A stretch of 63,650 nucleotides of DNA, filler included, from Octopus bimaculoides (GCF_001194135.2; 7 parts of 6 records of this genome joined end to end with filler, not necessarily neighbours in it), one strand, 5' to 3'; shown: positions 1-63,650, numbered from the whole stretch's first letter. Notes: a model not told the origin generated them from the sequence alone. Translations and numbers: made by a program.

Positions 1-27
1 TATATGTACCACGTACAAGATCCTTGA

Positions 28-46
28 TTATCTTCGTCGTTTACCA
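28..46 (-). CDS. Candidate second exon of paralog A (phase 2 gives N-G-K-R-R-R-stop)
   Basis: Acceptor gtgtatttcatcAG at 48-47. Joining AA|T GGT AAA CGA CGA AGA TAA gives NGKRRR*. Other acceptors exist in the intron, and the phase-1 frame (VNDEDNQGSCT) is also open. Confidence 0.35.
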
Positions 47-1169
47 CTGATGAAATACACAACAGTTAACTAAATTGAAACAGGAAAGTAAGAAAAGAAT
101 CTTCGTCTGTAACCAACAGCTAATGATTCGCTGATCTATTCTGAAGGAACCGAAATAGCATCGCAGATATTTGGTGACTCTATCGCCCTCCCTCACTGTC
201 GTTAAGAAGCAAAATTCTGTTGGTGATGTTATTAATAGCATGATCAGAAATTGGTTTCAGAGCTATGGATAAGAATTGGTGCAGAGAATGACACTGTATC
301 TGTAACGGCATTTCTCAAAGCAGTGAAAATCTTGTCAGTTCCCTTAAGAAAATACAAAGACTACGTGATATGATATACAGCGGAAAGAAAAACTGATAGC
401 ACTAACACTTTCTTTCTTGAAGATTTTAATCTGTACTCATGACACCAAAAGACAGATCTAGTCACACCCTCGTGGGATATAGAGACTGAATTTGATCAGG
501 ACAGTGTTCACAAATGGCTAAAAATAAGGAGTCTAATGGCCTGTCTCTCTTCCATCTCTCTAACTGTGTAGGTTATAAATAACTCAGAATCAACGAGAAC
601 ATTGTAAATGCTGGAGATGTTAGTAAAGACAGAATGCTTAAAGTGCGAAAATGATTAACTCATCTGGTTTTGTAAAATATGGAAGAAAAAACTATCTGTA
701 TTCAATAAAATTCTTTTCCATTATACTTTAGCATCACTAGTGTTAATAGCAACAACTGAGACACGAGACTACTATCAAGAATACAATGTATCTAGTAACA
801 TCCATAGAAACAGTGACACTGATGAGATCGATATTAAATGGACTGATGACGACAGAGGTATAAAGTTAGTCCGGACAGTCTGTAAGTGCGGCCTCGTTGC
901 AGTCCTTAAGTGTCCCATCATGGCATTATAAATACTGGGGCACCTTGAGTATGTTCTGTTGCAAGCTTTAAGGCTACGTCCCTTCCTTCCCATCAATCTT
1001 ATTGGTCCTGTAAAATGTTATGGGCTCAGGTCCTCCATCTTGACTAAAACATTAACACTCCCCAGACCATATATTTGGTGCAAATGCTGAATAACAGAAG
1101 AGATAGCATTAAAGGTACCCAAGGAGTAGATTGAGAGGTTAAATCGGGTGGAATGAAAGAATAACTCAC

Positions 1170-1435
1170 TTATTAGTCGACGCAGCAAGACCTTCCCCTT
1201 CAGATGTTGAGTTGCCAGCATCAACAGTTGCACTATGAGCCGATGGAGTTTCAGTTAATGATACATCTTCGCTCTCGGAAACTTCTTCATTCCCTAAAGG
1301 TTCTGCAATCACAGTCACTTCTTCATTACCCACCAACGGTCCTTCAGACACCAAAGGTCCATCAGTCACCAACTGTCCTTCAGTTACCCAAAGAACAACA
1401 GCGAAAACAAATAAGGAAAAGACGGGATTCTTCAT
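1170..1435 (-). CDS. Secreted acidic protein, paralog A, first coding exon (read-through ORF 1166-1435, 89 aa)
   Basis: Starts MKNPVFSLFVFAVVLWVTEG|Q, a signal-peptide pattern, with context aacagccATG. The mature part has 14 D/E, no K/R before the last codon, no Cys and an N-S-T sequon. The ORF ends AAT AA|GTGAGT, a canonical phase-2 donor at 1169-1164. Homologous to 8464-8726. Confidence 0.8.
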
Positions 1436-1661
1436 GGCTGTTATTTACTTCTTTTCAGTCCGCCCCTAATTTACTGACACACGAGTAATATCGGGAACAA
1501 TAGATTTGGTTAATACAGAACACAAAGGAAATATCTAAAGCTTCTTGTTGGAGTTATCTTGTCTTGTGGTGGTTCTTGTAACACAAAGTCTTCAACAACA
1601 GTAGCGGGATAGTATCAGCAGAGTCGGCTAGGCTCTATCACATCTCTACTAAACACACAAA

Positions 1662-1703
1662 TTTATAACAGGTCTCCAACATTCTCATCTGAAACTTGAT
1701 TGG
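1662..1703 (-). promoter_or_regulatory. CCAAT box (1703-1699) and TATA box (1667-1662) of paralog A
   Basis: The minus strand reads GGCCAATC and GTTATAAAT about 230 nt upstream of the ATG. The same motifs at the same spacing occur in paralog B and in copy C. Confidence 0.65.
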
Positions 1704-2611
1704 CCAGAAACAAGTTCTGAAGTCATAAAATCTAGGACAATAAAATAAAAGCCAAAAAAGTCACACACTTCACTCTATTTCACATCGTCAAAGCCACTGC
1801 CTTCAAGTCAGATAAAAGATCGCAAGTGAGAACTGGAAATCTCATATGAAAAAGAGCTATAAAGTATAAATTCGAACAAATTTTCACAACTTTATGAGCA
1901 TGTGCGTCCAAATATATANNNNNNNNNNNNNNNNNNNNNNNNNNNNNNNNNNNNNNNNNNNNNNNNNNNNNNNNNNNNNNNNNNNNNNNNNNNNNNNNNN
2001 NNNNNNNNNNNNNNNNNNNNNNNNNNNNNNNNNNNNNNNNNNNNNNNNNNNNNNNNNNNNNNNNNNNNNNNNNNNNNNNNNNNNNNNNNNNNNNNNNNNN
2101 NNNNNNNNNNNNNNNNNNNNNNNNNNNNNNNNNNNNNNNNNNNNNNNNNNNNNNNNNNNNNNNNNNNNNNNNNNNNNNNNNNNNNNNNNNNNNNNNNNNN
2201 NNNNNNNNNNNNNNNNNNNNNNNNNNNNNNNNNNNNNNNNNNNNNNNNNNNNNNNNNNNNNNNNNNNNNNNNNNNNNNNNNNNNNNNNNNNNNNNNNNNN
2301 NNNNNNNNNNNNNNNNNNNNNNNNNNNNNNNNNNNNNNNNNNNNNNNNNNNNNNNNNNNNNNNNNNNNNNNNNNNNNNNNNNNNNNNNNNNNNNNNNNNN
2401 NNNNNNNNNNNNNNNNNNNNNNNNNNNNNNNNNNNNNNNNNNNNNNNNNNNNNNNNNNNNNNNNNNNNNNNNNNNNNNNNNNNNNNNNNNNNNNNNNNNN
2501 NNNNNNNNNNNNNNNNNNNNNNNNNNNNNNNNNATATATAATATATATATATATATATATGTATATGTATATATATGTATATATATATTTATATATAGAG
2601 AGAGATGGTTG

Positions 2612-2880
2612 ATAAATATTGGGAGAAAAGGCTTTTTTCTATAAGGGCGTCCATAGGGGAAGTGTTCCGCCCAGTATAAATATTTAGAAGAATTGGCTAA
2701 GTCTACGCTGGAATCCAGGGGAGCAAGTGTCTGTCCCAGATAAATAATAAGAGGAAGGGGCTCTTTCGATAAAGGAATCCATAGGGGAATAGTTCTGGCC
2801 GAGTTAAACATTAGAGAAAGGGGAACCTTCTATGAAGAATTCCATAGGGTAAGGCTTTTCTGTAATATAAATAAAAGAAG
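2612..2880. repeat. Degenerate minisatellite, about 64-bp unit, 4 copies
   Basis: The TCCA(TA)GGG core recurs at 2650, 2714, 2778 and 2841. Units begin with (A)TAAA(T/C)A. Confidence 0.75.
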
Positions 2881-3125
2881 GAAAAAATTGTCTCAACAAG
2901 AAAGCATGTATATTTCAGCACATATATCAATAGTAATAAGACAAATGAAGTAGAGGCAATCATCCAGTGCTGAATATATGATTAATATAGAGACAATTGT
3001 TCAATTCATACAAAACGTAACATAGATTATGAAATAATATCAGAAGATATTATTTTCTTGGGAAGCATGCTGACGGCTCGACAACAAAACTGTGAAGTGA
3101 CGGAAGTATTTTTCCTTGATATGTA

Positions 3126-3163
<38 letters not shown>

Positions 3164-3723
3164 GGCGGGGGAGGGAGAGAGGGGGAATGTGTGTGTGTCT
3201 ATTGAAATTACAATTTCAAATGAGATAGCAGTTACAGGTAACCAAAATTCTTGTAACTAAAACCTGCTTCATCCTGCTCTTTTATGTGTATGTGTGCGCG
3301 AGAGAGAAAGAGACAGACAGACAGAGAGAAAAAATGGTGAAGAGAAATTTCATAATATTTGTAGAATCATTGTTGTAAATTTCAAATTCATCGATGATTT
3401 NNNNNNNNNNNNNNNNNNNNNNNNNNNNNNNNNNNNNNNNNNNNNNNNNNNNNNNNNNNNNNNNNNNNNNNNNNNNNNNNNNNNNNNNNNNNNNNNNNNN
3501 NNNNNNNNNNNNNNNNNNNNNNNNNNNNNNNNNNNNNNNNNNNNNNNNNNNNNNNNNNNNNNNNNNNNNNNNNNNNNNNNNNNNNNNNNNNNNNNNNNNN
3601 NNNNNNNNNNNNNNNNNNNNNNNNNNNNNNNNNNNNNNNNNNNNNNNNNNNNNNNNNNNNNNNNNNNNNNNNNNNNNNNNNNNNNNNNNNNNNNNNNNNN
3701 NNNNNNATATATATATACATGAG

Positions 3724-3827
3724 GGAAATGGAAAACGGAGACAAAAGCACAAGATGTTATTTCAGTCATTTATCACCGACATATGTTTCGATGGGTACAT
3801 TAATATCAATCCGGAAGGAAAAATAAG
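3724..3827 (+). repeat. Dispersed repeat; inverted homolog at 6338-6446
   Basis: aaacggagacaaa..caagatgttatttca.tcatt...atgtttcgatgg..cattaatat.aa.ccgg aligns with the reverse complement of 6338-6446. Confidence 0.65.
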
Positions 3828-3830
3828 TTG

Positions 3831-3879
<49 letters not shown>

Positions 3880-4765
3880 GTTGCTGCTGCTACTGCTGCT
3901 GCTGCTGCTGATGATAATGATGATGAGGAGGATGATGATGATAATACTGTATCTTCCATAGGTAATAATTCAAGCAATAATGCCTTGTATCAAAATATTC
4001 ACAAAGATAATCGTAGTAAATTTTAAAAAATAAACAGTGTAAGGGAGGTAACTATACTTCCTTACTCTGTGAAAATAAAAACAGCTCCAATTTTTTTAAT
4101 GAGAAATCCTCCTATAAATTGCACAATAAAACTATTTTGCTAATAAAACTATTTTGCTAATAAAACTATTTGGTTTCTTATTTCGTACGGTAAACAAATT
4201 AAAGTAATCTTCCGTACCTATATTGTAATGTCATCAAAAGTAACTTCACCCAAAATTCGAGGTACCATTCAATTCTTAATTCACATCGTATTAGAATTGG
4301 TTTTGGCAACACTAATAATCTCAAATAGATTATCTCGTCACTCAATTATATTCTTAACGGTAAAAGTGATCCACTTAGTAACTATAATAACAATAATATC
4401 AATAATAATAATAATCACTCTTTAATATTATTGATTCTAATATTATTTGTAATTGTGACCTAAATCGAACATATGTTTTCAACGGAAATTGCAAAATTAA
4501 ATATGTAGTCTAGGAATGAAAGGTTAATTCCAACAGCAAGGAATTTTTCTATATTGGCCTTTGCTCAACTGAGATAAAAAAAACAAAAAACGCATAGATG
4601 ATCATATTTCTACATTTACATATATTAGTAAATGTAATGGTCTTAGCAAACGAATATGGCATCTCAAAGACTTTAAGAAACTATTTGCTTTAGACTGGAG
4701 AATTTTGACAAGATCGTTCCCTTATAATAAAGACAAACCTTTTTGTTCTTACGCCATATTCCCAC

Positions 4766-5024
4766 GGGCATATGGCGTAGTGGTTAAGAGCGCGGGCTAC
4801 TAAGCCTAAGGTTCCGAGTTCGATTCACGGCAGCGACCTGATTAATAATAGTAATAATAATAATAATAATATAATAATAGTAACATCGTTAGGAATAAGA
4901 ACCCAGGTTCGAAATTTCCCCAAGACACCTGACGAAGGCTGGCGGGTATATCAGCCGAAACGTTGTGTTAACAACAAACAAGACGAGGACAAATATCCGT
5001 CAAATTTAAATAATGTAAATAATG
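4766..5024 (+). mobile_element. tRNA-derived SINE with (AAT)n spacer and a hammerhead-like body
   Basis: A box TGGCGTAGTGG at 4773-4783 and B box GAGTTCGATTC at 4816-4826. The body is repeated at about 36975-37135 (-) and 37445-37600 (+). The tail is AATGTAAAT repeats. Confidence 0.75.
4924..4969 (+). ncRNA. Minimal type I hammerhead ribozyme motif (Penelope/retrozyme-like)
   Basis: Stem I GACAC/GTGTT; core CTGACGA plus one extra A; stem II GGCTG/CAGCC; GAAA; palindromic minimal stem III (AACGTT); GUU triplet. Confidence 0.6.
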
Positions 5025-5069
5025 CTTTTTGTTCTTCTTGTACGGATGATCAACTCTCTGTTTTACTCT

Positions 5070-5465
5070 CTTTTACTCATTTCAGTCATTTGACTGTGGC
5101 CATGCTGGAGCACCGCCTTTAGTCGAGCAAATCGACCCCAGGACTTATTCATTGTAAGCCTAGTACTTATTCTGCCGGTCTCTTTTTGCCGAACCACTAA
5201 GTTACGGGGACCTAAACACACCAGCATCGGTTGTCAAGCGATGTTGTGGGGACAAACACAGACACACCAACATACACACATGCATACACATATATACACA
5301 TATATACGACGGGCTTATTTCAGTTTCCATCTACCAAATCCACTCACAAGACTTTGGTTGGCCCGAGGCTATAGTAGAAGCCACTTACACAAGGTGCCAC
5401 GCAGTGGGACTGAACCCGGAACCATGTGGTTTGTAAGCAAGCTACTTACCACACAGCCACTCCTA
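5070..5465 (-). mobile_element. tRNA-derived SINE family B
   Basis: The minus strand has the head GTGGCTGTGTGGTAAGTAGCTTG..GGGTTCAGTCCC. Related copies lie at about 39441-39680 (+), 13430-13555, 35010-35140, 49860-50020 and 51370-51590. Confidence 0.8.
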
Positions 5466-5685
5466 CTGTTTATCCTTTTTTCCAAACACACGTGTTTGGA
5501 AAAGAACGTGTTTACGAGTGTTTATTAAAGAAAAAAAAATCACACTTTCAACTATTTCAAATATCTGCTCTGTTTTTCTTAGTAATATCTGTAATTTTCA
5601 CTGTATTCTTTTCAATCCACACATCTCATTCTTTATAGTTTCTATCCATCTGACATTCCCTTTTCTATTTACTTGGTCCTCCGGT

Positions 5686-6127
5686 GTGGAGGCGCAATGG
5701 CCCAGTGGTTAGGGCAGCGGACTCACCGTCAAGGGATCGCGGTTTCGATTCCCAGACCGGGCGTTGTGAGCGTTTATTGAGCGAAAACACCTAAAGCTCC
5801 ACGAGGCTCCGGCAGGGGATGGTGGCGAACCCTGCTGNNNNNNNNNNACCTAAAGCTCCACGAGGCTCCGGCAGGGGATGGTGGCGAACCCTGCTGTACT
5901 CTTTCACCACAACTTCCTCTCACTCTTACTTCCTGTTTCTGTTGTGTCTGTAATTCAAAGGGCAGCCTTGTCACACTGTGTCACGCTGAATATCCCGTAG
6001 AACTACGTTAAGGGTACACGTGTCTGTGGAGTGCTCAGCCACTTGCACGTTAATTTCACGAGCGGGCTATTCCGTTGATCGGATCAACTGGAACCCTCGA
6101 CGTCGTAAGCGACGGAGTGCCAACAAC
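5686..6127 (+). mobile_element. tRNA-derived SINE family C
   Basis: Head GGCGCAATGGCCCAGTGGTTAGGGCAGCGG..GGTTTCGATTCCC, 3' end GGAGTGCCAACAAC. Copies at 9232-9420 (+, partial) and 9995-10372 (-). Confidence 0.85.
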
Positions 6128-7605
6128 ACTCTCTACTATTTTATTGATCAGTTTAATATTAATATAATCAAGGTGAGTGTCGGACGAAAGCCTTATAGTT
6201 TAAGTATGAAAGTGGACATAAGCCCCTCCGACAAATATATGTTATATATTATAATTACTTACATTTGCAAACATGGCTTCTTAATGAAGACTGTTATTTA
6301 TGACTTCTACCCTGATCAGATTCATACATTATTCCACCTTATTAATCCTCCCGGTTTAATATTAATGCATCCATCGAAACATGTATGTCAGTGGTATGAA
6401 TGATTGAAATAACATCTTGAGCGTTTGTCTCCGTTTGTCATTTCTCTTATATCCTCCAAAACACGTTTCACTTCTTCTTGGAAGTATTACCATTATACAC
6501 GTGGTTACTGATATCTTAAAAGTGATTATGTGAAATTCGGCTGCCCTGGTAACTATTTTTCCGGAACTTTCCTTGAATGTTAAATAATATATAAATACAA
6601 CTTATATATATTTTTTACTAGTATATATATATATATATATATAAATATATACAGTCTGTTAAAGTCTGTCATACCGGCCATGACGAAGAGAAATNNNNNN
6701 NNNNNNNNNNNNNNNNNNNNNNNNNNNNNNNNNNNNNNNNNNNNNNNNNNNNNNNNNNNNNNNNNNNNNNNNNNNNNNNNNNNNNNNNNNNNNNTACGTA
6801 CATATATACATACTTATATACATACATCATACATGCATATAAACATGTAGGTATATATGCGTGTATACATCGATACAATATACAAATACTGAATCGCTGT
6901 CCCGTCTCTCGTTTTGAATGGAACCAGTTTGCCTTTTTAAGATAATGTGAGGCCCAGGTGTGACGCAATACATGAGCCTTGCTGGAAGGAGACGAACGAG
7001 AGCGATCATGTGAGCGGAGTCATGATCAGTGTGGGGCTCTTTTGTTTCGGGGTTAGTGCTCTTGACGGATGCTGTGGCCGCATAAGTTGAGGGAATTTGC
7101 CGTTAGGTTCGTCAGGGTTTAGGCGAATTGGACTTTTACAGACATATTCTGCCTAAAATGTATCGGCAATACACAAGAATAAGGGAAGAAGGTTAACTAT
7201 GCTTCTGTCCCCGATTTTGTCCCCATACCAGAGATCTCAAACTCTTTTGGCGATGCTATCAATAGACTGAAAACAGGACGTTCTTCGGAGATATTGATAA
7301 GAATTAAAACTTAGGGTGACAACACCTGCTGAACCGTAAAGAGAGAAATAAGGACTTCAGGTGTATAATGAACAGCGAAAGTAAAAGTATCATGAGATTA
7401 AGTAAAACAAAAAAACGAAGAGTCCTAAACAGATATTCCATTTGAATGGAGGATAGGTGGAGTGGTTTATTCAGAGATGGAAGGGAAAAGCTCATCAGGT
7501 CAGCAACAAATTAAGCACGGGAACATATCTCGCAAGGTAGAAATTGCCAATACTGCTGACGGACGTAGTAGGTTCTGGAATTGCGATCAATACTTCATAT
7601 CTCAC

Positions 7606-7646
7606 CTGGAAGGCTANNNNNNNNNNNNNNNNNNNNNNNNNNNNNN
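7606..7646 (-). CDS. Candidate short second exon of paralog B, mostly inside a 30-N gap
   Basis: Acceptor ttttgttgatcaagtatttaacAG ends exactly at the gap edge (7648-7647). Donor CCAG|GTGAGA at 7605. The position corresponds roughly to the paralog A acceptor at 47. Confidence 0.35.
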
Positions 7647-8463
7647 CTGTTAAATACTTGATCAACAAAAGAGATGAGAAAAATTATCCCTAAACTTCCA
7701 CGCTATGACAGGAAATGTTTATTGTATTTAATAGACAGGGTGGACGCTATCACCCGTGTCATCAATAGCTGTGAGAAAACATCCGTAAGATATTTCGTCC
7801 CCATGCGGCATGACATTGTGGCTAAAATAAACTCTAATGCCATATGCAGGGAAACCTTCCGTGATAGCCATACTAAAGGCACAAAAGAAGTAAGTTCCAT
7901 CAAGAATACCGGCGGAACTTTCCATTGGAAACGGAAAACTCGATTGAACACAACAGGCCAGATATTGTTCCAAGGGATAGGAATCAAAGTTCATGCACTT
8001 TGTAGAGATTACCTGCTCGGTATATTTAATAATATGTCAGAGAAAAGGAGATCCATCAAGAAATAACGAAAACCATAGTTTTCATATACAGATTATAGAT
8101 TCTCATTTGTAACTATTATCAGAGATGCACTGAGCTAAGTAAAGACAGATCTGCATTAAAACAACAAACGCAGAGGTTTTTCTAACGACAATGTCTGTTT
8201 GGATGGCACACTTAACCTGCTACTCAATTTGATATCACCACAAGGTACCATGAGTTCATTCTGTTGTAAGAGTTAAAGTCAGGTCCTCTTCCTTCCTTTT
8301 TTCCCCACCAATCACTGAATCTCTGTAAGGCATTATGGTCTATAACCCTCTATATTTACAACGCAAAATCCTCACCAGATCATAAACTTGATTCAAATTT
8401 TTGATAACAAAATAGAAACATCCCACTAGAGATACCCAAGGGTGGAGTGAAACAGTAACTTAC

Positions 8464-8726
8464 GGAGGTGTCCAGACAGTAAGACTTTCTCCTGTAGTTG
8501 AATTACCAGAGTCATTATCGACCACCGTTTCATTATTCACCGAGGGATCTTCAGTCACTGACTCATATTCACCATCGGAATATGCATCATTCGATAATGC
8601 TCCATTGTCGGGCGGTCCGTCAGCCTCTTCTTCAGTAATCACTGACGGTACTTCAGTCGACTGCTGTCCTTCAGTTACCCAAACACCAGCAACGAGAACA
8701 AATAAGAAAAGGACGAGATTCTTCAT
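8464..8726 (-). CDS. Secreted acidic protein, paralog B, first coding exon (read-through ORF 8460-8726, 88 aa)
   Basis: Starts MKNLVLFLFVLVAGVWVTEG|Q with context aacagccATG. The mature part has 16 D/E, no K/R/C and sequons NET and NST. The ORF ends CCT CC|GTAAGT, a phase-2 donor at 8463-8458. Confidence 0.8.
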
Positions 8727-8972
8727 GGCTGTTATTTTCCTTCTATTCGGTGTTTCTCCTCTCCACGATCACACGAACAGTTTGTATTAACAGAGCGGAT
8801 AGAGTTGATTAATACAGAACACAGAATAAACGTCTAAATTTTCTTGTTGGATTTGACTTGTGGTGGTTCCTCCAATACAAAAAAGTCTTCAAACACAGTA
8901 GTGCGGGTGTCAGCAGCTGAATCCCGTTACACAATCGGCCTGGCTCTGTCACTTCTCTACTAAACGCTCACA

Positions 8973-9014
8973 TTTATAACAAACCCATCACAATCTCTGC
9001 TGCAAATTGATTGG
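8973..9014 (-). promoter_or_regulatory. CCAAT box (9014-9010) and TATA box (8978-8973) of paralog B
   Basis: Same motifs and same spacing as 1662-1703. Confidence 0.65.
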
Positions 9015-9994
9015 CCGAAAACAAGTTTTGATATCATCGAAATCCGGGAAGTTAAAACAAAGACAAGAAAAGACACTCCCTGCACTCCCTGTCCAACCAG
9101 CAGAACCATCAGACTACCTCAAAGTCAGATANNNNNNNNNNNNNNNNNNNNNNNNNNNNNNNNNNNNNNNNNNNNNNNNNNNNNNNNNNNNNNNNNNNNN
9201 NNNNNNNNNNNNNNNNNNNNNNNNNNNNNNNTCTTCCTGTTTCTGTTGTACCTGTATTTCAAAGGGTCAGCCTGGTCACACACTGTCTCACACATTGTGT
9301 CACACTGAATCTCCCCGAGTACTACGTTAAGCTACTTGCACGTTAATTTCACGAGTAGGCTGTTCCGTTGATCGGATCAACTGGAACCCTCGACGTCGTA
9401 AGCGCCGGAGTGCCAACAACGTAGTGACGGACGAAATACTGCGAAGCCTTTCATCCGGCACACTAACGATATTTCTAGCTTGCCGCCTTATACATGGCTG
9501 ATATTAATAATAAGAATATTGAAACGGCATAAGTTTTCTTTCTTCTTACCAAACAGATTAAAGTGAAAATGTTCAGATTGTAACACAACCATTTGAGCAT
9601 TTGTCGAAATGTATTCTGATATTTACTTTGGCACAATCTGTTCAACATTCAAATCACACTGACGTCACCTGCAAATGTTATCATTCCTGGAGCCGATAAA
9701 TAAAGTAACATCCAAAATCAGGTGCGTTGGTAGAGTCTTAGAAACGATACGGCTAGTGGCCCTCTCTTGTATGAATTATCAAAGAATGAAAGCAAAATAA
9801 GATAAAGGCATATAATTTCAGTTTTAAGAAGATTCACCTTAGAAATACTGTAACTTCAAAATAACAATACATAGACGCCTCAAATGTAAATAGACACCAC
9901 CGGTTTTGAAAGATTTATTTCTACAGACAAAATAATGTCATTTGATGTGTTAGAATACTTAATCTACTATTTAGTATACAATAGCTTACAAACA

Positions 9995-10372
9995 ATCGTG
10001 GCACTCCTTCGGTTTCGAGGGTTCCAGTTGATCCGATCAACGGAACAGCCTGCTCGTGAAATCAACGTGCAAGTGACTGAGCACTCCACAGACACGTGTA
10101 CCCTTAACGTAGTTCTCGGGGATATTCAGCATGACACAGTGCGACAAGGCTGACCCTTTGAATTACAGGCACAACAGAAACAGGAAGTAAGAGCGAGAGA
10201 AAGTTGTGGTGGAAGAGTACAGCAGGGTTCGCCACCATCCCCTGCCGGGAGCCTCGTGGAGCTTTAGGTGTTTTCGCTCAATAAACACTTACAACCCCCA
10301 CTCTTGGAATCGAAACCGTGATCCTATGACCGCGAGTCCACTGCCCTAACCACTGGGCCATTGCGCCTCCAC
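9995..10372 (-). mobile_element. tRNA-derived SINE family C, reverse copy
   Basis: Reverse complement of the element at 5686-6127. Confidence 0.85.
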
Positions 10373-10761
10373 CGTCCGTCACTATATTCTGAGTTCAAAT
10401 TTCATTGATGTCAGCTTTGAATTCCACCATTTCGGGGTCGATAAATTAAGAACCAGTGAAACACTGGGGCCAATGTAATCGACTAGTCCCCACCCCACAA
10501 TTTTGAGGCCTTGTACCTTCAGTAGAAAGAATTATTGTCAGTGATGTGTGACAGAAACGTTTCTTTATTGATCTCTCGAAGGGAGACAGCATTCTTCTAT
10601 TTGTTTCAGTTATTTGACTGCAGCCATGCTGGAATATCGCCTTTAGTCGAACAAATCGACCCCAGAGCTTATTCTTTGCAAGCTTATCACTTATTCTATC
10701 GGTCTCTTGGAGACACAAAACACACCAACGGTTGTCAAGCGATGGTGGAGGAACAAACACA

Positions 10762-10820
<59 letters not shown>

Positions 10821-11089
10821 ACACACACACACACACACATATATGTACAATTATAATTAAGATATCTAAGAGATACCACCATGCTAGAGATAGCAGTCAA
10901 AACTTGACACTAAAACCACATCATGTATTCATACAGCACCAGGTGAAGAGACAAATAGACAATTAAATTAGCAAAAAATTATTTGATAATCCCTGATCCG
11001 GATTTCTGGTTCTGTATAAAAATATACTCTACTTCATCAGTGGGATATACACAGATCGTATATAAATGCAAATATATACATATATACAA

Positions 11090-12950
11090 CATACTGCTTT
11101 GTAGACGACATCTTTGTTTTTCCTTCAGAAGCATAGATGAATAAGTTGTCTGAATGGCCAACTCTGGAACAACCGACGTAGAACTGTCCACATGAAAAGC
11201 CTGATGTTTGAAGTTCCAAACCTTCTGCCTTGTTAATTGTCATGGGGAAACTGAGTTTTAGAGGGAACTGAAGTCTCTGCATAGGGTAGTGGTTGTCTGT
11301 TAGCGGAATTTATTGTTTGACGACAAGGCGACTTCTATTGCACAGTGTAAATGTGTTTAGATTGCGTGAGATTATGACAGGGCAACCGACTTTTAAGTGA
11401 AGTTCTTGAGGAGGGAGTTGTGGAGGATCTTGGGAGTTGAGAAATTCTGTTGGAAAGTGTGTAACCTGATCCACGTCGGTAACGGTGTCAACTGATCTGT
11501 AACAACATTCTTGAAAAGGTAGCTGGTTAAGTAAGCCGTAGTTAAGAGTATTGACAGCTGCATTTGTAGGTGCAAGAACAGCCCTGTCGCGGAGCCAATC
11601 TGGTTTCATGTATTCCGTTGTAAGATTTGGGTAAACAGCAGAACATAAGTCATTAGAGCTGGAGACAGTGTGACCAACGGTAGGAGTATCAATGCATCCG
11701 TTGTCCATTGCCGATTTTAATGAGTATTTCCGGAAATTGGGTTGTAGGCTGACCAGTCTGTAGGAGTGATCTCATGTTGATAGCGAGTTGTTTCGATTGG
11801 AAATGCGACCAAAGGAGGATTTTTAAGGGAAGCATTAAGTTCACCAGTGGGTGTTCCTTTGGGTATAATAGGCAGAGTTTGTTGAAAATCTGCAAGAAGT
11901 AGAGCCGCACCTCCAAGGACGTTATTGTTTGATCTAAGGTCTCTCATTGTGGTATCAAGTGCTTGTAGGGAACATTTATGGGACACAGTTTCTTCATCCT
12001 AAACAATGAGTTTGCACATCTTCAAAATCGTCGCTTCGTCCGAATAATGCATTATGTAGCGCGTTGGGCTTTCTTGGTGTGCTACATTGAAAGGCAATTT
12101 GAAGGTAGAGTGTGCTGTTCGTCCACCGTCGAGAAGAATCCAGGCTATTCCTGAGGAGGTAACAACAATAGTAAGGTCACCATTATACCTCAAAGCAGCA
12201 AGAAGATTCAGGGGGAATGTTTTCCCAGGTGCATGTAAGAAGCTGATTCCGCCAGTGTGTGTAGATGTTTCCGAGGACAAAATGATATACGTTAGCTTCA
12301 TCGGAATTCAGAAGGGATTCATCAGTAATGTAATGTTTGAGTTTGTGGATGTTGTAGAATGTTTCTCTGAGAATGAGACGATTAGGACAGGTGTCTTCAT
12401 TTATGTCTGAAGTGTTGAGAGAATAGGCGTCCAATCGTTGACCTCCAATTGCTATAACAAAGTCTTCCAAGAGAAGAAGCCTTCCGTTGTAAATGGCAGG
12501 GGTAGTGTGAGTGTCAACCCTACCTGTGATTTGGCGAGTCTGCAGTAAACTGTCATGGCACATTGTGTCTTTGTATTTATTCCATAGTGAACCTGCGTGT
12601 GTCAGGTTGCAGAAAACTAGCATTATTGCAAACAAAGTGTAGAGCTTGTGCGGATAACGATACAGAGAGGCCTTTTCAAGTGCATGAATATATTGATCAT
12701 CTGTATCCGCTTGGAGCAGGCTTCTTTGAAAGAACCGCGTAAGTGGCCGTCCACTGTGCAGGAAGTTGGAAGTTGATCCCATCCCTTAATGACATGAAGT
12801 AAGAACCGCAAATGGAAGCATTCGGAGTTCAGCGGGATGAACTGGGACGCGTCCGATTGTGCCACCCTTGTACACGACTGGATCTAAATGCCCAGCCAGC
12901 CTTGTTTTCGTCGTTGAATTCTACGTTGATGCGTGCATAAAATGTTTTGC
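11090..12950 (-). mobile_element. Helitron RepHel remnant (Pif1-family helicase region), frameshifted and internally deleted
   Basis: Successive frames give CFHLRFLLHVIKG..TVDG..FKEAC; KLYTLFAIMLVFC; APGKTF..SSGIA..LLDGGRTAHSTFKLP; ALDTTMRDLRSNN..LGG..ADFQQTLPIIPKG; RAVLAPTN..EFLNS..PPQELHLKVGCPVIISRNLN; RLQFPLKLSFPMTINKAEG..GQFYVGCSRV. These are Helitron Pif1 motifs in the expected order. Confidence 0.95.
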
Positions 12951-13220
12951 AGAGCATTTTTTTGCGGGGTACGGCTGTCACCGACTGTCAACCCCAAATC
13001 CCTGGTTATGACCTTATTGATGATTGCTGCGTAAGAGAGACAATCAATTTCTGACTGTTACTTCGCAAAGTACAGACCTAAGTGATGTATTTGCCGAGCG
13101 TGAACGAAATCGGATGAAAAGTATTGATTTTACGTGGGATCAAGTATATGGTCGGTCACATATACGCACACACTCACATCTGTCTTATATTATATAATAT
13201 AATATAATATTATATTATAT

Positions 13221-13272
<52 letters not shown>

Positions 13273-13599
13273 GACACATACACANNNNNNNNNNNNNNNN
13301 NNNNNNNNNNNNNNNNNNNNNNNNNNNNNNNNNNNNNNNNNNNNNNNNNNNNNNNNNNNNNNNNNNNNNNNNNNNNNNNNNNNNNNNNNNNNNNNNNNNN
13401 NNNNNNNNNNNNNNNNNNNNNNTATATATATACGACGATCTTTCTGTTTCCGTCTACCAAATCACTCACAAGGCTTTCGTCGGCCCGAGGCTACAGTAGA
13501 AGACACTTGCCGAAGGTACCACGCAGTGGGACTCAACACTGAACCATGCGTCTGCGCATATCAGTAATATATCTTGAATGGTATTTAATATACCCTTAT

Positions 13600-14240
13600 G
13601 CAGGGTGTTCAGACTACATTTGATGACATTTTATGTCCTCCTTTTCCAGGAACAATTTAATAGTTTAGTTGGTGATTACTGAAGAGCATAATTAAAGTTG
13701 TAGTTGAGAAAATAAATCAAAGGACACGGAGGACAAAAACACATCTGAATACTGCGAAACAATTACCTGTATCATAATGGTATCGAAATGTAGACATTAT
13801 GGCAGCTGTTCAATGCCTTGTGGACACTATATAGGTTGTAAGACGTGATATGGAGAACAGCAACGGAGACTTCAAAGCTCTGACCAGCAGATGTTCTGAT
13901 GGTGTCCAGAATCAATTATGCATTCTCACATCGTTGAAAGTGGCCCCTGGTTAGAGATGGTTGCAACTGGAAGGTCATATGTGTGGCAGCAGGATTCGGT
14001 TCCTTGATATACCTCTAGAAAGAACTGGAAGTGGGTGCTGGAGAATTTCTAAAACTTTGCCTGTCCCAATTTATGGCCTTCTAATTCTCTCGATTCTAGT
14101 CCCATATGTTACTATGTGTGAGGTGTGATTGAGATAGAAGTCAAGCCTTCTGTTTTCAACCCCAAGACCGAGCCGAGGGTGAAGATTCAAGAGCTACAGT
14201 CGTCGACCGTGCTGTAAGCTGAGAGCAGCTTCTTTGAATA
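13600..14240 (+). mobile_element. Tc1/mariner transposase remnant, DD37D (maT)-like
   Basis: From about 13945: PWLEMVATGRSYVWQQDSVP*YTSRKNWKWVLENF*NFACPNLWPSNSLDSSPICYYV*G. This matches QQDSAPxH..WPPNSPDxNPxDY with 37-residue spacing and in-frame stops. Confidence 0.8.
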
Positions 14241-14511
14241 AGTTCTTAATATACACATATATATCTAAATATATATAGCAATCTGTCTGTCTTTCTGTCA
14301 GTCTATCTATCTGCCTGTGTGTATGACAATCTATCTAATGTTGAAAACAAGAGGCGATGCATTGGGAATGAACCTGGTATCATGTGATTGGGAAGCAAAC
14401 TACTTCTCAGGCAATCAAAACTTCACCTACATACGTAATAGATACATATTTACATATGTACATACATATACGCACATAGAATACAATATCATGCCACATA
14501 TGTATACACAT

Positions 14512-14582
<71 letters not shown>

Positions 14583-14588
14583 TGTATG

Positions 14589-14644
<56 letters not shown>

Positions 14645-15234
14645 TGTANNNNNNNNNNNNNNNNNNNNNNNNNNNNNNNNNNNNNNNNNNNNNNNNNNNN
14701 NNNNNNNNNNNNNNNNNNNNNNNNNNNNNNNNNNNNNNNNNNNNNNNNNNNNNNNNNNNNNNNNNNNNNNNNNNNNNNNNNNNNNNNNNNNNNNNNNNNN
14801 NNNNNNNNNNNNNNNNNNNNNNNNNNNNNNNNNNNNNNNNNNNNNNNNNNNNNNNNNNNNNNNNNNNNNNNNNNNNNNNNNNNNNNNNNNNNNNNNNNNN
14901 NNNNNNNNNTATACATGTATATTATACATACACAGACACGCATTGAGTAGGAAGGCAACTACGTTTAAAGATAAACCTTCACACGCTCACACGCACACGC
15001 ACACACACGCACACGCACACACACGCACACGCACACACACGCACACGCACACACACGCACACATATTTATTTCTATGCGTGTATATGTGTGTGCATGTGA
15101 AGTGTCTATATGTATGTTTGTGTAGGTTGGTATATGTTTATGGGTGCACATACACTTACAGTTGTGGGGATTTGTTCATATTCCTGTTTGTGTTGTTTTA
15201 CTAATGGGAGTTTCAGTTCTCACGTTTCGTCTAT

Positions 15235-15579
15235 TATCTGACTTTGAGGTAGTCTGATGGTTCTGCTGGTTGGACAGGGAGTGCAGGGAGTGTCTTTTCT
15301 TGTCTTTGTTTTAACTTCCCGGATTTCGATGATATCAAAACTTGTTTTCGGCCAATCAATTTGCAGCAGAGATTGTGATGGGTTTGTTATAAATGTGAGC
15401 GTTTAGTAGAGAAGTGACAGAGCCAGGCCGATTGTGTAACGGGATTCAGCTGCTGACACCCGCACTACTGTGTTTGAAGACTTTTTTGTATTGGAGGAAC
15501 CACCACAAGTCAAATCCAACAAGAAGATTTAGACGTTTATTCTGTGTTCTGTATTAATCAATTCTATCCGCTCTGTTAA
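15235..15579 (+). promoter_or_regulatory. Copy C: inverted duplicate of the paralog B promoter and 5'UTR
   Basis: 345-bp reverse complement of 8787-9131; I found only 2 mismatches. CCAAT at 15352-15356 and TATAAA at 15388-15393. It ends at a gap about 60 nt before the expected ATG. Confidence 0.9.
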
Positions 15580-15679
15580 NNNNNNNNNNNNNNNNNNNNN
15601 NNNNNNNNNNNNNNNNNNNNNNNTTAATTAATTAANNNNNNNNNNNNNNNNNNNNNNNNNNNNNNNNNNNNNNNNNNNN

Positions 15680-15960
15680 CATGGAGGCAAAGTGGCCGAG
15701 CTCCTGGTCTGCATGGAGGCAAAGTGGCCGAGCTCCTGGTCTGCATGGAGGCAAAGTGGCCGAGCTCCTGGTCTGCATGGAGGCAAAGTGGCCGAGCTCC
15801 TGGCCTGCATGGAGGCAAAGTGGCCGAGCTCCTTTCGAGCATTGGGCCTCACAGAGGCAGAATGACTAAGCTCCTTTCAAGCAGGCCTCATGGAGGCAAA
15901 TAGGGTGAGTTCCTATCAAGTGTTGGGCCTCACAGAGGCAAAGTGGCTGAATTCCTTTTG
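15680..15960 (+). repeat. 32-bp minisatellite (CATGGAGGCAAAGTGGCCGAGCTCCTGGTCTG), about 5 copies plus degenerate copies
   Basis: Units start at 15680, 15712, 15744, 15776 and 15808, with no unique spacers. Confidence 0.95.
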
Positions 15961-15989
15961 AAGGGGCCTCGATATGGCTGGCTTCCTGT

Positions 15990-16340
15990 CACCAACAGGT
16001 CTTGGTTGTAAAGATGGTAAACACTGATGGAATAACCCTCTTCTGATACAAGGGAGGTAAATCTCGAATCTTGGATGCGATGCGGTCTCCATCTCCAATC
16101 TTGCTGCTTTGGCCACAAACCCTGGTATTGCCACCTTTAATGCGGAGAAGAGGAAGGTAACCAAATACTGGAGTCTGACTAACTACTACCTATTCATACC
16201 AGTCACCACCAAAGTCTCTGGTATTCTCCGATGCTGTAAAATCCGGATGACAGTGGTCTGTTTGAGAAATGACTCCTGTGAGATGGGCTGGCCGTTGCAG
16301 CGAATGTCACTGGCCATTCTCCAAAGTACAGCTGGACACA
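15990..16340 (+). mobile_element. CRE-like non-LTR retrotransposon, restriction-like endonuclease (RLE) end
   Basis: A decayed DGK..DGITL..GGKS..WDA motif, then GIATFNAEKRKVTKYWSLTNYYLFIPVTTKVSG and WPLQRMSLAILQSTAGHI, matching AExRKxxKY..FxPxxxETxG..QRxSxAxQ. Confidence 0.65.
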
Positions 16341-16559
16341 TCACTTGGACTGGACTGGACTGGACAGCTTGTTGCTCCTTGTCTTTTTCTGCATAGTTTA
16401 AATATTAATGATGTAATTTGCATTTGTTAACTTTCTCAGGGTTACCCAACTTGTTTATTTTTTCGTTTTTGGCAATAATTGTAAACATACATATATTAAA
16501 TTATATATATAATAAACATGTAATTATAGCAGAAATACCAGTGAGGGACCCTCTCTTTA

Positions 16560-17085
16560 GTTGCTCAACCAATTAGAAACAACACCTAAATCTGCCTCCT
16601 CAAGCATGACAATACCCTTCAGAGCAGTGTGTCAGGAGAACCAGTGCACACTATGGCTGCTGGCAGAATTCCTCAACTACAGCTCTACAATGGCATCTGT
16701 GTGGCTCACATACGTGTTGGCTGAGGTGCTGAGCCACTCTGCTAAGAGTGCACTCAACATCAAGAAGGACAACTAATTGAGTCAGACACTGTTGTTAGGC
16801 TGTGAAGGAGAATGGAGACAAGCAAGTCTCAATCTGCCAGAAGAAGTAGATTTCCATTTGGTATCATTCCAATTATGTCAGGCATTTGCATCCTGAGAGA
16901 CTGTGAGGCCTTCAACAGTCCAATCAGCCTGAGCTGATTCTAGTTTCTGGACAACATCAACTTCAGCTATCCTGTGGCGTACCTTGCTGAAGAGGGTGTC
17001 ACTGGAGGAGATTGAGGGAAGATAAGCCAGCAGTAACACATCTGAAGCAGAATAGATGCTGAGGCCACTGAATTTCAGATAAATT
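16560..17085. mobile_element. CRE-like RT-thumb fragments in opposite orientations
   Basis: The plus strand (about 16700-16830) gives SALNIK..EWRQASL. The minus strand (about 17085-16880) gives GLSIYSASDVLLLAYLPS, the sequence that follows QASLP..GGLGIR in CRE-type RTs. Confidence 0.45.
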
Positions 17086-17094
17086 CTGGTTGTC

Positions 17095-17550
17095 ATCATC
17101 ATCATCATCATACGTCTGTTTTTTCAAGCTGGTATGGGTTGGACAGTTTGACTGAAATACTGGTGGGTAGGGGAGCTCCACCAGGTTTCAAGTCTGGTTT
17201 GGCAAGGTTTCTACAGCTGATGCCCTTCCTAACGCCAACCACTCCGAGAGTGGCCACGTGTTTGAACAGTGCTTTTTATGCGCCACTGACGTGACACTGG
17301 CATTAGCCACACACTCAAGTAGTGTTTTTTACATGCCACTGCCACAGGTGTCCCTGATGTGACACCAGCATCGGCCACATACTCGAATTGTTTTTTATTA
17401 CATACCACCAGCGTGGGTGCCAGTCAACCAACACTGGCATCAACCACAGCTATAATCACCCTTGGCTTGACAGGCCTTCTCAAGCACTGCATATCACCCA
17501 ACATCTGAGGGGTGGTTTTACATTACATGCCAGTTACACAACACTGGCAT
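17095..17550 (-). mobile_element. SINE family E with (ATG)n tail
   Basis: The minus strand has GGCGTTAGGAAGGGCATC..GCTGTAGAAACC..CAAACTGTCCAACCCATACCAGC..GACGT and (ATG)n. Copies at about 17930-18330, 19653-19880 and 20020-20125. Confidence 0.75.
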
Positions 17551-17704
17551 CGGCAAAAATTTTATGAAGGCCACGAATAGTGCTCCTGAGAGGGATTGAA
17601 CCTTGCTCAGGATGTATAATATAGCATGTGCAATTACCCCCAAAATCACGGAGACAAGAATTAAGATATTTGGTAATTATAGAATTAAAACCAAGAAAAT
17701 TTAC

Positions 17705-17799
17705 CATTTGCATCTTTAACATGGACAGCTGCTTGAAACCTCAACAGAAGAGAGACCATATTATCATTTCCCACTTGACAAGCAAACATCAAAGCTGTT
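17705..17799 (-). CDS. Ankyrin-repeat protein, exon C (phase 2 to 1)
   Basis: Acceptor cttcttctatttattatAG; (K)TALMFACQVGNDNMVSLLLRFQAAVHVKDAN(G); donor G|GTAAAT. The phase matches exon B. Not listed in the ORF track. Confidence 0.85.
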
Positions 17800-18494
17800 C
17801 TATAATAAATAGAAGAAGCAGAATTAATACCAAAATGTAATATTCGTATCCAACTAAATGTGGATGTTGTGTTAGAACACTGAATACTGCAATAGTTGCC
17901 ATGAGAAAACCTCTGATATATGCTTAATTACCATCATCTTCATTTAATGTCCACTTTCCATGCTGGCATGGGTGAGACAGTTTGACTGAAAACTGGTAAG
18001 CCGGGGAGCTGCACCAGGTTCCGATATAATTTGGCAAGATTTCTATGGCCGGATGCTCTTCCTAATGCCAACCACTCCAAGAGCCTAGTGAGTGCTTTTT
18101 ACATGCCATTGACCTGACACTGGCATCAGCCACGACTACAGTCCCACTTGGCTTGACAGATCAACACAAGCATGGTACATCACCAAAGGTTTTGGTCACC
18201 TGTCACTGACTCCATGAGGTAAAAATACTCAAATGGTGCTTTTTACGTGCCACCAGCATGGGTGCCAGTCAGATGGCACTGGCATCAAATACAACTACGA
18301 TTTCACTCAGTTCAACAGGTCTTAAATGGGATATAAATCCTCACCATCACTGGTGATGGTTTATATCCTGTTAGTGATGTGAACCAGAGTGCTTATATGC
18401 ACCAAAAGAGCACAGGAGAGATTCTCTCATGGTAAATATCGCAATATTCTGTGTTCTCACACAACATCCTCTTTTAAGTGGGGACAAGTAAAAA

Positions 18495-18692
18495 AAATTA
18501 GTTCAAATTTTGCCACAAGGGCAGCAATTTTGTGGGGTGGGGGATGAACCAATCATATCAATGCCAGTGTTCAACTGGTACTTAATTTATTGACCCCGAA
18601 AGGATGAAAGGCAAAGTCAACTATGACAGAATTTGAACTCAGAACATAGTCACTGGCAAAATATTGCTAAGCATTTCATCCAGCATGCTAAC

Positions 18693-18735
<43 letters not shown>

Positions 18736-19380
18736 GAGGAGGTGTAGAAGTTAAAAAGATTGCCTTCTTTGGTATCATTTCCAGAGAGAAAAAAAAAGAA
18801 GATAGAAGAGTTAAAAAATCTTAATTGAAAAACCTGTTCTAAATGACATTGGCTGGTTTTGAGGATAAAGCCAGATTCAACCAAACTGGACAAGACAGGG
18901 TGGTCACATTCTAAGTAATGACACATTAAAAGAGAAGATATAGGAGGGTGCTCAACAAGGCTCTGTGTTCAGCCTCCAGCTTTTATTATAGTTTTTGAGA
19001 CAATAACATTGGAGTTAAGGAATAAATGTCTTTAAGAACTATTGTACGTAAATGATTTCTTAAAGACAGCAAGCTGGCAGAAACATTAGCATGCCAGGCA
19101 AAATGCTTAGCGGTATTTCATCTGTCTTTACGTTGTGAGTTCAAATTCCGGCTTTCATTCTTTCAGGGTTGATAAATTAAGTACCAGTTGCAGACTAGGA
19201 TCGATCTAATCGACTGGCCCCCTCCCAGAAATTGTGGGCCTTGTGCCTAGAGTGGAAAAGAATGATTTAATTCTTATCATTGACCTCAGCGGAATTTGAA
19301 CTCAGAATGTAAAGACAGACAAAATACCGCTAAGCATTTCACCCGTCGTGCTAACGATTTTGCCAGCACCTCCCGCCTTT
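18495..19380. mobile_element. Cluster of SINE family A copies in the ankyrin intron
   Basis: The consensus GAGCTGGCAGAA.CGTTAGCACGCCGGGC.AAATGCTTAGCGGTATTTC..GAGTTCAAATTCC..TTTCATCCTTTCGGGGTCGATAAA appears at about 18495-18690 (-), 19065-19262 (+) and 19268-19380 (-). Confidence 0.8.
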
Positions 19381-19522
19381 CCATATAATATGTGAACAAT
19401 ACAATATCAGTAACAGAGTTTGAACTTGTGATCTTTGAATCAGCATCAGGAGATCAAGACACTTCACCATCCACCAACAAAAATAAAAAAGTCTTTCTAC
19501 AAATTAATCCAAAACTACTTAC

Positions 19523-19629
19523 TTGTGATCATTGTCAATGCTATTTACATCAGCTCTGTTCTGAAGAAGGGACATAGCAATATTGATCTTGTCTTCTATC
19601 ACAGCATAGTGCAATGGTGTTTTACCAGC
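19523..19629 (-). CDS. Ankyrin-repeat protein, exon B (phase 0 to 2)
   Basis: Acceptor tttattttattggacAG; AGKTPLHYAVIEDKINIAMSLLQNRADVNSIDNDH; donor AA|GTAAGT. Confidence 0.9.
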
Positions 19630-20266
19630 CTGTCCAATAAAATAAACAAACACATCATCATCATTGTTTAACGTCCACTTTCCATGCTGGCATGGGTTGG
19701 ACAGATTGACTGAGGACTGGCAAGCCAGGAGGCTGCACCAAACCCCAGTCTGATTTGGCAAGGTTTCTACAGTTGGATGCCCTTCCTAATGCCAACCACT
19801 CTGAGAATGTAGTGAGTGTTTATGTGCCAGTCAGGCAGCACTGGCATCAACCACACTCGAATGGTGCTTTTTACGTGCCACCTTTAAAATTTTTAATGCA
19901 AAAACTAGGCTGGATGGGCATAAAATGAATATTGTCTAAGGGACACCACATTACAGTTCAAATCAGAATGAAGGGACCATATGTAGGGATGTCTAATGTA
20001 TTGAAATGTGTGTATCATCATCATCATCATCAATTAACATCCGTTTTCCATGCTAGCATGGGTTGGACGGTTTGACTGAGATCTGGAGAGCCAGCAGGTG
20101 CACCAGGATCCAATCTCCATCTGTATGTATGTACATATGTATGTATATGCCTGTATGTGAGGAAACTGTATGGAAGCCCATTGTATGTGTATGTGTGTGT
20201 GGTGTTCCAGCATGGCCACAGTCCATTGGCTGCAACACCCAAAAAGGGAAACGAAATGAAACATAC

Positions 20267-20440
20267 CATATTTTTAAGATTTGCATTTGTCCGCGCATTG
20301 AGCATAGCATCGAGAATCTCCAGGTGAGAATATTGAATGGCAAGGTGCAAACAGGTGTTTCCATCGCCATCCCGAGCCTCTGCATCCACCTTGTAACTAA
20401 GCAGGACTTCAACAACATCAAAATGGCCACATTGCACAGC
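20267..20440 (-). CDS. Ankyrin-repeat protein, exon A (phase 0 to 0)
   Basis: Acceptor tttgttttctcttcAG; AVQCGHFDVVEVLLSYKVDAEARDGDGNTCLHLAIQYSHLEILDAMLNARTNANLKNM; donor ATG|GTATGT. Confidence 0.9.
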
Positions 20441-20500
20441 CTGAAGAGAAAACAAACATTGAAAGCAGGAAAATTAATTGCCCTACAATGAATTTGCTAA

Positions 20501-20967
20501 CCCTTTCATTACTGTATTTCTGTTGAAATGCTCTGTGTTTCTTTTATCTAATTTTAAATATAACAAAGAATTTAGTAAAATAATTTCGTTATCATTAAGC
20601 TGGTGTTAGGAACATAAATTGTGACTGAGGTTTGGTGGAAGATTTTCATTCAAAACTTATGAAAACAAGACATTTGTACTCAGAGCCAGAGGCAGTTTCA
20701 GGCAAGTTGGTATCAAAAGGGTTAAGAATTGTTTCTCTATTATATATTTTAATCCTTCTATTACCATATTTCTGTTGAGATGCTCTGTGTTTCTTTCAAT
20801 TAATTTTAGATATAACAAAGAATTTAGTAAAATAACTTTGTTATCATTAAGCTAGTGTTAGGAACATAAATTGTGACTAAGGTTTGGTGGAAGATTTTCA
20901 TTCAAAACTTATGTAAACAAGACATTTGTACTACAGAGCCAGAGGCGGTTTCAGCCAGGTTGGTAAT
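20501..20967. mobile_element. Two tandem piggyBac-like MITE copies
   Basis: Copy 1 (20501-20721) has ends CCCTTT...AAAGGG, flanked by CTAA and TTAA. Copy 2 starts after TTAA at 20749-20752, is highly similar and is cut by the gap. Confidence 0.65.
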
Positions 20968-21067
20968 NNNNNNNNNNNNNNNNNNNNNNNNNNNNNNNNN
21001 NNNNNNNNNNNTTAATTAATTAANNNNNNNNNNNNNNNNNNNNNNNNNNNNNNNNNNNNNNNNNNNN

Positions 21068-21126
21068 ACTCAATAATAATAATAATAATAATAATAATAG
21101 TAATAATAATAATAAAAATGATATTG

Positions 21127-21202
<76 letters not shown>

Positions 21203-21297
21203 TGATGATGATGAGGATGATAATAATAATAATAATAATGATAATAATAATAATGATAATAACAATAATAATTATTATTATTATTAGTAGTAGTATT

Positions 21298-21340
<43 letters not shown>

Positions 21341-21365
21341 GTAGTAGTAGTAGTAGTAGTAGTGG
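21068..21365. repeat. Compound (AAT)n/(GAT)n/(ATT)n/(AGT)n microsatellite
   Basis: Direct inspection. Confidence 0.95.
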
Positions 21366-21619
21366 TCCTTATGCTTATAGTACTGCGATAACGTTAGAGT
21401 GTCAGATAAAATGCTTTAAATCAGTTCTTCCGGCACCTTACATACTCAGTTCCTTATATTAGGCCGATGACGACTTTGTTTTTCATCTTTGGAGGTGGTC
21501 AAATAAGCACCAGCTGAGCTCTGAGATCATTGCGATTGACAAGTTTCTTCCTCCAAAATTTCAGGCCTTGTGCTTATAGTAGAAAGATGTCTTATTTTTA
21601 TTGATATCCTCGTCGTCGA

Positions 21620-21654
<35 letters not shown>

Positions 21655-22066
21655 TCATCATCATCTTTATCATCATTCTCATTATTGCTTCTCAACTTGG
21701 TGGATTGATCGAGTCTTTGAACGTCAGTAACTCTTCGTGATATTCTCTGCGGCCTTTCGCCTTCGAATTCAGATCGTATCGAGATTTAATGTTCTTTTTA
21801 TACTTTCGAGGTGTCGATGATATAAGTACCAATTCTAGCACTCAATATTGGTCTTGAGCCTAAATCCTGAGTTTCGGAGTCTTTAAAATGAAATACTAAT
21901 CAAGTACCGAGGTCGATAATATCGACTAATCCGTCCCCTCAAAATTGCCATAATTTGAAACAATCATCAACATCGTCGTCATCGTCGTCGTCACCATCAT
22001 CATCATCACCATCATCATCACCATCATCATCATTATCACCATCATCATCACCATCATCACCATCAT

Positions 22067-22104
<38 letters not shown>

Positions 22105-23172
22105 CTTCATTAGTTTCGCAGCAATGCGGGTTGAAATGCTATTTTCTAGTAATATTTTACTTTGAACAAAAAATTCTGCTCATAATTTATTACTTTTCCT
22201 CTAGATAAGTCTAAAGAAAAAGAAAGATCAATTTTGTTCTTTGCTTAATTTTTTTTTTTCAGAAAATATGAAAAATGAAACTGAAAGGAAATCGATTCTA
22301 ATTTTATTTTAGTTTTATTTATTTACTTTTTGATTTCTCATAGAGAATGTTTTAAAACTTACTCTTTTCTATTTCCTCTATTCAGAAAACGAAATAAAAA
22401 GTCAACAACAAAAAGCGACAAAGAATTATGCATGTGTGTGTGTTTGTGTATGTGTGTGTTTGCGTTTTTTTTTATTTGTCAAATGAAAAATATTTCAGTG
22501 AATATTAAAATAATTATATAGTGAATGCATATGATAGGTAGATGTAATAAGGCACTGTTGTGAAACTTTTCGTTCTGAATCAACAGTATTTTGAATTATT
22601 GCAGGAGTCTAGTTGCTAGGTAGAGAGCAGAAATTACGTACTCTCTCTCTCTCCCATCCACATGCAAACACAGATACATATTCGATGTGTGTGAGTATAT
22701 ACGTCTAAATATCGTCCTACTATATATATATAGTACACACGCAGATGCACATATATATTTACGTTATATTGTATTTGCGTTTTTGCATACTCATATAATA
22801 CCGCATCATCAAGTCGAATGATTTTTGTTAAGTTTAAGGCAGTATAAAACCTATAATCACCGTGATTAAGTAAAAAATCAGAAAGCAAACCAACTCTGAA
22901 CTTAACGTACTTTCCTATGTATATATTATTGTGCGATATAAATTGTGTGTGCAGCATGTGAAAAGTATCGAATAAACTCGCCAATAAACCTAGCAAACTA
23001 AGTATTATAGATTGCAATAAAAAAAATTGTTTACTTTGTAAAATTTTATTTTTCATTTGATTATAAATTTACATTATTTGATTTCAGATTCTGAATTTTC
23101 CTTTTTTTTTTTTAAGTTTATGCCTAACTAAAAATGTAAAACGACATATATCTATTTTGTCGTTTTTTTCAG

Positions 23173-23400
23173 CCTTGTGGAATTCAACAATTTCGTGGAG
23201 TTGTTTTTGGATAGTTGTATTTTTGGTATTATGGACGAAGCAATGCGTCGAAAGTTCAACATCACAGCACCGTCCCGTTTTATTGCACTCCCTCGAAAAG
23301 CAGATACTAACCACGAGAAGTATAATAGCCATGGAGACAATCACCTAACTGAACACCCAAATGACGTCAGCCAACCAGTGACAAAATCATTTTAAATAAA
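23173..23400 (+). CDS. Candidate terminal coding exon of an unidentified plus-strand gene
   Basis: Strong acceptor tctattttgtcgtttttttcAG. The phase-2 frame LVEFNNFVELFLDSCIFGIMDEAMRRKFNIT...VTKSF* ends at 23395 and overlaps AATAAA at 23395-23400. The phase-1 frame is also open for about 58 codons. Confidence 0.5.
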
Positions 23401-24214
23401 ACCAACTTCTTAAGCATATGTCTAAATCATGAACCAGCAGTTGTAACTTGTTTATATATTTTTCCTTGACAGGTTCTGTGGATTCATATTTTAGAAATAT
23501 CATCATTGAACGCTGAATCCATGCATTTGTACCTTATTGTTGTAATTATTGACATTTGAAGATCGGGATTTATTCAAGCAAAGGTATATATTAACTGATA
23601 ACAGAGGGAGAATAAATGTTATACTTTCTTGTAAAGTTTTTTTTTTTTTATTCTGAAGCAATGTTAACCTTGACTATATGTTTTAATTGGAAAAAGTGAA
23701 GATAACCAAATCCCATTGCAGATTCTGGACATGATAATTCTCGTCTACAGAAACAGATTTACAATTAAGCAAGATAATACATTTTCATCAGAGTAAAAAC
23801 CGACATTTATGATTTTTGTCATTGCGACAGTTATCAAAAGTATGAAATAAGATGTATGTCTTAGTAAAGAAGAAGATCAGTATTGAATGATTTTCTAAAA
23901 ATAAATATGTAGTTTTTATGATGTAAAAACGGTAGGAGCAAATAAAAGAAAGGATTCTTATGAGATTCAAACACCAATAGTTGAAATAATGCTTGAGGAT
24001 AGACACATGATTAATAAATAGTTCGTCCCAGGAATATATTGGTAACGTAGAGTAAACATATTTCGATTACAGGAAATGTGCAAAAAACTATTTTAAGCAG
24101 ACGTTGTGGGAGAGTATCACAGGCATGTGCTGAGCTGGATGTTTGGGGGTTTGAATAATTCATTTTTGGAAACATGGGTGTTTCGTTCATCATCCTTAGA
24201 CAGATCTTATTCGG

Positions 24215-24432
24215 GGACCTTTTACCTGAAGAAAATTATAATTGGATCTCACCTGCAAGGTCATGCGCTATTCATCTTGATATGAGATCACTCTGTCGCG
24301 CAGTTATAGTTGTGATGCACGTGCTTGGTGTACCCTTATCAGACGAGTAGTCATGATGGGTATATTGGGCTTCGTATATTTGCACTCCAGGGTCAATTTC
24401 ATGGAATGCATTGCTCTCTCCCTCAATAATAA
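24215..24432 (+). mobile_element. Truncated 3' end of an interspersed repeat with (AAT)n tail
   Basis: GGTGTACCCTTATCAGACG.GTAGTCATGATGGGTATA..CTCTCTC.CTCAATAATAAT resembles an octopus repeat I recall; not verified. Confidence 0.4.
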
Positions 24433-25637
24433 TGTTAATTAGTTTTAGCATAAATATTACGTCACAGATTTTGTCGGCGGAAAGTGTTTGTTATACAGAA
24501 TCATAGTATATGTATAGTGAGATTTTATCGGCACCAAAAGTTAGAAAGCAAGATAAATCACGATGTCAGTACTAATTACTATTACTACTAACAAACAGCG
24601 ATAGCTAAAATTTGATACAAAACAGAAATCATAGCCTTAATAACAGAATTCGTGAGAATGACTATAACAAATGCGAACAAAAATAAAATACCTCCTAACT
24701 TAGAAATATACACAACACAGGATATGCCATTAGAAGGGCGCTCGACGATATCACGTAGAGTAATTAGAAATAAAACAAACAATACACAGTCTAAAGAGTT
24801 GAGATTCTTTGCTCGGTGAAGGCAGGAAATAGTAATACAAAAGTGGTTATTTCTCATATAAGCATAATGCCAAAAATTTAATGGGGTAGAGAAATAGGTG
24901 GTGAGGGAGAGAGAGAGAGAGAGTGAGAGAAAGAGTTAGTCTATTCACTCACCCCCTACTATTGATCAGTACTTTATTGTATCTGGAGAGATTGAAGGCA
25001 AATTTGCTCTGGGAAAGATTTGAAATCTCAGCAATAAAGAAAAGAAAAATGGAAAAATACATCCACGCATTTTGCCCGATGTTGTAATGTTTCGAAAAAT
25101 CCACCACCTTTAAACTGCTAGAATATTAATAATCATTAGCAGGATCCTTGGAAATTCAAAATATTTAAAAATATTATGTTAGTGTATTAAACACACGTCA
25201 TTTGAAATCCTGCCATTTAATGAACACTATACTTTAAAATATAATTGAAATGAAACTAGAAGGTAAAGTTTATTTACATTCTTTTAGTATGTTTGACAGA
25301 TATGATGTGCTTCATAGTTTAAGGAAATAAAAGGTGAACTGATAACATTTATTCATATATGTTGATTAAATGTTTATTATTTACAATCTTTATTACATAT
25401 TTACAAAATAAATACAAGCTATATTTCGTATGATTATGATATGTACATAGGAAAAACATGAGCTTACTGAATTAGATACAATCATTCTAAATCATAAATG
25501 GGACTATACAGTTTGCTTGTGACATACTTATATACATAGCAATACAAAACATGAACAGATTTAAATGAATATAAAAGAAACTATTCTATATGGACACATA
25601 AAATACTTCAGGAATTTTATGAACTGAATATAATTAA

Positions 25638-25706
<69 letters not shown>

Positions 25707-25722
25707 ATCTATCTATCTATAT
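25638..25722. repeat. (TATC)n microsatellite; others at about 46555-46620 and 47215-47428
   Basis: Direct inspection. Confidence 0.95.
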
Positions 25723-25972
25723 ACATAAATTTGTCTATCTGTGTGTCTAATTAGCTATCATATCTACTTTCCCTTCTGCGAATTTACGCACCTGTCTACT
25801 TTCATAATACCGATAAGCATTTAGACCTAAAAAAAAAGAATAATGACAGTCTCTAGCTACAGCCTTTGGTTTGGAACACGTAAAATAAAATATGTGTAAC
25901 ATCCACAGCTGTTAGCTCACTAAAGTTATTTAACTTTTAATTGACTACCGATGTATCTTTTAATGCTTAAAC

Positions 25973-26599
25973 TTATAGATCTTCATGATATTGTCGCATT
26001 ATGTCAAACATTTCGACTGCGCCTGCGTTTTGAACGTACAAAGGCAGAATGATACAGGTCACTTTTCTCTTTCCTCTCATCTCTCTGTCTCTCTTCTCTA
26101 CATATATATTTATCTCCATTAGAGTTATTGTCTCACTTGGCGTAACACACAGACAAAGCTGAAAGACCGCAAGAACAATAAGATTCATATTATAATTATA
26201 CATTTTATTGACCACAACGGATCAAATATATAATGCAAAAAAAGAAAATAACGAATGTTCATGTGCAATAACCAATGAGCGAGGCAAAATCGTTATATAT
26301 TATGTTGGAGAAGGTTTCAAATTTAGTAGGACAAACAAAAGACAGACCTTCTACCGAAAGCTATAAAGCCATCATATATGTATCATCAGAGTACCCAACG
26401 ACTCGGATCGGCTTACGTTAGTTTTGATACCACGGCCCTCCAAACTGAGACTAGTATCTTTGACCGACCCACGAAATACCCAACATAACTTGTAGAGTGT
26501 TTTAGTCGCTATGTTTTCGTAGGCCAACTCTGCGCTCAGCAAATTTCCCAAAGTTGACAACAAGCCAAGACTGAACGTCGCAATCGTATTCCAGCCCAT
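25973..26599 (-). CDS. Candidate 3-exon gene (26599-26417, 26158-26137, 26022-25973), 84-aa protein with a signal-like N-terminus and C-terminal HEDL
   Basis: ATG context acactcATGG. Donors AAC|GTAAGC and CCAA|GTGAGA; acceptors ttcttgcggtctttcAG and tttgtacgttcaaaacgcAG. Phases 0 and 1 join without a frameshift. Confidence 0.4.
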
Positions 26600-27567
26600 G
26601 AGTGTTGCATTGTTTGTTATGTACTGCAGTGGGTATCTGTGGGAAGTACCAGCTCTGCTTGACTCCGCGTCTCTGTCTTAATTAGCGGGTATAAACTTCT
26701 ATAAGTTCTGCCATATATATCTCCAGTCACAAAAGCATATACGTAGATCCGAATATCCTCCAATATCTTTTCGAGTAAGTATTAAAATTTCCACATTTCG
26801 ATATTCTTAACCCCTGTCCCCTGACACCGGCCGCTTTCTTTGCGATTTGTTGGACAAATTTCTCGCTAAAGACGCATCTGTGTTTTTTTTTCTTGTTACG
26901 CTTGCTTACGTCTCCAAATTTTTACCTTTTTCTGGAGTTGATTGGTGTCTAGTAATTCTTTCTCTTTACAATGTGAGCAACGGTTATGCTGTTCCTGATA
27001 AAGGTGACATTTTTGTTCACATATATATCTGAATTTTTGCCATTATTTTTCCTTTTTTTCTGGTAGTTAGATTATAGCACTCTGTGTCAGTAAATGTGTT
27101 TTTGTGTAATTCCTATTCTTCTGTCAATCGTTTTTTATTAATATTTTTTTGCTTATTAAAAAAAATCGAAGGCGCTAGAGTACATTCACTATTACAAGGC
27201 TTATAATGAGCACGTTTGCTCCTGCCTCTGAGATAACCCGAGAGAACTACAAACATACAAGACAAAAGAACCTTTTGCAGAAATATTGGCACGCAATAAA
27301 AATGTCGAAGGGTGAGCAGTTTTTATATTTTATGCCAGATATTAACGAGAATATTTAAATATTCTAAAGTTCTTTGTTTTGAAAACAAAATTCTAAAACG
27401 AAATCTATAAATAAAACAAGAAAATAACAAGAAACATTCAATAAATAATCCTGGAACATGATATCTTCCAAAGGGTCTCTGCGAAATATCACTGCAAAAA
27501 CATGACAACAACAGAAAGGGCACTACTGCTGCTGGTGATGGTGGTGGTGGCGGTGGTGCTGCTGCTG

Positions 27568-27632
<65 letters not shown>

Positions 27633-28129
27633 GCTACTACTGTTTCTACTATTGCTTGTCCCTAATCCACCACCACTTCATCATACTCTTTCACTTCCTC
27701 CACCAACAATCACCACCTCTTCCTCCTCCACCTCCTCCTACTACTACTACTGATAATAATAATGGTGATGATGATGATGATGATAATAATAAAGATAATG
27801 ATTTGATGAAGAAATAAACAAATGAAGACAGGAGATTGTCACTGTGCTAAATCCATGATTGGTTTTCTCATTTGCATACACGCATAGAAGCCATACACAG
27901 CAGGGACTCAGACACACGCACATGAACGTTGAACCTCCCACATAATAAACATTGAAGAAAATCTGGAATTTATTCTGTCTCATTATTCAAACAGATATTC
28001 CGTATCTGCAACCTTCAAGACATTCAATGCAGATGTAGGAATTATAATTAATGGTAATTTCTGATAACTGTTTAATTTAAAAATTGCAGAGATTTCTATC
28101 ATTTTCATTGCGTCACGTACATGGAATAC

Positions 28130-28171
28130 CTGGAATATATGGGATCATTGTGGCTACTCAAAATAGTTGCT
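28130..28171 (-). CDS. Candidate 42-nt exon (phase 2 to 2; ATILSSHNDPIYS)
   Basis: Acceptor ttgttctcgttcaatacAG and donor CCAG|GTATTC. Only one frame is open. Confidence 0.3.
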
Positions 28172-28563
28172 CTGTATTGAACGAGAACAACAACAACAAC
28201 AACACACACACATACACTTAGACACGCGCAAATGCTCACACACGGACACACAGGAACACATAGCCAAGAGCAGATATATGCACATAGACACTGCCATGCA
28301 AGAACGAAAAGAAAAACACTGCAAAACACAGGAAATAGATCAGTAAGAGAAATCATGGCCGGGACATGATTGGCTGCTTGATAAGGAAGACTGAGTTGCA
28401 ATTACGGTGTATAAAGTTCAACCCCATTGAGCCGCGTCTTGGGTAAACAACTTCAATTCTAGCCTCAGCTTGACTAAAGTCTTTTGAGTGAAATTCAAGG
28501 AATAATAACAGAGCAGAAAGTAATCATTTATGTATGTATATATGTAGCTATCTCAGTATGTAC

Positions 28564-28599
<36 letters not shown>

Positions 28600-29250
28600 N
28601 NNNNNNNNNNNNNNNNNNNNNNNNNNNNNNNNNNNNNNNNNNNNNNNNNNNNNNNNNNNNNNNNNNNNNNNNNNNNNNNNNNNNNNNNNNNNNNNNNNNN
28701 NNNNNNNNNNNNNNNNNNNNNNNNNNNNNNNNNNNNNNNNNNNNNNNNNNNNNNNNNNNNNNNNNNNNNNNNNNNNNNNNNNNNNNNNNNNNNNNNNNNN
28801 NNNNNNNNNNNNNNNNNNNNNNNNNNNNNNNNNNNNNNNNNNNNNNNNNNNNNNNNNNNNNNNNNNNNNNNNNNNNNNNNNNNNNNNNNNNNNNNNNNNN
28901 NNNNNNNNNNNNNNNNNNNNNNNNNNNNNNNNNNNNNNNNNNNNNNNNNNNNNNNNNNNNNNNNNNNNNNNNNNNNNNNNNNNNNNNNNNNNNNNNNNNN
29001 NNNNNNNNNNNNNNNNNNNNNNNNNNNNNNNNNNNNNNNNNNNNNNNNNNNNNNNNNNNNNNNNNNNNNNNNNNNNNNNNNNNNNNNNNNNNNNNNNNNN
29101 NNNNNNNNNNNNNNNNNNNNNNNNNNNNNNNNNNNNNNNNNNNNNNNNNNNNNNNNNNNNNNNNNNNNNNNNNNNNNNNNNNNNNNNNNNNNNNNNNNNN
29201 NNNNNNNNNNNNNNNNNNNNNNNNNNNNNNNNNNNNNNNNNNNNNNNNNN

Positions 29251-29284
<34 letters not shown>

Positions 29285-29370
29285 TGGATGGATGGATAGA
29301 TAGATAGTTAGATTAAAATGCGGCATTTGACATGTGTGCATAAAAGCACACATATTTGTATCGTTGGCAG

Positions 29371-29511
29371 ACAAGAGAAGTCTGCCTTGGGCGCAGGAAT
29401 TGCCTGATCACGTGATTTCGACCGAAAGCGTCTCTTCAGTCAACGCTGTCCGCTCGCTGCATAGCAGCCAAATCACAGTCAACGATATATATAATCACTG
29501 TGACTATTCAG
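29371..29511 (+). CDS. Candidate 141-nt symmetric exon (phase 1 to 1)
   Basis: Acceptor atatttgtatcgttggcAG and donor TTCAG|GTACTG. Only the frame DKRSLPWAQELPDHVISTESVSSVNAVRSLHSSQITVNDIYNHCDYS is open. GC is higher than the flanks. Confidence 0.45.
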
Positions 29512-30629
29512 GTACTGATGTTACTCCTAGCCAGTAGGCATTGTGAAGCTGAATACAAAAGATTGCCGTTTGTCATTAATACTACTCTGTTGGTATTGGG
29601 AAACGCATTCTGGATTTTTATATAGTTTTTATTATAATTTACTTAGAATGATTAAAAGCGTTCTGCGAATATTCTCTATTGCAGAAAAAAACAGAAATAA
29701 TCCGAATGTACCGAACTCTAAATACTACGTACTCTTGTCTGACGATGCTTACATACAAAAACGTACACACAAATGCGCGGGCACACACACACATACATAT
29801 ATATGGAGAAATTATAGTATTGAAAAGTGAACACTCGAACGTAGGAAGAATACATCTAAGGTATCATTTAGAAAAATTGTTATCTCAAAATTAGTGCAAA
29901 ATCAGTGATATGAATTGAAAATGACTTCAGAGGGCAGGGAAACAATATGGTTAGCGAAATGGAGAAAAGGATGTAAAGGTGTTTGGAACTCATTAATGCG
30001 TGTGTACATGTGTTTGTAGTTAGTGAAGAAAATGTGGTGCAGTAAAAGTCCTGTAACGGATGCTCCTCGTTTCCCGAATACCACAGTATTGTTGTTTAAA
30101 CAGTGTTCATGACTATATATTTAACTATTGCTTGCACGGTTGTCGCGTTTAGCCCTTGTAGCTAGAAGCTTTTTCGGATGTCTAAATAGAATGTACAACA
30201 AAGCCTCTTTGCTTCGAGAATTTCAGCCATTACTATGTTGCATTTACGTGATACTTAAAGGATTGGTTTTTGATCAACATAAATCACGGATTCAGTGTTG
30301 CAAGGCTTATATCCTGGACATACTTTGATGTTTCTACGTAAGCATTGCTCTACAGTTTTAGCGTGACTGGCTACAGCCTTATACAGGAATAGAGAAAACG
30401 TTAAAAGTGGATTTATTGATGAGTCATTGCAGCTTAATTTAATGTTCCGTTTGTTTAAAAGCTTTCTACATTTTTGGGTGGCAGAGAAGTGCTTGTCTAT
30501 TAAGGTTTGAAGCGTTTATGAGATATTTCAGTTAACATCGATTCAAGAAGTATTTGTGAAACATATGCTATTACAGAGAAGAGAAAGAGAGAGAGAGAGA
30601 GAGGAACAGAGAGAGAGAGAGAGAGAGAG

Positions 30630-30671
<42 letters not shown>

Positions 30672-31229
30672 AGAGAGTCTCTTAGTTTGGTTTGTGAGTA
30701 ATAGCAATAGGTAATTTTTTTCTTTGAATTCTCTGGCTAGTAAAATGTTATTTTAAGGGAGGTTGCCATATCGAAAATATCCTCATTTGATTATATTTCG
30801 TGAAATGCAGACATTTTGAGAGGAACCTATTAGGGAACTGCATCGCACTACCTTCACTTCGTTCTCTACTTACAAATGCATGAATTTCAACTTTGTTACA
30901 TTTTCCCTCCTTTTCTTTACATATATTATTTTCTTCTCCCTTTTCTCGAATTTTCTTTATATTTCTCTTTAACGCTTTTACTTCCTTCTATCCGCTTCTC
31001 CCATTAAAACTCTCTTCACTTACACCATTACTTGTATGCAACATTTCCTTTAATGTATTTCCGTTCCCTTAATGTATTTCTGTCGCACATTCTCACTAAA
31101 AAAACCCTCCATCCAACCATCTTTTCCGCCCACTATTCTTAGATTTTTTTTTTTGCAAAGTTCGACTCCTCAGGCACATCCTCCATGTCATCCTATCAGA
31201 AGTAACCGTCATTAAATTTTCCGGCTAGA

Positions 31230-31480
31230 TTTGCGAGGGCGACCAATTACGACTATGGATATCGTTTAATTATCTCTTTCTTAGTCTATTCTTAGGTCTC
31301 CTGCCAGTTAGTTCACCTTGTAAAATCCAACTTGTTAATCTTTCTAATCACATGTCCGTAGCACAAGAGCTCAGTCCAGAGAAGTAGTACCTTGATCTTG
31401 AGACACTACATACCGTGTCGAATAATGTGGCTCCAGCCATTCGTTCGGAGGAACGTTATTTCGGCCACATGATTTGGCTC
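31230..31480 (-). mobile_element. RTE-like LINE 3' remnant
   Basis: The minus strand gives CYGHVIRK..ILQGELTGRRPKNRLRKR across frameshifts, matching WFGHVxR..ILxGxxxGxRxxGRPRKRW. Confidence 0.5.
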
Positions 31481-31691
31481 TCTTTCGCCCATTATCACCA
31501 AAATCTGTTAGACGAATTACCACTTTTAAAGACCATATGCGTTCAGGTATCATACAAACGTACACGCACAGGTACATATGCATACATAGATATATACACA
31601 TACATGCATATATACATATGTATACATACACACACACACACACATACACACACACACATATATATATATGTATACAGATAGATAGATGTTC

Positions 31692-31733
<42 letters not shown>

Positions 31734-32340
31734 NNNNNNNNNNTTTATTTATTTATTTATACATACATATGTTTGTGTGCCTGTGCGCGCGCATGAGCGC
31801 CGTGGAGTTTTATACATGCAGAGACATGAATGCATACAGTGAGACTCTCATACATGCGCACGGAACCATAAACATGTTGTGAGAAAGGAGATGGACCTAA
31901 GTCTGACCGAATGTGACTATGGTAAAACATGAAGGTGTTACGCTACGCCATCTAGAGAAAGAACGAAACGGGGCCCAAATCATTCTGACTTACTTCATTT
32001 CTCAGGGATGTAATATATATATATATATACATATAATTTCTAAACAAAATATCCTTCAGATAATCTTCTGTAGGAATAGGTTATCTTAAAATATAATCTT
32101 ATTGTTAATACGAATACATCACAATGGTAAGATTAATCCTGGGTTTAATGGAGGAAAGTGATTTGGCATACAAGTCGATTAAGGATATACGACTTTATTT
32201 ATAATCTAACCTCTTCTGATGGTATTAGAGAAGAGAGGGAGAGAGAGAAAGAGAGAGATGCACACGCTCGTATATGAAAACATATGTCTATTTATATGTG
32301 TGCATGCATATACATTCATATGTATGAATATATATATATC

Positions 32341-32432
<92 letters not shown>

Positions 32433-32602
32433 TTACCTTTTACTTATCTCAGTCATTAGACTGCGGCACCACAAAACCGGTTTAACTTTTTAAAGCTAAT
32501 AGTATTGTAAATAGCTACAACATTATTCATCGAAGTTTCGTACAGAACTAAGGTACTGCCATTTTCTTAACCCCAAGATCTGTATACCTATCTGGTTTCA
32601 GA

Positions 32603-32653
32603 CTGGTATACAATATTTACTGTACTGATGAAGGGAAATAATCCTGAAACCAG
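32603..32653 (+). ncRNA. Hammerhead ribozyme, complete type III fold
   Basis: Stem III CTGGT (32603-07) with ACCAG (32649-53); GUA triplet with cleavage after 32608; stem I TACA/TGTA with an 8-nt loop; CTGATGA at 32625-31; stem II AGGG/TCCT with a 6-nt loop; GAAA at 32646-49. Confidence 0.7.
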
Positions 32654-32822
32654 ACTCGTCACCGCTTGATGGCAGGGTTTACTTACTTGTTTGTAATATA
32701 TCAGACACAGGTTGTGTCATTAAACAGGCCGAATTTTTAAAAAATGTTAGTGAGGTAGTTCCATATGCAATGGAAAAGTTGCAGTGGCAACAAACATTAC
32801 TCATATATATATATATATATAG

Positions 32823-32857
<35 letters not shown>

Positions 32858-32877
32858 CATACACGCACAAACATATA

Positions 32878-32916
<39 letters not shown>

Positions 32917-33179
32917 NNNNNNNNNNNNNNNNNNNNNNNNNNNNNNNNNNNNNNNNNNNNTTAATTAATTAANNNNNNNNNNNNNNNNNNNNNNNNNNNN
33001 NNNNNNNNNNNNNNNNACTTGAACAAAACTGTACAAATCCAAATATATGGTACCCTAGGCATAACACCTACATGAACTTCTAACTTGTCTCTTGAGGTCT
33101 CTGGGTGAGACTCGGATCCAACTTGTACAAATGCAAAACAAAAGTCAAACATAAAATAATAATAATAAACTTGGGAGGT

Positions 33180-33362
33180 TAAGCAGTTGTGGTCGATGAA
33201 AAAGGTGGTAGTAGTACCAATAATTATCGGATCCTTGAGAATAGTGAGTAAAAATCTTGAGAGGTACATGGAACAAATAGGTGATGCAATGAGGGCAGAC
33301 CACTTGCAGAAAACAGCACTGCTTGAAACCGCTCTAATGCTCCGGAAGGTGTTCGAAAAATA
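33180..33362 (+). mobile_element. R4/Dong-like RLE LINE, C-terminal remnant
   Basis: KQLWSMKKVVVVPIIIGSLRIVSKNLERYMEQIG..HLQKTALLETALMLRKVFEK* matches VVPVVIGALG..LQKTALLGTARILR. Confidence 0.75.
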
Positions 33363-33726
33363 AAAGCTTGAAAAAAGTTATTAAATCTATTCTATCCAAC
33401 GCTCTCTGAAAGGCAGACACAGCATGCCACCGTGGATGTGCATGCTCGCACACACGCTGAAGCCGCTCCATCTCCCGACCTTCCTGGACGAGCTGCGCGC
33501 GCGTGCATGCGCCTTTCTGCCATTCTTCACTTTGAGAGAAGTGCCACCTCGGTCAAGTACGGACCAGGACTTTTATGGCGGGGTGACATCTAGAATGCTG
33601 TCAGACACTTTATTTGTGTATTAAGGTTAATGCACAAATAAAGAATCTTTATCTACAAATGCGCAGTTGAGTTCTCATTCCCATTGCTTATGTTAACTAG
33701 AGTATGAGAGTGGTTTAACTATCATG

Positions 33727-34185
33727 TCTAGCAATGTAGGTGTTTATTTATACCCTAGTCACATTTAGTGACATTTGTAATTATCTTTTTTTGGTGAAAC
33801 ATTGCAAACTGCTGTTTATATTAATTTTATGCACATTAGCGAATCGCTAAATCATCCAATTATTTGGATGACGAAAACATAAATACTAAATGTGAAGTGA
33901 GTCTAGAAAGACTAGAACAGTCGAGCGCTCTTAACTGATGAGTCAACGGAAATTGTCAAAACTGACTCGTCAGTATTAAGAATTCTCGATCGGCGCTATT
34001 CGGACGATTATAGTCCGTTTTAGTTTATATGTTTTTCATTCATGTGCGTTAACTGCAGCATTAGAGCCGTTTGGTTCTTATTTCTAGCAATGTAGGTATT
34101 TCCTAACACCCTAGTCACATTTAGTGACATTTGTAATTCTCCTATTTGGTGAAACATTGCAAACTGATGTTTATATTAATCTTAT
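33727..34185. repeat. About 104-bp direct repeat pair (33727-33830, 34083-34185) enclosing hairpins
   Basis: TCTAGCAATGTAGG..CCCTAGTCACATTTAGTGACATTTGTAA..TTGGTGAAACATTGCAAACTG.TGTTTATATTAAT occurs twice, 356 bp apart. Confidence 0.85.
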
Positions 34186-34967
34186 ACGTATATGTATATA
34201 TATATATATATATATNNNNNNNNNNNNNNNNNNNNNNNNNNNNNNNNNNNNNNNNNNNNNNNNNNNNNNNNNNNNNNNNNNNNNNNNNNNNNNNNNNNNN
34301 NNNNNNNNNNNNNNNNNNNNNNNNNNNNNNNNNNNNNNNNNNNNNNNNNNNNNNNNNNNNNNNNNNNNNNNNNNNNNNNNNNNNNNNNNNNNNNNNNNNN
34401 NNNNNNNNNNNNNNNNNNNNNNNNNNNNNNNNNNNNNNNNNNNNNNNNNNNNNNNNNNNNNNNNNNNNNNNNNNNNNNNNNNNNNNNNNNNNNNNNNNNN
34501 NNNNNNNNNNNNNNNNNNNNNNNNNNNNNNNNNNNNNNNNNNNNNNNNNNNNNNNNNNNNNNNNNNNNNNNNNNNNNNNNNNNNNNNNNNNNNNNNNNNN
34601 NNNNNNNNNNNNNNNNNNNNNNNNNNNNNNNNNNNNNNNNNNNNNNNNNNNNNNNNNNNNNNNNNNNNNNNNNNNNNNNNNNNNNNNNNNNNNNNNNNNN
34701 NNNNNNNNNNNNNNNNNNNNNNNNNNNNNNNNNNNNNNNNNNNNNNNNNNNNNNNNNNNNNNNNNNNNNNNNNNNNNNNNNNNNNNNNNNNNNNNNNNNN
34801 NNNNNNNNNNNNNNNNNNNNNNNNNNNNNNNNNNNNNNNNNNNNNNNNNGTTTTTTAAAACTCTTATTTCTATCAATGTAGGTGATACTCTGTACTGTCA
34901 GTCATGATCAGTTACAATTGAACTTTTCCTGTTTGGTTTCATATTGTGTTTATCCAAGTTCATTATC

Positions 34968-35009
<42 letters not shown>

Positions 35010-35634
35010 ACGGTGGGTTTCTTTCAGTTTGCGTCTACCAAATCTACTCATAAGGTTTGGACGGCCCGAAGATATAAAACAAAAGACACTTGACCAAAGT
35101 ACCACGCAGTGGGGCTAAACTCTGGACCATGTGGTTGGCAAATCAATATTTATTTTCTCTTAGACAAACGTTTTAACTGAAGATCGACAGAAAATTATCT
35201 TCTGCAAGAACTTTTATATTCCAAAGAAGATGGAGAATGAAAATCTGTAAGACAATTACGTCATTCTGAAATATAAAACATTAAAATGTTTTATATTTCT
35301 TTGAAAGAAAACGGGCACAATATATGCTTTATAAATATAAAGAAAAATGTAAATAGAAAAGGGCATAGAGATTTGAATAAGAGAAAAAAATATGGAAATG
35401 ATAGAGTCAAATGTAATGATTGATGGAAGTTTCACTAAACTATATTTCTTAAAGAATCGTGTAAGGTAAGTCGAAAATATATCATTAAATTATCACACCG
35501 TTCACTGTTCAGACAGCAAGCTAAAGAGAACAACGTTAAAAGTGCAAGGCTATTAAATTTAACGTAAACTTCTGTGCACGTATACACACTTACATACCTA
35601 CATATATAACATATAACATAAGCAAATCGCAATC

Positions 35635-35700
<66 letters not shown>

Positions 35701-49204: not shown

Positions 49205-50768
49205 ATATGTATATGTAAATACATGTGTGTTTGTGCGTGTGTGTGTATACACATATGGCTTTGCTCAATGATACAAAAATCTGTAGAGGAATGTTTATCT
49301 TTATTTTTCTCTTTAGATATTCATATGTTCTTAAGAAGTAATTTTATAAAATCGATAATATGAGTTTCTATCCCAAGTACAGCAATTTCTATTTTCATAA
49401 GGATTCTTGCTCCGTTATATTCTATCTAAATCATGTATGCTGCTTTTACTTTATAGAATGCTTATCTTTATATATCATATTTAATTTATATGCAAAAGAG
49501 GTCTGTAGCAAAACAATTTTAACCTGTTTCTGAAGGCTTCCATGGATGCAGTAAGCTCTGAAGAACACAGGAAAGGTATAACATATCAAGCTTAATTGCT
49601 TGATATTTTATCGGTGACCTATTTCAAATATTGGTGTAAAATTTTGACACAGGGCGAGAAATTTGGGGGCAGGGGGTTAGTTGATTTCATTGATCCCCAA
49701 AATGATGAAAGGTCAGGTCGACCTACGCGGGATTTGTACTTAGAACGAAAAAACAAACGAAATGCCGCGAAGCATTCTGCCGGTGTGCTAACAATTCTGT
49801 CAGTTCACTACTTAGCACTATTTCAAATATGTATGTATATATGTATTTGTATAAAATTGGTGTTTTTACGGACCCGTAACTTAGCGGTTCGACGAAGAGA
49901 CCGATAGAATAATGACTAAGCTTACAAAAATAAGTCATGGGGTTGATTTGTTCGATTAAAAGGCAGTGCTCCAGCATGGCCAGAGTCAAATGACTGAAAT
50001 GATTAAAAGAATAGATGAATCAATCTAGCTTTTAGCAAAGTATAATTATCTAACATAACCAAAATCTGTTGCAATGCGAAAAATCTCCGGTAGGATTGAT
50101 GCCGCATATAGGGGTCGAAGAAACAGAAAATAATTAATCATAGAAAATTTCAAGTATTTTCTTCTAAGCCCTCAAATGCATTGTACTCAAAATACTCTGA
50201 ACCTAAATAGACTGCGGTCTCAGTGTTAGAATAATCTGCGTGTGTTGTGGCAAATAAATTATTAATGCTTATACCATTAAGCAAATATTTATAATTTGGG
50301 AACTATCTGGAGATGATGGCTGCTGTCGATTTTTATTATTCTCTTTCTATTATTTCTTTAGTTTTCCTCCATATACATTTTTCCCTACTACTCTGAAATT
50401 TCGAGGGAACTTCACTAAACTACGGTTTTCATTAGTTGTTCCGCTTGAACTATAAATAGTTGATTTTCCAATGTTTAAAACTAATATATTATTAGTTTTG
50501 TAATTGACGTACTTTTCTAACGTTAATTGAGTGTATAAGTAATGCCGGATTTTGTTGTTAGGGTCATTTCTGCAGATTTTGTATGGAAATTATAGCCAAC
50601 CCAGGTTTTTGTTACTATGTTTCGTATTCGAGTACACCTAGAAGTGATGTAATAGCACTGCTAAAACTCTAGAACAAATATTGACTTATAAAAGCGTTTA
50701 ATATACTTTGTAGTATATTATGTAGTATATATTAGAAACACGAATTCCCTCAAGTCATTAATATTTAC

Positions 50769-50907
50769 GTTCCAGCTTCCAGAAATGTGTTTAATATGTA
50801 AAATTGGTATATCCAATAATGTTACATCGCTATATATAGTGACTATAAGCAATGTGTTCGTAGATGTCGAATAGTTTGCATGGGTGCAGATGAAGTAGCA
50901 AAATCTC
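50769..50907 (-). CDS. Candidate exon (phase 2 to 0), weakly CUB-like
   Basis: Acceptor gtaattttttcAG and donor AAC|GTAAAT; RFCYFICTHANYSTSTNTLLIVTIYSDVTLLDIPILHIKHISGSWN. Confidence 0.3.
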
Positions 50908-51296
50908 CTGAAAAAATTACATCTACACAAATTACTCATTTTTCCTTTTCGATCTTGTAGGATACTATGACCTAGCAAAAGTGAACTTCACTTCATCGAT
51001 GCCTTCTTTGTTATGGTAGTAGACTAATTAACTGTCTGTTTGCATCAACCTGATCATTTTAATTACATCTGTACCTTTTAATACCTTTTGACCCTGTACC
51101 TTTGAATTCCAGCAGGCTTCTATACAGTTTCCGTTTACCCAGCTCATTAACAAATTATGTTAAAAGTTATATGCATGCATATGTATATATGTGTGTTTGC
51201 GTCATCATTTCTAGTCAAATTGTCAATGCTTTCTGGATCACATGTAACCAACTCTGTCTGACTGTCCTTCTCTCTCTCTATATATATAAATGTGTG

Positions 51297-51335
<39 letters not shown>

Positions 51336-51867
51336 ATGTATATATAGGTTTCTCTGTGCGTGTGCATGTGTGCGTGTGTCTATCGGTTTGTCCTCAATAC
51401 CGCTTGCCAACTGGTATTAGTTTGATTGCATCCATGTAGTGTAGCGGTTCACGGAGAAAAAAAACCGACAGAATAAGAACCAGGCATAAAACAATGTGCT
51501 GAGATCTATTTGTTCAACTAAAGCACTTCAATGCAACAGCATGGCTGCAGTTTGGAGATTGAAAGAAGTAAACGGTAAAAGATAGAAATAAATAAAAGAT
51601 ATTTGAACGTCGACTATAATGTTAAAACTGCTTGATTAGTTGCATCAGCTCTGAATGATATGAAGGTAACAGTATCAGATACCGTCATTTTAACTCAGGA
51701 TCACCAAACATTTTTCAAAGCGGGCTAGATAACTGAAAGAATGACGAGCGCAGGCCGCATAACCATTTTGTTCAATACAATGCAGTGAATACATATACGT
51801 TGTCTGATCAATAAATATCCGGACTGTAACAACAGTAACAAAGCTGAAGCAGGCAGAGTAAAGTCGG

Positions 51868-52075
51868 TTGCCACAAATTGAAATTATAAGAAAAGCTCAA
51901 CCTTATAGAAATAATAGATATGGATGTGAATTGTGTTCTATGGAAATATATGAAATTTTTAAACTTAGAAATAATCCTAATCTAATCAATAACAGATTAG
52001 ACCTTAGGGTATCATGTGTACACTCCTCTACTCGCACTTTTAAATTAAAAAAAAAAAATAGGCCTTTATTAAGTA
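51868..52075 (+). mobile_element. Penelope-like element, C-terminal endonuclease-region remnant
   Basis: IEIIRKAQPYRNNRYGCELCSMEIYEI..NLINNRLDLRVSCVH matches the pattern KAxPY..CxLCxxEK..LNxRxE..CRH that I recall from invertebrate Penelope-like elements. Confidence 0.6.
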
Positions 52076-53018
52076 ACTAAAGTTATCAAATTATAGTACT
52101 TTACTTCTATTATGGTCATCTAGGACTATCAATTAGCACATATTTATATTGGTAATTGAACCTTTATAACATATATTCCTGATCTCTCACCTTAACATCT
52201 AATCTACTTAAATCAATCATCAGATTCCTGTATTGAATATCCTTGTTATTTCCTAACATCCTTTCTTTTTTCAGTCCCTTAAACCTTAGTAATCACATTA
52301 TTATAAACTAATATAAATCCGATAATAATTTTTATTTTTTATTCACATTATATAAATAAAGCTTACCTATGTGTCTCCTAAATAGTATCATTATCTTATC
52401 TTCAGCTATAATTTTTTTAAGATAATTCAAAATAGTTTTCATAAACCCAATATACTTAATATCCTTAAACTTTACACCCTATCCAGAGCCCCTGAATTCA
52501 ATACTGACATTATTTCATGATTTTTGTGGAAAATAATTACATCTCATTTTATTTATTTTATTAACATACCTCTTATTGTGAAAATATTGGTTAAAGTATT
52601 ATTGTTGTCTGTACCACTATACTGTTACTCTATTCAGACTAAAAGAAAAAAGACATATTTGACCCATATACCTAGGGTTGTAATTCCTCAACATTAATTC
52701 CTCAACATTTTGATAGTAGTAAAATGACCTGATACTACTCTGACCAGTGAAACCTTTACATTCTAATACATTTTATAGCCTTGTCCATGCATACTGCTTA
52801 CACCTTCCCTCTCNNNNNNNNNNNNNNNNNNNNNNNNNNNNNNNNNNNNNNNNNNNNTTAATTAATTAANNNNNNNNNNNNNNNNNNNNNNNNNNNNNNN
52901 NNNNNNNNNNNNNACACCTTTCTATTTTAATCATTTCGACGACAATTTGAAATGATTTAATATGCAAATAATTCTATTTTTAAAAGAAAAAAAAAATGTA
53001 GATTTAGATATTGGTTTC

Positions 53019-53102
53019 AAATTTTGGCACAAAGCCAGCAAATTTTGGCACAAAGCCAGCAAATTTTGGCACAAAGCCAGCAAATTTTGGCACAAAGCCA
53101 GC
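53019..53102 (+). repeat. 21-bp perfect tandem repeat x4 (AAATTTTGGCACAAAGCCAGC) within a SINE A tail
   Basis: Direct inspection. The unit equals the reverse complement of the SINE A 3' region. Confidence 0.95.
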
Positions 53103-53104
53103 AA

Positions 53105-53460
53105 TTACATCGATTCCAGTGCTCGACTCGTACTTGTCTTATCGACCTCGAAAAGATAAGGTAAGGTCCACATAAGAATTTGAATTCAAAACGTAAAGAC
53201 GGACGAAATGCCGCTAAGCCTTTTTCCCAGCGTGCTAACGATTCCCATTTCTTTACTGCCCACAAGGGGCTATACACAGAGGGGACAAACGGATTAAGTC
53301 GATCATAACGACCTCAGTGCGTAACTGGTACTTATTTAATCGACCCCGAAAGGATGTAAGGCAAAGTCGACCTCGGAATTTGAACTCAGAATGTAGCGGC
53401 AAACGAAATACTGCTAAGCATTTCACCTGGCATGCTAACGATTCTGCCAGCTCGCGCCTT
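53105..53460 (-). mobile_element. Two SINE family A copies
   Basis: Match to the family A consensus on the minus strand. Confidence 0.8.
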
Positions 53461-54117
53461 CATCTATTATCAGGCATTAATATCAGCGAATTGATAGAAT
53501 CTTTAGAACAGGTGACACGCCTTGCAGTATTCATTCCCACTATATGTACTGCGAGTTCAAATCCTGTTAGGGCCATTTTGTGGTACTTCCATCCTATTGT
53601 GGTCGATCAATGAAATACAGGTCTAGTACTGGGGTTCATACAACTCAACCTGCTTCTCTATAGATTGTATTAATATTTCAAGGATTTAGTATCATAGTCA
53701 AATCGTGTCACACTAATTCACCTTAAAGATTGCACTAAAGCAATACGTTTATAACGAATGACCTTGTAAGCGGTTGAATATTTAACCAGCAGCTTACAGT
53801 TAATTTGACGAGTAGAAATGAGGGAATTCCTTTAGTTGAACGTTTGGATGTTTATTGTTGAGATCAATATTCAAAATCAAAGTTACAGAAATGAGATGAG
53901 ATGTTAGGTGAAAAGTTGAGTAAAGTTGGGAAGAATAGTTAACTCTCTCACCGGATATGTTGGGCAATTAAACATAATTTCAAATTTTGGGTTCTCCTTT
54001 TCGTTTCTAGGAATCAGGCAATCTCTCTTTTTGTACATCGGGGTTAAGACATGCAGTATGTTTTGCTTTTATTATCGCTGAGGCTGTGCTTGCTGTCAAT
54101 ATACAACGAGTATAAAA

Positions 54118-54665
54118 AGGCGGCGAGCTGGCAGAATCGTTAACGCGTCAGGCAAAATGCTGCGCAGCATTTCCTCTCTCTTTAGATTCTGAGTTCAAAT
54201 TCTTCCGGGGTCGACCTGCCTTTCATCCTTTCGAGGTCGATAAAATAAGTACCAGTTGATCACTGGGGTCGATTTAATCGATTTAATCCTCCCTCGAAAT
54301 TGCTGGCCTTGTGTCAAAATTTGAAAGCAATATATGAAGAGAATGAGGGGTCAATAAATTAAGTACCAGTTACGCAGTGGGGTCGATGTAATCGACTTAA
54401 TCCCTTTGTCTGTCCTTGTTTGTCACCTCTATGTTTAACCCCTTGTGGGCAATAAAGAAATAAGAATCGTTAGCACGTCGGGCAAAATGCTTCGCGGCAT
54501 TTTCTCCGTCTTTATGTTCTGAGTTTAAATTTTACTGGGGTCGACTTCATTTTGTTTTTTTTTTGGTGGGGGTCGATAAAATAAGTACTATTCGAGCATT
54601 GGGGACGATGTAATCAGCTTACCCCTCCCTCGAAATTGCTGGCCTTGTGCCAGCATTAGTAACCA
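54118..54665 (+). mobile_element. SINE family A cluster (2-3 copies)
   Basis: Starts GGCGGCGAGCTGGCAGAATCGTTAAC, with B box GAGTTCAAAT. Further copies at about 55570-55760 and 58178-58392. Confidence 0.85.
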
Positions 54666-55275
54666 ATATATGGCGAGAATATTTAACATGTGAATGTATA
54701 ATCAGGCTGAGACCATTTTTTTTTTGTTCTTGCAGTCAGTGTTTCTAAGTGGTAAAGTTTATTAACTTCTAGCCAAAGGGGGAACAGCGTTGCTTTGAGA
54801 AATCAATCTCTGTTTTAGTATTTCTTTTAAAATATCTTTATAGTGTAAAGTGAAGAATAAAGACAAAATTAATATTTATTTTACGTACAAAATGAATTCC
54901 CTGTTTTTTTTTTTTTGTATACCTCTTTCGAATTTATCAAAGTAAGAGAAAATAGCGAGCTCGATTAAAAATAAAAAAGTATAATAATCAATGTCAGAAT
55001 TGAGTATATATACATCAAATAGGCATCGATTTGACGTTATTCACGATTCAACATTCACAAAGAAAATATTTCAAAAAATAAATAAACCTCTTGAAACAAG
55101 TTTGATTATCTCCCCTTTGCATGAAAATTAATTACAGTTTCCATCAGAAACGGGTTTTATTTGTGATGTATTCGCCCAAAAATATGAATCACATGCTTAG
55201 ATGGAACCACAGCAAGGATTAAAAGAAGTAAGGCAAGAATTTCTTAAAAAACTGTCCTCAGAATCCGAAATCACG

Positions 55276-55307
<32 letters not shown>

Positions 55308-55859
55308 TGTGTGTATTTATTTATTTTTAGGAGTGGTCTTTGTATATATATATACATACCTCTCTGTGTGTGCATGTGTGTGCGTGTTTGCTTGTGTGCA
55401 CATATATGTGCTATATTTGTAGAGCGACATTTGGCTGAGCATGTTGTAGCTGTGGATACTTACTGCTGATGACGTGCAACACACAGAAATCACGTGTTCC
55501 AGCTGTTCTATGTAGGTACATATTGCAATATATACATATATTCGTATATGTTTGTATGCATGTATACGTGTATGGGAGAGCTGGAAAATCGTTAGAGAGT
55601 CGGAAAAAATACCATGCAGTATTTCTTCCGGTTTATTACAATCTGTAAACAAATACTACCGAGATCATCATTGCTTTCAGCTTTTCGGGGGTCGATGAAA
55701 TAAATACCAGTCAAGTACTGGGATCAACTGTTGGCCTTGTGTCAAAATTTAAAACAATTCTTCTTCTTCTTCTGATGATGATGATGATGAGGAGGAGGTG
55801 GAGGAAAAAGACGAATCTTTAGCATGCTGGGCAAAATGCTTAGCGGTATTTCGTCTGCC

Positions 55860-55948
<89 letters not shown>

Positions 55949-55955
55949 ATTATTG

Positions 55956-55992
<37 letters not shown>

Positions 55993-57194
55993 TATTATTA
56001 TTATTATTATTCTGTGAGCAGGCAGAATCCTTAGCACGTCGGACATCATGCTTTCATATAGGTACGCATATGCATTGTTACATGTACGTATACATGACAA
56101 AACACTCCTTCACTCACTCTTTCTCTCTTTTTCTTTCTCTCTTCCTCTCTCTCTCTCTCTCCCTCTCCCTCTCTCTTTCTTTCACACACACACGCCCATT
56201 TCATATACACGTACATACATCTTTCACTTTCTCCTCTCTTTCCCTTTTAAACAAAAGTATATAAATTAAAAGGTTTTTACGGAAATTAACGAACTCCGGA
56301 TGATGAAATCACATTCAGGTAAAAATATTTCTAAATGATTAAAATATTGTGTACGTCAAAAAGTCGACTTTTTTTTCCTAGAGAGATCGAAGACTATGTG
56401 TGTGTATATGTCACAGATAGCGGACGTGTGTTTGTGTTGATTGACACGCCATAACACTCATTATATGTGTGTATGTGGTTGACGTCACGGAAGCAATGTT
56501 TTTTCGTCAAGAAATAACAAACAAAAATTGTGTTTAATTGTTTAGATAGAGGTTCAAATATCACAAAAAATTGTACTGCACTGCCGAAGGTAGATAAGTA
56601 TGAAAATAAAGATACAAAAGAAAAAGAATTAAGATGAAATACACTATTTCTGAGATATTTCGATTACAGTCAAACATCCCTAGAGTTTTAGTATATTGAG
56701 ATTTGTTTATTTGGGCTATTCTGTATATAAGGTATTTTACCATTGAAGACATTGTTTTTAAATGCCTCGTTGTAATGATGGCTAGTACGGTTGAAGGATT
56801 CCAGAAAATTGACATTCACTTACTAATATTAGTAACTAAGTTTCTATGGATTATTATCGATCGTTGCTGTTAATATAATGCAATTAATTGTTAGGCTTAG
56901 TTAGGTTTACTCTATGTGCAGCATTTGCTAGTGGCTAACACTAGCACTTTTATTTTAAGATATTAATCATACTCCACTATAAATTTTTAGGTACTAGTAA
57001 ATATTATCTCTATAATAGGCCTAACGAGAAATTGACGATAGATATATGAATATTCTTTTTCCCGACACTTATTTCTTACAAAGAGCTCTTGTTTCTGGCC
57101 CGTCTCAACCTCAATGCACGACAATGTGTAAGAGTCGAATTGTTTTAAGATTAATGAAGTGATGCGCATTTGTTTGCCACTGTGCGTGTATGTG

Positions 57195-57335
<141 letters not shown>

Positions 57336-57479
57336 TTGCATGTGTTGTGTTTTGGTGGAAGAAGTTTTCTTACGGTTGACATGTATTACTGCCAAGACTA
57401 TTCCTTTGGAATAGCTTATTGTTTTCTGATTTGGTTGTTCGGGGAGTTTCGATTTCTGATTTTGTTGTCATTCTTGTCG

Positions 57480-57950
57480 TTATTACTCCTTACGTTGTTT
57501 TTTTTGTTGTTGTAATTATTGTGCATCGTAAGAACAGCGGACGATCTGATATTGGCTACTACCATATGTGCAGCACATCAATCTTCTTCCATCTGCAAAA
57601 ATTTGACGTGATCTGTTATTGTCCGGTAAATGCGTTCGGCGACCATTTAGAACTCTGCATGGGTGGAACAAAATTTATGGCTTCACTCTGACCTTTGGGA
57701 GGTGGTTCCTCTTATCCATGTTCTTATAGGGTCATTACAAAATTTTGCATGATTGTATGAAGGGATGCGTCGTTATATAACCTTGGTTACAGTCGGTCCA
57801 CATAGGAGCACATATTTTTCAGAGTTTCATACTATCATTGTTTGCTTTAGGGCCAGAACTATGCCGAATTTCCTACCCCTGTTTACTAGCCATTGGCACC
57901 AATACTTCTTTCAAACATTTCTCAGCTTTTTGCCAGTGTTGTATAAGTAC
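57480..57950 (-). mobile_element. Highly decayed RTE-like LINE fragment
   Basis: The minus strand gives RKFGIVLALKQTMIV and HLPDNNRSRQIF, reminiscent of FGLxISxKKT and RMPDxRLPKQIF. Confidence 0.3.
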
Positions 57951-58861
57951 GTTACTAATTTTCTTGCAACGGTGGAATACAGAAATCATCTAACTTCACG
58001 CTATATCCTATTTCGGCAATGCGTCCAGTCTCTGAAAGCTTTCTTGCCACGATGTACACGTACGGGCGAGGAAGTGATGAAAAGGGCAATTTGAGTGGCA
58101 AAAACCTCTCCTTGCTTGGATTCGCTTCTCCCCACTTCCACTTTTGTTGACTGGCTGGCGATTTTGCAGATATGTATAAGGCGGCGAGCTGGTAAAATCG
58201 TTAGCACGCCGGGCAAAATGCTTAGCGACATTTCGTCTGCCTATACGTTCTGAGTTCAAATTCTGCCAAGCTTGACTTTGTCTTTTATCCTCTCGGAGTC
58301 GATTAAACAAGTACTAGTTGAGCACTGGGATGTATGTAATTGACTTACTGCCACCCCGAACTTCCTGGTCACCTGCCAAAATTTGGAACCAATATTTCAA
58401 ATATGTTTATATGTCAAAATATTTATCTGTGATTATATTCTTTCTAAAAACATAGCACCAAGAGGCTGGAAACAGTAACAAATCCTTAAAAGGGCAACCA
58501 AACAGCAAATTATTCTGCGACCTACAAGCGAAATAAAGCACGTATTACATAGAATTAAGCAATGAAATAATAATAAAAATAATAATAACGTGTGACTACA
58601 ACACCTTATTTTTGCTTATGCGCGCAGGGTAATAATAACAATGATAATTTATTCTTTATCTGTTCTGTGGCTTAAGGGCTCGAAGTGATACAAATAATAC
58701 GAAGAAACACTTAACAAGTAACTTACAAAGACGTATAGTGTAGGACAAATAAGTTATAGAAAGACGAGGAGAGGGGTGAAAGACGTTATACAATATACAA
58801 ATATAATATACATATACATATACAATATGCATATAGAATATACAGTATACTGCCCAAATAT

Positions 58862-60110
58862 TCACATGGAATAAAGAAATATGATAAAAAACTTCAATAA
58901 AAACAGGATATCCATATATAAACTAAACTTAAGCTTGCGTTGATCGGGCATTCCATGTTTCCGACTAAGCCTCCTCTCAAAATTCCAGAATCTTCCACGA
59001 AGGTCTCTTGTGTTTAATTGGGCAAGTGAAGGCTCACGTCTCATGGATTGTTAAAATATAATATTTTGTAATGTATATACGAAATTTGTACAAGTACTAA
59101 GTTCATCTTATGTTTGAAATGTGACCCCCATGTCTTGCTCGAGTCATACTTCGGCAGGAATTTCTTTGTGTTTTGCACGCCATAGAGCTTTGTGAAGTCT
59201 TGCGAAGGACAAATATTTTTTCCAAGAAGTCGGTTCTTCATCACAGCCACAAGTGGATAAGGAGTGCCGTTAGGGAGTCGTTTCTGGTCGTTGCAGTTGT
59301 TGATGTGAATGACTCTTTTTGCCTTCGTCGATGTATCTAAGACATGGGTTCTTGGGTCTAATTATTCGCCCCTGACAACGAGGAGGGACGCAATTTTATT
59401 TGCCAACTCACTAATTGTGACTGCTACTATTCTACTAGGCTTCCTCTGCAGAAGGCTCTTAAATGGATTTTACTCTCAGACATATAGTAAATGGGTCGTC
59501 TTTCTTGAATACTGAGATTAAATGTCTACCTCTCAGCATCATCTACAAAACAGTTACTGTTTTATGGCCTTGCGGAATCATGAGAACTTTTATGTTCATG
59601 CTGACCTCACCCTCTTACACCACCAAAAGTTACATGCCTGCTGAGTACTTGCCCATGTTCCATGAAGGTGACTATTAGCCAAGAGTAAACCTCGTCACTA
59701 ATGTCTCTTGTTACACCTTTCGAAATACTGCGGAACAGGCTTAGGAACAGTAGTTTTACGTAAAATTTGGGCTTATGCTTTCACATCATCTTCAGTTTTA
59801 GAGATGACACATATGGTGCTGTATGCACTCCTATTCCCAATAGAAAAAAGTGTCACTTAACATATCTGCGACAACTGTTTCCATGTTTTCTTTCAATGAA
59901 ACGAGAAAACCTCGATAGCCACTGTAAAACAGTTAAGTTACCGTTCTTATGCCGGAAGCCTTTGAAGGAATGTAATACGCTGGCGCCTCTTGGTGCTCAA
60001 GATGCCTCCTGTCTTTCGTTCGTCCACCAAAATGTTCCATATTCAGAGTCTTTTTTGCGAAACATAGCTTTTAATTATTCATATTGTGCCTGACGTAGAA
60101 TGTGTCCATA
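58862..60110 (-). pseudogene. Decayed coding region of unknown origin
   Basis: Long frames with sparse stops, including about 105 open codons (about 59355-59041: DPRTHVLDTSTKAKRVIHINN..PYPLVAVMKNRLLGKNICPSQDFTKLYGV..) and YGHILRQAQYE*LKAMFRKKDSEYGTFWWTNERQEA. GC is higher than the flanks. Confidence 0.35.
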
Positions 60111-60799
60111 TATCATTACTGTTGCCAAACGTGTTATTGTGCTGCATTTTCTGTTGGAGTGTTACCGATTTTTGTCTTTTACTATTTGCTTGTTTTTGTG
60201 TTGAAATAATGTTTTTACGTTTTGCTGGAATTTGGATGATGTTTGTTTCCTTTGTTTACATGTTATTTTCTTGAAGAGCGGTCCGAGGGAATGGGAGCCA
60301 GTTACTTGCTTAGCGTTAGACGGTGGAATAAAAATAGAAATATTTTAATGTCGCACTATTCATAATATTTTAAAACTGATATTTTGCATTGTCTCTACTC
60401 GGAACTTTGCTATTCCTCTTTTAGAAACAACGGTGACAAAAAGCGAAAACACGGAACTAGAGTGGTAGCGGTGTAAAATCTCAGTTTTTAACTAAACTAT
60501 TATATCTACTTGCATACACTCTCTCGCTCTCTGTGAACGACTCACACACAGACATTCACGCACACAGACATTCACGTACAAAGACATTCACACACACAAA
60601 CATTCATACTTACGCATATATAACGGATTCTCCCATCGATTTCGATACGTGACCATTCGATTTTTATCAACCAAACTAACTACACATTGAATAAGCGTAT
60701 ATACATACATATATATATACATACATACATACATACATACATAGAAAAGAGAAACTGTGTACAGTTGTGGAAATTAGCTGTCCGGCGGATGTTAAATGT

Positions 60800-61915
60800 T
60801 TTGCACACAACTTGCACATGTAAGTGCTACCAGTCGAAAGCTCCGCATAGCGGAAGCCAGTAAGTGTACTGGATCATCAGGAGAGAATGCGCGCCGTTTC
60901 GGGGTCTACCTCTCGACGGCATCAATGTGCGCCGGTCCTCCTCTGATATGAGGCCCCGCTTGCTAGGTCAACTGATTATCAAATAAAGCTAAATATTCTT
61001 TTAGCCATTGTTCGTCGTCTCTTTTTAACCAAATCCAGTGGCTTGCCTTTTCCACTGTAGTTTGGATATCACTCATGCTGATGTCTGCTTTACGAGGAAT
61101 TAGGCCTAATGATAGCAATAGACACCTCACACTGTCCAACGAATCCTCTACGTTCGATTTCGGCGTCCATGTTATCTTCATGAGGAACCGTTAACTCGAC
61201 TAGATTCACCACTTTTTTTCTTTCACATCACATTATAATATCCGTTTTTTTCGTAACTGGGATGGGAAAGAATCCTTGGCATCCTGGTAAATCTGCAGCC
61301 ACCTCCCAATAGCCGTTTCACTTTTCATCGCTTACAGGAAGTTTCTTCTTGAAACGGATCTGCTGCCCTGAGAGCATGAAGGTAATGGAATCTCCGGCTG
61401 TTTTTTCTCCCCACTGTTGATGAGAGCAATTTGGTTTTTTATAGCATTGACGATAACCTTAAAGACCAGATTGTGTCTCTATGTATATATATATATATAT
61501 ATTCAAGGCCAGTTAACAGTTGGAAAGAATATGGTTCAGTGTTCCGACCTTTCTGCCTTTGTTAAATTTGTAGGCGATGGCAAGACATCATAGGATGAAC
61601 GAATCAGAAAACTTGGCCGAGATGTAGTCCATCTCCATATCTCATTCCAGCTTATATTTCGACAGCATCTTCCTTCCATCTCGTCATCTATCCTTGTTGA
61701 GTGCATTGGATCAAATGAAGCTCTCTTCTCTCTGTTTCCCTTGTTTTGACACTGTTGCCAACAACAGGTCTGCGTTCGCTCCGCATCATACTTGCAAACG
61801 GTCTGAACCGATCTGCGCCAAAACCAAGTCCCTTCCGATGAATTTGCGTTGCACCCACCATATCTCGGTGTGTAAGAGAAGACAGAATGCCATCAGTCTC
61901 TTCTAATTTCCCCTT
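60800..61915 (-). mobile_element. HERO/NeSL-like RLE LINE 3' portion
   Basis: LTHRDMVGATQIHRKGLGFG..ERRPVVGNSV..QCTQQG and VRCLLLSLGL..IQTTVEKASHWIWLKRDDEQW match HRDIVG..GRxGLG..QQG and AExASxWIWLKR. Confidence 0.8.
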
Positions 61916-61988
61916 CCATACATACATACATACATACATATACACACACATAGATACATACACACACATACATACATACATACATACA

Positions 61989-62022
<34 letters not shown>

Positions 62023-62764
62023 CANNNNNNNNNNNNNNNNNNNNNNNNNNNNNNNNNNNNNNNNNNNNNNNNNNNNNNNNNNNNNNNNNNNNNNNNNNNN
62101 NNNNNNNNNNNNNNNNNNNNNNNNNNNNNNNNNNNNNNNNNNNNNNNNNNNNNNNNNNNNNNNNNNNNNNNNNNNNNNNNNNNNNNNNNNNNNNNNNNNN
62201 NNNNNNNNNNNNNNNNNNNNNNNNNNNNNNNATATATATATATATATACATATATATACGTACACATTTATATACATATGTGTATATACATACATATATA
62301 CACATATATATGTACATATATTTTTATGTATGTATATATACATATATATCTATGTATATATACATGTATACACTTATATATGTACACATACACACACACA
62401 GATATATAGCTGTGTGTATATATATATATATATAGCTGTGTGTGCATATGCATATACATATATTTACACGCACATGCACACACATGGAATTATCCTAATG
62501 GTAACACCCATTAAACTTCGAAATATGCTTTAGCTCGCACATGTAACCTATTACACGCCATAGCTATGTAACCTATGTACCATGTCCCGACATAGCTATG
62601 TGCCATGGTTATATCGGTGAATTTATGGTGAAACTTAATCAACAGACCAAACTCAGAAAAGAAAAATACTTACACTGATTATAACTTTTAGATAGATGAG
62701 TGGCATCCGAAAATTTACGAGAGTAGCGAAAACTTAGGAACCATTTTAGCTTCTTTAAATGATA

Positions 62765-63265
62765 GTATTCTATATACCTTACTTAACGTGAATATACGAT
62801 AGAAAGCCGCAGAACTACAGTATTCATCTCGAGACAACATCTCGCATAGACGTATGATGCTAAAATGCACGGAAGAATATTGGTAGCAAACGAAAGTCGT
62901 CCAGTAGCGGTACTGGGATTGCTACATCCATTAGCAACCGTATGCCTAGACAAATGTAGCCTCTAATTATATAGAAAAAAGCAATGGTTAACAAACCACC
63001 AATGGCGCAAATGGCCAGCAGGCTTGATAAAAATTCATTATCAGCGATGGAAGCAGTATTAGTTCAAAATAGCATTCTATATATCTTACGTAACGTTGAT
63101 ATACTATAGAAAGCCACTCGAATGCGGCATTCGTCTCGAGAAAGCACCTCGTATCGATGTTTAATGCTACAAGGTACAGAAGAATATGAGTAGCAGACAA
63201 AGAGCGCTCAGCAGCGGTGATAGAATTCTACATCCGTTAGCACTGGCGTGCTTAGACAAATTTAC
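62765..63265. repeat. Diverged tandem duplication (about 195-bp units, period 307) containing two 77-nt exon-like blocks on the minus strand
   Basis: 62783-62859 and 63090-63166 align without gaps (21 mismatches in 77 nt). Each is bounded by a polypyrimidine-TAG acceptor and a GTAAG donor. Confidence 0.8.
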
Positions 63266-63616
63266 CTTCTTGTGATTACCTGATTTATTTTCTCCGAAGA
63301 AGTTTGAAACTACGTTGTTTGGAAAAAACTTACTTATGTCAAATGACATTTTTCTGTGTCAAGCTCTATCGATGTTAGTATTGGCAGTAATTCAGTATCC
63401 AAGGTTGATGAAACGTAATAACGCAGAAACGTTTGTGTCCTACGATCTGATGAGGTAATTCGAAAGCCAATGTGTTATCATACGTGTTGTCTAGGAGGAG
63501 AAATTTCTCCCAAAGTTATTTCCGCAGCAAAAATTTCCCCCCTGTTCAAGTGAAGTGCACACAAATGTTTTAAATATCATTGTACATGCCTCAACTTTAT
63601 TTAACGCTGCATTGTG

Positions 63617-63650
<34 letters not shown>

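Follow-up and report, generated by a model that had tools for sequence, protein, structure and literature searches.

The window, a stretch of 63,650 nucleotides from Octopus bimaculoides in which seven parts of six genome records are joined with filler, carries on one of its pieces two paralogous open reading frames, ORF A (1435..1166, 89 aa) and ORF B (8726..8460, 88 aa), both encoded on the minus strand. A preliminary description had presented them as a tandem family of small, secreted, extremely acidic proteins sharing a CCAAT/TATA promoter. The paralogy of the two ORFs is borne out by 40% protein identity (BLASTP, E 4e-12), together with a common MKN..WVTEG|Q N-terminus, a common D(A/S)GNST..GE.L motif and the same start context AACAGCCATGAAG.

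Promoter, probable first exon and intron start of copies A and B

Each ORF begins with a 20-aa signal peptide predicted to be cleaved after TEG. In copy A, the peptide MKNPVFSLFVFAVVLWVTEG (1376..1435, minus strand; predicted cleavage TEG|Q) displays a hydrophobic core with a mean KD of 2.5 and possesses T and G at positions -3 and -1, respectively; its counterpart in copy B is MKNLVLFLFVLVAGVWVTEG|Q (8667..8726, minus strand). The DNA encoding the two signals is 87% identical, with zero synonymous changes. Beyond the predicted cleavage site, 14 (A) and 16 (B) D+E residues occur in the complete absence of K, R and Cys, in agreement with the acidity first described. The acidic linker of copy A (1170..1375, minus strand) has a net charge of -14, a single NST sequon and an 18-nt tandem repeat detected by TRF at 1331-1388, which corresponds to the GPLV/GNEEV repeats already noticed, and that of copy B (8464..8666, minus strand) has a net charge of -16 and the sequons NET, NDS and NST. 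The GNST sequon is conserved between both copies.

The end of both reading frames coincides with a phase-2 5' splice donor, at the same position and in the same phase (AA|GTGAGT in A, CC|GTAAGT in B). The donor of copy A, GTGAGT (1164..1169, minus strand), follows 88 codons plus 2 nt and includes the TGA that closes ORF A, whereas the donor of copy B, GTAAGT (8458..8463, minus strand), follows 87 codons plus 2 nt and includes the TAA that closes ORF B. The start of intron 1 of copy A extends over 202..1163 (minus strand), of which positions 202-888 are homologous to intron 1 of an O. vulgaris paralogue; exon 2 should lie outside the piece, past its start. The start of intron 1 of copy B (7232..8457, minus strand) is recognized by its homology to the A intron (8190-8457) and to paralogue introns (7232-7406), the segment 7647-8190 having no counterpart in A. 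A tblastn search detected no exon encoding a Cys module or EGF repeats anywhere in the piece. The promoter of A lies 6.5 kb downstream of the B donor, and the interval between B and this promoter holds no exon 2, exon 3 or EGF exon.

Upstream of the start codon, the CCAAT box of copy A, read directly within GGCCAATCAA (1699..1703, minus strand), is followed after 36 nt by a TATAAA box (1662..1667, minus strand) located 232 nt upstream of the ATG. The corresponding boxes of copy B (CCAAT at 9010..9014 and TATAAA at 8973..8978, minus strand, the latter 252 nt upstream of the ATG) show the same 36-nt spacing, and the shared, equally spaced promoter is thus confirmed. The CCAAT box of A is conserved in B, in a third copy C, in the O. 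sinensis orthologue of A and in the Logan contig L005. In the whole piece, matches to the composite motif GGCCAATCA-N25-32-TTATAAAT are limited to three, those of A, B and C. A putative unspliced 5'UTR of about 200 nt, with an equally putative start, can be delineated in copy A (1436..1635, minus strand) from its colinearity with the 5'UTR of L004, an mRNA contig of 1210 nt from a paralogue. L004 aligns with the genomic locus of O. sinensis in four blocks of 98-100% identity, which identifies it as a spliced mRNA; its first block begins 212 nt upstream of the ATG (a 212-nt 5'UTR), about 40 nt past the conserved TATAAA. The 5'UTRs of A and B are 76% identical, and an alignment of seven sequences shows the conservation of the CCAAT-36 nt-TATAAA promoter and of the approximately 200-nt unspliced 5'UTR ending in AACAGCCATG. 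Copy C, an inverted promoter and 5'UTR (15235..15579, plus strand; CCAAT at 15352-15356, TATAAA at 15388-15393), shares 99.4% identity with the reverse complement of B 8787-9131 and is truncated by the edge of the piece 61 nt short of the expected ATG.

Homology between A and B starts at about -380 relative to the ATG and covers about the first 280 nt of the intron; with a small island situated about 1 kb downstream (212-277 matching 7239-7305), it amounts to about 0.95 kb in total. The upstream limit in B is the gap at 9132, and the homology between A and copy C extends to about -480. The downstream homology described earlier is thereby corrected, and the proposed whole-gene duplication is not demonstrated: the A/B homology covers the promoter, exon 1 and the intron start but not the whole gene, and no downstream exon of either copy occurs in the piece.

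Both ORFs are free of gaps, A being located in contig 1-1918 and B in contig 7647-9131. Across the gap 7617-7646, the homology to paralogue introns remains colinear on the far side (7232-7406). The gap 5838-5847 is flanked by identical 49-nt sequences and thus corresponds to an unmerged overlap. At the gap 1919-2533, the homology to the orthologous O. sinensis locus ends exactly, nothing syntenic with that locus being found beyond it, so that this join is putative. Further gaps occur at 3401-3706 and 6695-6794. Since the scaffold is a chain of small contigs, the tandem order of A and B is putative.

A family of modular EGF proteins in Octopus

A profile built from A and B was searched (hmmsearch) against 1.84 billion representative proteins and recovered seven proteins of 67 to 379 aa that start with the A/B segment, with E values of 1.5e-19 to 3.5e-8. 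Five of them bear Octopus names, one is known by a database identifier only, and one comes from an unlabelled sequencing run; the one other match was weak and concerned an unrelated 726-aa repeat protein. Judged from these sequences, the N-terminal segment is lineage-restricted, every credible match being from Octopus or from an unidentified sequencing run. Among the Octopus proteins of 187-379 aa that start with the A/B segment, most run on into a strongly basic 8-Cys module. The N-terminal exon common to the family, and encountered in both A and B, comprises MK(N/K/S)..hydrophobic..W(V/E/L)TEGQ, an acidic stretch, and D.GNST.EGE.L near the exon end. Directly after a ...L(A/T)(A/V).(T/P)(N/P) motif, a phase-2 GT donor occurs in A, in B and in the annotated O. 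sinensis, O. bimaculoides and O. vulgaris genes.

The exon maps of three annotated genes follow one layout, in which exon 1 is followed by two short Cys-module exons and then by the EGF exons. The Cys module contains 8 Cys, has a net charge of +11 to +19 and ends in ...CCxGWxGxPGxC; in complete gene models, each calcium-binding EGF (cbEGF) repeat is encoded by one exon, from two to six or more of them. EGF_CA and cEGF were identified by Pfam in five of the matched proteins, with E values for EGF_CA down to 1.9e-37. Among paralogues, the acidic part is between 36 and 237 aa long and, in five of them, opposite in charge to the Cys module. The acidic segment is Ser/Thr-rich and is predicted to be disordered in the AlphaFold model of the paralogue P0007, with pLDDT values of 30-45 for the acidic part and of 86-90 for the Cys module.

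On comparison with its closest relative, copy A corresponds, as an orthologue, to the first exon of the gene annotated in O. sinensis as latent-transforming growth factor beta-binding protein 2-like (XP_036369591.1 / XP_029651374.2, isoforms X1/X2; CM016884.1, about 312 kb), the rest of the A gene lying off the piece. Exon 1 is 68% identical at the amino acid level (tblastn, XP_029651374.2) and 84-87% identical at the nucleotide level, and the flanking DNA aligns with the O. sinensis locus L001 (907-1918 to 10535-9556 at 81%, 422-566 to 10676-10530 at 90%). Both genes share the AA|GTGAGT donor, the CCAAT/TATA promoter and the GNSTSEGE motif, and the A donor agrees in position and phase with the annotated O. 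sinensis junction AA|GTGAGT ... CAG|G-AGA-ACG-TGT. In O. sinensis, exon 2 occurs 2.55 kb past the donor, whereas the window retains only the promoter, exon 1 and about 1.1 kb of intron 1 of copy A; with 1.17 kb available, the lack of downstream exons of A is expected. The two O. sinensis isoforms differ in their EGF repeats and not in exon 1, and no B-like exon was found within 10 kb upstream of the orthologue.

No orthologous locus was found for B. Its nearest relatives are paralogues, i.e., O. bimaculoides XP_014783437.1 (P0007, 195 aa, annotated as adhesion G protein-coupled receptor E2), O. vulgaris CAI9741403.1 (fibulin-1-like), O. vulgaris CAJ1099417.1 and UPI00069532CB, which resemble B by their signal peptide, the GNST..GESL motif, the ...PP|IVC-type junction (CC|GTAAGT) and the promoter. 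In particular, the B junction is identical to that of the XP_014783437.1 gene, CC|GTAAGT ... CAG|G-ATA-GTA-TGT. Exon 1 of B is 40-53% identical to the paralogues (53% to the N-terminus of CAI9741403.1 by tblastn), none of which is its orthologue.

The database names LTBP2-like, fibulin-like, fibrillin-like and ADGRE2 reflect the EGF repeats only. The relatives share tandem D-x-N-E-C cbEGF repeats, encoded by one exon each, with fibrillin, LTBP, fibulin, NELL1/2, EMR2/CD97 and Notch EGF11-13, and their Foldseek matches are to NELL1/2, EMR2, Notch and fibrillin. A fibrillin or LTBP identity is discarded by the absence of a TB (8-Cys) domain, only EGF-type Pfam families being present in the relatives P0002-P0007 (these are relatives and not window sequence). 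Similarly, no fibulin C-terminal module was found by Pfam in the relatives, and P0007, with its 195 aa and EGF matches only, contains neither a GAIN nor a 7TM domain. The Cys module of the relatives recalls the EMI domain by its C-terminal CCxGWxGxxGxC and the preceding Y-K/R-rich strand, and the order signal - Cys module - EGF repeats resembles that of EGFL7/EGFL8, emilins and multimerins. However, with about 55 aa the module is shorter, it contains 8 Cys, and EMI (PF07546) was not retained, with E values of 0.21 and 1.3 and a best score of 12.8 bits against a cutoff of 25. A profile search of the PDB gave nothing, and the fold search (Foldseek) returned EGF arrays only and no EMI structure.

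Contrasting evolution within exon 1

The indels that distinguish the coding parts of A and B measure 6, 3 and 6 nt and are all multiples of 3, whereas those of the flanking non-coding DNA measure 1, 2, 3, 4, 5, 7, 10, 16 and 23 nt. Synonymous changes between both copies affect 0/14 sites in the signal-coding part against 25/45 in the rest (Fisher p = 1.2e-4), which corresponds to dS values of 0 and about 1.0, respectively. The statement that the signal and promoter are conserved while the acidic part has diverged is upheld, and the 5'UTR is conserved as well. The contrast recurs in the family, the signal-coding dS being 0-0.08 in four of six pairs against 0.3-1.0, with many indels, in the adjacent coding part. 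The dN/dS ratio reaches 0.44 between A and B and about 0.5 between A and its orthologue. As read from these alignments, the acidic segment evolves fast, through substitutions, tandem repeats and indels that keep the frame, and purifying selection on it is weak (dN/dS about 0.45-0.5), and the promoter, the 5'UTR and the signal-coding DNA are kept constant, synonymous sites included. With a dS of about 1, the A/B split predates the split of the species from O. sinensis (dS about 0.3).

In this respect, A and B resemble the peptide superfamilies of cone snails, in which signal-coding DNA is likewise conserved even at synonymous sites and the remainder diverges. In contrast to precursors of that type, however, what varies in A and B is not a mature peptide but a disordered linker devoid of Cys, to which more exons are added, so that the ORF does not represent the entire precursor.

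Probable first exons of secreted cbEGF genes and other readings

Copies A and B are very probably the first exons, encoding a signal peptide and an acidic linker, of multi-exon Octopus genes for secreted modular cbEGF proteins; the relatives suggest that both would continue into further exons. The preliminary description regarded them as complete genes for acidic secreted proteins or peptide precursors of about 68 aa in the mature form, ending at TGA/TAA. An in-frame stop does occur directly after the acidic part in both ORFs, an ORF limited to exon 1 was also called in another octopus read set (P0008), and intron retention could in principle give such a product. These stops, however, lie within the GTGAGT / GTAAGT donor consensus, splicing of the O. 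sinensis orthologue and of two paralogues takes place at exactly that nucleotide, the paralogue mRNA contig is spliced, and the source of P0008 is a genomic contig that includes the promoter. Complete small proteins are accordingly hardly credible here, the orthologue evidence in effect refuting this reading. What survives of the proposed lineage-specific secreted peptide family is the Octopus-restricted N-terminal segment, and not the stand-alone product. Strong full-length matches in which the segments are N-terminal linkers of a well-known protein family had been named from the outset as the result that would speak against small proteins, and such matches were found. The A/B sequence finding is real but the kind of gene is ordinary. 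In practice, when the TGA or TAA that ends a short ORF in eukaryotic DNA belongs to GTGAGT or GTAAGT, the ORF is a first exon rather than a small protein.

The status of B, and of its inverted twin C, leaves more room for doubt, the missing downstream exons being a real difficulty for the first-exon reading of B. B could be a partial duplicate that includes no more than the promoter, exon 1 and a portion of the intron, or its contigs could have been misplaced or duplicated by scaffolding, in which case the tandem family would partly be an assembly artefact. The lack of downstream exons of B before the A promoter and elsewhere in the piece, when intron 1 measures 2.5-7.4 kb in relatives, is consistent with this view, as are the gap-bounded 1.5-kb contig of B, the near identity of C to B and its position at the piece edge, the low assembly quality indicated by the unmerged overlap, and the missing B-like exon in the 10 kb upstream of the O. 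sinensis orthologue, despite an A/B split that predates that of the species. In B, nevertheless, the ATG, signal peptide, reading frame, donor, CCAAT and TATA are all intact, the intron homology is colinear across the gap 7617-7646, the upstream contexts of B and C differ as far as they are readable, and the O. sinensis family does form local clusters with inverted members (L006); a non-intact B is considered unlikely. Another arrangement would make A, B and possibly more copies alternative first exons in an array, each with its own promoter, signal peptide and fast-evolving acidic N-terminus and each joined in phase to common Cys-module and cbEGF exons located downstream of A, off the piece, so that the isoforms would differ in their acidic N-termini. 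Such an array would resemble the variable exons of the clustered protocadherins or UGT1A, in the gene of an octopod-restricted extracellular protein. It would account for B lying upstream of A on the same strand with no exons of its own in between, both phase-2 donors would be in frame with a shared exon 2, and intron 1 of a paralogue reaches 7.4 kb, about the distance from B to A. It is made distinctly improbable by the single first exon of the O. sinensis orthologue, with no second exon-1-like sequence within 10 kb upstream, and by its isoforms, which share exon 1; moreover, the promoter and exon of B are closer to other paralogues (79% to the P0007 gene and 75% to the P0003 gene, against 70% to A), and the inverted copy C cannot share exons with A.

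With A and B taken as first exons of separate cbEGF genes, the window supplies the promoter and first exon for members of an uncharacterised Octopus family. The conserved CCAAT box located 36 nt upstream of the TATA box would drive transcription of an mRNA whose 5'UTR, about 200 nt long, is unspliced, translation would begin at the conserved AACAGCCATGAAG, and the remainder of exon 1 would provide an acidic segment of 67-68 aa (net -14 / -16). The phase-2 donor would then join, as in most relatives, two short basic Cys-module exons followed by the cbEGF exons. Because the donor joins such exons in the relatives, the acidic stretch would be an N-terminal linker or a pro-region and not a protein of its own. 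In this family, a strongly cationic Cys module is preceded by an anionic N-terminal segment that evolves fast and is probably glycosylated, and the 5' end is conserved at the nucleotide level. Its members are therefore reasonable candidates for matrix, adhesive, egg-coat or mineral-associated proteins of the octopus. During secretion, the acidic segment may balance the charge of the basic Cys module, but P0005, in which a net charge of -83 in the acidic part is far in excess of the +19 of the module, counts against such an offset. Joining exon 1 to exon 2 creates a K-R dipeptide in A-type members, at which the acidic segment may be removed; B-type members lack this KR junction, which counts against a pro-region.

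First exons of a secreted EGF-repeat protein family

The two paralogous open reading frames found on the minus strand of the first piece of the window (positions 1 to 15,579, NC_069009.1), ORF A (1435..1166, 89 aa) and ORF B (8726..8460, 88 aa), are 40% identical (E 4e-12) and share the same N-terminus, which opens with MKN, continues with a hydrophobic core of 14 residues and closes with WVTEG|Q, with a predicted cleavage site (T at -3, G at -1) compatible with signal-peptide cleavage. Past this site, they contain 14 (A) and 16 (B) Asp/Glu residues and are devoid of Lys, Arg and Cys, with net charges of -14 and -16, respectively. A D(A/S)GNST..GE.L motif harboring an N-glycosylation sequon occurs close to the end of both ORFs, and an 18-nt tandem repeat in A (1331-1388) codes for TEGQLV/TDGPLV/SEGPLV units. 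No Pfam match was obtained for either ORF. Both are preceded by GGCCAATCAA and TTATAAAT, with 36 nt from CCAAT to TATAAA, and this composite motif occurs just three times in the piece. The preliminary description, which reported paralogous, acidic, Cys-free ORFs with a shared CCAAT/TATAAA spacing, was correct in these respects. Its central point, namely that A and B are small acidic secreted proteins of unknown family, is wrong, since their stop codons lie within splice donors at which their relatives are spliced.

A ends with ...ACT AAT AA|GTGAGT and B with ...ACA CCT CC|GTAAGT, the stop codons TGA and TAA being located inside the donor hexamers GTGAGT and GTAAGT, respectively, and both donors are of phase 2. 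In the O. sinensis orthologue of A, exon 1 ends with AA|GTGAGT at the same nucleotide position as the donor of A, and exon 2 starts with ...CAG|G AGA ACG TGT to give K-R-T-C at the junction; in the O. bimaculoides gene of XP_014783437.1, exon 1 ends with CC|GTAAGT, exactly like B. Three mapped genes display a common layout, made of exon 1, an intron 1 of 2.5, 5.4 or 7.4 kb, two short Cys-module exons and one exon per EGF repeat. A and B represent first exons within an Octopus gene family whose secreted products combine a Cys module with calcium-binding EGF repeats, and the full-length matches identify them as N-terminal linkers of a known protein family. The O. sinensis locus annotated as 'LTBP2-like' aligns with 907-1918 (81%) and 422-566 (90%) of the piece, and its exon 1 shares 68% protein identity with A, which makes A its orthologue from a second Octopus species, probably O. 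bimaculoides, as judged from SINE-like repeats up to 95% identical to a locus of O. bimaculoides and from the gap-rich assembly.

No downstream exon was detected anywhere in the piece by tblastn with all relatives; as 1.17 kb of the piece is left downstream of A, its exon 2 must sit past the piece edge. A candidate for a decayed exon 2 of A, a weak tblastn match at 365-321(-) (RSLCIFLRELTRFSL vs RTWCGFLRRCTKYSL, E 0.64), was rejected because it contains in-frame stops, is missing the Cys residues and, given the colinear O. sinensis locus, belongs to intron 1, about 2 kb short of the real exon 2.

A profile of A and B, searched against 1.84 billion representative proteins, matched eight proteins besides B's own ORF. 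In seven of them, the signal peptide and acidic stretch form the N-terminus as in A and B; the eighth, an unrelated repeat protein of 726 aa, matched weakly. The relatives comprise XP_029651374.2 and XP_036369591.1 ('LTBP2-like') and XP_036361583.1 ('fibrillin-2-like') from O. sinensis, CAI9741403.1 ('fibulin-1-like') and CAJ1099417.1 from O. vulgaris, XP_014783437.1 ('adhesion GPCR E2') from O. bimaculoides, UPI00069532CB, which carries a database identifier alone, and P0008, a 67-aa exon-1-only ORF from a sequencing-run contig. In most of them, the acidic stretch is followed by a basic module, C-x3-C-...-YK-...-C-...-C-.KY-...-C-x2-CC-x-GW-x-G-x-PG-x-C; in one paralogue (P0004), it runs directly into EGF repeats, and the UPI00069532CB model ends after the Cys module. 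The complete models continue with tandem D-x-N-E-C repeats, which match EGF_CA and cEGF in Pfam with E values as low as 1.9e-37. Depending on the relative, the net charge reaches +11 to +19 in the module vs -5 to -83 in the acidic part, the length of which varies from 36 to 237 aa across paralogues. This combination of an anionic linker and a cationic module is, together with the A/B/C arrangement discussed below, of modest interest. The acidic segment of UPI00069532CB is enlarged to ~237 aa (net charge -83) with DESVDEDESV-like repeats; in its gene model, the 5'UTR is translated at one end and an intron at the other.

The Cys module shows a resemblance to the EMI domain, namely to its C-terminal half. 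Membership of the EMI family was nevertheless not supported, since the Pfam EMI score of 12.8 bits (E 0.21) fell short of the cutoff of 25 and no EMI structure occurred among the Foldseek matches, which consisted only of EGF arrays (NELL1/2, EMR2/CD97, Notch, fibrillin, uromodulin). A profile search of PDB sequences with the module gave no match. TB, GAIN and 7TM domains were not found in the relatives by Pfam, so the database names mirror the EGF repeats only. In the AlphaFold model of XP_014783437.1, the acidic part (pLDDT 30-45) is consistent with disorder, the Cys module forms a long beta-hairpin (pLDDT 86-90), and the EGF repeats reach 72-81.

A word-index homology search with B or with the first 128 aa of CAI9741403.1 returned only the window's own ORF and missed CAI9741403.1 itself; the index thus apparently omits these Octopus proteins and its silence is uninformative. 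No contigs on record encoding A, B, XP_029651374.2 or CAI9741403.1 were found, and a literature search (octopus with EMI domain, EGF-like/acidic/secreted, or calcium-binding EGF) did not yield a paper describing this family.

Divergence of A and B and their promoter

The nucleotide identity between A and B amounts to 70% in the promoter, 76% in the 5'UTR, 87% in the signal-coding part, 60% in the acidic part, 74% over the first 100 nt past the ORF and 56% over the following 190 nt, beyond which it drops to the background level; a small homology island (212-277 ~ 7239-7305) occurs ~1 kb downstream. The homology consequently covers ~0.95 kb, from the promoter to the start of the intron, and does not support the whole-gene duplication previously proposed. 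Comparison of the regions downstream of A and B by tblastx and sensitive blastn disclosed no common downstream exon.

The resemblance of the ORFs goes beyond chance, all three coding indels (6, 3 and 6 nt) being multiples of 3; those of the non-coding flanks measure 1, 2, 3, 4, 5, 7, 10, 16 and 23 nt. Between A and B, none of the 14 synonymous sites of the signal-coding part has changed vs 25 of the 45 in the remainder (dS about 1.0, dN 0.44; Fisher p = 1.2e-4), in line with the conserved signal and strongly diverged acidic middle noticed earlier. The dS of the signal is 0-0.08 in 4 of 6 pairwise comparisons, and the acidic part of A shows a dS of 0.29 and a dN of 0.15 relative to its orthologue. 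The linker is thus under weak constraint, with frame, charge and sequon all maintained. The conservation of the 5' end would reflect either constraint at the nucleotide level or homogenisation by gene conversion.

A 1210-nt contig (L004, run SRR21764059) codes for a whole 187-aa paralogue and, when aligned with the genomic locus of O. sinensis, splits into four blocks (98-100%), which identifies it as a spliced mRNA. Its first block starts 212 nt 5' of the ATG, ~40 nt past the TATAAA conserved in a seven-sequence alignment. This paralogue transcript supports the promoter claimed for A and B, predicted to be followed by a 5'UTR of ~200 nt without introns.

Copies B and C and the assembly

An inverted third promoter and 5'UTR, copy C (15235-15579(+)), matches 8787-9131 of B in reverse complement at 99.4% identity; the piece ends 61 nt short of its expected ATG. 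Copy C arose either from a very recent inverted duplication or from a contig that was duplicated or placed in the wrong orientation. Small contigs, joined in a chain, make up the piece. The flanks of the 10-N gap 5838-5847 (5789-5837 and 5848-5896, 49 nt each) are identical, so this gap is spurious, an unmerged contig overlap, and local assembly quality is low. The homology to O. sinensis ends exactly at the gap 1919-2533. Most assembly gaps adjoin microsatellites (AT, AC, TACA and CACACG runs at 2534-2597, 6622-6651, 6795-6846, 13185-13284, 14498-14645 and 14980-15063), which probably explain the contig breaks at those places.

B may begin a separate gene, the other exons of which were lost or misplaced in the assembly, it may be a partial duplicate, or it may provide A's gene with an alternative first exon. 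The 6.5 kb separating B from A's promoter contain no downstream exons, no B-like exon occurs within 10 kb upstream of A's O. sinensis orthologue, and the A/B split predates the species split. In favor of B, it retains an intact start codon, reading frame, donor and promoter, its intron homology to paralogues is colinear across the gap 7617-7646, and the O. sinensis family possesses local clusters with inverted members, as at the XP_036361583.1 locus. At this locus, additional EGF exons of the same family lie on either side of the gene, at 3061-3252 (+) and 18961-19077 (-) of the O. sinensis locus sequence.

Other elements of the piece

Within B's intron, the segment 7647-8190 has no counterpart in A's intron and may be an insertion; it holds two ORFs that overlap, one of 134 aa (+, 7662-8063) and one of 102 aa (-, 7731-8036), both without Pfam hit. 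Between B and C, a PIF1-like DNA helicase is present as frame-shifted fragments (11040-12900 (-); Pfam PIF1, E 1.3e-12 and 8.3e-9; Pif1_2B_dom, E 3.2e-11), which most likely represent a decayed Helitron-type transposon. Nothing beyond these fragments was recognized by Pfam in ten long stop-free minus-strand segments. Finally, two families of interspersed SINE-like repeats (5686-6127, 9233-9420 and 9999-10372; also 5055-5464, 10593-10801 and 13423-13548), in which ARAGORN detected no tRNA-like head, recur in many copies across all three of the Octopus loci retrieved, with identities of 75-95%, the identity to the O. bimaculoides locus reaching 95%.
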